Shown piece by piece: positions 1 through 64,000 of a stretch of 64,000 bases of DNA. This DNA comes from Candidatus Cloacimonadales bacterium (GTDB lineage Bacteria; Cloacimonadota; Cloacimonadia; Cloacimonadales; DAONDQ01), in contig OY759316.1 in NCBI GenBank assembly GCA_963662275.1, positions 3,136,001-3,200,000 on the forward strand, given 5' to 3'. Each line of letters starts with the position of its first letter. The stretch's first letter is position 1. The notes below the pieces were generated by a model, which saw only the letters and a program-made list of their open reading frames with translations, was not told where the DNA came from and did not search any database. Both the position numbers and the translations under genes were made by a program.

Positions 1-1106
1 TCACCCGCGTTAAACCACATTTTATCTGTTGTCCTGATTCTTGCAGATTGAATGTATGATCGAGTTTCACTGTCTTTGCCACTGCCATGAAGTTCTGTTC
101 GCAGCCATCCATGATAAGACTTCTTTCACCTGTTGATCTGATGATATAGCTTAGTCCATGTTCATGCAGAAAGCTGAATAGATTTCGGTTGTCAAAGCCA
201 CGGTCGAAAATAGTTACTCCACGGTTACCACTTGCAAGAATAATCCCCACTAGCCGGTCTTCCATGATCTGAGAGACGCTATCCAGTTCCATGTTTCGGG
301 CTATCAGGTCTGAACTGATGGGTTTTATCTCATAGCCTGTACTGCCTGCCTGATAGGCAATTATATTCAGCAATGCATAGCCCTGCTGATCATGACTGCC
401 GGTGCTGCCATCACGCACCTTCTGCAATCCCTCCATCTTTTTGGCTTTGGTTTTTACGATATCACTTTCATCAACTATGATGCCTGTCTCATCATCAAAA
501 CCCTGGCACTGATGCCTAATTATTTCCGCTTGCAGCTTATCTCCTAAGGGCTTCTTATTCAAATGTCGGGTGAAACGTTCGCAGAGCTTTTTAACCGTGA
601 TTGGTTCATTTAGCTGTTTCGCTATTTGGAGCATAATTACAGATTTACTTTTCAGTATCCCTAAGCAGATATCCTGTATGAACTTATACACAGGTAGAGA
701 TTGCGTTTCTCTAAAATTATTCAGAAATTGTAACAATTTTACTTGCAAGGTTTCTCTGGTTTTGATTTGCTTCTTATTAATCATGGGTGTCTCCTTCTTA
801 GGTTTGGTTTAGTGCTTGAACAAAAGATCGGAGACACTTTTTTTGTACAGTTTTATTATGGACATTCTATATAGTTATCTTATTTTCTCACATAATTTTA
901 TAAGTTTTATTAAAATACCTGCTTTTTGCTTTTACCGTGAAAACACAACTCTTCTGTTTACCGTAAATTACAAATTGCACTAGTTTCTGTTTAGGAGTTT
1001 TGACCAACCAGTGATGTTAAACAGATTTTCAAAGTCGGCAAAACGTTTGACTGTTACTATAAACGCTTCTAAACTAATTGTTAAGAAAATTACGGGGGGA
1101 TGCCTG
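1..1106 (-). mobile_element. IS4-family insertion sequence, copy 1 (runs off the left window edge; transposase 5' part at <1..784)
   Basis: Appears identical by eye to 17179..18284 (offset 17178). Ends at the same terminal repeat ...ACGGGGGGATGCCTG (1106). Confidence 0.93.
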
Positions 1107-1164
1107 ATATAACTAATTATTTAATAGTTGCTATTTTTCTATCATTTAGTTTCGGGACATCTCC
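1107..1164 (-). mobile_element. Left end of an IS1182-like element, interrupted by IS4 copy 1
   Basis: 1118..1164 is the exact reverse complement of 34741..34787, including the TIR GGAGATGTCCCGAAACTA and sub-terminal sequence. Confidence 0.88.
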
Positions 1165-1170
1165 GACACA

Positions 1171-1626
1171 TTACTCTTTGAACAAATACTTCTCGTCAAA
1201 CGGTATTTCATATTTCTTGAGGAATGCTCTGAACTCTTCCTTGAAACTATGTTGCCTGTGATGCTCTTCCTGGTTCTTGATATATTCTATCACCATCGCC
1301 ATGTTACTCTGTGACACTGAGAATGCCCCATAGCCTTCTTGCCATTCAAATCGACAGGGATAGTATCCGGTTTCATTCAGATGTTTAGATGTACTAGCCT
1401 TTACTATCTTGGCAAATTCTGAAACACTTACATTCGGTTTTAGTGATACTAGTAAATGCATGTGTCCTTGCACTGCTTCAATCGCATGTACAAAACATTT
1501 TAGGCTACGTGCAATACCAACCATATAGGAAAGGATATCACCCTTATGCTTGGTATTGAAATAATCTGATCTTTCTTTCGCAACAAATACATAATGCATA
1601 TTGACCTGGGTATAACTATTCGCCAT
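1171..1626 (-). CDS. tnpA: IS200/IS605-family Y1 (HUH) transposase, REP-associated (RAYT-like)
   Basis: HUH motif GHMHLL, FEWQEGYGAFSVS, catalytic Tyr in EYIKNQEEHH. Start at MANSY (1626) behind a GGAGG RBS. Confidence 0.9.
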   Translation of the reverse strand: MANSYTQVNMHYVFVAKERSDYFNTKHKGDILSYMVGIARSLKCFVHAIEAVQGHMHLLVSLKPNVSVSEFAKIVKASTSKHLNETGYYPCRFEWQEGYGAFSVSQSNMAMVIEYIKNQEEHHRQHSFKEEFRAFLKKYEIPFDEKYLFKE

Positions 1627-1645
1627 TTTAACCTCCGATAATCTG

Positions 1646-2003
1646 CCGTCTGTACCGGACTGGGTGGTCACTTTGGGATCACGTATCGCCGGATTGAAAT
1701 CCGAGCGTTATTATCTATCGTCCGTACCGGACTGACTCACATATACTCGATACCATCTATCCCGTACTGCATCTATTCTGATTCCCGTAGGGAAGATACA
1801 TATTAACACTGGATTTTAATCCGGTGAAAGTACAAGCCACAAATCCAATTCCCGTAGGGAAGATACATATTAACACTGGATTTTAATCCGGTGAAAGAAC
1901 AAGCACAAATCTAATTCCCGTAGGGAAGATACATACTAACACTGGATTTTAATCCGGTGATGGTCAACAAAAACGAGTCTAAGTCCCAGCGGGACGACAC
2001 ATT
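1646..2003. repeat. REP-like hairpin cluster: three 47-bp direct repeats (1781, 1848, 1914) plus a diverged inverted copy (1686..1733)
   Basis: Unit ATTCCCGTAGGGAAGATACATATTAACACTGGATTTTAATCCGGTGA contains two small palindromes. Period is 66-67 bp. Confidence 0.88.
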
Positions 2004-3340
2004 CACTCCCCCACCTCCACCTTCCCCGTAACCACTGCTGTAATCAAAGCAGTTCTATATTCCTGCAAAAGACTGATTGATTGGTTTACTTTATCTACTA
2101 GCTTATCAATTTTATGTGTTTCTCGACCAAGATAGTTCGAGATTAGTACCTGTTCGTTTATTGGTGGTATAGCTAAATGAATATTCTCAATTACATTCAT
2201 ACCTATATTCTGTTGTGTACCAAAACTCCAACTTAATTCAATCGCTTCAAAAAAGTTACGTGATTTCATAAAGAAAAATACAAACTTAGTGATAGCTTTA
2301 TGCTTATCAGGTCTTATTACAGCTAATGGAGACCAAATATTGAATTCTTCATCTATTTCAACACAAGCGACATTGCCTGTTGTTGCACCAGATTTAATCA
2401 TAAAGATGTCACCTCTATTAGGTACATACTTTTGTGAATACCGTTTATGGTCTTCAATTGAAATACAGCCTCTTTTTTTATTAAAGTCTATTTTATCCTC
2501 TTTGATAGCTTCTGCTGAAATGAATGGAACTCCTTCTGTCAAGAATTCAGGTGTTTCATGCGGACCATCCGTTACTGGGATGCTCGTAATATGTTTGATT
2601 GCTTTCACACCCCACCCTTCCGGCACATCCCCAATCCATTCAATTCCACTGGGCTTCATTTTAGCATGGGGATCAAGACCTTTGGTGACAGCATGGGTAA
2701 TCAGAGCAGTGCGCTTTTCCTTTAAAAGTTCAATTTGTTGTTGCTTTTTAGTAATAAGAGTTTTAATTCTTGAGGACTCATGATTAAGGTAAGTTGAAAT
2801 TGATTGTTGAACTCGTTTTGAAGGTAATGCTATTATCCAATTCCTTGCAAAATCATCTGGGACTCGTTTCTGCCCACCAGCCCCGTACATGTAGCTTTCC
2901 CCAATTTTCTTGAATGGATAATTAGAAACCATATAGTACAGAAAATGTCTATCTATCATATTATTAGGACGTAATACATGAAGTTCTGTCGTTCCAAAAC
3001 CAATACAATTTTCCAAGTCTTCAATAACTGCTGCTTTCCCATTTTCAAAGCATGGAGTTATCTTAGCAAAGACCACATCACCATCAGTTAAATATGTATA
3101 TCCTTTAGAGATTTCTGCATATTCTTTAATAGAATCAAGATTTAGTTCTCCAGATTCACTTATGCTTTCCATCGGTAAAAATGAAACGGGAAGCGTAGGG
3201 TCGACAAATCCTAATTCTGATTTTGATGGGTTGACTTTACATAAGAATCTTAACCTTTTTATTTCCCATCCCTCTGGAATCTCTCCAATCCATTCTACAC
3301 CACTTGGTTTGTATTTTGGATATGGTTTCAAACGGCTCAT
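2003..3340 (-). CDS. hsdS: Type I restriction-modification specificity subunit
   Basis: Two TRDs, repeated conserved region KPSG(V/I)EWIG(E/D)(I/V)PEGW, C-terminal ALITAVVTGK. Confidence 0.95.
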   Translation of the reverse strand: MSRLKPYPKYKPSGVEWIGEIPEGWEIKRLRFLCKVNPSKSELGFVDPTLPVSFLPMESISESGELNLDSIKEYAEISKGYTYLTDGDVVFAKITPCFENGKAAVIEDLENCIGFGTTELHVLRPNNMIDRHFLYYMVSNYPFKKIGESYMYGAGGQKRVPDDFARNWIIALPSKRVQQSISTYLNHESSRIKTLITKKQQQIELLKEKRTALITHAVTKGLDPHAKMKPSGIEWIGDVPEGWGVKAIKHITSIPVTDGPHETPEFLTEGVPFISAEAIKEDKIDFNKKRGCISIEDHKRYSQKYVPNRGDIFMIKSGATTGNVACVEIDEEFNIWSPLAVIRPDKHKAITKFVFFFMKSRNFFEAIELSWSFGTQQNIGMNVIENIHLAIPPINEQVLISNYLGRETHKIDKLVDKVNQSISLLQEYRTALITAVVTGKVEVGE

Positions 3341-3422
3341 TTCTTCCCACTATTAGCAGCAGTTGTAAAAAAATCCTTTACAACTGAAAGCAAATCGAAC
3401 TTACAAATATTATTTGTGAGTT

Positions 3423-5410
3423 TCATTCCAACTCTCCTTCCAGCATCTTGGCAATCTCAGATTCAATGGCTTTCAGTTCAGATTCAATCACATCCAAAGG
3501 ACGAGGAGGCTGGTATTTGTAGAAATAGCGATTGAAGTTTATCTCATACCCGACCTTGGTTTTATCCATATCCACCCAGGCACCAGGGACATGAGGCAAG
3601 ACTTCACGTTTCATATAATCATCGATTTCAATATCGTAAGGTACATTTTCATTATCACGTAAATCTGCATCAGCTTCAGGATTGCCTTTCGCATCCTTGC
3701 AGATATCAGCTTCCTCATCCCGATAACCAAATACCATGATGCCTGCTTTAATGACATTGGCATCTGCCTTCAATGTGGTATAGGCAAGCATTTCCTTGAA
3801 CTTCTTGATGAAAGATTCACGATTCCGAATGACTCCCAATTCCTTCATTTTAATTAGATGAGTAGCTACTCCATTATCTTCAGCAACTTTCAGCAATGGT
3901 GCAATTTCTGCCGTTTTTTTCTTAGCAGATTTCAAACTATGTTGAAGAAACAGTTCGATTTTCTCATCTGTAACCTCAAAGGCTAACCTTAGCGGTCTTT
4001 CCACCGTGATGCGTTTATAAGCGAAGTCAGTATTCTTGAATATCCTTACAAACTCACCTTCTTGGAAATCACCATAGAGCCGAACAATCTCTGCTCTCTG
4101 GTCATCACAAATCTCATTGCGTTTATTTCCCAAACTCTTACGCATTTTCTTAAAGAAGGAAACTGCATTCACAAGCTGGACTTTTCCCTTCCTTTTTGCA
4201 TCCTTTCTATTGGTGACAATCCACAGGTAAGTAGATATTCCGGTATTATAGAACAACTGGTCAGGCATGGCGATGATGGCTTCCAGCCAGTCATTTTCAA
4301 TGATCCATCTGCGGATTTCACTTTCTCCAGAACCCGCTCCACCCGTGAACAAGGGAGAACCGTTGAACACGATAGCCAAGCGTGTCCCCCCTTCTTTGGC
4401 ATCTTTCATTTTATGAATCATGTGTAAAATAAATAGTAATTGTCCATCGCTGATACGAGGTAAGCCTGCTCCGAACCTGCCCCCGAATCCTTGTTTCTGG
4501 TATTCCTGTTCAATGAAGTCTTTTTCCTTTTTCCATTCCACACCAAAGGGTGGATTTGCCAGCATGTAATCAAAATGCTGACCTCGGAACTGGTCATTGG
4601 TCAGGCTATTTCCAAAGCGGATATTATCGAGGTTCTGTTCCTTGATCATCATATCCGAACCACAAATAGCATAGGACTGCTCATTGTAATCCTGTCCATA
4701 TACTTCCAGGTGAGCATCCGGATTCAGCTCAAACAGATAATCTTCGGAAACGGAAAGCATACCACCCGTGCCACAGGCAGGATCAAACAATGTCTTGATG
4801 ATACCTTTTGTTGTCAGAGTTTTATTATCAGGAAGGAAGATCAAATCAACCATCATGCGAATCACTTCACGAGGAGTGAAATGATCTCCAGCTTCTTCAT
4901 TGCTCAGGTCATAGAATTTACGGATGAGTTCTTCAAAGATACTACCCATTCCAATATTGGAAACGGTATGCGTACTTAAATCCATTTCGGCATATTTTGA
5001 GATAAGCAGATAAAGAATGTTATTTTCATCCAGCTTTGCAATGTGCTTTTCAAAATCGAAATACTTCAATATGTCCATTGCTCTTATAGAGAATGAGTTC
5101 ATATATTTTACAAGATTCTGAACCAAATGGTCAGGATCTGCTTTCAATCTCTTAAATGTGAATCTGCTGGTATTATGAAACGAAACACCGGTAATACGAT
5201 TCAGTAAAAGTTCGATGTTCTTCAGGTCACCACCTTTGCGCTTTTCAATTTCCTGGAGTACTTTATCCTTTGTGGGTTCGAGTACGCAATCCAGGCGACG
5301 AAGTACGGTCATGGGAAGAATAATGTCTTTTATTGATTGGGATGATACGGACCGCGAAGAAGATTAGCGACTGCCCAGATGTCGTTGATGTGTTTGGAGT
5401 GATTATCCAT
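3423..5410 (-). pseudogene. hsdM: Type I R-M methyltransferase subunit with a 1-bp frameshift near 5331 (remaining ORF 3423..5312)
   Basis: Motifs FDPACGTGG and NPPF. The true N-terminus MDNHSKHINDIWAVANLLRGPYHPNQ starts at 5410 and hits TAA; adding one base restores Y-K-D-I-I-L-P-MTVLRRLDCVL. Confidence 0.8.
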
Positions 5411-5520
5411 GTTTTAATTACCCTCTACCTCATTATGATAATTTATAATTACAAATGACGATGTTTTGTGTCAAAGATTTTATTGGATTAAGTTGTGTAG
5501 CGCTTTCTTTAGGAGGAATT

Positions 5521-5611
5521 GTGTCACCGCCTACGGGGTTCGAATGGTACATGAAATCCGTTACCCATAGCTTACACTATGGGCTATCATCTTTTATCCC
5601 TGCGGGATTTG
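5521..5611. repeat. REP-like hairpin element resembling the tnpA-flanking repeats
   Basis: Palindromes ATCCCTGCGGGAT and CCCATAGCTTACACTATGGG; terminal GTGTC...CCTACGGGG. Confidence 0.6.
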
Positions 5612-5644
5612 TAGCACAGACAGTCTTGTCTGTTTTGTGAGAGA

Positions 5645-6400
5645 GTCGTCCCGACCTCGAAACGAAATGCAGAAGGTTCTAGGTTCTAGGTGCTAGGTGC
5701 TAGTTTCAGAGAGGAGCAGAAGGAGCCCTGGATCCCCGATCAGGTCGAGGATGACATGATTACGAATGGTAGTTAGACCGCACAAACTACAAGCTAGTAA
5801 CTAAAAACTATAAGTGGCAGAAAAGAGCAGTACAGAAGTTGCTATAAATCGATAAAAAGTCTGCTGCAAAATTAAGTAAGTTTCATCTAGGATTCATCTA
5901 GGCTTTATCTAGGCATCATCTAGACTTTCTTAGATTTTCTTAGGAAGAGGCATTATTCATATCCTTTTTCAACCCTTTTTTGTATTTATAGTGGATCCTT
6001 GTGAGAAAAGGCAACCTGAAGGATGCCACTACAGTACACTCTTGGCACCTAAATGAGGTAGTAAGCAGGTACTAGTCAGATCCTAATCAGCTCCTAACCA
6101 GCTCCTAAAGTATTTTATTTTCTGATTAGTACATGGTTAAAGCTTATTTACTTCCAAATATCCTGGTCATTTAAGAGCCGCTCGTGGGGAGAAGCTGTGG
6201 GCAGAAGCTGATAGTTTATAGCTGATAGTGAAGAGGGGAGCAGGATTAAACTCATCTAGAAGTGCGAAGTACGAGGTGCGAAATTCGAAGGCAGAGAAGA
6301 GAATCAAACTCTCCGACACTAAAGTGCCACCTCCCTTCATCTGAAGGGAGGAATGGATCTTCCCTCTTTTGAACAAAAGAGAGGGGCTGGGGGTGAGTCA
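5645..6400. repeat. Non-coding mosaic of short repeats (7-mers, 11-mers, GTAG-type and C/G-run palindromes)
   Basis: AGGTTCT/AGGTGCT 7-mers, TCATCTAGGNT 11-mers, GGCAACCTGAAGGATGCCACTAC, CCTCCCTTCATCTGAAGGGAGG. No credible ORF. Confidence 0.7.
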
Positions 6401-6439
6401 TTAAAAGAGGCAAATCTCATCTAACCTGTTACTTCTTCC

Positions 6440-7216
6440 CTATTTCTTGCTTATGCCTCTCTCGCTGTCCTTCACAAAATCAATGAAGATCTTCTGTTCC
6501 GGTAGCAGGTTTTCCATTTTATCGGCAACTTCCATTGCCTGGGTTGTATTTAAATCGGAATGATAGAAAAGTTTATAGACTTCTTTGATAGCTGCCACAG
6601 TTTCAGAGCTGAAGCCCTTTCTCATGAGACCAACACTGTTGAGTCCCACGATCTCATAAGGATTGCCTTGTCCCCTGGTATATGGAGGAACATCCTTTTT
6701 CACAGCAGAAGCCCCTCCCACAAAAGCGTACGTTCCGATATGAACGAATTGGTGGATACCAACTACACCACCAATCGCAACATGGTCTTGAATAATGATA
6801 TGTCCAGCCATATTCACTGCATTGGCAATGACAACATAGTTTCCCACGTGGCAATTGTGTGCCACATGCGCATATGCCATCAATAGATTGTGATTACCCA
6901 CGGTTGTCGATTCTTCCGTACTATTGGAGCAATTAATAGTGACAAATTCGCGTATTGTATTATCATCACCAACAATGACCGTTGTCGGTTCGCCGTTATA
7001 CTTTAAATCCTGGGGATATGTCCCGATTACAGCGAATTGAGAAATTCGGTTCCGGTTACCGATTTTCGTAATACCATCCACGATAACATGTGATAAAAGC
7101 TGATTATCTTCACCTATCTGTACATTTGGTCCGATGATGCAATAGGGTCCAATGACTGAATTATCACCAATGATTGCCTTAATATCTACGATTGCAGTTG
7201 GATGAATTGTTACCAT
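6440..7216 (-). CDS. lpxA: UDP-N-acetylglucosamine O-acyltransferase
   Basis: Hexapeptide repeats, PQDLKY, HVAHNC, HQFV, GLNSVGLMRKGF. Confidence 0.97.
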   Translation of the reverse strand: MVTIHPTAIVDIKAIIGDNSVIGPYCIIGPNVQIGEDNQLLSHVIVDGITKIGNRNRISQFAVIGTYPQDLKYNGEPTTVIVGDDNTIREFVTINCSNSTEESTTVGNHNLLMAYAHVAHNCHVGNYVVIANAVNMAGHIIIQDHVAIGGVVGIHQFVHIGTYAFVGGASAVKKDVPPYTRGQGNPYEIVGLNSVGLMRKGFSSETVAAIKEVYKLFYHSDLNTTQAMEVADKMENLLPEQKIFIDFVKDSERGISKK

Positions 7217-7218
7217 CT

Positions 7219-8610
7219 CTATTTCTCCATTATCTTCGCGAGGAAGTCACCCTCACACACTTTATCTTCTCCGACAAAAGCTTCCCCATGCATTTTGGTC
7301 AGGGTTCTCTTCAGGGAAAGTACCGTCATTACAAAGCGTAAAGTATCACCGGGAAGAACTGGCTTACGGAACTTCACATTATCGATGGAAGCAAAAAGAG
7401 CTATGTAATTCTGCGGCTCTTCAAGTTGGTTCAACAGCATGATACCACCTGTCTGTGCCATCGCTTCCAATATCAGGACACCAGGCATAATGGGTCTCCC
7501 GGGAAAATGACCTTGAAAGAATGGTTCATTGATCGTCACATTCTTGATTCCCACAATCTTCTCACCGGGAATAAACTCGATGATCTTATCCACTAACAGG
7601 AAAGGATATCTATGCGGAAGAATACGCATAATAGCATCAATATCAAAGACAATATCCTTGGTTTTCTGTTTCTGGTATATCTTCTGAAGTTTTTTCTTCT
7701 TTTGAATCTGACGAAGTTTCTTCACTAATTCCACATTGGTCTTGTGACCGGAACGGGCAGCCAGGATATGCCCTTTAATTGGAATACCCAGCAGGGCAAT
7801 ATCACCAATTAAATCTACGACTTTATGGCGTACAAATTCATTGTAGTATCGTAAAGGATGACTATTCAGAATCCCTTCCTTCGATACAGTTACTGGTTCA
7901 TGATAAGCAAAGATATCCTGCAGATGTTGTAATTCAGCTTCGCTGATATTGGGTTCTGCAATCACCAGCGCATTTTCAAGTGAACCACCCTTGATGAGAT
8001 TAGCTTGTTTCAGCATGAGAATCTCATTCACAAAACAGAATGTTCGAGCTGACGCAAATTCCTTTTCATAGAAAGATAAATCGGGAAGCCAAGTATATTG
8101 AGTACCCAGATTCGGGTGCTTATAATCGATCATAAATGTTACTTTCAATTCATTGGAAGGAATAATCACAATATCTACATTTTCTTTAGGAGCTGAAAAA
8201 TTGATTGGTTCATCAAATTCGAAGTATTCTCTTTCGGAATCCTGCTCTACAAGTCCAACATGCTTCAGCAGGTTCAAAAAAACAATCGCACTGCCATCAG
8301 CAACCGGTGCTTCCGGTCCATTGATCTCAATCCGTATATTATCAATCTGTAATCCTTTAATGGCAGACAGGACATGTTCAATTGTACCAACAGTGGCATT
8401 CTTAATACCAATCGTCGTTCCCCGTGAAATATCAACGACATGATCAATATCTGCTGGTATTTCCGGACTTCCGGGTAAATCAGTTCGAATAAAAACAATG
8501 CCTTCATCCTTAGATGCAGGCTTAAAGGTAATCGTGGAAATCTCTCCTGAATGTAAACCGATACCGGTATAACTGATAGCACCACCGATCGTTTGTTTTC
8601 TTTCTGTCAT
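7219..8610 (-). CDS. lpxC-fabZ: Bifunctional LpxC deacetylase / FabZ dehydratase
   Basis: GIGLHSG, TIEHVLSA, EFVRHKVVDLIGD, then LPHRYPFLLVD and GHFPGRPIMPGVL. Start likely MTERKQT. Confidence 0.96.
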   Translation of the reverse strand: MTERKQTIGGAISYTGIGLHSGEISTITFKPASKDEGIVFIRTDLPGSPEIPADIDHVVDISRGTTIGIKNATVGTIEHVLSAIKGLQIDNIRIEINGPEAPVADGSAIVFLNLLKHVGLVEQDSEREYFEFDEPINFSAPKENVDIVIIPSNELKVTFMIDYKHPNLGTQYTWLPDLSFYEKEFASARTFCFVNEILMLKQANLIKGGSLENALVIAEPNISEAELQHLQDIFAYHEPVTVSKEGILNSHPLRYYNEFVRHKVVDLIGDIALLGIPIKGHILAARSGHKTNVELVKKLRQIQKKKKLQKIYQKQKTKDIVFDIDAIMRILPHRYPFLLVDKIIEFIPGEKIVGIKNVTINEPFFQGHFPGRPIMPGVLILEAMAQTGGIMLLNQLEEPQNYIALFASIDNVKFRKPVLPGDTLRFVMTVLSLKRTLTKMHGEAFVGEDKVCEGDFLAKIMEK

Positions 8611-8670
8611 TTGATGATATCCTTCCCCGGTTATCATTACATAAAGTTGGAAACCGAGAGGTTCATTACG

Positions 8671-9711
8671 TTATTTATCTTCTTCTTTAGTGGTTTTACT
8701 AACGTGTTTCCAAATCTCCGGCAAATGCTTTTCCACTGCTATGATTCGCATACGCAGACCTGCATCAACAGCAGGAGTGCCAAATAATCTGGCACCTTCC
8801 GGTACAATTCCTTTCACACCGGATTGAGCACCAACCATAACTTTATTGCCAATTTTCACATGATCACCCACACCTACCTGCCCGGCAAGATATACGATAT
8901 CTCCAATTTCGGAACTTCCACCGATACCGACATGTGCACATAACATGGTGTGAGATCCTATTTGAACATTGTGACCGATTTGAACAAGATTATCCAGTTT
9001 TGTATCTTTCCCGATGATTGTTGAACCTAAAGTAGCACGATCCACGCAACTGTTGGCACCGATTTCCACATCGTCTTCAATAATCACGTTCCCGAGTTGG
9101 GGTATCTTTTCCTGTTTACCTTCATAAAAAAGATAACCAAAACCATCTGCCCCAATCACAACACCAGCATGAAGGATAACTCTGTCATGAATAATAGTGT
9201 CGGGATATATGGTCACATTGGGAAAGAAATGACAATTCCTGCCAATCTTCGTATTACTCATGATCACAGTATTGGATTCTATGATTGTATGAGAACCGAT
9301 TTCAACATGATCGCTGATGACAACATTCTCACCAATTTGGATATCATCCGGTAATTTCGCAGTAGTGGAAATAACGGCTGATTTGGCAATACTGGTCACA
9401 AATTGCTGTTCATCTAAAGCCATCCATTGTTTGACAATCATCATGAATGAAATATATGGCTTCTGAACGAGTAAGAGGTTCAAGCCGGGAAGTGTGTCCG
9501 GATCGAAATCTTCCTTAACAAGCAGTAAACCGGCTTTTGTATGCTTTGCTTCTTCCAGGTATTCATCATTATCTAAAAAACAGACTGTGTGTTCATCTGC
9601 AACAGATAACTCTGCCACATTATTCAGTGAAGTATCCAATCTTTTATAGAGTTTGGATGGTATCTGAGAAGCGATCAATTCAGGATTCAGAACTAACTGA
9701 AAGCGTTTCAT
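8671..9711 (-). CDS. lpxD: UDP-3-O-acylglucosamine N-acyltransferase
   Basis: [26 protein letters not shown], hexapeptide repeats. Confidence 0.96.
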
Positions 9712-10338
9712 TTATTTCTTTTTAGGTTTATCTACTGTCTTAGCCGGTGGTGTTACTGGGTTCGCTGATTGATCCTGCTTTGATGGATTTGCTGGATTAA
9801 CGCTGCTATCAGATGCTGGTTCAAGACCCCTATTCATCTCCGCTACGATTTGGTCGGTAATGTCCATATTCTGTTTAGCATAAAGCACGACGCCGGTGCT
9901 GACATCAAGAATGAGTGAATAGTTTTCATCCACAGCGATTCTTTCAATAATCGAATTGATCTTCTTGGTAACGGGTTCAATCAGCTCCTGGTAACGTTGC
10001 TTGGCTTTGCCATTTTCGCCAAAGAACTCGTCGACCATACGATCACGTTCTGACTTTTTTGCATCAATCTTAGTCTGGGCTTCTTTTTTACCGGATTCTG
10101 TCATGGTCAGTTTTTTCTTTTCAAAATCAGCATCAAGCTGTTTAGCAGTATCATCTAACTCTTTGATCTGGGTTTCCCAGTTTTGGCGTTCCGCGGTAAA
10201 AACCCGCTGAATTTCCTTCGTATCGTTGCATTCGGAAATCACTTTATCTGTATTGATATAAGCAACTTTGAACGCTTGTGCCCAAGCGATGGTGGTCAGG
10301 AATAATCCCATGACCATGAGTATTAATATCTTTTTCAC
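9712..10338 (-). CDS. skp: OmpH/Skp periplasmic chaperone
   Basis: Signal peptide, KVAYINTDKV, coiled coil, DITDQIV; lies upstream of lpxD. Confidence 0.9.
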   Translation of the reverse strand: MKKILILMVMGLFLTTIAWAQAFKVAYINTDKVISECNDTKEIQRVFTAERQNWETQIKELDDTAKQLDADFEKKKLTMTESGKKEAQTKIDAKKSERDRMVDEFFGENGKAKQRYQELIEPVTKKINSIIERIAVDENYSLILDVSTGVVLYAKQNMDITDQIVAEMNRGLEPASDSSVNPANPSKQDQSANPVTPPAKTVDKPKKK

Positions 10339-10510
10339 AATTCCTCCCGAACTACGTGATTTAATCTCATTTTTTTATTTCTTTCACAAATTAATATACT
10401 TCTTTTCAGTCAACGAATAATTTTATAAACCTCATTTGTTTGTACTTGTAGCGTTTTCTAACTAAATAAATGAAGGCAAACTATCAGTTGTTGAAAGAGG
10501 ATTAGAAATG

Positions 10511-10539
10511 AAAAGTCCCGAGGTTTGCACCTCGGGACT
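10511..10539 (-). terminator. Intrinsic terminator after gcvPB
   Basis: AGTCCCGAGGT-TTGC-ACCTCGGGACT 11-bp stem, followed by a T run on the minus strand. Confidence 0.85.
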
Positions 10540-10546
10540 GTCTAAT

Positions 10547-12001
10547 TCATTTCTTGATATATTTAATATCTAACTGACGTACTGCTAAAGTATCATCCAG
10601 ACGACGCACAGGTGTGTTGAATGGTGCATTGAGCAAAAGATCCGGATCATATTCACATTCATGAGCAATCTTTATCATAGCTGCTGCAAATTCATCCAAG
10701 GTTTCCATACTCTCTGTTTCAGTAGGTTCTATCATGATTGCTTCATGAATAATCAGAGGAAAATAGATCGTAGGAGCGTGATATCCCATATCCAATAATC
10801 GTTTGGCAATATCGAGAGTCCGAATCCCATACTTTTCCTTCTGCCACTCTCCATCTGCGACGAATTCATGCATACAAAAGATATCTTTATGAGCCACATG
10901 ATAATAATCTAGAATCAGGCTGCGCAGGTAATTGGCATTGATTATGGCATTTTCAGCAACGCGAAGCAAGCCTTTCGCTCCCAGCATTTTGATGTAGATA
11001 TAAGCACGTATATTAATACTGAAATTCCCATAGAAGGTTTGCACCTTTCCGATTGAATGTTCAGCATGACCAAAATCAAGATAGAATTGATCACCATCTG
11101 TTTCCACCATAGGAACTGGAAGGAATTTAACCAAATCCTTTCTTACAGCCACTGGTCCTGAACCTGGTCCACCACCACCGTGAGGTGTGCCAAATGTCTT
11201 ATGCAGATTAATATGCATGACATCGAAGCCAATCTCACCAGGTTTCACAATACCAAGTAAAGCATTGAAATTTGCACCGTCCATATACATCAACCCATCC
11301 ACATTATGTATAATCTCAGCAATGGCTTCGATCTGGGTTTCAAATAGACCGAGAGTATTGGGATTTGTCAGCATGAATCCGGCAACCGTATCATCAGTAA
11401 CACGTCGCAGTTCCTCCAAGTCCACACGTCCGTCTTCATTGGATTTAATTTCAACAACTTCAAAACCTACTAAGGAACTACTGGCTGGATTAGTACCGTG
11501 TGCTGAATCAGGAAGAATGATCTTCTTTTTGTGTAAATTGCCTTTCGCTTTATGATAAGCATCTATAATCTTGAGACCTGTGAATTCACCGTGTGCACCT
11601 GCAACCGGCTGTAAAGTGACTCTTTCAAAACCGGATATCTCAGCCAAATCCTTCTGCAATTCATACATAATTTCCAAAGCACCTTGAACTGTCTGAACAG
11701 GCTGTAACGGGTGTAGATTATTAAAGCATGAATGGTTAACTAATGTCTCGTGGAGTTTGGGATTGTATTTCATGGTGCAGGAACCGAGAGGATAGAATCC
11801 TTTCTCGATGCAATGATTTTTATTACTGAGAGCAATGAAATGACGCATTACATCCAATTCACTGACTTCCGGTAGTTCAACAGGAGCTGTCCGCAAATAT
11901 TTGGAAGGAATACAGTCCTTCAATTCAATACTAACATCGTTCTTGGGTAATGTGCAACCCTTTCTTCCAGGAGAGCTGATATCAAAAATTGTATTAGACA
12001 T
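10547..12001 (-). CDS. gcvPB: Glycine dehydrogenase (decarboxylating) subunit 2
   Basis: YPLGSCTMKYNP, PLP motif NLHKTFGTPHGGGGPG, IEPTETES. Confidence 0.97.
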   Translation of the reverse strand: MSNTIFDISSPGRKGCTLPKNDVSIELKDCIPSKYLRTAPVELPEVSELDVMRHFIALSNKNHCIEKGFYPLGSCTMKYNPKLHETLVNHSCFNNLHPLQPVQTVQGALEIMYELQKDLAEISGFERVTLQPVAGAHGEFTGLKIIDAYHKAKGNLHKKKIILPDSAHGTNPASSSLVGFEVVEIKSNEDGRVDLEELRRVTDDTVAGFMLTNPNTLGLFETQIEAIAEIIHNVDGLMYMDGANFNALLGIVKPGEIGFDVMHINLHKTFGTPHGGGGPGSGPVAVRKDLVKFLPVPMVETDGDQFYLDFGHAEHSIGKVQTFYGNFSINIRAYIYIKMLGAKGLLRVAENAIINANYLRSLILDYYHVAHKDIFCMHEFVADGEWQKEKYGIRTLDIAKRLLDMGYHAPTIYFPLIIHEAIMIEPTETESMETLDEFAAAMIKIAHECEYDPDLLLNAPFNTPVRRLDDTLAVRQLDIKYIKK

Positions 12002-13340
12002 GAGCCACCTCCTTCAGTGCATTCACAAGTTCGTCCATTTCTGCCTTGCTCTTCTTTTCAGTTACCGCAATCATAAGCTGGTTTTGTTCTCCATAGGGAG
12101 TCAAATCTACACCTGCATAGATAGCGGACGGCAATAATCTTTGAATGATCTTATCTGCTGGTATCGGTGTCTTAATTACAAATTCCTTGAAGAAGGGGAT
12201 ATTTGGATATGCAAGTGCGAAACCTGGAATTGAACCGATCTCTTTCGCCAGATAATGAGCTTTTGTTGCTGACTGTGTTGCTACTTCCTGTAGTCCCTCC
12301 TTCCCGATGAGACACATATAAACACAGGCAGCAAGTGCACAGAGAGATTCATTCGAGCAAATATTGGAAGTGGCTTTCTCACGACGGATATGCTGTTCAC
12401 GAGCCTGCAGCGTTAAACAATACCCGCGTTTTCCTTCCACATCAAGAGTTGCACCTACGATTCTACCCGGCATCATGCGTGCTAAGTCCATCTTCGCTGC
12501 AAAGAAACCGAACAGAGGACCCCCAAAATACATGCTGTTGCCAAGTGCCTGTCCTTCACCGACAACGACATCAGCGCTATATTCAGCAGGAGATGATAAT
12601 ATACCCAGGGAAATTGGATCAACGGCTACAATGAATAATGCTTTCTTCTGCGTATGAACAATTTCACCAACAGTTAAGCCATCTTCAAGATTACCGAAGA
12701 AATTAGGTGTTTGCAGTAATACGCAGGATGTCTTATCATCCACAGCAGACTTCAAGGCATCCAAGTCAACGAGTCCATTCTTAGTTGGAATTATTACAAG
12801 CTCAATGCCTATACCTTCAGTGTAGGAACGTATAACTTGCAGAAAATGAGGATGTACGGTACCGGCAATGACAGCCTTCATCAGCTTGTTTTTGCGCACA
12901 GCCAGCAAAATAGCTTCTGCAGCAGCAGTGGCACCATCATACATACTGGCATTGGCAATTTCCATACCTGTCAGTTCGCAGATCATCGTTTGATATTCAT
13001 AAATATACTGTAACGTGCCCTGGCTAACTTCTGCCTGGTAGGGAGTGTAAGCAGTCAGGAATTCTGGACGGGATGTAATGGTATCAACAGCAGCGGGAAT
13101 GAAATGATCGTACACTCCGGCGCCTAGAAAAGAATTTGCCGATGCAGCACATAAATTGTTACAGGTCATTTGGTGAATCTGTTTAGTAATTTCAATTTCA
13201 GAAAGAGGTATATCAAGATTGAGGTCTTTCTTCAATCTGAACTTCTCGGGTATGTCTTTGATCAAGTCTGAAAACTGGTTAACGCCAATGCGTTTCAGCA
13301 TTTTCAAACGCTCTGCGTCTGTGTTGGAAATGTACGGCAT
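11994..13340 (-). CDS. gcvPA: Glycine dehydrogenase (decarboxylating) subunit 1
   Basis: FLTAYTPYQAEVSQG, NASMYDGATA, REQHIRREKATSNIC. Confidence 0.97.
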   Translation of the reverse strand: MPYISNTDAERLKMLKRIGVNQFSDLIKDIPEKFRLKKDLNLDIPLSEIEITKQIHQMTCNNLCAASANSFLGAGVYDHFIPAAVDTITSRPEFLTAYTPYQAEVSQGTLQYIYEYQTMICELTGMEIANASMYDGATAAAEAILLAVRKNKLMKAVIAGTVHPHFLQVIRSYTEGIGIELVIIPTKNGLVDLDALKSAVDDKTSCVLLQTPNFFGNLEDGLTVGEIVHTQKKALFIVAVDPISLGILSSPAEYSADVVVGEGQALGNSMYFGGPLFGFFAAKMDLARMMPGRIVGATLDVEGKRGYCLTLQAREQHIRREKATSNICSNESLCALAACVYMCLIGKEGLQEVATQSATKAHYLAKEIGSIPGFALAYPNIPFFKEFVIKTPIPADKIIQRLLPSAIYAGVDLTPYGEQNQLMIAVTEKKSKAEMDELVNALKEVAHV

Positions 13341-13602
13341 CGAAGTCTCCTTATCTATCTATATAGTAATGAATATTAAATTTTTTATGCAGAATTTAGA
13401 TAGGAAAGATTTTGTCAATAAAAAGGCAGGAAAGAAATTAAGAAATAAAAAATAATAATTAAAAAATAGCAGAGCAGACAATTCATGAATGATTAGAAAA
13501 TGTTATTTCTACCATTTATCACGTTTTTCAGAGTATGAGTTTTGCAGCAGAAGTCATAACAAATTAATGCAAACACTCTCTAAAACTCTGCTTTCATCCC
13601 AT

Positions 13603-14268
13603 TCAAAACGCAAAAGTTGCTTTCAGGAATGGTAAGGCAATCAATTCTCCTGTATCGCCTTGTAATGGTCGAAATCCTCCAAAATCCCAACTCATTTTAT
13701 CACCTTTGAATCTCACACCGAATAGGAGTAAACCATTTGTTTCTTTTTCCAAGACCTGTGAAGCTGTTACAAATTCACCTATAAAAGCCGTTCGTGAAGC
13801 AAGTTTCTGAATCGTTCCGATGGCTAATGCAACATTATTGGATGAGCTTTCAAAATCAGTTGCCCAACTGCCAGCTATGTGAAAACTGTTATCAGGTGTT
13901 CCATAACTAACCACATTCCCTATGCTCATAACGTGAAAATGAACTGTATAGGTTGTCCAAAATGCAGACTGGATTTTTCCCTGGTGCAGGTAATTCTGTT
14001 TGATACCAACAGAAAAAGTTCTAACCATTTCCTCGGTGATTGGGAACAGAGTCATTGCGCTTATATGGGTATGATCATTCACTGCATAAGCATATTGCAG
14101 CACAATCAGTTCATAGTCAGTCAACGCTTTCATTCCTCTCGGCATAGTATAAGCTGTTGGCATGACAAACAGAGATTGATCGGCTGCCTGGTATTCAACT
14201 TTGCTTTCAAGTGCAAATGCCGTCATACTTCCAAGAATCATTAAAACATAGAGAATGATTTGTTTCAT
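13603..14268 (-). CDS. Exported hypothetical protein, probable outer-membrane beta-barrel
   Basis: Signal peptide, alternating beta-strand pattern, C-terminal Phe. Confidence 0.55.
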   Translation of the reverse strand: MKQIILYVLMILGSMTAFALESKVEYQAADQSLFVMPTAYTMPRGMKALTDYELIVLQYAYAVNDHTHISAMTLFPITEEMVRTFSVGIKQNYLHQGKIQSAFWTTYTVHFHVMSIGNVVSYGTPDNSFHIAGSWATDFESSSNNVALAIGTIQKLASRTAFIGEFVTASQVLEKETNGLLLFGVRFKGDKMSWDFGGFRPLQGDTGELIALPFLKATFAF

Positions 14269-14283
14269 TGATTCCCCTTTTTT

Positions 14284-14637
14284 TTACTCACTTACCATCT
14301 TATTATCCGGTTCCTTTGGCAAAAATACATGAATCTTTGCTGCATGATTCTCATCCAGGGGAACGGTGAAGAAATAAAAATTTGTATCTCCGAAATCAAG
14401 GAATCCCTTCATTCTTTTACCATAGTTTATAGACTCATCCAACGGACAAAATGCATGTACAGATTCATTACCGGTGACATGATAACACTTTTTCCCAACC
14501 AAATCTGCACCTAGATCAAAATCTCTGGCGAATCTTTCGTTATGCCACACAATTTCGTTGTCCCTGTTTAAAATCATGATAGATAGAAATGGAGAATTCA
14601 CGATTTCCATCCCAAGTTTTCCTAATAAGTCAACCAT
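14284..14637 (-). CDS. Small stand-alone PAS-like domain protein
   Basis: ILNRDNEIVWHNERF...LVGKKCY...CPL pattern typical of PAS domains; GAGG RBS. Confidence 0.6.
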   Translation of the reverse strand: MVDLLGKLGMEIVNSPFLSIMILNRDNEIVWHNERFARDFDLGADLVGKKCYHVTGNESVHAFCPLDESINYGKRMKGFLDFGDTNFYFFTVPLDENHAAKIHVFLPKEPDNKMVSE

Positions 14638-14699
14638 GTTATTACCTCTTAAGTAAATTGTATTATTGACTGAAATCGTGTCAATGAAAACAACATTAA

Positions 14700-14729
14700 G
14701 AAAAAGGGCAGACGTTAAGTCTGCCCTTT
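14700..14729 (-). terminator. Intrinsic terminator
   Basis: AAAGGGCAGAC-GTTAA-GTCTGCCCTTT stem with A/T flanks. Confidence 0.85.
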
Positions 14730-14745
14730 CATGATAAATATATGC

Positions 14746-16545
14746 TTATTGAAGAACTACAATTTTCTTCGTCTTATTACAGCTTGGTGTGCTTAATTTG
14801 TAGAAATAGACACCGGCACTGCATTCCTGTCCATGGTTGTCTTGTCCATTCCAGGAAATTGTTTGGCTTCCAGCGGTACGTGTATAACTCTGAACGACCT
14901 GTCCACGTGTATTATAGATAGTCAATGTTGCTGTTTCACCAGTCTTGACATCGAATTCGATTTTCGTTATTGTATTGACTTTGAACGGATTTGGATAAGC
15001 ATTCTTCAGTGCTGAGAAAGGAGGAATGATTGGAAGATCCGCACCCACAACAGCCACTGAAACATAATTACTAAAATGACTAGCTCCATTCATATCGACA
15101 TTTTCCACCCAATAGTAATAGGTAGTTCCAACAACAACTTCAGGATCAAGAAAATTATAGGTGTGAGTTACTGATGAATTATTGCCGCTAATGACTGTTT
15201 GATTCATTTTCGTTGAACCACTTAAAATTGTATTCGTTGAACGATAAATATTGAATCCAAGATTATTGGTTTCAGATTCGGTTGTCCATTGCAGATTCAC
15301 CAACATCTGGGCTGTTAATGTAGCAGTGAAAGAAGTCATTTCAACCGGAAGTTCCGCTTCAATGGATCCTACTGTCCATTCACTAAAACTGGTTACTCCC
15401 ATCGCTTTAATATGCGTTGCATCAGCAATCTGAGTATTAGCTAAAGGATATTCAATCCAATCGGTACTATAGAAAGGACGATGCAGAATACGCCAGGAGG
15501 CTGTACTTCCTAAAGATTGACCGGTCAGATCGAATGTGATATCTGCATTAAAAGTGGATAGCGTTGTACTTAACTGCCAGTATTTGGTTGCCGGTGTTAA
15601 AATATAAAGAGGATAATTTCCACCAGGTGCAGCTAATACTTCATTTACTGTATAACCTCTCAATGTACTTTGAGCACCACCATTCACAGCAGTAGTAAAA
15701 TGTGTTTCCAATTCAGATAAAGGAGATGGCACATCCACTTCACTTCCAGCGGGAACATCTTGTATGGATACACTTTCTTTGTGAAATGCCGGACGAACAA
15801 CAACATCAAATGTAAACCATCCTTCAGGATCACCAAAGACATAGGTTGCATTTGTAAAATCCATGAAAACCTGGTTATCGTATGAATTTGCGAAAGCATT
15901 ACGCCAAGCTTCGACGGTATTCGCTTCATCAAGATATCCCCACCCGTTGACAATGATATTTCCACCATTACCAACATCATTCTGCCAATTAATTGCTCCC
16001 GGGATTAATCGGGCAGATAAAATGGCACGTATCTGTTCTTTTGTCTGATATGGACTAACAGCAACTATCTTGCAGTTCAACAATCTCATTTTTTCCACAC
16101 CATCAACATAAAAATGACAAATGCCTTCCGTATAGTCTCTGCGGTCACCTGCTTCTCCATGAACTGTCCAATTAGTGGAATAATCTGAAGTATTGAGTTT
16201 CCCAAAACCAGTAAGAATATAGGGATCCAGTTTAACAGTTACAGCTCCACCTGGGTCAAACCCAAGATTCTGTGCTTGTAAAGTGCATGTTGTGGTTCCA
16301 TCTTTCCAATCCAACTTACTAAAACCAAATAACCAAGCTGGAACTTTAGCTCCTCTTGTAAAACAATTCCCATCTGTATAGATTTGGGGAAGAGGTAAGC
16401 CCGGATCATCAAAATCATACAGCCATGGTCCATGAGGCATATCGGAAGCACGAAGATTTCCAATATGGAATTTTAAGGGATCAACAGCGAATAATGCACT
16501 TGTCAATGCAACGAGTAAAAGAACAAATACAACTTTTCTCATCAT
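14746..16545 (-). CDS. Secreted protein with C-terminal FlgD-Ig/T9SS type A-like sorting domain
   Basis: Signal peptide; LPVEMTSFTA Fn3-like module; AYPNPF...IYNTRGQ...WNGQD...SAGVYFYKL tail. Confidence 0.85.
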   Translation of the reverse strand: MMRKVVFVLLLVALTSALFAVDPLKFHIGNLRASDMPHGPWLYDFDDPGLPLPQIYTDGNCFTRGAKVPAWLFGFSKLDWKDGTTTCTLQAQNLGFDPGGAVTVKLDPYILTGFGKLNTSDYSTNWTVHGEAGDRRDYTEGICHFYVDGVEKMRLLNCKIVAVSPYQTKEQIRAILSARLIPGAINWQNDVGNGGNIIVNGWGYLDEANTVEAWRNAFANSYDNQVFMDFTNATYVFGDPEGWFTFDVVVRPAFHKESVSIQDVPAGSEVDVPSPLSELETHFTTAVNGGAQSTLRGYTVNEVLAAPGGNYPLYILTPATKYWQLSTTLSTFNADITFDLTGQSLGSTASWRILHRPFYSTDWIEYPLANTQIADATHIKAMGVTSFSEWTVGSIEAELPVEMTSFTATLTAQMLVNLQWTTESETNNLGFNIYRSTNTILSGSTKMNQTVISGNNSSVTHTYNFLDPEVVVGTTYYYWVENVDMNGASHFSNYVSVAVVGADLPIIPPFSALKNAYPNPFKVNTITKIEFDVKTGETATLTIYNTRGQVVQSYTRTAGSQTISWNGQDNHGQECSAGVYFYKLSTPSCNKTKKIVVLQ

Positions 16546-16638
16546 ATCTCCTTTGTTGTTTATTCATTTAAGTCGAGATTTCTATGTATAATAGCAATTT
16601 ACTTATTATTTTGAATTTGTCAAGCAGGATTTTTAAAG

Positions 16639-18284
16639 CTCACATCCCCCCGTTTTTCAAACCAGGTATTTTTAGCTGCTGATTATCCAGCCATTTTCCT
16701 GCAAAAGGATTGAGCCTGTACCTTGTCACGGTGGCAAAACACATCTCTATCAGCATTGACAGACGATAATACACAAAGTCATATATCTGCTTCCACTGTT
16801 TATTTGAGTATTTCATAAGATTTGGGAAGGCATCTAAAAATACGCCAGCATACTTTTTCAGAGAATACAGGTAGCACATAGCTAGCAGAAGCAGCTGGTT
16901 CATGTTTTTCAGACGGGTATATGATTTCAGTTGTATCTTTTCCCAACCATATTCCTGCTTGATATGGCGATGGACCTCTTCGATTTTCCAGCGTATGCGA
17001 TACATCCGCAAAACCTTCTCCATGATAGCATTTTCCGTCAGATAAGGTTGTGTCGGAAAGTCGCAGATGAAATAGAAATATCCCTGTCTGCCACTAGCAT
17101 CGGGACTGAACTGTGCAACAATAAGCCAGGCATCTGTAGTATCAGGGTATTTTACAGGGTAAGGATTCAAACGCAGCTTCACCCGCGTTAAACCACATTT
17201 TATCTGTTGTCCTGATTCTTGCAGATTGAATGTATGATCGAGTTTCACTGTCTTTGCCACTGCCATGAAGTTCTGTTCGCAGCCATCCATGATAAGACTT
17301 CTTTCACCTGTTGATCTGATGATATAGCTTAGTCCATGTTCATGCAGAAAGCTGAATAGATTTCGGTTGTCAAAGCCACGGTCGAAAATAGTTACTCCAC
17401 GGTTACCACTTGCAAGAATAATCCCCACTAGCCGGTCTTCCATGATCTGAGAGACGCTATCCAGTTCCATGTTTCGGGCTATCAGGTCTGAACTGATGGG
17501 TTTTATCTCATAGCCTGTACTGCCTGCCTGATAGGCAATTATATTCAGCAATGCATAGCCCTGCTGATCATGACTGCCGGTGCTGCCATCACGCACCTTC
17601 TGCAATCCCTCCATCTTTTTGGCTTTGGTTTTTACGATATCACTTTCATCAACTATGATGCCTGTCTCATCATCAAAACCCTGGCACTGATGCCTAATTA
17701 TTTCCGCTTGCAGCTTATCTCCTAAGGGCTTCTTATTCAAATGTCGGGTGAAACGTTCGCAGAGCTTTTTAACCGTGATTGGTTCATTTAGCTGTTTCGC
17801 TATTTGGAGCATAATTACAGATTTACTTTTCAGTATCCCTAAGCAGATATCCTGTATGAACTTATACACAGGTAGAGATTGCGTTTCTCTAAAATTATTC
17901 AGAAATTGTAACAATTTTACTTGCAAGGTTTCTCTGGTTTTGATTTGCTTCTTATTAATCATGGGTGTCTCCTTCTTAGGTTTGGTTTAGTGCTTGAACA
18001 AAAGATCGGAGACACTTTTTTTGTACAGTTTTATTATGGACATTCTATATAGTTATCTTATTTTCTCACATAATTTTATAAGTTTTATTAAAATACCTGC
18101 TTTTTGCTTTTACCGTGAAAACACAACTCTTCTGTTTACCGTAAATTACAAATTGCACTAGTTTCTGTTTAGGAGTTTTGACCAACCAGTGATGTTAAAC
18201 AGATTTTCAAAGTCGGCAAAACGTTTGACTGTTACTATAAACGCTTCTAAACTAATTGTTAAGAAAATTACGGGGGGATGCCTG
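16639..18284 (-). mobile_element. Complete IS4-family insertion sequence (1646 bp)
   Basis: Imperfect TIRs CTCACATCCCCCCGT / ACGGGGGGATGCCTG. 12-bp target duplication GGATTTTTAAAG at 16627..16638 and 18285..18296. Confidence 0.93.
16640..17962 (-). CDS. IS4-family DDE transposase
   Basis: IIVDESD, FDRGFD, YREK signature YRIRWKIEEVHRHIK. Stop codon lies inside the TIR. Confidence 0.92.
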   Translation of the reverse strand: MINKKQIKTRETLQVKLLQFLNNFRETQSLPVYKFIQDICLGILKSKSVIMLQIAKQLNEPITVKKLCERFTRHLNKKPLGDKLQAEIIRHQCQGFDDETGIIVDESDIVKTKAKKMEGLQKVRDGSTGSHDQQGYALLNIIAYQAGSTGYEIKPISSDLIARNMELDSVSQIMEDRLVGIILASGNRGVTIFDRGFDNRNLFSFLHEHGLSYIIRSTGERSLIMDGCEQNFMAVAKTVKLDHTFNLQESGQQIKCGLTRVKLRLNPYPVKYPDTTDAWLIVAQFSPDASGRQGYFYFICDFPTQPYLTENAIMEKVLRMYRIRWKIEEVHRHIKQEYGWEKIQLKSYTRLKNMNQLLLLAMCYLYSLKKYAGVFLDAFPNLMKYSNKQWKQIYDFVYYRLSMLIEMCFATVTRYRLNPFAGKWLDNQQLKIPGLKNGGM

Positions 18285-18343
18285 GGATTTTTAAAGAAGC
18301 TTACAGATCTGAGTCAAATGATTTGTTACGTGGGAAACATGCT

Positions 18344-18500
18344 CCCCTATCATTCCACTTAATTTATACCAAGTTCATACCAGTTTCAATCCAATTTCAT
18401 ACCAGTTTCAATCCTGTTTCATTCCTGTTTCGAGAAATTGGTATGAAGTATGTTTTGAATTAGTTTGGATTTGTTTATATCTTGGAATAAATAAAGGGGA
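18344..18500. repeat. Fold-back array of 11-bp units (CCAGTTTCAAT family)
   Basis: Units CCAAGTTCATA, CCAGTTTCAAT, CCTGTTTCATT followed by degenerate inverted units; related to 42485..42620. Confidence 0.75.
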
Positions 18501-18690
18501 AAGAGTGTGGTAATTAAGAATTTGCAGAGCAGTACTAACTCTCTGTCAATCCGTGAAATACTTCCCATTACAAAAGAGAGGGGAATAAGCTATAAAGACT
18601 GGTTTGTTGACACGGACTGCTACAACCGGCTGAACCCGGAGCTACGGCAGAACAGTAGGATCGGCATTCTACTCCACGACAAGCTACAAC

Positions 18691-19806
18691 CTAATGAAAG
18701 AACGGGTACAGATAATAACCAGCCACGATCAGTACAATCCAGGATAAGATAATGATTCCGATACCGCCCGCACCGGATGTCCAGAGAGATAATCCACCCC
18801 AGATGCGGGATGGGGAATTGTGTTTCAGAATAGCAATAGGTCTCGCTCTCCAGGTTCTCACATATTGTCCGGCTTTTCCCGGTTGGATGAGACAATATTC
18901 GAACCATTGGGCATAGGAATGATCACGCCAGTGTTCTATGGATTTCCAGGGAAAGCCAAGTCCTTTCGTAATTCCCACTCCATCGCTTCCGATCTTCTTT
19001 CTTAGCCTGTGGGGAAAGGTTGCTGAATTTCGACAGGGAAAAAGAGTCACACGCGCTACGATAATTGCATGATCATCATCCTGGGCGTAATGTTCTGCTG
19101 TTTTCTTATAGAATCCGAAGTATATCCCGCTACCGGCATAATCACCACCTCCCACAAGCCAGCGTCCTTCCTGGGCAATATTCGTGGCGACACCTTTGAA
19201 TCTTGTTCCATGGTACATTGTATAAGTCGGGAAAATAGTATCTACACCCGTCATGAGTATACCTTCCAACAAAGCAGAACCATTTCTGCTGAATACATGC
19301 AGAAAGCGTTTGGGAAAGCCTTTGAACCAAAGCTTCCAGTATTTTCGTCCTCGAAGATGACGGTATTCTTTTTTTTTGGGATAGAAAAGCTCTGCAATAC
19401 TATCACACAGGTTCACTGTCCAATACAAAATGATATTAAAATATAAAGCATTAATGATGCGAATTGGAGTCAGGGCAACGTGCATGATGATCCACCAAAG
19501 GGGAGCCAATCCTGTCAGCAGTAAGACGCTAAAACTCAGGTGTGATGTTATTTTTTCCGGATCACGCCAATTATAGCGTATCGGATTGTAGGATATCCAT
19601 TGCACCCAGTTCAACAGCAGGAACGGATAGCGCAGATGCCAGATCACATGTCTCAGTAAATAAACGCTAAGCAAAATGAGCAGTATCCATCCAAGTCCCA
19701 GGAGGATGTAAATTCCACCCTGGAGAAAAATATTGTGACCAGCGAGTGCCATGATAGCGTTAATACTCATGAGACATGGGTAACAAGTAGTATGTAGGAA
19801 GGTCAA
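18691..19806 (-). CDS. Membrane protein with PARP-like ADP-ribosyltransferase domain (true start uncertain, possibly MSINAIM)
   Basis: N- and C-terminal hydrophobic helices flank MYHGT...YAGSGIYFG...TAEHYA...WFEYC. Confidence 0.65.
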   Translation of the reverse strand: MTFLHTTCYPCLMSINAIMALAGHNIFLQGGIYILLGLGWILLILLSVYLLRHVIWHLRYPFLLLNWVQWISYNPIRYNWRDPEKITSHLSFSVLLLTGLAPLWWIIMHVALTPIRIINALYFNIILYWTVNLCDSIAELFYPKKKEYRHLRGRKYWKLWFKGFPKRFLHVFSRNGSALLEGILMTGVDTIFPTYTMYHGTRFKGVATNIAQEGRWLVGGGDYAGSGIYFGFYKKTAEHYAQDDDHAIIVARVTLFPCRNSATFPHRLRKKIGSDGVGITKGLGFPWKSIEHWRDHSYAQWFEYCLIQPGKAGQYVRTWRARPIAILKHNSPSRIWGGLSLWTSGAGGIGIIILSWIVLIVAGYYLYPFFH

Positions 19807-19849
19807 GGGAATTATAAATTAAAGAGAAAATGAAGGGGGTGAAACTGTC

Positions 19850-20050
19850 GGGTTTGAACTTCCCAGAAAACAGGTTTTTGCTACCGAGGATGAAAGCTGA
19901 GTTCTCCGAGTGAACAGATTTATCTATTTGTATCGAGGAGACGATATTGCACAACTTTATAGGGACACATTGGGTCATTTCGATACAATTTCTCCTTCGT
20001 CGAAATCACTCAATGAACCGGCTCTCAGCTTTCATATAAACTCCAAACTC
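19850..20050. repeat. MITE-like or structured repeat, copy A (with an internal insertion)
   Basis: GGGTTTGAACTTCCC start; ATGAAAGCTGAG...CTCAGCTTTCAT stem; homologous to 43842 and 51609. Confidence 0.7.
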
Positions 20051-20279
20051 TTAGATTTCGGGTAAAGAATTAAGCTCGAGAAAATCGCACCACACGTCTC
20101 AAAAAATTTGTCACTCCTAGTTGCAGGTGCTCTTTTTCTGCTCTGAAACTTGCCCCTGGAACCTAATACCGAGTACCTTTCCTGTTTTATTATTGACATT
20201 AGAAATCTATATTGCATTTATGTGTTATTGAATTAACTTATCAGGTATTAATAACCATGATTATTACAAAGGAGACAGG

Positions 20280-21164
20280 ATGAAATTTTCTACATTCATC
20301 ATTATGATTTTATCACTCATTTTACTTTCTGCCTGTGTTTCTGCAGGCAAATTCAGGATGGTAGACCAGGAAAGACAGGATTTAATGCAACAAAGAGCAG
20401 TTCTATCTTCCCGTGTGGATAGCCTTGTGAGTGAAGTCAGGCTTCTATCTATTGCACTTGATGAACAAAAAGCCCTTTTAAAAAAGGAAATTGGAAAGAA
20501 GAATGCGGATATCCTTCAGCAACAGGCTGAATACGACCAGCTTTCCATGCAACTTGCAGCCAAAACTGCCTTACTGAATCAAAAAAATGACTCTTTGAAA
20601 GTTCAGACGGCTGATTATGACAGAAGATTGGCTGAACTGCTTGCAAAACAAACCCAATATGAGAACCTGGTGCGTGATAAGGAAAAGGAAAATCAAAATT
20701 ACCAAGCTCTCATGAATAGTTTGAAATCTGAGCTTGATAAAAAATCTGTTACCATTCAGAACCTGGAAGGAAAACTGACTCTTACCTTCGTCAATGAAGT
20801 GCTTTTTACTTCCGGCAGCGCTTCCATATCCCCTCAAGGAAAATCCATACTTGATGATTTTGCCAAGGGAATGAAGGATAATACCGGTTTCCGAATTGAT
20901 GTGATCGGACATACAGATAATATCGACATTACCGGAAACTTGGCAAAGACATATCCCACTAATTGGGAACTATCCACTGCACGTGCTGTATCAGTGGTTC
21001 GTTATATGACAGAAACTTCAGGTATGAGCCCTGCAAACTTGTATCCAGAAGGTCATAGTTATTATTCACCTGTTGCACCGAATGACAGTTCAGAAAACAG
21101 GGCAAAGAACAGGCGAGTGGAAATTGTTATTGCTCCATTAGCACAGATTGCAATCCAAAAGTAA
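20280..21164 (+). CDS. OmpA/MotB-family lipoprotein with coiled coil
   Basis: Lipobox LSAC; GHTDN, NWELSTARA and NRRVEI peptidoglycan-binding motifs. Confidence 0.88.
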   Translation: MKFSTFIIMILSLILLSACVSAGKFRMVDQERQDLMQQRAVLSSRVDSLVSEVRLLSIALDEQKALLKKEIGKKNADILQQQAEYDQLSMQLAAKTALLNQKNDSLKVQTADYDRRLAELLAKQTQYENLVRDKEKENQNYQALMNSLKSELDKKSVTIQNLEGKLTLTFVNEVLFTSGSASISPQGKSILDDFAKGMKDNTGFRIDVIGHTDNIDITGNLAKTYPTNWELSTARAVSVVRYMTETSGMSPANLYPEGHSYYSPVAPNDSSENRAKNRRVEIVIAPLAQIAIQK

Positions 21165-22218
21165 ACCCAGCTTGTCTGATATCTCTATTAAGCTGATTGA
21201 ATGGTTTAATCATCACCAGCGTATCTTACCGTGGAGAGATAATGCGGAACCGTATCCTGTGTGGATATCCGAGATTATGCTCCAACAGACAAGGGTGCAA
21301 GCTGTCATTCCTTATTATGACAGATTCCTGGCTCGGTACCCTAATATTCAAACCTTAGCCGCTACCAAGCTTGAGGATGTTCTTCATGCTTGGCAGGGCT
21401 TGGGTTTTTATGCCAGGGCACGACATCTTCATCAAACTGCACAATTGATTCGAGATCAATATTCAGGTCAATTTCCCAGTACATATAAGGAAATAATTCA
21501 ACTTCCCGGTATTGGAAAATATACGGCAGCAGCCATTCTTTCCATCGCTTTTGGACAGCCTTATCCTGTCATGGATGGTAATGTCATGCGTGTAATGGCA
21601 AGATTGTATGGCATTTCCACAGATATTCGTCTTCCCAAGACAGAGAAACAAATCGAAATCAAGCTTCATCAAATATTCTCTTCAAAACAAGCTTCTGCCT
21701 TTAACCAGGGTATGATGGAATTGGGTGCCCTTATATGCCTACCTAAACAACCCAAGTGCGATGAATGTCCATTGAATGCAGAATGCCAGGCGTTTCAATC
21801 CGGGAAGCAGCTTGAACTACCAAACAGATCTAAAAATCCTCAACCGATTATTGTTAATCGAATCATCATACTTATCAGACGAGAGGATGAAGTTCTTATT
21901 CATTTGCGTAAAGACAAAGGCTTACTTGCTTCCATGTGGGAATTTCCAGGAGTAGAAGCATCTTTGAAGACTGTTGCAGATAAATTTGAAGAAGTCTATG
22001 GTTTTAAAGTGAGAAGTGGAAAGAAATTATTTGATTCCGAACATGTATTCACGCATCGTCATTGGAAAATGAGAGTATATCAAGGGAATATAGACCAAGG
22101 AATCAAACTGAATGAAAGTGAATTTAGATGGGTAACTATTCAGAATCTGGAGAAGTATCCGATACCGAACGCATTTAAGGTTATTGTGGATTATTGCAGG
22201 AAAGAGATTATCCCCTAA
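21148..22218 (+). CDS. mutY: A/G-specific adenine glycosylase
   Basis: WISEIMLQQT, LPGIGKYTA, DGNVMRV, Fe-S motif C-X6-C-X2-C-X5-C, NUDIX-like tail. Confidence 0.96.
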   Translation: MQSKSKPSLSDISIKLIEWFNHHQRILPWRDNAEPYPVWISEIMLQQTRVQAVIPYYDRFLARYPNIQTLAATKLEDVLHAWQGLGFYARARHLHQTAQLIRDQYSGQFPSTYKEIIQLPGIGKYTAAAILSIAFGQPYPVMDGNVMRVMARLYGISTDIRLPKTEKQIEIKLHQIFSSKQASAFNQGMMELGALICLPKQPKCDECPLNAECQAFQSGKQLELPNRSKNPQPIIVNRIIILIRREDEVLIHLRKDKGLLASMWEFPGVEASLKTVADKFEEVYGFKVRSGKKLFDSEHVFTHRHWKMRVYQGNIDQGIKLNESEFRWVTIQNLEKYPIPNAFKVIVDYCRKEIIP

Positions 22219-22256
22219 AAGTGGGCGGTACTATTACCCCATTAAGTGTCTTTACA

Positions 22257-23252
22257 TCAATGATACAGTAGTATCCTGATTCCTTCTCTACCATCTGCAA
22301 CATAGATGTATTCATCACTGAACGCTACATCCAAAATACGATCAGTTGCTTTAATATAATATGTTTCATTGGGTCTTGAAGGACGAGACAAATCTAATAC
22401 TCTCAATCCACCTTTACCAAGACAGACAAATGCATCCCTATCCTTAATGCGAATATTCTGGACAGCAAAAGCAAATGGAACCTGGGTAACAATAAAAGGT
22501 TTGTCTGGATCTTTAATGCTCATTACGATTACTGAATTTTTGGTACCAATCAAGGCAAATGTGTCTTTCACAGCAATACAACGGGAATCGATAAGCTGGT
22601 AATTTGCACCTTTGGCAACGGGATACTCTAATCTCGAAACATCAATAACAGCTAAACCAAATTTATTCAAAGCATAGACCATAGGCCAGTTTACATCAAT
22701 ACTCTTCAAGCCCTGGTAATCATGAAAGTAACTAACAACATGTCCCCCGTTGCCATTTCCTAAATCAACTATTTCCAGCCCGGTATCCGCATTTGCAATA
22801 AAAAGATTTGCTCCCTGTCTGACAGAATTCGATCCTGCATATGTTTTAACATTAATGATACGACCTAAAGTATTCAAATCTTTGTTTTCCTTTAAAGAGA
22901 ATTCCATCGGACCAACAACAATAAGGTTATAAGGAGGTACAGGCTGTATCGAGAAGAGGTCTTCGTTGGTTGTAAATGTAGTAATCAGCCGGGGATGAGA
23001 GATATTATTCGCAGCATAAACGGAAAGAAGAGAATCCCCATACACATAAAGAGTATAATCATTAATTGCCAGCTTTGCTGCATAGCGCATTTGAATATTA
23101 TCGACCTGGGTTAGGAATTTGTAATTTTCAAAAGCCTTAAGCTTTGTAATTCCTAAAACCATGATAAGGAAGCAGACCAGGAAAATGAGAATACTAGATG
23201 ATTTCATAAGTACCACTATTGTTTTTTTATCATAATTTAGAAGTTTTCGCAT
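22257..23252 (-). CDS. LVIVD-repeat beta-propeller protein
   Basis: Repeated GL(E/A/R)(I/V)(V/I/L)D(L/V)(S/G) units and YVADGREG; N-terminal hydrophobic segment. Confidence 0.8.
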   Translation of the reverse strand: MRKLLNYDKKTIVVLMKSSSILIFLVCFLIMVLGITKLKAFENYKFLTQVDNIQMRYAAKLAINDYTLYVYGDSLLSVYAANNISHPRLITTFTTNEDLFSIQPVPPYNLIVVGPMEFSLKENKDLNTLGRIINVKTYAGSNSVRQGANLFIANADTGLEIVDLGNGNGGHVVSYFHDYQGLKSIDVNWPMVYALNKFGLAVIDVSRLEYPVAKGANYQLIDSRCIAVKDTFALIGTKNSVIVMSIKDPDKPFIVTQVPFAFAVQNIRIKDRDAFVCLGKGGLRVLDLSRPSRPNETYYIKATDRILDVAFSDEYIYVADGREGIRILLYH

Positions 23253-24240
23253 CCACTTGGTCGATTAGACGTTGAATCACATCTCTTGATTTCAAACCTT
23301 CTGCTTCCGCTGCGAAAGAGATAATAACTCGGTGTTGTAATACAATTCGAGCTACTTTCTTCACATCATCAATCGAGGGAGTTAAACGATTTTGAAGTGC
23401 TGCCCGTGCTTTAGCTCCAAGTACAAGATATTGTGATGCACGAGGTCCAGCTCCCCAGTTCACCCACTGTTTAATAAATTCTGGAGCTTCCTTGTCATCC
23501 GGTCGAGTTGACCTGGCTAGTCGAACTGCAAAGTCCAGGACATGATCACTGACAGGTACTTCCCGTACCGCCTTTTGCATGGCAACAATATCTTCAGCAT
23601 GAAGAACCGCTTGAACCTTCTGATCCATGGTCATTGTCGTACGTTTGACAATTTCTCGTTCTTCCTCGAGGCTAGGATAATGAATATTGATATTGAACAT
23701 AAAACGGTCAAGTTGCGCTTCAGGTAATGGATATGTACCTTCCTGCTCGATTGGATTTTGAGTCGCCAATACCAGGAAAGGCTGTTCCAGTGTGAATGTT
23801 TCGTTTCCAGCAGTGACCTGGTATTCCTGCATTGCCTGCAGCAATGCAGATTGTGTCTTGGGTGGTGTACGATTGATTTCATCTGCTAAGATCACATTGG
23901 CAAAGATTGGACCTTTGATATAGTGAAAATAGCGATTTCCATCAGCTTTATTTTCAGCCAGAATATCCGTTCCTGTGATATCGGACGGCATCAAATCAGG
24001 TGTAAACTGAATACGGCTAAACTTCAGATCCAGTGACTTTGCTAAAGTGGATATCAACAGGGTTTTAGCTAAACCGGGAACGCCTTCCAGCAGAATGTGT
24101 CCGTTGGAAAAAAGAGCCACGAGAATATTTTCAATTACTTCATCCTGTCCGATGATAACTTTCTTTATTTCCTTCAGTATTGTCTCTCTCACAATACCCA
24201 TACGTTCTAAAACTGCTAGCTGTTCATTGGGATTCGTCAT
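23230..24240 (-). CDS. moxR: MoxR-family AAA+ ATPase
   Basis: GVPGLAKT, RIQFTPDLMPSD, DEINRTPPKTQ, NPIEQEGTYPLPEAQLDRF. Confidence 0.95.
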   Translation of the reverse strand: MTNPNEQLAVLERMGIVRETILKEIKKVIIGQDEVIENILVALFSNGHILLEGVPGLAKTLLISTLAKSLDLKFSRIQFTPDLMPSDITGTDILAENKADGNRYFHYIKGPIFANVILADEINRTPPKTQSALLQAMQEYQVTAGNETFTLEQPFLVLATQNPIEQEGTYPLPEAQLDRFMFNINIHYPSLEEEREIVKRTTMTMDQKVQAVLHAEDIVAMQKAVREVPVSDHVLDFAVRLARSTRPDDKEAPEFIKQWVNWGAGPRASQYLVLGAKARAALQNRLTPSIDDVKKVARIVLQHRVIISFAAEAEGLKSRDVIQRLIDQVDAKTSKL

Positions 24241-25237
24241 TTAATTCATCTCCTCGATTCAAAAAATCTATGTTTCTAATTCCCGCATAACTGAGGGAAA
24301 AGATTCCAAACACAGTTAAAATGACTGCCGTTAGTATATGGGCAAATGCCATGATAGCGGCAACCTGTTCTTTCACCAATCCAAACCCAACTGCAAAGAT
24401 AATCACCATCATCCACTCATTACTGCCTAATTGCGCTGGTGGCTGTGGTAATACATAGGATAAGTTGATCAGTGTATAACCAAACATAATGATTAAAAAA
24501 TTGATATGCAGATTGAAGGCAAGGAATATAAAATTAAAATATACAGCATCCATGATAATGCCGATGATTGTTAAGCAAATAACGGGGAATAGCAGGTAGA
24601 GATGATCATGGAAAAGACCTGTTCCTTCGACTACCAGTTCAATCACTCGATAGACTTTTCTCTTCAATCTTTTTGGCAGCCAAAAGAAAAACTTCTTTAA
24701 AATATTGGATACATGTCCATGTGCTTTTGCAGCTAATACAATGATCGTGAAACCGATAATGAAAATTACTACCAGGATCGAAATCAGGATAATAATTACC
24801 GGCGAGAAGTCCAATTGTAGAAACGGTATTAACAGCAGAACACAGAAAATTCCTAGTGTATCAAACACTTTGTCTACAAAAATGGAAGGAAATGATTTTG
24901 TATATGGTATTTGATTGGATTGTCTCAGGAAATATGATTTGGCAACTTCACCAGCACGGATTGGAACCATATAATTGAGGAAGTTACCAGCCATCGCATA
25001 AAGGAAAGTTCGCTTGAGACTTACTTTGAAATGTGTATTTAATAGGATATTCCATCGAATTGCACGGATAAAATAAGCACTAATATATAAAACGGCAGCC
25101 CATAAAACATAGATTAGTTTCAGTGAATGTAAGTATATCAGCATCTCCTGGATATTGATGTAGGATGCCCAGATTCCAAGAAGGATAAGTCCAATCAATA
25201 TCCCGATGATAATAGTGATAAGGTTCTTTTTATTCAT
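24224..25237 (-). CDS. Lysylphosphatidylglycerol synthase TM / flippase-like membrane protein
   Basis: Multiple TM helices; RAIRW, PIRAGE, PQPPAQLG motifs. Confidence 0.8.
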   Translation of the reverse strand: MNKKNLITIIIGILIGLILLGIWASYINIQEMLIYLHSLKLIYVLWAAVLYISAYFIRAIRWNILLNTHFKVSLKRTFLYAMAGNFLNYMVPIRAGEVAKSYFLRQSNQIPYTKSFPSIFVDKVFDTLGIFCVLLLIPFLQLDFSPVIIILISILVVIFIIGFTIIVLAAKAHGHVSNILKKFFFWLPKRLKRKVYRVIELVVEGTGLFHDHLYLLFPVICLTIIGIIMDAVYFNFIFLAFNLHINFLIIMFGYTLINLSYVLPQPPAQLGSNEWMMVIIFAVGFGLVKEQVAAIMAFAHILTAVILTVFGIFSLSYAGIRNIDFLNRGDELNDESQ

Positions 25238-26072
25238 TTATCGCCTTGGGAACAAATAGGAAATAACGATGATGTGCCCAAATCTTTTTCCACATTGCAG
25301 GTGCATACTTTTCCAGAAAAGCATATGAGAGCATCTTATCTTCAAAGCTTGGGTCAATACCCTTGTAATAATTTAATATTGTCATCTCTTTCACGACAGA
25401 CTCTTTTTGGGGGAGATGGATACCAATTTTCCCAAGAAAGTCTTCTTTCAGCATTCCAATATCCGGCCAGGGGGGACAATCTATGTAATTGTGGTCTATG
25501 AGTTTCCATCCTAATTTACGCATGTTGCAGCGTATATTACCGGGAAGAATATGACTTTCGTTCAGATATTTTTTGAGTTCCTCTTTACCTTGGTATTTTT
25601 GAGAAAGATAGCCTATTCCACTACGATTGGGTACACAGATAAAAATGACTTTCCTCGTGATACGTGTCAATTCATACAGGAAATCAAATAGTGACCCAGT
25701 GAACCACAGTGCAGAGAAATTCCATGACATATCAAACTGGTTGTTTTCAAAGGGTAATTTACTGTAATTCTCCAACATCTTGATCTCTACATCCAAGGCA
25801 AGATCAGTCCATGTTTTCCGGATCAGTTCTATGCGTTCAAGGTCATGATCACAGAGAGTAACATTACACCCTTGTATTGCTAAAGCAACTGAATTGATAC
25901 CGGATAAACCTGTAAAACCAAAGGATGGAGCTTCCAAGACAGTGTTGAAACCAAATCGTTTATGCAGTTCCAATAACTTATTGTTCAGGATGATTCTTTC
26001 ATAAGAAGAACCAAGTCCTTCATGAGGATTATCATAATATTGTTTCCAATTGTGAAGGATAGGGATCGCCAT
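25230..26072 (-). CDS. Class I SAM-dependent methyltransferase-like protein
   Basis: VLEAPSFG, LPFENNQFDMSW, ELTRITRK...ICVPN. Confidence 0.65.
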   Translation of the reverse strand: MAIPILHNWKQYYDNPHEGLGSSYERIILNNKLLELHKRFGFNTVLEAPSFGFTGLSGINSVALAIQGCNVTLCDHDLERIELIRKTWTDLALDVEIKMLENYSKLPFENNQFDMSWNFSALWFTGSLFDFLYELTRITRKVIFICVPNRSGIGYLSQKYQGKEELKKYLNESHILPGNIRCNMRKLGWKLIDHNYIDCPPWPDIGMLKEDFLGKIGIHLPQKESVVKEMTILNYYKGIDPSFEDKMLSYAFLEKYAPAMWKKIWAHHRYFLFVPKAINE

Positions 26073-26073
26073 C

Positions 26074-27054
26074 TTACTTTTTTAAAAACCAGTTGATAAC
26101 AGATTCGAAGTTAGGAATTGTCAATACCGGAGTAAGATTTAGATCATGGTATATATCGGTTACATCATATATCCAGCTTTTTGAAAGTAGCTGGAACCGA
26201 CTTGTCCATAATTCATTATGCAGCTTCTGAGCAATTTTCTCACCCCAGGCAAAGTACTTTTGATCAATCGTATATCGGTTGGGATAATCTTGTTTATAAA
26301 TGTAATTGCTAACATAATTCACCAGATCATGAAGTTTGATCGGTTCCCTGTCAGCTACATTATATGCCATACCCGGGGTAAACGGATACTCAACCAATTG
26401 CAGAAAAGCTTCGGATACTAACCTGACATCTGCAAGATGAACCCAAACAAGTTTATCCGGTAATAACATCAGATGATTCTTCACCAATTTCACTAAGGTA
26501 TAAGGAAATCCATAATCTCCAGGACCATAAGTAATAGAAGGACGAACAATCACAGCATGTAAACCATTCATCACGTTCTGTTGGATAATAGATTCAGCTT
26601 GAATTTTCGTTGTATGATAATAATTATCTTGTTGTCTTTCCGTTTGATTTGTTGCAGGTAATTCTAATGGAGCTGCCCCAAAAACACCTACCGATGAACA
26701 AAAAATTAACCGTGATTTATGAGCTAAAGCAGCTTCTGCAATAACCTGGGTAGCAATCACATTCGTTCGGAAGTACTTATCCATATCTGCCTGCCTGCCA
26801 CCACGTAAAGCACCAATATGCAGGATACAGTTAAAATGATTCTCTGCCAGGAATTGTTTCAGAGCGGGTGTATCTGCAAGATCAATAGGTACAAATTGTA
26901 TTTTATCTGTGAATTTATCAATCCTGGAGCCTGCAGTATTTGGTCGTACAAGAGCTGTGATATCTTGATATTTTTCACAGAGTTTTTGTCCAACAAGACC
27001 ACCAATGAAACCACTGATCCCAGTTATGAGTATTTTCTTATCCATTCCCCTCAT
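26074..27054 (-). CDS. NAD-dependent epimerase/dehydratase (extended SDR)
   Basis: ITGISGFIG, SSVGVFG, YHTTK (YxxxK), RPSITYGPGD. Confidence 0.88.
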   Translation of the reverse strand: MRGMDKKILITGISGFIGGLVGQKLCEKYQDITALVRPNTAGSRIDKFTDKIQFVPIDLADTPALKQFLAENHFNCILHIGALRGGRQADMDKYFRTNVIATQVIAEAALAHKSRLIFCSSVGVFGAAPLELPATNQTERQQDNYYHTTKIQAESIIQQNVMNGLHAVIVRPSITYGPGDYGFPYTLVKLVKNHLMLLPDKLVWVHLADVRLVSEAFLQLVEYPFTPGMAYNVADREPIKLHDLVNYVSNYIYKQDYPNRYTIDQKYFAWGEKIAQKLHNELWTSRFQLLSKSWIYDVTDIYHDLNLTPVLTIPNFESVINWFLKK

Positions 27055-27857
27055 CCGAATATACGACGCCAGAATGACTTCTTTCTCTTTTCATGTTTGA
27101 TATCTACGTATCGATATGGAATATCTTCACCATTGATCATTCTTTGAGGATACACGCTTGTCAACAGGTTAGCAGTATATTCATCAATACTTTCAATAAT
27201 CCTTTCCCGTGCTATATGAAGATTATAGAATGGATTCCGGCAATGATCATCAGAGGCTATGAAATGCACCCATCCATTTTCCAATAAACCCCAGGCAGTT
27301 TCTCTTACTTTCCTGCCATAGCCACCCAACAAACTGGCGGCATTTACTTGGATATATACATCGCGATTGATCAGATCATCCGCTTCAGATAAGTGATTTA
27401 GGATATTTACATATCTTTCGCCGTGTGCTAAGATTGGTTTATAACCCTTACGTACAATTTGGAACAGATTCTCTTTCAAATCCGCCGGGAAGGCATTTAA
27501 ATCAGTCTCAACCAAGACATACCGGCCTTTGTTTAAAGTCAGATTATATTCCTCAATATCATTAGCTACGTCAGGTGCTAAATAGACTTCATAACCAGTA
27601 TAAAGGTCAATATCATTCTTATCTTCCCTTGCAGCATCCAGGAGTGTCTTGAATTTTGGGGCTAAAATCTCTGCGGTATTATCAAAAGAACCTCGCATAT
27701 AATGGGAAGTTAACACAACTCCCTTCACACCCACTTCCTTCATCGATCTTAAACGTGTTACTGAAAGTTCCAAATCGGTTGAACCATCATCAACACCAAC
27801 CAGCAGATGTGTATGAATATCTATCATATTTTCTCCTAAATCCATGCACCAATACAT
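27051..27857 (-). CDS. CpsB/CapC-family PHP tyrosine phosphatase (start probably MIDIHTH)
   Basis: DIHTHLL.GVDDG, TSH, AHGERY, ASDDH. Confidence 0.9.
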   Translation of the reverse strand: MYWCMDLGENMIDIHTHLLVGVDDGSTDLELSVTRLRSMKEVGVKGVVLTSHYMRGSFDNTAEILAPKFKTLLDAAREDKNDIDLYTGYEVYLAPDVANDIEEYNLTLNKGRYVLVETDLNAFPADLKENLFQIVRKGYKPILAHGERYVNILNHLSEADDLINRDVYIQVNAASLLGGYGRKVRETAWGLLENGWVHFIASDDHCRNPFYNLHIARERIIESIDEYTANLLTSVYPQRMINGEDIPYRYVDIKHEKRKKSFWRRIFG

Positions 27858-27938
27858 GTATCAGTGTATGATAATCATAATGAATATCGATCTTATCTTA
27901 GATCAAAACACAGTTGAATGGTTTAATACGAATTGGTA

Positions 27939-28823
27939 TTATGGAAGCCGATCCTTAACCATTGTAATAAATTCAATCATGATCTCATTATTCTTCATAT
28001 TCTTAATCATTCTATAGGAATCATCCAGTAACTTTTCCGCTGTCTTTTTTGCTTTATCCAATCCTAACAATCCAGGATATGTCATTTTATTATTTCGATA
28101 ATCTTCGGGTTCCTTACCCAGCAATTCAAATGCTCCCACTTCATCCAGGATATCATCTATGATCTGATATGCTAAACCAATATTCAAAGCGTAATTGCCT
28201 AAAGTGATAGCCAGGTTTTCATCTGCGCCATATAAAATACAACCCATGTCTGTCGCTGCTTGTAATAATGATCCTGTCTTTTTCAAGTGAATATATCGCA
28301 ACACATTGATTCGAATTGTCTTCTTTGTTGATATCAAGTCAACTGTCTGACCTCCAATCATACCACGTGTAGAAACAGCTCTTGCTAAGGTCTTGATACA
28401 GGCTATTGATTTATCCGCTTCAGGAATATCTGCCAATACTTCAAAGGCTTTTGTGAGTAGAGAATCACCAACCAATATCGCAGTTGCACTATCATATTTC
28501 TTGTGTGTGGAAGCCTGTCCACGACGTTCATCTGAGTTATCCATACTGGGAAGATCATCATGAACAAGAGATGCATTATGGACTAGTTCGATCGCACATG
28601 CTGCAGGAATTGCAGGAGTTAAATGTTGAAGATTTTTACGTCCTTTCAGCATTTCGTAGACAGCAAACAGGAGAATAGGACGCCAGCGTTTTCCTCCAGA
28701 AAAGACGGTATATCGCATTGCTTCATGCAGAATCTCCGGCATTTCATTCGCGGGAGCTAAATACTCATCTAGTTTGTCTTCCAAGATCTTCTGGCGTGTT
28801 TCAAAATATTTCTGAACTAACAA
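27939..28823 (-). CDS. ispA: Polyprenyl (farnesyl/geranylgeranyl) diphosphate synthase
   Basis: GGKRWRP, HDDLPSMD..RRG, KKTG, QIIDDILD. Confidence 0.9.
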   Translation of the reverse strand: MLVQKYFETRQKILEDKLDEYLAPANEMPEILHEAMRYTVFSGGKRWRPILLFAVYEMLKGRKNLQHLTPAIPAACAIELVHNASLVHDDLPSMDNSDERRGQASTHKKYDSATAILVGDSLLTKAFEVLADIPEADKSIACIKTLARAVSTRGMIGGQTVDLISTKKTIRINVLRYIHLKKTGSLLQAATDMGCILYGADENLAITLGNYALNIGLAYQIIDDILDEVGAFELLGKEPEDYRNNKMTYPGLLGLDKAKKTAEKLLDDSYRMIKNMKNNEIMIEFITMVKDRLP

Positions 28824-29000
28824 GCACTACCTCTCTTCTTATCCCTTAAGTTACCTATCACATAGTAAAAAATTTAAATTTTCTTCTTTATACTACGATT
28901 GGGCATTTATCTATATTTTTAAACATTGTCAAGATTTAATATGAAACAATTTTAGATTGTACTAAATTCAGTGTCAGGTTTCAGGTGGCAGGTGCCAAGT

Positions 29001-29049
29001 GGAACGCTGATTTCTTATCCGCTTGCGAGGCGAATTCCTTTCGCCTCTC
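29001..29049 (+). repeat. GGAACGC-type palindromic repeat (inverted copy at 42386..42434; fragments near 33110 and 34527)
   Basis: GGAACGCTGATTTCTTATC...GAGGCGAATTCCTTTCGCCTC. Confidence 0.7.
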
Positions 29050-29122
29050 CAAGTTCTCTGAGCGATTTTGCTTGCAAATTATTTTCAGATGATGATTATG
29101 GCAATATCATGATAAATCAAGG

Positions 29123-30052
29123 ATGAACATGCTGAAATTCTACCTAATGCTCCAAGTTCGTAGAATTCAAAGGAAGATCTTAGATCTCGACCTGGGAGTC
29201 CACCCTATCGTCGGATACTTTCTCATTGTGACAGCTTTTCTAGGATTATCCATAGCATTGTTTTTCAAGATTAAATACATCCTTTATCTTTACCTGTTAA
29301 TTGCTATGAAAATCGTCAGCATCTGGAGTAATCCCGATCACAGGGATTTCCTGAAGCTCACTTATTCAAAAGCAGATTATTATAAGATAAGGTTAACAGA
29401 AAACCTGGTTTCTGTCCTGCCATTTGTGCTTTGCCTCGCATGCAGCGGTTATTGGCTTGATGCATTGATCCTGCTGATGCTGTCCGTTCTGATGATATTC
29501 TACAGCTTCAAAGTAAAATGGAAGATTGTGATCCCTACCCCTTTTTATAAATATCCTTATGAGTTTATAATAGGATTCAGACTTTCATTCTGTATGGTCT
29601 TCCTGGCATATTTTCTTACCTATATAGCCATGAGATTTAACTACAAAATCGGTTACTTTGCCATCATTACAGTATCCATTCTCTGTATAATGTTCTATAT
29701 GAAAGTGGAAGATCCCTTCTATGTGTGGATTTTCTCTTCCAAAGCCAGGCAATTCCTATTCGAGAAGATCAGGATAGCTGTCTTATTCCTTTTTATTTTG
29801 TGCCTGCCCATACTGGTTGCCTTGTCTATCAGTAATCCTGATAAAATACCCGTTATCCTTGCATTTCAACTGTTGGGAACCTGTTACCTCACAGCCGGTG
29901 TTTTGTGTAAATACACATCTTTCCCGGATATTATTCATTTGCGGGAAACCCTGTTTCTCTTATATTCCGTTATGTTTCCACCATTACTCTTATTCACTCT
30001 ACCATTTTTCTATATTCAGTCAGCCAGGCAGTTAGAAGGATTTTTAGAATGA
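29123..30052 (+). CDS. Putative ABC transporter permease
   Basis: About 8 TM segments; overlaps the ATPase start (ATGA). Confidence 0.75.
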   Translation: MNMLKFYLMLQVRRIQRKILDLDLGVHPIVGYFLIVTAFLGLSIALFFKIKYILYLYLLIAMKIVSIWSNPDHRDFLKLTYSKADYYKIRLTENLVSVLPFVLCLACSGYWLDALILLMLSVLMIFYSFKVKWKIVIPTPFYKYPYEFIIGFRLSFCMVFLAYFLTYIAMRFNYKIGYFAIITVSILCIMFYMKVEDPFYVWIFSSKARQFLFEKIRIAVLFLFILCLPILVALSISNPDKIPVILAFQLLGTCYLTAGVLCKYTSFPDIIHLRETLFLLYSVMFPPLLLFTLPFFYIQSARQLEGFLE

Positions 30053-30729
30053 TCATTATCAAAGATTTATGTAAAAACTATGGCGATAACAGCGTATTAA
30101 CCGATGTGAACCTCAGCTTTGAAGCTGGATTAGTGTATGGCGTTGTTGGACCCAATGGTGCAGGAAAAACGACGTTGTTCAAGTGCATCGCCGGCATTAT
30201 ACCCTATTCTGGTGAAATTACCTGCATGTTAGATAATCTGAAGAACCACATGGGCTTTTTAGCTACCGAACCGTACTTTATGTCATTTATCACAGGACGG
30301 GAATATCTGCAGTTGCTATGCAATGCCCGAAACATCCATGTGAAGAATTTCGATGACTCTAACATTTTCGATCTACCATTAGACCGCTATGCAACTAACT
30401 ATTCCACAGGGATGAAGAAAAAACTTGCCCTAATGGGGATTTTGCTGCAAAAGAACCAAATATTCATTCTCGACGAACCCTTCAATGGCGTGGATGTCCA
30501 AAGCAACCTTCTGATTACAGAAATCATTCTTACACTCAAAGCCCTGCATAAAACCTTGATAATATCTTCCCATATCCTCTCGACTCTCACCGATGTCTGC
30601 GATTTCTTCATCGTCCTGAAGGATGGAAGAATCGATTCTAATGTTGATCTGGAAGCATTCAAGGAAATTGAAAAAGAAATGCGTAAAACAGAAATTGGAA
30701 ATAAGATAGAGAAACTGGGATTGAGATAA
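30049..30729 (+). CDS. ABC transporter ATP-binding protein
   Basis: GPNGAGKT, YSTGMKKK, LDEPFNGVD, SSH. Confidence 0.95.
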   Translation: MIIIKDLCKNYGDNSVLTDVNLSFEAGLVYGVVGPNGAGKTTLFKCIAGIIPYSGEITCMLDNLKNHMGFLATEPYFMSFITGREYLQLLCNARNIHVKNFDDSNIFDLPLDRYATNYSTGMKKKLALMGILLQKNQIFILDEPFNGVDVQSNLLITEIILTLKALHKTLIISSHILSTLTDVCDFFIVLKDGRIDSNVDLEAFKEIEKEMRKTEIGNKIEKLGLR

Positions 30730-30744
30730 TCTTGAGCGCTGTTC

Positions 30745-31033
30745 GACCCCCCTACCCCCCTTCCCAAGGGGGGATAAGCTTTTTCCTCTCCCCTTAGGAA
30801 GGGGTTTATTTCTTACCACCTTGGGAAGGAGCTGATTTCCTCTCCCCTTAGGAAGGAGGTTTGTTTCCTCCCCCCTTGGGAAGGGACTGATTTTCTCCCC
30901 CCTTGGGAAGGAGGTTTGTTCGACCCCCTTCGGAAGGAGCTGATTTCCTCTCCTCTTAGGAAGGAGGTTTGTTTTCTCCCCCCTTGGGAAGGGACTGATT
31001 TTCTCCCCCCTTGGGAAGGGGGGTAGGGGGGTC
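30745..31033. repeat. C/G-run palindromic repeat cluster (CCCCCTTGGGAAGGGGGGTAGGGGGGT family)
   Basis: Inverted terminal units and many internal CCCCTT(A/G)GGAAGG units; same family at 33120..33209 and 34590..34624. Confidence 0.85.
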
Positions 31034-31094
31034 TCTCTTCATTCCGATAAATAGAATTCTAGATAAAAAACTACATTCAAAAGGAGACTGGTAC

Positions 31095-32063
31095 ATGAAA
31101 AGAATACCTCTTTTAATTCTACTATTGATACTTTGTTCCTGCGCTTTCTGTGAAAAGTCGTTTTGTGATCCTCTATATCAAGTATTAATCCTGAATAAGG
31201 ATGATACAACTTTCATCGGCTATATCAAAATCTATACAAAAAAGACTGATGGACATGAGAAAGAAATCAAATTGGGAGATGATATCCTGCCGTTGATCAA
31301 ACAGAACTACGCATCTGAAGAGCAGGTCAAGGTCTATACGAACATGATCACAAGCTTTGGATCAAATCTTTTTGAGAAAAGTGCCATTCAATATCATAAG
31401 GTAAGCCAGATGAAAAAGATCGTTGCTTTGCAAACCAGCGGTTTTAGTGGCGGTGCTTCTTATATTATGAGTGGCTCAGAACTGGATGAGGTTGAATACA
31501 GCATATTGAAGAATAAAATCTATTCCAAAATTGGGGGTTACCAGGGGTTAATACTGTTCAATACGAATCCGGCTATTACCCAGCTTGAACTTTACTTATA
31601 TACGCGACAGATACATACAGGAGAGTTATTGAATTCAGAAACTGGTGCTCACCCTTTTCTCTCCCATGACATGGAAAATAATATCAGTAGTATTTGCTGG
31701 GATATCCGTGATGGAAAAATTGAACAACTTGAGCTTATCATTGATACTCTCGAAAAATGCAGGTCATGCTGGTCTGCGATTGCAGATTCACTTAAAAATT
31801 GTGAAACGATACTGCCCAAAGACAGACTATACAATATCGCTGTTATGAAAGATGTGATTCTTTCGTGCGATAAGAAGCTCGAGGAATTAAAAGTCATCAG
31901 GGAAAAAGGGACTTATGTTGCTACTTTAGAAAAACGTGAACAAATGGCTTATGAGCTGTCTCATTGCATCTTTCCGGGTATAAGAATCATCAACAAATAC
32001 AATCAGCAGCAATGGTACGATTACCTGTTACAGAAGGGAATCGTAATGAAATTCATTTATTAA
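31095..32063 (+). CDS. Exported hypothetical protein, paralog 1
   Basis: AAGGAG RBS and signal peptide MKRIPLL; similar to the next ORF. Confidence 0.8.
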   Translation: MKRIPLLILLLILCSCAFCEKSFCDPLYQVLILNKDDTTFIGYIKIYTKKTDGHEKEIKLGDDILPLIKQNYASEEQVKVYTNMITSFGSNLFEKSAIQYHKVSQMKKIVALQTSGFSGGASYIMSGSELDEVEYSILKNKIYSKIGGYQGLILFNTNPAITQLELYLYTRQIHTGELLNSETGAHPFLSHDMENNISSICWDIRDGKIEQLELIIDTLEKCRSCWSAIADSLKNCETILPKDRLYNIAVMKDVILSCDKKLEELKVIREKGTYVATLEKREQMAYELSHCIFPGIRIINKYNQQQWYDYLLQKGIVMKFIY

Positions 32064-32076
32064 GGAGGAGTGCTAT

Positions 32077-33081
32077 ATGAAAAGATTTTATCTGTTTCTG
32101 TTACTCATCATCCTAAGTTCAACTGCTTGGGGAATTGGAGATATCCCTCCGTATGGCAAGAATTTGTATAAGGTATGCATCTTTAAAACTGATAACACGC
32201 AGACCATTGGTTACATTGAAGTGTATCCCAATCCTTCTGACCAGGAGTATTACAAAGGTCCTGAAAGAGTGCCGATCAAAAAGAATACAGATGTTTTGCC
32301 GTTATTACGAACAACCTATCAAAAGATCGATTCCCTGGAAGTCGATACCGAACTATATAAATATGGGGGAATGAATTTCATGATTGATTACTATAGAACT
32401 TACCTCCACTTCAACAAAATTAACAAGATAGTCACTTTGGAAGATACTGAACCGATGGGCTCAGGCACTATATTTGTAAATTACGGTTCACTTCTTTCAG
32501 GTGATGAGTATCATATACTTGAAGGTAAAACGAATCTCATGATGTATGGCTCATGCGGTGCATGTATTCTAAACGCAAACCCCGATTATGATAAGACTGA
32601 TATATATATGGTCGCTTGTTTCCTGGGCTATGATCCTGATATTGACCAACGATCTTTCCATCCCTTTCTGTCTTCTGAACAAATGGAAGATTTTGAAGCT
32701 AAAATGAGTGAATTTTGGGACGGCAATAACAAAAATAATGATATGTTCATAAAGACATTGACCCAATGCAAAAAAACTTGGTTGGAAATCGGCAAAAGAT
32801 TGGTTAACAACCAGATCATCGTACCGAAACAGAAAGCTGAGACAATCGCTAATCTCGATACTTTGGCAGCAGAATGTGATAATACGATCCTATTGATACA
32901 AGCGATCCAGAATCAAAAAAGCACTCAGCAAACAGCACAACAAATAACAGATATCTACTCAGCTATGAAGCATTGCATCTTCCCTAACCTCGCGCTTCCC
33001 AGTGATTTCGATGAAGAATTACTACCTCGCATTCTTCTGAAGAAAGGTGTTGTTGTGAAATATATGCATTATTACGATTGA
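32077..33081 (+). CDS. Exported hypothetical protein, paralog 2
   Basis: AGGAGG RBS and signal peptide; shares IGYI, HPFLS, HCIFP and LL.KG motifs with paralog 1. Confidence 0.8.
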   Translation: MKRFYLFLLLIILSSTAWGIGDIPPYGKNLYKVCIFKTDNTQTIGYIEVYPNPSDQEYYKGPERVPIKKNTDVLPLLRTTYQKIDSLEVDTELYKYGGMNFMIDYYRTYLHFNKINKIVTLEDTEPMGSGTIFVNYGSLLSGDEYHILEGKTNLMMYGSCGACILNANPDYDKTDIYMVACFLGYDPDIDQRSFHPFLSSEQMEDFEAKMSEFWDGNNKNNDMFIKTLTQCKKTWLEIGKRLVNNQIIVPKQKAETIANLDTLAAECDNTILLIQAIQNQKSTQQTAQQITDIYSAMKHCIFPNLALPSDFDEELLPRILLKKGVVVKYMHYYD

Positions 33082-33244
33082 TTGCTCTTATTTTAATGAA
33101 ACCGAGAACTGGAACGCTGATTTCCCCCTTGGTAAAAGACCTTTTCTTCTCCCCCCTTGGGAAAGGACCTTTTTCTTCTCCCCCCTTGGGAAGGGGGGTA
33201 GGGGGGTCATTCTTCTTCCTCTCAACCCTCTGCACCATTCAAAA

Positions 33245-34369
33245 TTAATCCAGCAGCATCTCCAGATAGTTCTCAGGATTCACCGTCATAAAAGCAGAAG
33301 CAGGATAAGCATTCTTAAAAGAAAGCGGTAGTTTAGCTTTTTTACCAGGATTCCATTTCAGGTCAAAAGCGCTCATTTTAGTACTGTCTATTTCAATGAG
33401 ATCTATTTCCTGTTGAGAAGTAGTACGCCAAAAGTAGTGCTCAAACGTGGCACGTTTGTTAAGCATGAGCTTCCTTCTTTCTGTAATGAAGTAATTCTCC
33501 CAAAGAGCACCTGTATCTGTGCGGAGTTCAAGACTATTGAAATTACCTATCAAAGCATTCCTGATACCTGTATCCCAAAAATATATCTTATTTGCTCTTT
33601 TCAGTTCATTCCGCAGATTCTTACTGTAAGAGTTGAGTTTATAGATGATGAAGCACTGTTCCAGCAAACCAATGTAACGTTCAACCGTTTTCTTATCCAT
33701 CCCGATCGTATTTGCCAACTCCTGGTATGAAACTTCATGACCTATTTGAAGAGCCAGGGCAATGAGCAATTTCTTCATTAAATCAGGTCGTTTTATATCC
33801 TGAAAAACTAATATATCTTTGAACAGATAGCTTCCTGCCAGTTCCTTCACTATTTCTTCAGCCATTTGCGGTTTCAGATATACTTCCGGATAATTCCCAT
33901 ATATGAGTCTTTGTGGAAGATCGCTTTTAACTGATTTGATACCTTCATAGTGATACATTTCTTCTGTTGAGAGTGAAGGTACGATAAATTCGAACTTGCG
34001 ACCGGTAAGCGGTTCGTTGATATAGTTAGACAGATCGAGGGAAGAGGAACCGGTTACAATAACCTGCAAATCTGGAAGTGCATCAATGATTGCTTTCAGA
34101 GATATGCCAATATTGTGGACACGCTGTGCTTCATCGATCAAGAGATAATCATATCTGCTGAATCTCAAGATAATATCCTGCTGTGACTTAACATTGAGCA
34201 GCTCTTGCCCGTCACTCAAATCACAGTTAACATATAGATAGTTGGACATGGTCTCAGCAAGGGCATTCAATATCGTTGTTTTACCCGTTCTTCTTGGTCC
34301 ATAGATAATGATTGCCCGGTTCTGATGCATAAAACCTGGTATCAATCCAAGTAAAGTTCTCTTGATCAT
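33245..34369 (-). CDS. AAA_14 + DUF4143-type ATP-binding protein
   Basis: GPRRTGKT, IDEAQ, TGSSS, EPLTGRK, KIYFWDTGIRN, YFWRT..QEIDL. Confidence 0.9.
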   Translation of the reverse strand: MIKRTLLGLIPGFMHQNRAIIIYGPRRTGKTTILNALAETMSNYLYVNCDLSDGQELLNVKSQQDIILRFSRYDYLLIDEAQRVHNIGISLKAIIDALPDLQVIVTGSSSLDLSNYINEPLTGRKFEFIVPSLSTEEMYHYEGIKSVKSDLPQRLIYGNYPEVYLKPQMAEEIVKELAGSYLFKDILVFQDIKRPDLMKKLLIALALQIGHEVSYQELANTIGMDKKTVERYIGLLEQCFIIYKLNSYSKNLRNELKRANKIYFWDTGIRNALIGNFNSLELRTDTGALWENYFITERRKLMLNKRATFEHYFWRTTSQQEIDLIEIDSTKMSAFDLKWNPGKKAKLPLSFKNAYPASAFMTVNPENYLEMLLD

Positions 34370-34740
34370 ATTCTTACCTCATATCAAAAAATGATCATGT
34401 AAGAATCAATGTCAAGTAATAATATGTAATTTAGGGATTGCACTCCCTAATTTATCATGTATTTCAGGGAGTGAAATCACCAATATATAGATATTCGATT
34501 GATAATAAATCAACTAAACTTGAACTGGAGCGATGATTTCTTATCCCTAAGGAATGGATTAGTTTCTTCCCAACTTGTAAAAGTGAGGACTTCTCCCCCC
34601 TTGGGAAGGGGGGTAGGGGGGTCAATCTGCCTCTGCCCCATTCATAATTAATCCAGCAACCTCGGAATTCGGTAGTTATTTCTTCAGGAATGGTAAAGAT
34701 TACTTCAGGAATGGTAAAGATTACTTCAGGAATCTTCTGC

Positions 34741-36633
34741 GGAGATGTCCCGAAACTAAATGATAGAAAAATAGCAACTATTAAATATTAATCATATTAC
34801 TTGACATATTGTTATAGGGTGTATTGTTGCCTTTAAAAACTAAGCATAGAGAGAATTATGAATTTCAGAGAGCACAATCCGAATCAGGGGACACTCTATG
34901 GACTTAATATTGAAGAGAGAATACCTCCCCAGCACATGGTTCGTTATGTTAACGATGTCGTTGAGCAACTGGACTTATCTGAGCTATACACAAGATACTC
35001 TGATGAAGGTACACCTGCTTATCATCCCAAGATGATGTTGAAGATCATTGTGTATGCCTATATCAATGGTATTTATACCTGTCGGAAGATAGCTAAGGCT
35101 GTTCGGGAGAACATCAATTTTATCTGGCTGGCAGGAGAACAGGAACCTGATTTCAGAACGATCAACACCTTTGCCTGGACTAAGTGTTCTGATATTCTTA
35201 TTGATGTATTTTATCAGGTAGTACTGAAAGCATCATCATTAGGATATCTTGATCTCGACACCTGTTTTGTTGACGGGACGACGATTCACGCAAATGCCGG
35301 CAAGAATTCCTACATCTGGAAAAGCAATGCGCTTCGTTATCAGGAACTGGTCAAGACACGAGTTGAGGGATTGTTTAAAAAGATCGAGGAATATAATCAG
35401 GAAGAGCAACAGCAATATGGAACCGCTGATCTTCTTGAGCTTGGTGAGCAATTGCATGCGGTTGAATCAGAGAAAACTGCTACAGTCGCATCTGAACAGA
35501 TCAGAGATAGACTGGTCTCAGCAGAAAACAAGCTGAAAGAAGCAATGTCCCGACTACAGAAAAATCATCCGTCAGATACTCGGGCTATCAAGAAAATCAA
35601 ATCTCTTTTGCGCGAAATCTCCAAATCAAAGAGCAATGATATAACTAAGCTGGAGAAATATGAGCAACAGCTTGAGATAATTGGAGAAGGACGCAGCAGC
35701 ACATCCAAGACTGATAATGATGCCACATTTATGCGATTGAAAAATGGACAGCTGGCACCGGGTTATGTTGCCAGTATCGGAACTTCAGAGCAATTTGTCA
35801 CAGGCATTCACTTATTCAATATCCCTAAAGAAACCGTTGAATTTCCCAATCTCATGGAGCAAATGCATGATGAATTGGGACAATATCCTACCGACGTTGT
35901 TGGAGATGCTGCCTATGGCACTGCGCTGAATTTGAATTATGCTGCTGAAAAAGAGATAACAAGCTATCTCAAGACCCAGGATTATAAGAGAGATTATCGG
36001 GACTCTCTTCTGACAGGCTTCAGCTATGATGAGGAGCATGATGAGTGGGTCTGTCAATTTAATCGGAGACTGGTCAAAATCAAGGAAGAAGAGACAGAGA
36101 AGAACGGTCCGAAACGAATCGTGAAAACCTATATATGTAATGACTGCAGAGAATGTCCTCACAATAAAAAGTGTATTCCCTACAAGGATAAAACTCATAA
36201 ATCACTGACCTACGATCCTCATATAGCTCCACTAAAACGTCAGACAGTCAATAATCTGCTTTCTGAAAAAGGCGACAAGCTGAGAAAGCAAAGAGGCATC
36301 GAACCGGAGGCTGTATTTGCTTTCATGAAGTGGAACAGGAAGTTTGAGAGATTTACTGTCCGTTCATTGAGAAAATGCAAGGAACAGTTATCCCTCCTCT
36401 TTTTAGGACATAATATAGGGAAAATGTTTCTGCACTTACAAAATACTGAAGGAAAAGCCTGATGAAGACTCTTCCTACCAGAATTCAAACATGAATTAGG
36501 TAAATATTACTCCGTTTTTCCTTGTCTTTGCATCGCTTTTCGGAAACTATTGAGTAATTTAGTTTGCCTGTAAAAACAATCACATATTTTACAACAGAAG
36601 AAAATAAAATCATGCTAGTTTCGGGACATCTCC
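34741..36633 (+). mobile_element. Complete IS1182-family insertion sequence
   Basis: Perfect 18-bp TIRs GGAGATGTCCCGAAACTA (34741) / TAGTTTCGGGACATCTCC (36616..36633). No clear target duplication. Confidence 0.92.
34858..36462 (+). CDS. IS1182-family transposase
   Basis: PAYHPKMMLK N-terminal domain, VDGTTIHANA, KTDNDATFM, GDAAYG, Cys cluster, EAVFAFMK. Confidence 0.93.
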   Translation: MNFREHNPNQGTLYGLNIEERIPPQHMVRYVNDVVEQLDLSELYTRYSDEGTPAYHPKMMLKIIVYAYINGIYTCRKIAKAVRENINFIWLAGEQEPDFRTINTFAWTKCSDILIDVFYQVVLKASSLGYLDLDTCFVDGTTIHANAGKNSYIWKSNALRYQELVKTRVEGLFKKIEEYNQEEQQQYGTADLLELGEQLHAVESEKTATVASEQIRDRLVSAENKLKEAMSRLQKNHPSDTRAIKKIKSLLREISKSKSNDITKLEKYEQQLEIIGEGRSSTSKTDNDATFMRLKNGQLAPGYVASIGTSEQFVTGIHLFNIPKETVEFPNLMEQMHDELGQYPTDVVGDAAYGTALNLNYAAEKEITSYLKTQDYKRDYRDSLLTGFSYDEEHDEWVCQFNRRLVKIKEEETEKNGPKRIVKTYICNDCRECPHNKKCIPYKDKTHKSLTYDPHIAPLKRQTVNNLLSEKGDKLRKQRGIEPEAVFAFMKWNRKFERFTVRSLRKCKEQLSLLFLGHNIGKMFLHLQNTEGKA

Positions 36634-36854
36634 GTCAATCCAACAGAGCAATCAACGCCTGAAGTCATTTCCACCAAGCCTTAAGGATGAGCTACCGACA
36701 GTAGTTATCTCTTTATGAGTGGTAGTGGTTTCTTCAGGACTCTTCCTCCATTGAAACAACAACTTTAGTCGTTGGCAGGTTTGAAACATCAAATACAACT
36801 CATTTCGGAAAGTAGAGTCGAGACATTTGGTATTGAATAGTTTAACAAGAAATA

Positions 36855-37601
36855 TCATCTTTTTATTAAATGTTGTATCCATCTTAACATACTAAGAATT
36901 ATTTGAAAGAAACTCTTTTTATGAACTTTCGGTATGACTAGTGGTGGTTCAGGTAAATCTTCTTTTAGATGTAATTGTTTATCATTTTTTTCCCCAGGTT
37001 GTTTTGGCTGCTGTGTTATAATAAACTTGTCCATTTGTGGTGATTTAGGCTTTTCCTGTTTTGGTTCCGTTTGATTGACTTGCTTTTCCTGTTTAAAAAC
37101 TGGTTTGATCTGTTGTTTTAAAAATGAATCTAAAATCAGAACATCAAAATCATTAAATAACTGCTCGACAGCTTTCTTTATTATTTTGGAGTATTGCTCG
37201 GGAGAATTGATAATATCACTCCATAAGAATGACGTTTTATGAAAAACCTCTGTGAATCTTATTTCCTTAAGATCGTAATCATTTGTTGAATTGACGATGG
37301 TACGTACTCTTTCTACAAAGCCACTTTTATTGACGGTAATATTTCTAACTACTTTTTCTGGAATATTCGGTAATTTATGATAAGTATCAAAATGGAAAAT
37401 ATAATAAATTATACATTTTCCATCATTGTTACTTAACTGCCCTACACAGACATGAAATATAGCATGATATTCTGAAATTTCAGGTCTGGATATTTCTATC
37501 CAATAGTCCTTACTTCTAGGGCGAACAAGATGGTCTCTTGTTGTATAATTTGCCTTTTTAAAACGATTTTCCATTTGTTTCAAAAACTCTTTTGGTTCCA
37601 T
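36855..37601 (-). CDS. Hypothetical protein with P/Q/K-rich linker and amphipathic C-terminal helix
   Basis: AGGAGG RBS, 248-aa ORF; no recognised family. Confidence 0.7.
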   Translation of the reverse strand: MEPKEFLKQMENRFKKANYTTRDHLVRPRSKDYWIEISRPEISEYHAIFHVCVGQLSNNDGKCIIYYIFHFDTYHKLPNIPEKVVRNITVNKSGFVERVRTIVNSTNDYDLKEIRFTEVFHKTSFLWSDIINSPEQYSKIIKKAVEQLFNDFDVLILDSFLKQQIKPVFKQEKQVNQTEPKQEKPKSPQMDKFIITQQPKQPGEKNDKQLHLKEDLPEPPLVIPKVHKKSFFQIILSMLRWIQHLIKR

Positions 37602-37834
37602 GTCGCTCCTCCTAAAGCTAATTCACTTTTAGCTTTATATATTACTTTTTGGATTTCTAAAATCTCTTCTTATTATTTATCTTGCATTATTTATTGCTTA
37701 CCTGTGTCCAAATAGCTGGTTATCTATGCGATTAGGTTCTTTCTGTATTTCTTCAATCTACAAGTTAATTCATACAATAGTCTTTTCTATATATTCTATC
37801 ATCGTATATCAATCCAAACGATATCTTAGCAAAA

Positions 37835-40042
37835 CTACTCCGCAATCCTGCAAACACGAAAGCCAAAAATATTAGCGATTTCCGTTGCATTGCTTCCTCC
37901 TCGATCCAAAACGTCGCATCCGTAATAGCTTCTCCAACTACCGCCTCGAGACACTATGTGGTTACCACTTTCATATCCATGTGGATTAGATTGATCTCTT
38001 AATGGAGGATAATACCCATAGCCTTCCCAACAGATATCCCAACACCATTCATATACATTACCGCTCATGTCAAACAATCCTAATTCATTCGCAAGTTTCT
38101 TTCCGACAGGATGGGTTATCTTAAGTGAATTTTTATCGTACCAAGCAACAGTGTTAATATCATTACTTCCACTATATTTATAATTATGTGTCTGATTACC
38201 GCCCCGAGCAGCATATTCCCATTCAGATTCAGTTGGAAGACGATAACCATTGGCTGTCCAATTACAAGAAACTTTTAAAAGTTTATCATTATGTTTATTC
38301 CATCCTGCTGGCCAAGTCGCAATATCTGTGCTAAATTTATCATAACTATAACACATCGTTAAACCTTCATTCATACTCCTTCGATTGCAATATTCAATAG
38401 CATTAAACCACGATACATTTTCAACAGGGAGGTTGATATTACTCTTAAAACTAGATGGGTTATTACCCATAACAGCTTTCCATTCAAGTTGAGTAACTTC
38501 ATATTTGCTCAGGAAGAAGGATGAAACAGTTACTTTGGAAGTACCACTAATAAATGATCCTCCTTCGACTAAAACAAATCCTTCAGGAACATCACGACCC
38601 TTCACCAAATGCAAATCCAACGTGGTTGTTTTATTTTCTTCAATTAATACATCTACTGTTTTTGTTTTATAGCCCACTGCTTTAGCTTGCACTGTATATT
38701 TTCCAATTTGAAGATTAGTTATAGTCTTTACTCCAGTCCAATTCTGAATTGATTCATCGCCTTTCATTAAAACAACAGTAGCATCCAAAGGAGTAACAGA
38801 AAACTGTAAGCCACCAGTAATCTGTTGAAGAGTGATATTTTTGGTATATACGCCACCTAATGCAATTTCATTTTTTTCCGTTTGCGGATAATAACCAGCC
38901 ATTTCAACATCAAAATTGTATTTACCAGGTGCTAACTCGATTGCTCTTTGCGTATTGTAATTAGAACCGTTTATAATTACTTGAGCATCATGCGGACTAA
39001 TAGTTAGATTAATAATGCCGGTATTTTTAGTTAAAGCAAAATCAAGTTTTTGAGTTTCTCCTAATTTTAGATTAACGGTTTCTTTCTTACTCAAGTATTC
39101 TGGTTTGGATACTTCTATTTCGTATAGACTTGGTGGCAATTCCAACCTTCTTTCGGTTCTTTCTGAACCATTCACTTTGACTTTAGCATCTGAGGGATTA
39201 ACCGTCAAATCTATGAATCCAGTATTTTTAATCAAGTTACCACTAAATGTGTTTGCTCCATTCTCTTTTATTTCGATATTCTGCTCCCAATCCAAATAGG
39301 AACTTCTTGTCAGTTTTAATGTGTATTTCCCCGGGTAATAGAATAACTCCTTATCCGTTTCTCCAACCAATTGATTATTTATATAAATTGATGCACCAGT
39401 AGGGTTCGATTTTACAATAATTGGCAATACTTTGATTCCCTGCATTTTGGGCATATTGATTAATGGTGTTTCTTTAGTAACTTTAATAATCTGCTCTAAT
39501 ACTTTAAAGCCATCTTTTTGCAATAGAAGTTTATGTTCACCAATCGTAAGGGGAAAGCTACTCGCTGTGCCCAGATTCACCCCATCCACCCATTTCTCTG
39601 CATCTGGGGGATCACTTATGATAGCAAAAGGAATCGTCTCATGTTCTGAGAAATTCTGCAGAATCAATTCATAGCAGCGTTTTTCTTTCACATCGATTCC
39701 ATATTCATTCAGCAGATTGACTTGGATGGTTTCATAGGCTGGAGCACCAATTTCCACAGAACGCTGCGATACATTCAGATAACATTTCCAGTATCCATGC
39801 ATTTTGTCATAAACAGGTGCATGCTTCGTTGGACGGCTCACATTCTGAAACTGAATACTCTCCAGATTTGTTTTTACTATTAAAAGAGGTGCCAGCTTAC
39901 CATCGGCATCATATTTCTCCAGTTGCAGATCAGTATCGGGAAGAGCTTTTAAACTCTCCACTTTCAGTGTGCCAAGGGCAAAGCAATTTAGAGCAATTAG
40001 AGATAACATAATTAAAAACAGATGTTTCAGAGTAACCTCCAA
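37835..40042 (-). CDS. PEGA-repeat protein with C-terminal FGE-sulfatase (SUMF1, C-type lectin fold) domain
   Basis: Several PEGA repeats (SDPPDA, SNPTGA, VNPSDA); YEVT, YRLPTESEWEYAARGG, DMSGNVYEWC, RGGSW, GFRV. Confidence 0.9.
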   Translation of the reverse strand: MEVTLKHLFLIMLSLIALNCFALGTLKVESLKALPDTDLQLEKYDADGKLAPLLIVKTNLESIQFQNVSRPTKHAPVYDKMHGYWKCYLNVSQRSVEIGAPAYETIQVNLLNEYGIDVKEKRCYELILQNFSEHETIPFAIISDPPDAEKWVDGVNLGTASSFPLTIGEHKLLLQKDGFKVLEQIIKVTKETPLINMPKMQGIKVLPIIVKSNPTGASIYINNQLVGETDKELFYYPGKYTLKLTRSSYLDWEQNIEIKENGANTFSGNLIKNTGFIDLTVNPSDAKVKVNGSERTERRLELPPSLYEIEVSKPEYLSKKETVNLKLGETQKLDFALTKNTGIINLTISPHDAQVIINGSNYNTQRAIELAPGKYNFDVEMAGYYPQTEKNEIALGGVYTKNITLQQITGGLQFSVTPLDATVVLMKGDESIQNWTGVKTITNLQIGKYTVQAKAVGYKTKTVDVLIEENKTTTLDLHLVKGRDVPEGFVLVEGGSFISGTSKVTVSSFFLSKYEVTQLEWKAVMGNNPSSFKSNINLPVENVSWFNAIEYCNRRSMNEGLTMCYSYDKFSTDIATWPAGWNKHNDKLLKVSCNWTANGYRLPTESEWEYAARGGNQTHNYKYSGSNDINTVAWYDKNSLKITHPVGKKLANELGLFDMSGNVYEWCWDICWEGYGYYPPLRDQSNPHGYESGNHIVSRGGSWRSYYGCDVLDRGGSNATEIANIFGFRVCRIAE

Positions 40043-40084
40043 GAAGAGAAGCTATTATTTAAATTCTATTTAATGATTAGTTTT

Positions 40085-40222
40085 GGTGATTACTTCAGGA
40101 ATCGTGGCAGCCTCGTTTACGTTGCTTTTCTCCAGATGGAAGAGAATCCGACATCTGAAGAAGTCTCCACATAGCCTAAAGGAATTGCCACATCAGAACA
40201 TACCTGAAGGATGCGCTACCAA
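40085..40222 (+). repeat. About 135-bp GTAG-type composite repeat (inverted copy at about 42650..42790)
   Basis: GGTGATTACTTCAGGAATCGTGGCAGCCTCGTTTACGTTGCTTTTCT...AGCCTAAAGGA matches the reverse complement of the 42.7-kb copy. Confidence 0.8.
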
Positions 40223-42130
40223 TCAGTGTAGTGTAAAATACTCAGTATTTACCATTTTAGCTAAATCCCATTCACCAGGTTGCCAGACTCGTACATGAAT
40301 AAGAGGCTTTTCACCTCGAAAGTCCACTAGAAGAAATAAGTATCCTTCATCTTTGTAGGTGGTTGAATAATAATTCTGCTTCATTGCCATGCCATATACT
40401 TTACCTACGCTTGCCTGCTGAATATCGAATGTATCATACTGCAGCCAGACAGTCTTGTTAGTGGCGAAACAACGACGAAGATTCTCTATATACTGTTGTT
40501 TGGTTTGCTTTAGATAGGTGGCATCACTTCCAATTAGACTTTTCATTTCGATATTTGAGGGAACATGCTGAACTACTTTACCGGTGATAATCAGTGCATC
40601 TTCAGTGAATAAGTCGGTTACTGCTTTCAAATCTTTGGTAGTGAAAGCTGTTTTATAGTTCTCTAAAAACTTGATTCCAACTTCCCGGCTGTCCCAGTCA
40701 CCATTCGACATACTCTGGTTCTGAAAACGAATAAACGTAGCAGGATTGATTGTATAAGTGAGGTTATATATCCTTCCCTGAGAATCGAAGTCAACAACGA
40801 GACTTTCATTACGAGTGGGAAGACCTGCACATTGCACGGTGACACTTAATGGTCTGAGTTCGTAACCAACATCTGTTTTATTAATAGCACACTCTTGGGG
40901 CATTTTCGCAAGTTTTAGTCTATTTTCCCTGCATAATGCGATTGCTCTTTGATAGGCATTATTATCCGTAAAAAGCGTGGCATCTGTAACCTGCTGATCT
41001 GCAAATTGGGTAAAGAGTTTGTCTATGTTATTCATGGCAGCAGCTTGACATTCAGTAGGGCAATTAGCTGGATTTTGTATTTTACAATTAGGCAACTGGG
41101 AAAGATTCTTTGTAACGATTGGCAGTATTTTAAGAATATCCGGTGGACTGGTTACAATCATCTCTTTTGCTTCAGCTTTTTCCTTCTTCTCTTTATTGGC
41201 ATTATTTTTACTGCTCAGTGATATTGTTTTTACTACTTCCATGCTTTCGTGATTGAATAACTCTGCTAAACGGGAGGTCTGATCTTCGTAAGAATCAGCA
41301 TAAGATTCCCGAACATCTATTTTGACATCCAAGTTTTCCATTTTCTTGAATTGCTGACCAATCAAATCAACCTGGATCATACCATCATTTGTCGTAAATG
41401 GAATGTATCCGGTCAGATCATATACCTGTATCGTCAGACCATTAACTGGTTGGCTGTTATATTCAGCACTCAATATGATAATACGGGTATCGACATTAAA
41501 ATCATTGCTTACGACCTTGAAATCAATTTTACGGGCAATATCCTGGATTGAATGAAATAAGATACCGGAATCTATGGTTTTATTATTGTAATTAAATGAG
41601 CATTCTGGTAGAGATTCTATGGCAAGCGCACTCCGGTAATAATTACGAAATGCATTTCCCAATTCATTGTTATTTAGACAGAGTTCTGCTTCCCTTAAGA
41701 AACCACCAATCTCATTTTTCTTATATTCGAATATCTGATTATACTTGGTTTTCTCGATATAACGAAAGATATGAAAAGTAGAACCCTTCCTGTAATCTAA
41801 TTGACTTACACCTGGAAGACGACCATAAGAGTAAGTATCGATACTTGCCTTGATTGATTCATCCGAACGTGCTTGACATTGCTTATCTGTAGATTCGGTA
41901 TTGCTTACCTGTATATTGGATATGACCAAAACTGATATTTGCCCAAGCAGCTCTTGTAATGCCCTTTGATTAGCCTGGTCACGATCAGCACCTTCTGCAT
42001 ATCCATAAAAATAGATACTGGGTTGATTCTTAATGGCGTCCATTTCGTTTTGAATGCTTGTTACTGTTGATTCTGCAAACAGAAATACAGCATTAAGAAG
42101 GATAGCTATAAAGAGTATAATATTTCTCAT
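40223..42130 (-). CDS. Exported protein with LPP20-like N-terminus and NTF2-like C-terminus
   Basis: Signal peptide; YGYAEG...ALQELLGQIS; FLENYKTAF...DALIITG...DEGYLFLLVDF...IHVRVWQP. Confidence 0.6.
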   Translation of the reverse strand: MRNIILFIAILLNAVFLFAESTVTSIQNEMDAIKNQPSIYFYGYAEGADRDQANQRALQELLGQISVLVISNIQVSNTESTDKQCQARSDESIKASIDTYSYGRLPGVSQLDYRKGSTFHIFRYIEKTKYNQIFEYKKNEIGGFLREAELCLNNNELGNAFRNYYRSALAIESLPECSFNYNNKTIDSGILFHSIQDIARKIDFKVVSNDFNVDTRIIILSAEYNSQPVNGLTIQVYDLTGYIPFTTNDGMIQVDLIGQQFKKMENLDVKIDVRESYADSYEDQTSRLAELFNHESMEVVKTISLSSKNNANKEKKEKAEAKEMIVTSPPDILKILPIVTKNLSQLPNCKIQNPANCPTECQAAAMNNIDKLFTQFADQQVTDATLFTDNNAYQRAIALCRENRLKLAKMPQECAINKTDVGYELRPLSVTVQCAGLPTRNESLVVDFDSQGRIYNLTYTINPATFIRFQNQSMSNGDWDSREVGIKFLENYKTAFTTKDLKAVTDLFTEDALIITGKVVQHVPSNIEMKSLIGSDATYLKQTKQQYIENLRRCFATNKTVWLQYDTFDIQQASVGKVYGMAMKQNYYSTTYKDEGYLFLLVDFRGEKPLIHVRVWQPGEWDLAKMVNTEYFTLH

Positions 42131-42484
42131 AACACCTCTTTTTTAGGGGAATATTAGAGAATTAGTGTAATTTCATCGTACTTTTCATCATTGATAAACT
42201 GAATCCATTCTGTCAATAATCTTCTTGATTAAGAGAGTTAAATTGATAGTCTTGTTTCATATGAAAATCAGTGAAATGAATTTCAGCTATTAGGAAAACA
42301 GCTTTTTTAATGAGAACTCCCGAAATGTAATGTGACATAGCTAACCCTTTGAAATACAACCAGAATTCAGTCTTATTGCAGAAAAGAGAGGCGAAAAGAA
42401 TTCGCCTCGCACGCCGATAAGAAATCGGCGTTCCAATCAGCGTTCCAATTTAACTGCCATCAAACTCAAAATAAGCCGCAGAGA

Positions 42485-42620
42485 TTATACCAGTTTCAAT
42501 CCTGTTTCATACCTGTTTGAATCCTGTTTCATTCCTGTTTCATCAAATAGGAATGAACTTAGAATAACCTTAGTATGAACTTGGAGAGAACTTGGTATTA
42601 ATTAAGTGGAATAAATGGGG
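42485..42620. repeat. Fold-back array of 11-bp units (CCTGTTTCATT family)
   Basis: About five direct 11-mers followed by inverted ATGAACTT(A/G)G-type units. Confidence 0.75.
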
Positions 42621-42824
42621 TTTATGAATAAATTCATTAGTAATGTTGTTTGGTGGCTACTCCTATAGTAAGCTGTGTGGAAATCACTTGTAGCAACTCC
42701 TTTAGGCTGTGTGAAGGCGACTTCAGGCGGTGGATGCTCTGCAGAAAAGCAACGTAAACGATGTTGCCACGATTCCAGAAGTAATCACCACCGTTGGATT
42801 TCAAATCTCCAATGCTATTATTGT

Positions 42825-43799
42825 TTACATCCTACTCACGATATCTTTTATCAGTGTTGGCAAATAAGCATCAAAAGCGATGTTAGTTAAATCTCGAGCG
42901 GATTCATAAGTCTTCAGAGCTTCCATCAGTAGGTGGATATATTCATAACCAAAGGTTTCGCACTTTTCCCGATTCTCATCACCGGTTTTCTGCCCATAAT
43001 ACTTTACCGCCAACCTGTGGGTCATAGCGCGGACAACTCCTTCCTGCAAGAAGGCACCTTCATAAAGAGAGCGGTCATCTTCTTTCAGATCTTTGGCGAT
43101 ACGTATGAAAACATCTTCATCAATCTCATACTCGTTCAGATAAGAATCAATGATGGGATTAACAAATCCATGTCCAAATTCGTGCCAGAGGAAATCCCGT
43201 AAACCAAATTCAGTCCAGTTAGATTGTTTGAGAGGATCATAACCGATTGTACAGGTAACATTCCTGGCATTTCCATACCCCTGTCCTCCACCATATCCTC
43301 CATCCTGGAGCGGTGAAGAAATGAATGAATAGTGGTCGAAACCCATTCCAAAATACGATTCAAGTTCACCTGGGATATCAAATAATACAAGCATCTTTTC
43401 CAACTTTTCAATAATAGACTTGTAATAATCCTGGTGAGTTTCCCAAAACCCCTGGAAGTTACTATCCCTTGCAAAATCCTTCAGCCCACCGTAAAATTGC
43501 ATCCAGTTATCTTTTCCCCATGAACGGTCATAAAAATAAGGAATAGGTTCAGATATCAATTCTAACTCTTTCCTGAATTGCATAAAGTGCATGGAATTAA
43601 TGGGAGCATCATAGCAGAAATGTCCCATAATCGATTGATAAAATTTGACGGCAGGATGCTCGGAATATGCACCGAACCAGGTTTGTGCTTCATCCTTGTA
43701 AGCACATTCTTTAGTTGACAGACGATGATCTCCTGAGACAAACTGTAATACAGACAGCAATTCCATGCGCGGATCAACACTGATTTGAAGAGATTTCAT
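42825..43799 (-). CDS. DUF4932-like protein with HExxH motif (possible metallopeptidase)
   Basis: VDPRMELLS N-terminus, HEFGHGFVNP, downstream EGVVRA. Confidence 0.75.
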   Translation of the reverse strand: MKSLQISVDPRMELLSVLQFVSGDHRLSTKECAYKDEAQTWFGAYSEHPAVKFYQSIMGHFCYDAPINSMHFMQFRKELELISEPIPYFYDRSWGKDNWMQFYGGLKDFARDSNFQGFWETHQDYYKSIIEKLEKMLVLFDIPGELESYFGMGFDHYSFISSPLQDGGYGGGQGYGNARNVTCTIGYDPLKQSNWTEFGLRDFLWHEFGHGFVNPIIDSYLNEYEIDEDVFIRIAKDLKEDDRSLYEGAFLQEGVVRAMTHRLAVKYYGQKTGDENREKCETFGYEYIHLLMEALKTYESARDLTNIAFDAYLPTLIKDIVSRM

Positions 43800-43841
43800 A
43801 ATTTCTTTACTCCCAATATAAGCTGGAAAGATAACTCTGCC

Positions 43842-43991
43842 GGGTTTGAACTTCCCTGAAAACTGGTTTTCGCTGCCGGGGATGAAAGGTCAGTTTGAAG
43901 TCCGAATGCCCTTTTAGTCAAGTATTCAATGATAATTTATTTAGGGCATTTGAACTCCAAAATCCTTAGCTTTCATGGAAACTTCAAACCC
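43842..43991. repeat. MITE-like or structured repeat, copy B (150 bp, clearest TIRs)
   Basis: GGGTTTGAACTTCCC...GGAAACTTCAAACCC with a long internal stem. Confidence 0.75.
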
Positions 43992-44195
43992 TTAGTTTTC
44001 TTTTTCTTCATCCTTTTCAATAGGGATTCCCCCAGCACCCTTCACACCAAAGAATATACCTAATGCGAACAATACTACAAAGATATATACCTTGATTCCG
44101 GAATACATATTTATAATAATCATGAGTCCGGAGAAAAAGCATAGGAGAGAAAGTGCACTATACATTTTATTCTTCCAATTAAACTTAACTTTCAT
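43992..44195 (-). CDS. Small two-TM membrane protein (67 aa)
   Basis: AGGAGG RBS before MKVKFNWK; two hydrophobic helices and an acidic tail. Confidence 0.7.
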   Translation of the reverse strand: MKVKFNWKNKMYSALSLLCFFSGLMIIINMYSGIKVYIFVVLFALGIFFGVKGAGGIPIEKDEEKEN

Positions 44196-44310
44196 AGTCA
44201 GAACCTCCTGAGTTTGCTGTAACGCCTTATTCATAATGGCTAAGGTTTGATGAATCAAACCAACCAACGAATGAATTTGTTGCTACGGATTTGAATAAAA
44301 TTATTTGCAA

Positions 44311-44345
44311 AATAAAGGGGAGAAAGTAATCTCTTACTTTCTCCC
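44311..44345 (-). terminator. Intrinsic terminator after gyrA
   Basis: GGGAGAAAGTAA-TCTC-TTACTTTCTCCC 12-bp stem with a T-rich tail on the minus strand. Confidence 0.85.
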
Positions 44346-44364
44346 ATTATTTGTTGATTAGTGT

Positions 44365-46977
44365 TTATTCATCGAAAGTGAATTCATCAGACTCTTCTTT
44401 TTCTTCGATATCTGAATCATCTTCTTCGATCTCATCGTTTATTTCTTCATCAATTTCTTCGTCGATAGCATCATCGTCTTCATCGACATCGGGAGCATCA
44501 GTCCCTTCTTCAATGATTGGAACGGAGTGATCACTCTTGATTTCGTTCTCTTCCGGTTCTTCAGGAATGCGAGTGATATCAAACACCTTATCTTCTTCAT
44601 TCAGGTTGATCAGGCGTACGCCCTGGGTGTTTCTACCGATGGTATTGATATCCCTAACAGCCTGGCGAATGATCATACCGTCTTTCGTGATAATCATCAA
44701 ATCATCTGAGTCTTCCACTTCCATTAAGGCGACAAGATAGCCATTACGCATCGTGGTCTTCAGCGTGATAACACCTTTTGAACCGCGTTTGTGACTGGAA
44801 TAAGCAGAGGAATCCGTGCGCTTTCCATATCCGTTTTCTGAGATGGCAAGAAGTGTATTATCCGTACGAAGCACAACCATCGATACAACAAAATCACCGG
44901 TTCTCAGCCTGATTCCGCGAACACCCTGGGAGTTTCTGCCCATAGAGCGAACATCTGCTTCATTGAAGCGGTTGGAATATCCATCATGAGTAGCTAAGAG
45001 CACATCATTTGAACCTTCGGATACTTTTGCATCGATCAATTCATCTCCATCTACAAGCTTAATGGCAATGATACCGGACGTTCTTGGTCGTGAATACTTC
45101 GAAAGCTGTGTTTTCTTAATCAAGCCGTTGCGAGTACACATCACAATATAATGAGTCTCATCAAAATCCTTCACCGTTACAAAGGCTTTGATCTTTTCTC
45201 CTGATTGTAATGGAATGAGGTTCACCATTGCTTTTCCGCGAGCTTGACGACTGGCTTCCGGAATTTCAAAGACCTTCAGCCAGTAACATTTTCCGAAGTT
45301 CGTGAAGAATAAAATGTAAGAATGTGTAGAAGCCATGAAGATATTCTGAATGAAGTCATCTTCTTTCAGATTCGTTGCAGATTTGCCACGTCCACCACGG
45401 TTTTGAACTGTATATTCATCAAGCTTGATACGTTTTACATATCCTTCATGAGTAATCGTCACGATTACATTTTCTTCCTCAATCAGGTCTTCGATGTTAT
45501 AATCAGCGGAATGCTCTGTGATCCTGGTCTTGCGTGGATCACCGTATTTCGCTTTCATTTCCATTGTTTCATCTCTAATGATCTGCATACGGAGTTCTTT
45601 CTTTTCCAGAATCTCTTTCAGTTTGGCAACAAGAAGAACAAGCTCACGGTATTCAGCTTCAATCTTGTCGCGTTCCATGCCGGTAAGTCTTTGCAGACGC
45701 ATTTCCAGGATAGCTTTCGCCTGGATTTCACTAAGACCGAACTTAGCCTGTAACTGTTCGCTTGCTTCGACGACTGTTGCAGATGCACGGATGGTGGCAA
45801 TCACTTCATCAAGATGATCGAGAGCGATACGCAGACCTTCCAAAATATGGAGTCTTGCTTCTGCATTTCTCAATTCGAACTGAGTACGACGATAAATGAC
45901 TTCATGCCGGAAATCGAGGAATAACTGCAAGAGTGTCTGCATACTGAGAATCTTGGGTTCCCCATTAACCAGGCAAAGATTGATAACACCAAACGTGGAT
46001 TGAAGCGGTGTGTAGTGGAATAGCTGATTTTTTATCGTTTCTCCATCCGCATTACGCTTTACATGGATGACCAGTCGCATACCCTGGCGACCTGATTCAT
46101 CGCGGATATCACTGATGCCTTCGATACGTTTGTCTTTCACCAATTCAGCGATCTTTTCAATCAGCAGGGTCTTGTTCACCATATAGGGTATTTCTGTAAT
46201 TACGATGAGTTCTTTCCCATCTTTATTGATCTCAATATTCGCTTCACCCCTGACACGCAGACGTCCGCGACCTGTTTCGAAGTATTCATGAATACCTGAT
46301 TTACCATTGATTGTTCCACCGGTTGGAAAGTCAGGTCCCTTGATATAATTCAGTAATTCAATGGAAGTCAGTTCAGGATTATCAATCATGGCAATAAGAC
46401 CATCACATACTTCACCAACATTATGAGGAGCCATATTCGTTGCCATACCAACAGCGATACCAGTTGAACCATTAATCAAGAGATTAGGCAATCTTGAGGG
46501 AAATACTTCCGGTTCCTTGCGTGTATCATCATAATTTGGTCTGAAATCAACGGTTTCCTTATCAAGATCATCCAGCATTTCGGTGGTTACTCTTTGCAGA
46601 CGAGCTTCCGTATAACGCATTGCCGCAGGAGGATCACCATCAATGGAACCAAAATTACCCTGTCCATCTACGAGTGGATAACGCATATTCCAGGTTTGTG
46701 CCATACGTACGAGGGTAGGATAGACAACCTGCTCACCGTGTGGATGGTAGTTACCGGATGTATCGCCGGCGATCTTGGCGCATTTACGGAAGTGTCCGCC
46801 GGGGCTGAGATTCAACTCGTGCATGGCAAACAGGATACGTCTCTGGGAAGGTTTGAGACCATCACGGACATCCGGTAGGGCACGAGCAATAATCACGCTC
46901 ATGGAATACTCCAGGTAAGCGCGTTTCATTTCTTCTTCTATCTGCACTGTGATTAGTTTTGATTTATTTTCTATCAT
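44365..46977 (-). CDS. gyrA: DNA gyrase subunit A
   Basis: DGLKP, YHPHGE, AAMRYTE, GyrA-box QNRGGRG, acidic tail. Confidence 0.98.
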   Translation of the reverse strand: MIENKSKLITVQIEEEMKRAYLEYSMSVIIARALPDVRDGLKPSQRRILFAMHELNLSPGGHFRKCAKIAGDTSGNYHPHGEQVVYPTLVRMAQTWNMRYPLVDGQGNFGSIDGDPPAAMRYTEARLQRVTTEMLDDLDKETVDFRPNYDDTRKEPEVFPSRLPNLLINGSTGIAVGMATNMAPHNVGEVCDGLIAMIDNPELTSIELLNYIKGPDFPTGGTINGKSGIHEYFETGRGRLRVRGEANIEINKDGKELIVITEIPYMVNKTLLIEKIAELVKDKRIEGISDIRDESGRQGMRLVIHVKRNADGETIKNQLFHYTPLQSTFGVINLCLVNGEPKILSMQTLLQLFLDFRHEVIYRRTQFELRNAEARLHILEGLRIALDHLDEVIATIRASATVVEASEQLQAKFGLSEIQAKAILEMRLQRLTGMERDKIEAEYRELVLLVAKLKEILEKKELRMQIIRDETMEMKAKYGDPRKTRITEHSADYNIEDLIEEENVIVTITHEGYVKRIKLDEYTVQNRGGRGKSATNLKEDDFIQNIFMASTHSYILFFTNFGKCYWLKVFEIPEASRQARGKAMVNLIPLQSGEKIKAFVTVKDFDETHYIVMCTRNGLIKKTQLSKYSRPRTSGIIAIKLVDGDELIDAKVSEGSNDVLLATHDGYSNRFNEADVRSMGRNSQGVRGIRLRTGDFVVSMVVLRTDNTLLAISENGYGKRTDSSAYSSHKRGSKGVITLKTTMRNGYLVALMEVEDSDDLMIITKDGMIIRQAVRDINTIGRNTQGVRLINLNEEDKVFDITRIPEEPEENEIKSDHSVPIIEEGTDAPDVDEDDDAIDEEIDEEINDEIEEDDSDIEEKEESDEFTFDE

Positions 46978-46987
46978 TGAATCCTCC

Positions 46988-48934
<1,947 letters not shown>

Positions 48935-49162
48935 TTATTTATTTTCTAGGGATTAGAGTACATGAAATAGAAAACTGATATTATTCATTAATAGGAGTTA
49001 ATTTCATATATTTCTAATAAATACCTTAGCACAATTTGGGGGATATCTGTCAATAATAAATTGTCATTATTTGCTACTTTTCTTAGATGCCTGAAACACT
49101 GATTATATCTATGTTTAAAACATTTTTATTGACAAGAAATCAAACGCACTTTATAAAAAAGA

Positions 49163-49909
49163 TTGATCGTATTGAAATGCCTTCTCATCGAAAAGGAGTT
49201 TCTTATGCTGGATAACATTGACCTGAATAAAATGATGAAAGTAAAACAGGTTGGATTGCTGCTACCCAAGGTGGTAGGTATTGTAAATTCGATTCATCAA
49301 TACTATAAATCAGCTATCCTGTATATTATTATAGCTATCGTTTTGTATAGCCGGTATGATTATCGCCTGATTGCCATTTCCATGTTAGTTATGAATGTCT
49401 TTACATATCTTATTGAAACTTTTTGGAGCAAACCAGAATACCGTAAATTTGTGGATCAATGCAGCAAATTTATGAAAGAGATAACAGGCAGTACTGAGGG
49501 TCATAAAGTATCATCTTCAGCCAAAAATCACTTTAGTAAGGACCTAGTGAAGGATGTGACCCGCATAATTGGCTGGATTGCAATTCCACTTATCTTGTAT
49601 TATTGGTTTGGCAAATGGGATAATATGCATTCAAGGGAATTTGCAATTACCATTATGTTCATATTTGCTATTAATTGGGTAATCCTTAATATCTTCCGAG
49701 CCATCTTACAAGGTAACATTCTCTATGCAGTATCATTATTACCAATCTATTTTATTTTCTGGAAATTGAAGATCGTGAATCGTGATGTGTTATTGTTACT
49801 GCTCCTGATCGGAACAATCTATTACTCTATCACAGCGGTTGTATTATCTATCACCTTTAAGATCGAAAAATACCAACAGAAATTCGAAAAAATTAAGTCA
49901 TCGGATTAG
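49163..49909 (+). CDS. Hypothetical membrane protein (start may be MLDNIDL)
   Basis: Several TM segments; AAGGAG RBS precedes the internal ATG. Confidence 0.7.
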   Translation: MIVLKCLLIEKEFLMLDNIDLNKMMKVKQVGLLLPKVVGIVNSIHQYYKSAILYIIIAIVLYSRYDYRLIAISMLVMNVFTYLIETFWSKPEYRKFVDQCSKFMKEITGSTEGHKVSSSAKNHFSKDLVKDVTRIIGWIAIPLILYYWFGKWDNMHSREFAITIMFIFAINWVILNIFRAILQGNILYAVSLLPIYFIFWKLKIVNRDVLLLLLLIGTIYYSITAVVLSITFKIEKYQQKFEKIKSSD

Positions 49910-49916
49910 AGGAAAT

Positions 49917-50753
49917 TTATCTTTCTTTAAGCTTTAAAGCCAGTTCATAAATCCGGTTCTTTTTCACTCCTGTCAGCTCGGAGACCTGTCTAATGACATC
50001 ACTTTGAGAAAGACCATTGGAAAGTAAATCCTCTAGCAATTTCTCAATATCTTCATTGGTAATAATCGTTGATCCGGCACCGGATACCAAGACCACAAAT
50101 TCCCCTTTTAAAACCATTCCCGAGGCATCATCCAATAAATCGGAGATCTTTCCGCGATAATATGTTTCATAGATCTTGCTGATTTCTCGACCAACTACGA
50201 TATTTCTATCACCAAAGATAGAGAGCCAAGTCTCAAGAGATTTAGTAAGACGATGGGGAGCTTCATAAAAGATCAAAGTTTCTGGATAACTCAAGACGCG
50301 ATGAAGCAGATGCGATTGGTCTTTCTGCTTTTCCGGCATGAAACCAAGAAAACAAAACTGTTCAGAAGGTAAACCGGAAGCTGCAAGGACAGGTACAAAG
50401 GCAGTCGCTCCCGGGAGGCAACAGACTTGGATATCATTAGCAATAGCTTCTTTCACGAAAATATAGGAAGGGTCAGAGATACCGGGTGTTCCGGCATCAG
50501 TGATCAAGGCGATATCCTCTCCCTCGATCAATTTATTTAACCAATTCAAAGAGCGACTTTTCTCATTGAATTTATGATAACTCTGAACCTTGGTTTCGAT
50601 TTCATAATGTTTTAATAAAATAGTAGATTTGCGTGTATCCTCTGCCCCGATCAGTGAGACTTCTTTTAGGATACGAATTGCCCGAAAGGTAATATCCTCA
50701 AGATTTCCGATGGGAGTGGGAACGAGATATAAAATACCTTTATCTTTCATCAA
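49917..50753 (-). CDS. rsmI: 16S rRNA (cytidine1402-2'-O)-methyltransferase
   Basis: LYLVPTPIGNLEDIT, AEDTR, DAGTPGISDP, YEAPHR, REISKIYE. Confidence 0.96.
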   Translation of the reverse strand: MMKDKGILYLVPTPIGNLEDITFRAIRILKEVSLIGAEDTRKSTILLKHYEIETKVQSYHKFNEKSRSLNWLNKLIEGEDIALITDAGTPGISDPSYIFVKEAIANDIQVCCLPGATAFVPVLAASGLPSEQFCFLGFMPEKQKDQSHLLHRVLSYPETLIFYEAPHRLTKSLETWLSIFGDRNIVVGREISKIYETYYRGKISDLLDDASGMVLKGEFVVLVSGAGSTIITNEDIEKLLEDLLSNGLSQSDVIRQVSELTGVKKNRIYELALKLKER

Positions 50754-50908
50754 ACTAACACTGGTTTCTAAATGATTTCAATCAACTGACCTGTAATATT
50801 GTCACAGTCGTCTTATCGGTTTGAGTGATATACCAGAGACTAGAAGGTATTTTAAATTTATCGATATCTGTATAATCACTGAAATCAATACAAAAAACGC
50901 AACTAGTA

Positions 50909-51397
50909 TTACTCACCCTCAGCAGTACCCACTACGTCAAATACACGATACAATGGACCTGTGCTAGGCCAATATTCTTTGGGAAAATTAAAATTAGGTT
51001 CTATCAGGAACTCATATTTTCCAGGTTGAGTTTTTATGACAGTAAACGTATCTCTTAATTTATCACCTACCTCCAGGACACCATCGCTATCTAATGTATT
51101 CGAACTAAAAGTGCCTGACTCGTTCTTCACAGAATAGTAAGATTTCACTGAAATTGAAAACAGCGAATTGTTTTCTGAACTATACCTGTAAGAAATTGGA
51201 AATTCACTAATATTCCGTATTTCCAGGATATATTTAACGGGTTCATTAATGGCATATGAATTCTTAACCGTGTCTGTGGAATCTACGATCACACATGTTA
51301 CTTCGAGATAATCTCCCTTCGAAATATCCTGCTGTGCAAATAAACAACTCGCCAACATTCCAAAAACTATGATAATTAAAAGTGTCAGAGCCTTCAT
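50909..51397 (-). CDS. Exported hypothetical protein, Ig-like beta-rich
   Basis: GGAGG RBS, signal peptide, NEPVKYILEIRN...PGKYE pattern. Confidence 0.65.
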   Translation of the reverse strand: MKALTLLIIIVFGMLASCLFAQQDISKGDYLEVTCVIVDSTDTVKNSYAINEPVKYILEIRNISEFPISYRYSSENNSLFSISVKSYYSVKNESGTFSSNTLDSDGVLEVGDKLRDTFTVIKTQPGKYEFLIEPNFNFPKEYWPSTGPLYRVFDVVGTAEGE

Positions 51398-51608
51398 TAT
51401 ATTCCTCCATTTTGATTGAATAACAACTTATCTAGCCAATTTATAAACCAGATTTAGATCAAGTCCAGTATTTTTTCTGACCTGATAATGAAAAAGTAAG
51501 AACTTCTGTTTATCTGTCAAATATTACCTGAGTTTTTTTATCATAATCGCCGATTTTAAAATCCTTTTGCCCTTTTTGTCAGATATTTAATGATAATTAG
51601 TTTGGGCA

Positions 51609-51745
51609 TTTTGAACCTAACTGAAAGCAGGCTTTTGCTACCGAGGATGAAAGATCGGTTTGAAGTCAAATTTTCCTTTTAGCTAGGTGGTTACTGATAG
51701 TTTTGCTTGGGAAATTGAACTCCAAATCCTCAGCTTTCATATAAA
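51609..51745. repeat. MITE-like or structured repeat, copy C (eroded ends)
   Basis: TTTTGCTACCGAGGATGAAAG...TGAACTCCAAATCCTCAGCTTTCATATAAA shared with copies A and B. Confidence 0.7.
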
Positions 51746-51782
51746 GCACGGATAAATGAAAAGAAGAACGGGTTGACTGGTT

Positions 51783-53744
51783 CTAACTCATTCTACTTTC
51801 TGCAAACAGCTCTTCTATACATAGGATGAGAGGCAGATTGTGAAGCGATTTCTCAATAAATTTGACGACTCCCAGTGGTTTCAACTGTTCAATATCATCC
51901 TGTTTGAGCGCTCCGGTAAAAGCGATAGCAGGTAAAGTATATCCTGCATTTCTAATGAATTGCATAGCTTCAATCCCATTCATGCCAATCAGTTTCATAT
52001 CAATTATGATAACATCAAAAGGGTTTTGCGATAATACTTTAATAGCATCTTCCACATTACCTGCACTTTGGAAGCAATGACCTCTTTTTGTGGAAATTCG
52101 TTCAATCAGCATACGGATACTTTCTTCATCATCCAACATCAGGATTCGTACCTTTTTATTATCCTTTTCAAGTGGTGATGTGAGTAATTTTTTAATTTGA
52201 AAGGCGATCTCAACTGAAGAAAAAGGCTTCTGGATAAAAGGAACTCCCGGATCAAGCACACCGTGTCGTTCGATAGCATTATCAGTAAATCCTGACATAA
52301 AAAGAACTTTCTGTTCCGGCAAAATACTACAAATCTTATCAGATAATTCTTTTCCATTCATCTCCGGCATAACAACATCTGTTACGATCAAGTCAGGTTT
52401 AAATCCATCCTTGATCCACCCTAAAGCTTCCATGCTATTCGTAGTATTTGTTACTTCATATCCATATTTTTCGACCATTTTCCTGACTAATTGGCAAAGA
52501 GACTCTTCGTCCTCTACAATCAATACACGTTCTCCATTTCCCATCAGATCATTCTTCAAAAAAGGTTTTTGTTCATCTTCCTTGTTTTCTTGTAAAGCTG
52601 GTAGTAATATTTTTATGGTTGTCCCTTTTCCAGGTTCACTTTCAACAATGATGCTTCCCTCGGATTGTTTTACGATTCCATACACTGTTGAAAGCCCTAG
52701 TCCAAGTCCCTTGCTTCTATCTTTTGTTGTAAAGAAAGGATCAAAAATCTTGCTTTGCAGTTCTTTATCCATACCATAGCCAGTATCAGAGACAGCTATC
52801 ATTGAATATTGTCCAGGTTTCAAGTTGTTAAAAACAGAATTGGATTCTTTATCGCTCATTACATTCATCGTTTCAATCGTAATTTTTCCACCATTCGGCA
52901 TTGCATCTTTTGCATTTACAACCAGTTTGATAATAACTTCTTCGATATGCGTAGGATCTGCGTTCACAGGTGCAAGATCAGTTGCCAGGACAGTAACAAT
53001 CTCAATGTTTTCCCCGAGCAATCGATTCAGCATGTTACTCAGATTATTCACAAGAACATTAAAATCCATTATCTTTGGTTGAATTACATGTTTGCGACTG
53101 AATGTTAATAGCTGGTGAGTCAATTCAGCAGCTTTCTTACCGGCTATGATAATTTCCTCTGCATCTTTATGAAGAGGGCTGCCGGGCTCAAGATTTGAAC
53201 TCAATTCCTCACTATATCCCAGTATTACAGTTAAGAGATTGTTAAAATCATGTGCAATCCCCCCGGCAAGCTGACTAATGGCTTCCATTTTCTGTGAAGC
53301 TGCCAATTGTGCTTCCAATGTTTTCTGAGCTGTGATATCACTCATAAGACCAACGGAACCAATGACCTTGTTATCCTTGTCTCGAATAGGTGTACCACTT
53401 ATTTTAAGCCATATCGTTTCACCGGATAATTTCTTTCCCCTAACTTCATAAGAATCTACAATTCCATCCAGTCTTGATTTGTTTTTTTCTATAATAATAT
53501 GCTTATCATCTTCGTGTATTAAGAATTGGTAACCAATTTTTCCAATTAAATCTTCTGCCTTGTAGCCGTATATATCAGCACATCTTTGATTGATGTACTG
53601 GATCACATCGTCATTATCGACATAAACAACACCTTCGCTCATGGTTTCGACAAGGAGGCGGTATTTTTCTTCACTTTCCTTCAGTGCTTGCTCTGCAGCT
53701 TTCTGTCCTGTTATATCTGACCAAGGTTTGTTTTGGTTTGCCAT
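51783..53744 (-). CDS. Cytoplasmic hybrid histidine kinase (PAS-HisKA-HATPase-REC-REC)
   Basis: GIAHDFNNLL H-box, NAKDAM, DPFFTTK, GLGLS; two receiver domains (IVEDE..DVVMP; MLDDE..DMKL). Confidence 0.93.
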   Translation of the reverse strand: MANQNKPWSDITGQKAAEQALKESEEKYRLLVETMSEGVVYVDNDDVIQYINQRCADIYGYKAEDLIGKIGYQFLIHEDDKHIIIEKNKSRLDGIVDSYEVRGKKLSGETIWLKISGTPIRDKDNKVIGSVGLMSDITAQKTLEAQLAASQKMEAISQLAGGIAHDFNNLLTVILGYSEELSSNLEPGSPLHKDAEEIIIAGKKAAELTHQLLTFSRKHVIQPKIMDFNVLVNNLSNMLNRLLGENIEIVTVLATDLAPVNADPTHIEEVIIKLVVNAKDAMPNGGKITIETMNVMSDKESNSVFNNLKPGQYSMIAVSDTGYGMDKELQSKIFDPFFTTKDRSKGLGLGLSTVYGIVKQSEGSIIVESEPGKGTTIKILLPALQENKEDEQKPFLKNDLMGNGERVLIVEDEESLCQLVRKMVEKYGYEVTNTTNSMEALGWIKDGFKPDLIVTDVVMPEMNGKELSDKICSILPEQKVLFMSGFTDNAIERHGVLDPGVPFIQKPFSSVEIAFQIKKLLTSPLEKDNKKVRILMLDDEESIRMLIERISTKRGHCFQSAGNVEDAIKVLSQNPFDVIIIDMKLIGMNGIEAMQFIRNAGYTLPAIAFTGALKQDDIEQLKPLGVVKFIEKSLHNLPLILCIEELFAESRMS

Positions 53745-53869
53745 TCAGACTCCTTAGCGACACATTTCAAATTATATGTAAGACCCTTATGCATATAATA
53801 AATTGCTTTTTTTTCGTGTCAAGAAGAATGCTTGTAAGTAGCTGATTCGGACGAACCAAAAAATATAAT

Positions 53870-54949
53870 CTATACTTTCGTTCCAGATTTCCATCGATTA
53901 ATAGCTGAAATCAAGTCTTCATAATTATATTTGGTTTTAGCTAAAAGTTCTTTGACAAGAGCTTCAGAAGTATGATGTTCCTTTTCAACTCTTGTAAGAG
54001 CTTCTTCCCTTGTTACCTGCTTTTCCCGTATAAGACGACTTAACATACCATCTGCATCATTGTATCCCAATGTTTGATAATATAAGAAATTTTTTAATAG
54101 TGCGAGATTACAATCAGATCGCCAAGTTGATGCTGCATGTTCACTTTGCACCCATTTGAATTCTTCATCAAGAGTAGTAGTAATCTCCTTTTCATCCCAA
54201 TGGATGAATTTATAATAAGGAGAAATCGAATCCATACCATTTTTTTTCATTTTTTTTGTATACTTTTCTCCGGATTGGGACATAAATTCATTATAGAAGA
54301 CAGACAGATAGTATGGATTAGACACCCATCTGAGATTCATACTAATGTGTTTAATAAATCCCATCATTAATGATGATTTCGATTTGTCGAAGGGATTTTT
54401 TAAAAAAAGTCTCATTCTATATGGATTTGATTCAAAAGGTGTACTTCCCCAAATAAATACCTTACTATTGCTTTCCTGCATCAATTCAAATATCCCTTTT
54501 CGAAGCCCATATCTGCATCCAGCACATATTCCGGTTATCATTGCAGGATCAATTCTAGAAATCCAAGTCTCAAAATTATGAACAAAAGATTTTGTGAGGT
54601 AATTGTGCTTCTTGATAATTATATCTACGTTCAATTTTTTTGCAATTTTTTTCACGTTTTCCAAAGCAGATTCGCTCATATAACCATTATCAACCGTGAG
54701 TGCAACAACTTTGAGATTAAGTACTTTACTCATGTAATATAATAGGTATGTGCTATCTCTTCCTCCGCTAAATCCTACAGCACAATCGTATTTGGAATTG
54801 TTGTTCTTTGATTTGATATAATCGACTAACTCTTTAGGGTTACGATATTGAATTTTCGGTGTCTCACAACAAAAACTACAGACTCCCTCAGCATTGAAAC
54901 TCAAGCCTAAATAATTATCAGGGAGAATACAACTGTTACATCTGTTCAT
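53870..54949 (-). CDS. PP-loop N-acetyl-sugar amidotransferase-like protein
   Basis: N-terminal CxxC..CxxC, SGGRDS PP-loop, CAGC, LIREKQVTREEAL. Confidence 0.75.
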   Translation of the reverse strand: MNRCNSCILPDNYLGLSFNAEGVCSFCCETPKIQYRNPKELVDYIKSKNNNSKYDCAVGFSGGRDSTYLLYYMSKVLNLKVVALTVDNGYMSESALENVKKIAKKLNVDIIIKKHNYLTKSFVHNFETWISRIDPAMITGICAGCRYGLRKGIFELMQESNSKVFIWGSTPFESNPYRMRLFLKNPFDKSKSSLMMGFIKHISMNLRWVSNPYYLSVFYNEFMSQSGEKYTKKMKKNGMDSISPYYKFIHWDEKEITTTLDEEFKWVQSEHAASTWRSDCNLALLKNFLYYQTLGYNDADGMLSRLIREKQVTREEALTRVEKEHHTSEALVKELLAKTKYNYEDLISAINRWKSGTKV

Positions 54950-55185
54950 ATTGTTACCTCTTATAATTTATAAAAGATATCTAATTAATTGCTTATAGCT
55001 TGACAAGTTATTTTTTAAAAATCAATAATGTCAATCCTGATAGCCTTAAAAAGCATCAATTTTGAAGAGGTTTTAATAATCCGTAGAATATCTCCTTACT
55101 ATAAGCGTGATCTCACATTTAACTGATGTTAAATACACTGGAATAATTAAGAAATATCCATAGTATCTGATTTTTCTCACATAAG

Positions 55186-55266
55186 AGCATTACGGTACCA
55201 ATACGGTAGCATTACGGTAGCATTACGGTAAAAAACCGTATTCCAACCGTAATGCTACCGTATTTC
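55186..55266. repeat. Fold-back array of 11-bp units (ATTACGGTAGC family)
   Basis: Four ATTACGGTA(G/C)C-like units followed by inverted ACCGTA(T/A)T units. Confidence 0.8.
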
Positions 55267-55506
55267 ATAAGTAATGCATTTAGTTGAACAGTAATAGCTG
55301 CTTCCAGCAAATTTTCTGCAAATGACTGGGAATTTGGATTTATCGGGATAGTATTTGCTGAGGGGCTAAAAGAATTTGTCCCTCCGCAGATGAAGAATCG
55401 GTGCTCCACATTCTGTAAAATCTTTCCTTGACTAGATTTCGTTTCTTTTTGAGTTGAAATTAACTCATATTTTGCAGAATTAAAATTATAAATAAATGGA
55501 GCCCAT

Positions 55507-57837
55507 ATGTTCAATAAAATAGGCTTAACTCTAATACTCTCAACTATGCTTGCTGTAAGTTATGCAGCTACGATCAGTGGATTTGTTACCCGTAAAGACA
55601 GTTCCGAACCAATGGAATATGTCAATATCCAGGTTCTTGAAATCCAAGCAGGAACTCAATCCAACAAAAAAGGGTATTATGTAGTTGAGATTAAAAAAAC
55701 TGGCACCTATACATTGAAAGCATCTACGATTTCATATCTCCCTATAACTCATACTTTTGAGATTAAGAACGAAGAGGATAAGGTACAATTCGATTTACCG
55801 ATGGAGAAATCATCGTACGAAATGGCGAAGACCGTCGTTACCGGAAAACGAGAAGAAGATGAAGTTAATACTCCCACAATTCATGTGGGTACGATTCGCC
55901 AAAGTACAGAAGATATCCTCAATACTGTTTCCGTCGCAGAAGCTGATGTATTCCGATCTGTCCTGACCTTACCGGGAGTCACTCCCATATCGGATTTTTC
56001 CAGCGGGCTATATGTTCGTGGAGGAAGTCCGGATCAGAACCTGATTCTTTTAGATGACATCGATGTTTATAATCCAAATCATTTTGGTGGTGTATTCAGT
56101 ACATTCAACGCAGATGCCGTGGATAAGGTTGAATTGATGAAAGGTGGGTATCCTGCGAAATATGGCGGAAGAATGTCTTCCGTCTTAGATGTAACCAATC
56201 GCCAGGGAAACAGGAATTATCACCAGGGCGTGGCAAGACTCAGTCTTATCAGCAGTAGTGCCACATTGGAAGGTCCCTGGTCTATTGGTAATGAAAAAGG
56301 TTCTTATATGGGTTCATTCCGCAGAACATATCTTGATTTATTGGAAGCATTAACAGATATAGGTTTACCTGATTATTACTTTTATGACGGACATATGAAA
56401 CTGAACTGGGATATTACAAACTATGATAAAGTAAGCACTAGCATGTATCTTGGGAAGGATAACCTGAATATGGATGTTGGCGCAAAACTTCATTTAGATT
56501 GGGGAAACAATACAGTAACCACCCAATGGATGCATGTATTTAACCCCACACTGTTTTCCCAGTTTATCCTAGCTGGTAGTCAATTTACCAGTCATTTTGT
56601 TCAATCTTCTGAAAATAGTGAATCATTCAAGCGCTTGAATGGGATTGATGATATCACCTTAAAGAATATCAGCAACTGGAAGTTAAACAACTCGAACCAG
56701 TTGGATTTCGGATTCGAACTGAAATGGAATAATACATATTTAAAACAAACCTCAGATTACCAATATGATCCAAACTCTTTACCAGATGTAGTTGTCAAAG
56801 CAGGAACATCATCCGCATTTATCCAAGATGCCTGGGATATAGATAAAAACTGGACTTTCCAACCAGGTTTACGACTCTCATGGTATAAGACGCTTGCTAT
56901 TTCCCTGGAAAGCCCACCTGATGCATCATATATGAACCTGGAACCCCGACTATCGATTCGACGTAAATTAGGTGTTACCTCCAATGTTTACGCGAGTTTC
57001 GGACAATACCACCAATACCTGACACTCATCTCCCAAGGTGAAAGTACGCCTTTTGATGTTTGGATGCCTCTTGATGGGAGCTTAAAACCAGGTTTATCCA
57101 ACCATTATATCCTGGGATTCAGAAAAGAGCTTTCCATTTACTTTGGATTTGATATTGAATTATATTATAAAACCTATCAGAATTTGTTGGAATATAATCC
57201 CGCAACAGATTATACATGGAATAATCAAACAGGGCAGTTAAAAGATATCTTCTATAATGGAAAAGGTACAACTTGGGGTAGCGATTTCATGTTGCGCAAT
57301 GAATGGAATGGATTGAAAGGATTCACGAGTTATACATTCAGTAAAACCCATCGTATCATGCCAGGAATGAATATTAATCCGGAAACTCAGGAAGCAGAAT
57401 ACTTCTATCCTAAATATGATAGGACGCATATGATCAATCTTGTCCAGAATTTCAATGTGTCTGAAAATACCGGTTGGCAATTATGGGGTTCTGATTTTAA
57501 AGTGGGATGTAATTTTTCCTATGCCACTGGTCAGCCATCTGAAATCCCCGAGAAAGTCTATTTTGATGGTCAGCAATACCAGATACTTTACAGTTACAAA
57601 GATCGGGTCAGATTACCTGCATATTGTCGTTTCGATATCAGCACAAAATATGAATGGCAGAAGAAATGGGGTTCTATTGAACCATATTTTGAAATCATCA
57701 ATGTTTTCAATCGCAAGAATGTCAGTTATAGAAATTACTATATTGTACCGGATGATAATACGGGCTATAAGTTGAAATCAGCAGATAGTACACAATTTCC
57801 GCTCGTGCCTTTCATCGGTTGTAATGTAACCTGGTAA
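55507..57837 (+). CDS. TonB-dependent receptor with N-terminal carboxypeptidase-regulatory-like domain
   Basis: Plug LPGV...VRGGSPDQNLILLD, KGGYPAKYGGRMSSVLD, C-terminal Trp. Confidence 0.93.
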   Translation: MFNKIGLTLILSTMLAVSYAATISGFVTRKDSSEPMEYVNIQVLEIQAGTQSNKKGYYVVEIKKTGTYTLKASTISYLPITHTFEIKNEEDKVQFDLPMEKSSYEMAKTVVTGKREEDEVNTPTIHVGTIRQSTEDILNTVSVAEADVFRSVLTLPGVTPISDFSSGLYVRGGSPDQNLILLDDIDVYNPNHFGGVFSTFNADAVDKVELMKGGYPAKYGGRMSSVLDVTNRQGNRNYHQGVARLSLISSSATLEGPWSIGNEKGSYMGSFRRTYLDLLEALTDIGLPDYYFYDGHMKLNWDITNYDKVSTSMYLGKDNLNMDVGAKLHLDWGNNTVTTQWMHVFNPTLFSQFILAGSQFTSHFVQSSENSESFKRLNGIDDITLKNISNWKLNNSNQLDFGFELKWNNTYLKQTSDYQYDPNSLPDVVVKAGTSSAFIQDAWDIDKNWTFQPGLRLSWYKTLAISLESPPDASYMNLEPRLSIRRKLGVTSNVYASFGQYHQYLTLISQGESTPFDVWMPLDGSLKPGLSNHYILGFRKELSIYFGFDIELYYKTYQNLLEYNPATDYTWNNQTGQLKDIFYNGKGTTWGSDFMLRNEWNGLKGFTSYTFSKTHRIMPGMNINPETQEAEYFYPKYDRTHMINLVQNFNVSENTGWQLWGSDFKVGCNFSYATGQPSEIPEKVYFDGQQYQILYSYKDRVRLPAYCRFDISTKYEWQKKWGSIEPYFEIINVFNRKNVSYRNYYIVPDDNTGYKLKSADSTQFPLVPFIGCNVTW

Positions 57838-57848
57838 ATGAGGATATC

Positions 57849-58808
57849 ATGAAATATATTTTATTACTTCTCTCCCTTTTTGTGTTGCTGCTAACCGCTT
57901 GTAGTGATTTTACCGCACCAAAACGCTATCAAGCAGATCAATACACGCTGAGTGCAATATTAGTAGCAGGATCCACGATATCATTCGACAATCCTGTCAT
58001 TATCGGGAAGAGTGTAGATTTGGATCATTTGAATTCCCCTGATATGTTCGTACATAATGCTCATGTCAGAATGACCGAAAGCTACCTTGGAACCGTAATC
58101 AATGAATTTGATCTGCAACCATTCAGTATTGTACTGCCGAATACCACCGATAGCATAACATTTTATATCGATCCTGCAGAACACGTAATACAACCAACTC
58201 ATACATATCATATCGAAGTAACTATAGATGGGTATTCAAAGACAATTAGCGCAGAAACAACCGTACCTAAAATGTCACAATTAAATACAGATTTCTATCA
58301 TTGGAATGTTCCTGGTCAAGGCTATACAACTACTCTCTCTGATACTCTTCCCGTTATCCCCTATAAACGAATAGATCTCGATTATCCTGTAGCATTGCAG
58401 GTGGATGGCATTCAGGCGGCGAATACACTGGTGGAATTGTTTTGCATGGAAGAATTTTCTGATAGTTTGGAATTTACAACCCATTTTTTTGGGCAGGTAC
58501 ACCCCCCCGAATCAATGAGATCAGACTATTACGCTTCCTCTGGAGAAACCATCAGGCGCATCAATTTCATGGCAAGATTACAGTCTGGGCAGTTTGATGA
58601 CGGTAACTATTATCTGCTTCTCCAGGATTACAAAGTGGGCTTTATCTTTTATGGCAGATATATGGTGACTGCTTATACTATTGACGATAATTACTACTAT
58701 TATAAATTTATGCCGGATGGTTACTTCCATGGAGGAGTTCAGAATGCACTGGGGTGTTTTGGCTCTAAATCCGGTGGAACCATGTATACTAAGATTGTGA
58801 AGAGCTGA
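57849..58808 (+). CDS. Lipoprotein partner of the TonB receptor (DUF4249-like)
   Basis: Lipobox LTAC; SAETTVP; GVQNALGCFGS near the C-terminus. Confidence 0.75.
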   Translation: MKYILLLLSLFVLLLTACSDFTAPKRYQADQYTLSAILVAGSTISFDNPVIIGKSVDLDHLNSPDMFVHNAHVRMTESYLGTVINEFDLQPFSIVLPNTTDSITFYIDPAEHVIQPTHTYHIEVTIDGYSKTISAETTVPKMSQLNTDFYHWNVPGQGYTTTLSDTLPVIPYKRIDLDYPVALQVDGIQAANTLVELFCMEEFSDSLEFTTHFFGQVHPPESMRSDYYASSGETIRRINFMARLQSGQFDDGNYYLLLQDYKVGFIFYGRYMVTAYTIDDNYYYYKFMPDGYFHGGVQNALGCFGSKSGGTMYTKIVKS

Positions 58809-58861
58809 TTCAGAAATAACCGCCTGAAGTCAGCGCTACAAAATAAGGATAACGACTCGAT

Positions 58862-60550
58862 TTAGATGATCTTGGTAATCATATACTTCAAGTATAGAAC
58901 TTTCTTCACTAAGGGATAGATAAAATCAGTCTGCTTAGAGACAACCACTTTATAGAGACCTAGCTGATTAACTCTCTCCGAAATGTGCATATTGATCTTA
59001 CGATAATCCACTTGTCCGGTAAAGCAATTTCGATATAGATATCTATCTCTTGCAGAACGCATCTTTTTCAGAATTCGTACTATTTTTTCAGGATACTCCA
59101 GGGATTCAATCAATTTGATGTTGGTACCCAATTCAGCACGGTAAAGCCTGGTATTCATACTTTTCACAACAATTGCTTCCGGTCTGTAGGCTACGATAGT
59201 ACTTGGTTTATCCTGTTGAAGATTGCAATAGTGGGCTAAACCATAACCGCTGCTGAAAGTCGCACGCAGGACATCGATATCTAAAAATGGAAGATATTGG
59301 TAAAGACCAAGATTCTTGGCAATCATACATATTGGACTGATCTTTTTTGCCGGAAAATAGGCATAAACAAATTGAAGAAATGCCGGATAATTCTTTTTTT
59401 TATTAATATCCTTGAATTCATGACCAAATGCTTTCGCTAAATAGCTTTCCATATTCTTTTTAAAAACAGGGTCAAAATCTCCGAAATACTGATCCATTGC
59501 TTGTGATAATGTCAGTTTATTTGACAATACATCCTGGAGTGGTTGAGAAACACATGCATCAGACAATATTCCTTTAACGAATTCGCTGCCGAAATATCCT
59601 TCAAATATGGTTGCAGGAGTAGGTATGTTCTGATAAAAATGAATATCAAGAGTAGAATCAAGCAAGCCATTTGACATGGATAAACCTTCTTGAAGCTCTG
59701 TGTCAAAATTCTCTTCAAAGGATTGAAAGGTGACATAATTGATATCAAGCTTAATCTCTTTTGCTAATTTCTCAACTTTCTGACGTTCTACATATTGTTT
59801 ATCACCCCAGCTATATATTTTTGGCTTCATCTGATATTTCAACAGACATGATAAGATAGTCCGCGAATCCGAGCCGGCAGAGAATGAAATAGCCGCATCA
59901 GATACAGCAATTTTAGCTTTTTCAAAGAATTTTTCATATGCTGTCTGAATACGCAAACTTCCTTCTAAATTAAAAAGCTCCTCATACTTGTTTTGTTCGG
60001 TAATCGTGATCTTTCCTGTTATCAAATCGTAAACCAAAGCCTGGTTCGGCAAAAATACATTAATATCCTTGAATACAGTCTTGGCACCACGTGTAGAATT
60101 AAAAAACAACATTTCATAGAAAGCTTCCAGGTCTTGATCTTTATTCAAAAGCTTGGCTAGATGATAGACATTATTGGAAATGATTATTCTATGATTATCC
60201 ATATAATAAAAATAAGGAAAAATACCCCAGTAATCAGATTTGCATAAGATTTTCTCTGGACTACCATAAACAAAACTTACATAGGGATATGCTTTTACTC
60301 TTCCTAACAAATCAGGTGCATCTATGGTTCTAATAATGTTATTCTCGAGATCAGAAAATGAAAACTGCCGCATATTATAACTAGAAGAGTGGTTAAAATC
60401 TCCATTAGAAACCTCATGCTTAGTATAGATATGACAATTAACAAACTCCCCTTTAAACTCTCTATGATGAGAATATGAAGAATCTATCTGCTCTGTTACA
60501 CAAGTCTCCACATCTTGACATACTTCCAAAATGAAATCATCATTATCCAT
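58862..60550 (-). CDS. Asparagine synthetase-like protein
   Basis: DYWGIFPYFY, PP-loop variant SAGSDSR, GYFGSE, LPFLD. Confidence 0.7.
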   Translation of the reverse strand: MDNDDFILEVCQDVETCVTEQIDSSYSHHREFKGEFVNCHIYTKHEVSNGDFNHSSSYNMRQFSFSDLENNIIRTIDAPDLLGRVKAYPYVSFVYGSPEKILCKSDYWGIFPYFYYMDNHRIIISNNVYHLAKLLNKDQDLEAFYEMLFFNSTRGAKTVFKDINVFLPNQALVYDLITGKITITEQNKYEELFNLEGSLRIQTAYEKFFEKAKIAVSDAAISFSAGSDSRTILSCLLKYQMKPKIYSWGDKQYVERQKVEKLAKEIKLDINYVTFQSFEENFDTELQEGLSMSNGLLDSTLDIHFYQNIPTPATIFEGYFGSEFVKGILSDACVSQPLQDVLSNKLTLSQAMDQYFGDFDPVFKKNMESYLAKAFGHEFKDINKKKNYPAFLQFVYAYFPAKKISPICMIAKNLGLYQYLPFLDIDVLRATFSSGYGLAHYCNLQQDKPSTIVAYRPEAIVVKSMNTRLYRAELGTNIKLIESLEYPEKIVRILKKMRSARDRYLYRNCFTGQVDYRKINMHISERVNQLGLYKVVVSKQTDFIYPLVKKVLYLKYMITKII

Positions 60551-60815
60551 ACATATTCTCCTTTGTCTCTGTATAGTGCAGCACAGAAGACAAGACTAAT
60601 CATGAAGGTAAACTGATAGTAAAAGAACGAGTAACCTCTTTGTCTTTTTTTGTCAGAAAGCAATCATGCTCACTGATTATACCTTATTTATGAAATAATT
60701 GATCGTGGCAAGAGAAATCTTCAATCTCGATACTCCTGATGATGCTGGTAAAGATAAAATTTAAGATTGTTATTGTGATAAAAAATGAATCAATCCTTTA
60801 GATAAAAAAATTATC

Positions 60816-60845
60816 TTGACTTATGAATGCTAACTATATTATCCT
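60816..60845 (+). promoter_or_regulatory. Putative sigma70 promoter of the Cys-rich/nfn operon
   Basis: TTGACT-N18-TATCCT upstream of an AAGGAG RBS; pattern match only. Confidence 0.35.
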
Positions 60846-60876
60846 AAAACTGTGAACTTGAAAAGAAGGAGTTATC

Positions 60877-61752
60877 ATGTTTAATTTTGTTTCTCTGAAA
60901 GTTAAATGCCCGCACTGTGGTGCATCCTTTACGGACGAGGAGCACCTAATCGATAATCTGCCAAGTATGAAGATTTCGGTGAAAATAGGCGGACAAAAAG
61001 GTTCTATCTGGCTCTCATCAATCTATGGAAGTTACAATATCGATTCGGATATCATTGTTAAAGAAAATGAGATTGCCGAATTCTCTTGCTCGCATTGTTC
61101 CCAACCACTAACAAGCCAGGAATTATGTTCCGTTTGCAGCGCTCCTCTAGTTGATTTCAACTTGGAAGAGGGTGGAAAAGTTAGTATTTGTTCACGTGCT
61201 GGTTGTAAAAAACACAATGTTGAATTTGAAGACCTATCAACAGCTCTTGCTCATTTCTATGAGGATTTCTCTTACCGTGGACAAAAAACGCCGGATGTGA
61301 AAGACTCTTTGAATCAGCAAACTTCAAAAGAAGATGATCAACAGGAAAATAAAGCAATCATTGAATCTGGTACATACTTGCATTCATTCTGTCCCTATTG
61401 CAGAAAAAGCCTGAATGATCATGATATGCTCAAATTGAAGATTGAAAAAGGAGACGGAGAAATTGGTTTTCTACTTCTCAGTCCCTATTTAAATGTTTTT
61501 TCTCATAAATCAACGATTCAGCTTCCAGAACAGACTTCTGTAAAAGGAGTAAAATGCTGGCATTGTGACCATAGCCTGAAAGTGGAAGAAGAACCATGCC
61601 CAAAGTGCGGTTCAGAATTGATCAGGGTTCAAGTTGCCACTTTTACGAAAATGGCTGATTTCTATATATGCTCCAAAAAAGGGTGCACCTGGCATGGATT
61701 AAGTGATGAAGATCTGAACAGTATCATTCTCGAAGATAGTGAGGAATGGTAA
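60877..61752 (+). CDS. Cys-rich protein with two copies of an 8-Cys/1-His putative metal-binding domain
   Basis: CPHC/CSHC/CSVC/CSRAGCKKH and CPYC/CWHC/CPKC/CSKKGCTWH. Confidence 0.85.
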   Translation: MFNFVSLKVKCPHCGASFTDEEHLIDNLPSMKISVKIGGQKGSIWLSSIYGSYNIDSDIIVKENEIAEFSCSHCSQPLTSQELCSVCSAPLVDFNLEEGGKVSICSRAGCKKHNVEFEDLSTALAHFYEDFSYRGQKTPDVKDSLNQQTSKEDDQQENKAIIESGTYLHSFCPYCRKSLNDHDMLKLKIEKGDGEIGFLLLSPYLNVFSHKSTIQLPEQTSVKGVKCWHCDHSLKVEEEPCPKCGSELIRVQVATFTKMADFYICSKKGCTWHGLSDEDLNSIILEDSEEW

Positions 61753-61753
61753 C

Positions 61754-62578
61754 ATGTTCGAGATTGTACGTAGAGATGAAATGGCAAAAGGTTCTATCAT
61801 TCGCTTTGATATCAGTGCTCCAGCTATCGCCAAGAAAATTAAGGCAGGACAATTTGTCATTTTACGTGTGAATGAGACAGGTGAAAGAATACCTCTAACA
61901 GTTGCTGATGTAGACCCATTTAGTGGTACGATAACACTCATCTTTCAAGTTGTTGGAAAAACGACGGCATTAATGCGGTCATTGAAGGAAGGTGGTTTTA
62001 TTCGGGATGTAGTTGGTCCATTAGGAAGACCGGCTCATATTGAGAAATTCGGTACGGTAGTCGTGATTGGTGGAGGAACAGGAATAGCCATTCTTCATCA
62101 TATCACGAAAGCACTCCAACAGGCAGGGAATAATATCCTGGGTATCATTGGTGCTCGAACGAAAGAGCTGTTGATTTTAGAACATGAGATAGCCTCGATG
62201 TGTGATGATCTTGTTATTACAACGGATGATGGAAGTTATGGTATACAGGGCTTTGTCACTGATCCCCTGAAGAAATGGCTTGATGAGAGAGACGATATCA
62301 AACTTGTCTACGCTATTGGTCCTATCATCATGATGAAAAATATATGCAATTTAACTAAAAAATACAAAATACCTACTATGGTAAGTTTAAATCCGGTCAT
62401 GATCGATGGAACAGGGATGTGTGGCGGATGCCGTGTCAATGTTGACGGCAAAACACAATTCTGTTGTGCTGACGGTCCTGATTTTGATGGTCATAAAGTC
62501 GATTTTATTGAATTGGAAAAGCGTAATTCCATGTATATCAAAGAAGAGAAAGACGCTTTGTTGTATTCTATCCGTTAA
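61754..62578 (+). CDS. nfnA: NfnA-like ferredoxin-NADP reductase small subunit (FAD, 2Fe-2S)
   Basis: GQFVILR, ERIPLT, GPLG, GGGTG, TDDGSYG, MIDGTGMCGGCRV...CADGPDF. ATG at 61754. Confidence 0.9.
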   Translation: MFEIVRRDEMAKGSIIRFDISAPAIAKKIKAGQFVILRVNETGERIPLTVADVDPFSGTITLIFQVVGKTTALMRSLKEGGFIRDVVGPLGRPAHIEKFGTVVVIGGGTGIAILHHITKALQQAGNNILGIIGARTKELLILEHEIASMCDDLVITTDDGSYGIQGFVTDPLKKWLDERDDIKLVYAIGPIIMMKNICNLTKKYKIPTMVSLNPVMIDGTGMCGGCRVNVDGKTQFCCADGPDFDGHKVDFIELEKRNSMYIKEEKDALLYSIR

Positions 62579-62599
62579 CCTTCGAATCGGAGAGTAACC

Positions 62600-64000
62600 A
62601 TGCTGGATTATGACGTAAAATATCTCAAATATAAGACCTACTTAAATACTTACTGCCCTCACTGTAACAACAGTTTTAATGTAAAGATCAAAGGAAACGA
62701 TATTATCCTTTTTGAAGGTATTTTCAAAGGGCAGGAAATGACTTTGAAATTAAGTCCTTATCTTGATGTCTTTGAAGTGGAAACATCCATTCCTATAAAA
62801 CAGGGCGAAGTCCTTGATGACCTACGCTGTCCGCAATGTAAGACTAGTCTTTTATCAAAAGAAATATCCTGCGGGGAATGTAATTCGCCGGTTGCCAAAA
62901 TCATTATTACTGCTTATTCAAAACTAATACCCTTCTTTATTTGCTTGAAATATGGCTGTGAATGGCATGGTCTTACAAAAGCAGATGAAAGAAAAATCAA
63001 ACTTAAAATACCCAGGCAGGAAATGCCGGAACAGGATCAGAAACTCAGGGCTCATAACTTCCAGGAAGTACCCTATGGGCTGACAACAGAACTGGCTCAA
63101 TTGGAAGCAGGACGTTGTCTGCAATGCGCCACACCGAAATGTGTATTAGGTTGCCCTGTTGGAGTAGATATTCCTTCCTTTATCAAGCTGATTCGGCAGG
63201 ATGATTTTGATGGTGCGGCAAAGAAGATCAAGGAAACCAATATCCTTCCTTCCGTCTGTGGTAGAGTATGTCCACAGGAAGACCAGTGCGAAAAGCACTG
63301 TGTTCTGGGTATACGTGATGAACCGGTTGCCATTGGTAACCTGGAACGCTTTGTTGCTGATTTCGAAAGAAAAATGGATCTTGTGAAACCTCCTGTTGTG
63401 GCAACCCGCAGAAATAAGAAGGTTGCTGTTGTAGGTTCAGGACCTGGCGGTATTACGGTTGCAGGTGATTTGGCTCAACTTGGATATTCTGTGACCATGT
63501 ACGAAGCTCTTCACGAATCGGGAGGCGTACTTGTTTATGGTATTCCTGAATTCAGGCTGCCAAAATCTATTGTAGGATTTGAAATAGACTATCTGCGAAA
63601 ACTGGGTGTCAAGATAGAAGTGAACCAAGTGATCGGTACTCTCTACACTGTTGATGAATTACTGGAGAACTTTGATGCCGTATATCTTGGTGTTGGAGCA
63701 GGACTTCCTAAGTTTATGGGTATTGAAGGTGAAAACCTGTGTAATATCTTCTCTGCCAATGAATACCTGACTCGAATCAATTTAATGAAGGCATATAGAT
63801 TTCCAGAATATGATACACCACTACCCAAAGGTCAGCATGTCGTTGTTATCGGTGGTGGAAACGTAGCCATGGACTGTGCCCGGTGTGCATTGAGAACCAT
63901 CTCAGGGCAAGTGACCATCGTCTATCGCCGTTCACGTAAAGAACTACCTGCCAGACAAGCTGAAACACATCATGCAGAAGAGGAAGGAATCAAGTTCAAG
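62600..64000 (+). CDS. nfnB: NfnB-like (GltD-homologous) large subunit with a ~135-aa N-terminal Cys-rich extension; truncated by the window end
   Basis: Hand translation from ATG 62600: MLDYDVKY...; RCLQCATPKCVLGCP, CGRVCPQEDQCEKHC, VGSGPGG, GIPEFRLP, IGGGNVAMD, YRRS. Not in the supplied ORF track. Confidence 0.92.
   Translation, partial: MLDYDVKYLKYKTYLNTYCPHCNNSFNVKIKGNDIILFEGIFKGQEMTLKLSPYLDVFEVETSIPIKQGEVLDDLRCPQCKTSLLSKEISCGECNSPVAKIIITAYSKLIPFFICLKYGCEWHGLTKADERKIKLKIPRQEMPEQDQKLRAHNFQEVPYGLTTELAQLEAGRCLQCATPKCVLGCPVGVDIPSFIKLIRQDDFDGAAKKIKETNILPSVCGRVCPQEDQCEKHCVLGIRDEPVAIGNLERFVADFERKMDLVKPPVVATRRNKKVAVVGSGPGGITVAGDLAQLGYSVTMYEALHESGGVLVYGIPEFRLPKSIVGFEIDYLRKLGVKIEVNQVIGTLYTVDELLENFDAVYLGVGAGLPKFMGIEGENLCNIFSANEYLTRINLMKAYRFPEYDTPLPKGQHVVVIGGGNVAMDCARCALRTISGQVTIVYRRSRKELPARQAETHHAEEEGIKFK

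Follow-up and report, generated by a model that had tools for sequence, protein, structure and literature searches.

A conserved module of about 125 residues with eight cysteines, previously undescribed, is attached to an NfnAB enzyme encoded in the window (the 64,000-nucleotide stretch of a Cloacimonadota chromosome analysed here) and is found on related enzymes in hundreds of bacteria. The module, here termed X, is tentatively read as an accessory element with a regulatory or partner-binding role, probably binding zinc, at the ferredoxin end of the enzymes that carry it. NfnAB is a well-studied energy-coupling enzyme of anaerobes. Together with the Bfu/Stn enzymes it is a model system for flavin-based electron bifurcation, and these enzymes set the balance of NADH, NADPH and ferredoxin in anaerobes.

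ORF calls revealed a three-gene operon on the forward strand in the order XX, nfnA, X-nfnB. The XX gene (60877..61752 including the stop) is preceded by a Shine-Dalgarno-like AAGGAG (60866..60871), with the start codon 5 nt further on, and encodes 291 aa comprising two X modules and a flexible linker, as judged from the ORF, its homologues and AF2 models. The N-terminal module (60877..61251; LSSIYGSY motif; GGKVSICSRAGCKKH) was delimited as type A by BLASTP, three-way alignment and tree, and the C-terminal module (61339..61749; LSPYLNVF motif; FYICSKKGCTWHGL), which ends in the C-terminal Trp, as type B by BLASTP and tree. The acidic linker between them (61252..61338, about aa 126-154) was poorly conserved, with 21% identity and pLDDT below 50. 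The nfnA gene (61754..62578) encodes the small subunit (274 aa), which combines FAD/NAD(H) binding with a [2Fe-2S] domain, and its MFEI N-terminus is common to homologues. In the third gene, a type B module fused at the N-terminus of NfnB (62600..63004, aa 1-135; BLASTP, alignment and AF2) is joined by a linker, KIPRQEMPEQD onwards (63005..63046), which corresponds to the canonical NfnB N-terminus and is highly conserved in 64 sequences, to the two-[4Fe-4S] domain (63047..63376, aa 150-259; Pfam Fer4_20, 143.3 bits). The FAD/NADPH-binding part (63416..64000; Pfam Pyr_redox_2) is cut by the window end; in the genome copy nfnB continues for another 393 bases including the stop, giving a full length of 597 aa. 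Direct reading of the sequence confirmed the original prediction of the ORF arrangement and its tight coupling, with gaps of 1 bp between XX and nfnA (TAA 61750-52, ATG 61754) and 21 bp between nfnA and nfnB (TAA 62576-78, ATG 62600). Shine-Dalgarno-like GGAG/GAGGA sequences lie just 5′ of the nfnA and nfnB starts. A promoter and terminator scan across the operon found no terminators and 11 promoter-like sites against 12.8 expected, and was uninformative.

The identity of the catalytic subunits was supported by model searches. NfnA scored 388.6 bits against NCBIfam NF004862 (cut-off 220) and matched the Pfam models DHODB_Fe-S_bind (PF10418) and NAD_binding_1 (PF00175), and full-length NfnB from the genome copy scored 570.7 bits against TIGR01316 (cut-off 471.75). 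As in the solved NfnAB/NfnSL enzymes (T. maritima 4YLF/4YRY; P. furiosus NfnI 5JCA and NfnII 5VJ7), nfnA and nfnB are adjacent, and the solved large subunits aligned with NfnB from end to end (E 9.6e-162 for 4ylf_B). Chains 4ylf_B, 5jca_L and 5vj7_A (468, 474 and 476 aa, respectively) aligned to NfnB residues 139-594, 136-592 and 134-594, entering the alignment at their own residues 5-8 and leaving the first 135 residues of NfnB unmatched. In contrast to the window enzyme, the solved enzymes thus start at about residue 135 of NfnB and have neither X nor a third protein, as expected from the claim that about 135 aa precede the canonical NfnB start and that characterised NfnB lacks the domain. 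The extension was conserved as protein across 64 aligned homologues (mean pairwise identity 64%), indicating translated sequence rather than a mis-called start. NfnAB is delimited as two subunits with no further domain; because of the extra residues and the coupled XX gene, the window enzyme was classed not as canonical but as a variant, and nfnA/X-nfnB are predicted from sequence to encode a variant NfnAB transhydrogenase. X-less canonical NfnB occurs in the same phylum, in three genomes beside the X form, which argues that X is not needed for Nfn chemistry as such. In the available text of a 2019 review of Nfn architectures (PMC6405883), none of the four patterns A-D includes an N-terminal module rich in Cys, and neither "zinc" nor "Cloacimon" appears. 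Searches of the main texts of non-subscription journals found no report on NfnAB in Cloacimonas or on electron bifurcation together with a zinc ribbon, and, among the papers listed, nothing relevant on zinc and an N-terminal extension of NfnB; a review treating both Cloacimonetes and Nfn is silent on the module.

The three copies of about 125 aa in the window are true paralogues. In single BLASTP comparisons the NfnB extension matched the C-half of XX with 43/133 identical residues (E 5e-23) and the N-half with 31/118 (E 1e-9), and the two halves matched each other with 33/120 (E 2e-10), in agreement with the original prediction of three copies of one domain. Three-way alignment gave 22 invariant columns, including eight Cys and one His. 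Among 155 near-full-length family copies all eight Cys were kept in 147 and the His was present in 134; in the predicted 8-Cys/1-His signature, the histidine thus proved not to be universal. One lineage kept the domain after losing four of the eight Cys, so metal binding may not be essential everywhere. Mean pairwise identity was 64% in X of NfnB, compared with 75-76% in the catalytic domains, and 86% over the linker region (aa 131-149), where K136-D146 were almost all invariant in the 64 sequences. The modules of XX were 57-59% identical on average, as against 21% in the linker, and W291 was invariant in 50 sequences. XX had 677 homologues of 160-510 aa, those listed being 50-88% identical. 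In the phylogenetic tree the XX C-module and X of NfnB formed the type B clade (support 100/100), within which X of NfnB was monophyletic (98/97), while the type A N-module clustered with single-module, NuoE-fused, CBS-fused and kinase copies.

Among the Pfam and NCBIfam matches listed there was no specific model for X, only generic zinc-ribbon models that reach the middle two CxxC knuckles, consistent with the claim that the domain is unnamed. The C-module of XX scored just above cut-off against DZR (32.4 bits, cut-off 27.3), Zn_ribbon_3 (30.4, cut-off 27) and Zn_Ribbon_1 (27.2, cut-off 25), whereas X of NfnB reached 22.3 bits against DZR, below the 27.3 cut-off. The zinc-ribbon families (PF12773 DZR, PF13248, PF13240, PF07191) resemble the C-module at these two knuckles but span about 25-45 of the 125 residues and are silent on the outer Cys pairs and the beta core. 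NCBIfam NF033497 scored 18.5 bits (cut-off 32), and nothing rubredoxin-like exceeded its cut-off among the matches listed. An automatic Atlas name for XX clusters, "tRNA synthetase class I (M) domain" (PF09334, 45-47% of members), was rejected because the likeness is confined to the zinc-knuckle insert of MetRS.

The profile gave no solved sequence relative of X among PDB sequences, the best match being an Mdm2 RING domain (E 0.034). AF2 modelled X of NfnB as an all-beta fold (pLDDT 85.9, pTM 0.76). For XX (pLDDT 80.9, pTM 0.47; linker residues 132-155 below pLDDT 50) the two modules are predicted to fold independently and not to pack together. Foldseek found no PDB match at E ≤ 0.001 (best 0.08), and a wide VIA-align search found no convincing fold match (best Z 3.3 for X of NfnB and 3.0 for XX). 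The recurrent top matches of both models were the C-terminal domain of RIG-I-like receptors, which binds zinc through four Cys, and EF-Tu-type beta-barrel domains; with Z ≤ 3.3, rmsd 3.4-6 Å, Foldseek E ≥ 0.08 and no sequence relation to X, these lie at the level of unrelated matches. The absence of a known-fold match does not make the fold of X new.

The family extends well beyond NfnB. Profile search for X returned 470 representative clusters, and with its kinase and CBS fusions X is a domain family deserving a database name. Combined with a neighbourhood survey, the search showed recurrent linkage to oxidoreductases, namely NfnAB, StnABC and a Bfu-type operon, so that the original expectation of a module common to different bifurcating complexes held for two unrelated classes, NfnAB and Bfu/Stn. 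A fusion to NuoE/HydC-like subunits, mentioned in that prediction, is indeed real and common: X forms the C-terminus of NuoE-like subunits, after the thioredoxin-like [2Fe-2S] domain, in at least 300 species genomes, which belong to many phyla. The related-loci survey, queried with an alignment of nine NuoE-fused copies and covering that subtype only, kept 80 copies from many phyla, 68-98% identical to the first query sequence. The Bfu-type gene order was kept in 60 of these 80 loci, with contig ends accounting for 16 of the remaining 20. Pfam and NCBIfam analysis of three such loci, applied to these NuoE-fused relatives rather than to the window's own genes, found a NuoE-type BfuC (PF01257) beside a BfuB with NuoF domains plus 2Fe-2S and Fe-S parts at its N- and C-terminus, respectively, and a BfuA with a 2Fe-2S domain. 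NuoE-X was the sole X copy in 8/10 genomes. According to the available text of PMC12018979, BfuC's C-terminal domain is mobile and acts as a gate for bifurcation, forming a ferredoxin-binding cleft with the Fd-like domain of BfuB.

XX is likewise linked to more than one enzyme. The XX C-module was present in 32 Cloacimonadota genomes, in almost every case some 1.2 kb upstream of X-nfnB, and XX was the first operon gene in every locus inspected. Four Cloacimonadota genomes carried nfnA and X-nfnB without XX beside them and without any other X match in the same search. In five genomes XX stood ahead of stnABC; nfnAB was not found at these loci, nor X-NfnB in these genomes. XX also came first in two XX-nfnA-X-nfnB-stnABC clusters, and the clusters without nfnAB were five loci of the form XX-stnABC-rubrerythrin-like; the window's own genome has a stnABC-like operon elsewhere. 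X-NfnB, XX and NuoE-X thus occur independently of one another. As in StnABC/Nfn-Bfu (NfnABC; S. ovata 8OH5, T. sibiricus 9N5U), operons headed by relatives of XX encode NuoE-like, NuoF-like and ~1200-aa subunits, the last with the domain order 2Fe-2S, GltD-like, NuoG/FdhF-like given for StnC in the available text of PMC10482914; a related Bfu-type operon has X attached to its NuoE-like subunit, whereas characterised StnA/NfnC is plain, e.g. 154 aa (PMC12018979, available text). The available portions of PMC9304861, PMC10482914 and PMC12018979 mention neither X nor an XX partner, and the zinc sites they report for Bfu/Stn enzymes lie inside BfuB.

X was also found in signalling proteins. In one sensor histidine kinase Pfam placed it within the ATPase domain region, with HisKA on one side and the C-terminal part of HATPase_c on the other, and the operon of this kinase also has NrfC-like, NrfD and multihaem cytochrome genes. 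X lay in a 619-665-aa frame in about 26 of 301 sampled genomes (three inspected). Of 33 long proteins scanned, four had it fused to CBS pairs, and in one it was fused to an adenylate cyclase that also has an AAA_16 domain. A single-module X gene adjoins putative ECF sigma factor and anti-sigma factor genes, as judged by eye.

The reading tentatively favoured is that the NfnB large subunit bears X as a self-contained all-beta plug-in ahead of its catalytic part, rather than as a link in the catalytic electron path. Two metal ions would be bound by the four Cys pairs, with structural zinc the likeliest, and X, tethered at the low-potential (ferredoxin) end, may act as a regulatory or partner-binding element, for example controlling or directing ferredoxin access as its metal-thiolate sites change their redox state. 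When fused, at the N-terminus of NfnB or the C-terminus of NuoE/BfuC, it would act in cis, and in trans as the soluble two-module paralogue XX that opens the operon. We infer metal binding, metal identity, a regulatory or docking role and, from the chain junction and published structures of relatives, placement near the ferredoxin site; "regulatory or docking" is a broad reading. An accessory module is supported because X of NfnB sits immediately ahead of the two-[4Fe-4S] domain, joined by a near-invariant linker, X follows a BfuC-like domain whose homologue gates bifurcation, XX linkage follows function and not one fold, X recurs in signalling proteins, no partner copy is obligate (lone NuoE-X; pTM of XX), and X is constrained in identity and cysteines. 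Zinc is favoured because, among the matches listed, only zinc-ribbon-type models touch X (DZR, and the MetRS zinc-knuckle auto-names). If X sits at the ferredoxin end, the Thermotoga, Pyrococcus, Sporomusa and Thermococcus enzymes would not be the whole picture, and control, choice of partner or routing of electrons may involve a layer that has gone unrecognised. X is small, soluble and easily expressed.

A redox-active X, with two rubredoxin-like Fe(Cys)4 centres or other Cys-ligated iron, is possible but unlikely. The four-site XX would then be a dedicated electron carrier swapping electrons with NfnAB and StnABC, replacing or joining ferredoxin and, for example, feeding a rubrerythrin-like peroxidase. 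Many small electron carriers are mildly acidic, as is XX (median net charge -8), and the four CxxC-type pairs are conserved in 147/155 copies. The two enzymes whose operons XX heads are unrelated, with only the reaction and a GltD-like module in common, and the rubrerythrin-like protein (PF02915, 151-153 aa) that closes XX-stnABC operons had no Cys in 4/4 loci with room and hence no rubredoxin domain of its own, which fits XX as an electron carrier better than a purely structural XX. NCBIfam "rubrerythrin-like domain" and "DVU_1557 family redox protein" were also hit (E 0.0013 and 0.0026, respectively), far below cut-off. However, the potentials of rubredoxin-type centres usually lie far above that of ferredoxin, which would short-circuit bifurcation. 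Moreover, the middle pairs are 10 residues apart, a knuckle spacing typical of zinc ribbons, and all models above cut-off are zinc-ribbon models; most NuoE-X genomes have no free X protein for onward transfer; X-bearing kinases, CBS proteins and the cyclase lack a redox partner within their own chain; and no rubrerythrin gene lies beside the window operon. The fusion points do lie at the low-potential end in both enzyme classes, partly on the available text of PMC12018979. The bolder form, doubtful to a greater degree, is that XX is a new class of soluble carrier with four Cys4 centres and X its enzyme-bound counterpart, forming a dedicated low-potential port. If true, NfnAB, StnABC and a Bfu-type complex that has a GltB-like subunit would share this port, which would wire these enzymes to non-ferredoxin acceptors such as the rubredoxin-less rubrerythrin-like protein.

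That X is a thiol/metal redox or oxidant sensor, a zinc-thiolate switch analogous to Hsp33 and the anti-sigma factor RsrA, is likewise doubtful. Oxidised cysteines would turn oxygen-sensitive bifurcating enzymes off or signal through kinases. The insertion in the kinase and its redox-gene operon, the CBS and cyclase fusions, a histidine kinase and sigma-54 response regulator preceding the NuoE-X operon in about 30/80 loci, the rubrerythrin-like gene of some XX operons, and the single-module gene near ECF-sigma-like and anti-sigma-like genes all agree with a sensor. Strict conservation of eight Cys, however, is equally expected of a purely structural zinc site, and the proposal overlaps the favoured accessory-module reading, adding only a named signal.

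An obligate homotypic docking pair of XX and X-NfnB in a fixed three-subunit Nfn, as originally predicted, is improbable. The XX C-module and X of NfnB are mutual closest relatives, and their genes are translationally coupled and adjacent in nearly all 32 Cloacimonadota genomes that have both. Against this, X-nfnB without XX in four genomes, XX without X-NfnB in five and NuoE-X alone in 8/10 make an obligate X–X pair unlikely, and in XX the prediction shows no packing between the two modules. Complex prediction for X-NfnB (597 aa) and XX (291 aa), supplied as alignments, scored 0.00 twice, without controls, and bears neither way. Finally, it is very improbable that XX is a zinc-ribbon nucleic-acid binder regulating its own operon, or an Fe-S/flavin maturation factor, with the fused copies as relics: the first position of XX in its operons, the automatic naming of homologues as ssDNA- or RNA-binding zinc-ribbon proteins and a weak likeness to the RIG-I-like domain (Z 3.0 over 83 residues, rmsd 5.4; Foldseek E 0.08) are set against fold matches at noise level, an acidic XX (median pI 5.8, net charge -8) and strong constraint on fused X, at 64% identity in NfnB and, for the 80 NuoE-fused copies, 68-98% against the first query.

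Three open reading frames on the + strand at 60877-64000 encode, in order, a 291-aa protein (XX, 60877-61752, by ORF reading), NfnA (61754-62578, 274 aa counted from the ATG common to its homologues) and NfnB (from 62600), the last cut by the window end and 597 aa long in the genome (locus L005), a single contig of 4.38 Mb in which the window spans G000:C1:3136001-3200000. The intergenic gaps are 1 bp (XX/nfnA) and 21 bp (nfnA/nfnB), and a GGAG-type ribosome-binding site precedes every one of the operon's start codons. NfnA matched NCBIfam NF004862 at 388.6 bits (cut-off 220), NfnB carried the Pfam domains Fer4_20 and Pyr_redox_2, and full-length NfnB matched TIGR01316 at 570.7 bits (cut-off 471.75), the sole above-cut-off match in the window's genome. 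By all sequence criteria tested, the core of the enzyme is that of an ordinary NfnAB, the electron-bifurcating transhydrogenase. Public-record homologues of the window proteins are by name Cloacimonetes or Cloacimonadota. The neighbors are unrelated: upstream lie a TonB-dependent receptor, a lipoprotein-like ORF and a divergent 562-aa ORF (58862-60550, - strand) with no Pfam match at E ≤ 1e-5, and downstream a phosphopantetheinyl transferase. Past the window end (L005:6415-11006), paralogous class I/II aminotransferase-fold genes of 396 and 415 aa, the first of them scanned against Pfam, surround a 480-aa ORF that by eye resembles a transposase.

The first ~135 residues of NfnB are extra, since the solved NfnB/NfnL chains 4ylf_B, 5jca_L and 5vj7_A (468-476 aa) aligned from their own residues 5-8 to NfnB residues 134/136/139 through 592/594. 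The extension constitutes one ~125-aa module (X), and XX contains two: the extension aligned with the C-terminal half of XX (43/133 identical, E 5e-23) and with its N-terminal half (31/118, E 1e-9), as did the two halves with each other (33/120, E 2e-10). The three copies share, without exception, eight Cys and one His in the pattern CxxC … CxxC-x9/10-CxxC … C-x4-C-x2-H. Indeed, the tight gene coupling, the N-terminal extra on NfnB and the three related 8-Cys/1-His copies of the original prediction were all borne out. No further copy was found in the window's genome, where the fourth-best match had E 0.17. X and XX set this enzyme apart, and it was therefore classed as an NfnAB variant. The available text of the Nfn review (PMC6405883) gives four architectures, none with an X module, and that of the Stn and Nfn-Bfu structure papers (PMC10482914, PMC12018979) mentions zinc inside the NuoF-like subunit alone. 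A search of openly accessible main texts found no work joining electron bifurcation with a zinc ribbon and none joining NfnAB with Cloacimonas; the module may have been described elsewhere.

X is an unnamed module without a known fold match, in agreement with the prediction that the domain had no name. Pfam gave generic zinc-ribbon matches alone, confined to the middle two knuckles (DZR, 32.4 bits for XX against a cut-off of 27.3, and 22.3 for the NfnB copy by itself), and an NCBIfam scan gave no match close to any cut-off. A profile of 30 X copies (alignment A2) had no solved relative among PDB sequences, the best match being a RING domain at E 0.034. AlphaFold2 run on A2 produced a confident all-beta model of the NfnB copy (pLDDT 85.9, pTM 0.76), for which Foldseek returned nothing from the PDB at E ≤ 0.001 (best 0.08); the top Z of an exhaustive VIA-align search was 3.3 with this model and 3.0 with that of XX. 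RIG-I-like receptor C-terminal domains and EF-Tu-type barrels came up repeatedly as weak look-alikes, with scores of a kind often seen between unrelated structures. XX was predicted to form two well-folded modules joined by a disordered linker (pLDDT 80.9, pTM 0.47, residues 132-155 below 50), a layout that agrees with mean identities of 57% and 59% in the modules versus 21% in the linker.

Run against 1.84 billion representative proteins, the A2 profile matched 470 at E ≤ 0.001, 211 at E ≤ 1e-10 and 28 at E ≤ 1e-30; the best 150 of the 470 were mostly single-module (~115-160 aa) or two-module (~270-300 aa) proteins. Pfam was applied to 33 proteins of at least 190 aa among the matches listed, intact two-module XX-type proteins being left out. 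Twelve carried a NuoE/HydC-type domain (PF01257) followed by a C-terminal X, four X and then a CBS pair, four Fer4_20 (NfnB pieces), one an adenylate cyclase with AAA_16 and X, and three one other family each (TauE, tRNA-synt_1g, CpXC). The other nine had no family; in two of these, P0335 and P0375, the N-terminal part may resemble a Mur-ligase/PgsB-type enzyme, judging by its motifs. All eight Cys were kept in 147 of the 155 near-full-length copies in proteins fetched from the family search onward, and 129 of the 147 also have the His. A tree of 74 copies resolved two groups. Type B unites the NfnB copies and the XX C-modules (support 100/100), with the NfnB copies monophyletic (98/97), and type A holds the remainder: XX N-modules, single-module proteins and NuoE-, CBS- and kinase-borne X.

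The fusion of the domain to NuoE/HydC-like subunits suggested in the original prediction proved real and common, and surveys of fusions and neighborhoods revealed recurrent linkage to NuoE-type, NfnAB and StnABC operons. In addition to the 12 proteins above, all 23 homologues retrieved with the module of P0328 carried PF01257, and nine NuoE-borne copies (alignment A5) scanned across one genome per GTDB species matched 315 stretches, 300 of them confirmed, of which the best 80 were kept. By record title, these NuoE-X proteins (a NuoE-like subunit with C-terminal X) belong to Zixibacteria, Ignavibacteriaceae, Bacteroidota, Acidobacteriota, Planctomycetota/Phycisphaerae, Coatesbacteria, Eisenbacteria, KSB1, WOR-3, NC10/Methylomirabilota, Thermodesulfobacteriota, Gemmatimonadota, Marinimicrobia, Latescibacterota, Fibrobacteraceae and others; NuoE-borne modules were 68-98% identical to the query. 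A NuoF-type gene directly follows in 77 of these best 80 loci, and the order NuoE-X, NuoF-type, ~225-aa 2Fe-2S protein (Fer2_4), ~527-aa GltB-like protein (PF01645) occurred in 60; in the remaining 20 the contig ends (16) or there is room with no match (4). Of these 60 loci, 41 encode a NuoF-type protein with a fused GltD/NfnB-like part (~1057 aa; split in one locus) and 19 an unfused one (~616 aa). Gene assignments were confirmed by Pfam and NCBIfam in L033, L066 and L026. A histidine kinase and a sigma-54 response regulator lie upstream in ~30/80 loci. NuoE-X is the sole X protein at 79/80, a single-module gene adjoining upstream in L026, and 8 of 10 whole genomes examined had a single X.

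The four-gene operon of these many phyla (L026-L105, e.g. L033:6524-12852) resembles a Bfu-type complex, the second class of bifurcating enzyme, with a glutamate-synthase-like catalytic subunit. The GltB-like protein had no NCBIfam match and PF01645 as its only Pfam match, and this type was not found in the available text of the Bfu family paper (PMC9304861), which has no mention of glutamate, zinc or an extension. Between the sigma-54 regulator and NuoE-X, a conserved ~100-156-aa protein without a Pfam or NCBIfam match occurs at L066:5999-6466 and at the same position in ~45/80 loci.

Among 301 sampled genomes of the class containing the Ignavibacteriaceae MAG of L033, X was present in 53: as XX with X-NfnB (NfnB with N-terminal X) in 6, XX alone in 5, NuoE-X-sized frames in 11, a 619-665-aa frame in about 26, and short or partial frames in a few. 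Both XX plus X-NfnB loci inspected (L115, L116) have the order XX, nfnA, X-nfnB, NuoE-like, NuoF-like and a ~1200-aa protein; all five XX-alone loci (L109, L111-L114) have XX, NuoE-like, NuoF-like and the same large protein. The domain order of the latter (Fer2_4, Fer4_20, Pyr_redox_2, Fer4_Nqo3, Molybdop_Fe4S4, Molybdopterin) is the architecture of StnC in the available text of PMC10482914 (1172 aa; N-terminal [2Fe-2S], GltD-like 102-565, FdhF-like 683-1172). The window's genome has its own stnABC-like operon outside the window (G000:C1:2685996-2691612, - strand; L110:3996-9612), encoding by domain and profile matches a plain NuoE-like protein of 153 aa, a NuoF-like protein of 591 aa and a StnC-like protein of 1149 aa, and no X module was found in its proteins. 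A 151-153-aa rubrerythrin-like protein follows the large protein in 4/4 XX-alone loci with enough contig. These proteins contain zero cysteines and so have no rubredoxin domain, a part found in many rubrerythrins.

The three 619-665-aa frames inspected (L106:4184-6052, L107:4459-6330 and L108:4992-6872, - strand) are one protein type. In L106, which was scanned against Pfam, HAMP and HisKA are followed by X at about 430-550, after which come the C-terminal two thirds of HATPase_c; this places the X insertion within the ATPase region of the kinase. The first knuckle of kinase-borne X is C-x3-H instead of CxxC. The kinase operon also encodes NrfC-like and NrfD-like proteins, multihaem c-type cytochromes and a pair of response regulators that carry fused glycine-cleavage H-protein (GCV_H) domains. 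Elsewhere (L022:2250-3689, - strand, genome G019), a single-module X gene adjoins a pair of genes that, by eye, resemble those of an ECF sigma factor and of an anti-sigma factor that binds zinc.

The NfnB copy as query retrieved 317 proteins of 328-1045 aa; every one of the best 120 had NfnB domains, with 63-95% identity across the module. Source names include Cloacimonadota, Bacteroidales, Bacteroidota and Ignavibacteria, and two MAGs bear archaeal labels, which binning may explain. Within Cloacimonadota, matches occurred in 44/232 species genomes, 25/151 good-quality genomes and 17/66 genera. The XX C-module is also present in 32 genomes of the phylum, nearly always ~1.2 kb upstream of X-nfnB. 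In G222, G225, G139 and G121, nfnA/X-nfnB has no adjacent XX and no other X was found in the genome; four further X-nfnB genomes, including ones whose contig is too short, do not enter this count. TIGR01316 was above cut-off in 50/232 genomes (53 rows, 37 in 593-624-aa open frames and 16 in 442-470-aa frames). One short-frame row, preceded by X, is X-nfnB interrupted by an in-frame TAG (G020:C76:3748-5067, - strand), and XX is split across two frames at G148:C331:1425-1774; a pseudogene or assembly error is possible in each. X-less NfnB occurs in the same phylum and both forms are found in G154, G145 and G222; X therefore marks a distinct NfnB paralogue and is not a lineage-wide decoration.

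X is thus a real, strongly conserved, unnamed and putatively metal-binding module on textbook bifurcating enzymes of many phyla. It lies directly before the two-[4Fe-4S] domain in NfnB and directly after the thioredoxin-like [2Fe-2S] domain in BfuC/NuoE. The large-subunit Fe-S domain of NfnAB carries the low-potential branch toward ferredoxin. The [2Fe-2S] domain of BfuC, according to PMC12018979, is mobile and gates bifurcation, and jointly with the Fd-like domain of BfuB it shapes the cleft that binds ferredoxin. Because of these attachment points, X is predicted to be anchored at the ferredoxin end of both enzyme classes, whose bifurcating cores are unrelated. XX, found alongside NfnAB or StnABC, tracks function rather than a single protein fold. 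X-NfnB, XX and NuoE-X were each found in the absence of the other two, which makes an obligate X-X docking pair unlikely; the homotypic docking of the original prediction was not upheld in that obligate form, though the type B copies are sisters. That kinases, a cyclase and CBS proteins also carry X suggests a sensing or binding role for the module rather than that of a fixed wire.

Taken together, the attachment points, the tracking of function by XX, the mutual independence and the signalling contexts lead us to favor, tentatively, a reading in which X would be an accessory module, probably zinc-binding, with a regulatory or partner-binding role at the ferredoxin port. The main rival, in which X would be a redox-active iron module and XX its carrier, is possible but doubtful: it would suit the rubredoxin-less rubrerythrin-like gene of the XX-stnABC loci, but most NuoE-X genomes have no free X, and a potential mismatch is expected for Cys4 iron. 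A thiol-switch sensor, which is a sharper version of the favored accessory module, seems unlikely. The sister grouping of the XX and NfnB type B copies would fit a fixed three-subunit Nfn, but their independent occurrence, together with that of NuoE-X, renders it improbable. A nucleic-acid or maturation role is highly improbable. The function of X is directly testable.

Variant NfnB-borne modules were also observed. In L009 and L010 (Cloacimonadota family f17), Ile or Thr takes the place of the conserved His, and XX is missing from the same genomes. In L012:3104-3502 (G121) and in P0254, the third and fourth knuckles have lost their Cys, four of the eight, and the rest of the module is kept. 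If the joint loss of these two knuckles is due to pairing, one metal site may be formed by knuckles 1+2 and the other by 3+4, as opposed to a pairing of 1+4 and 2+3.
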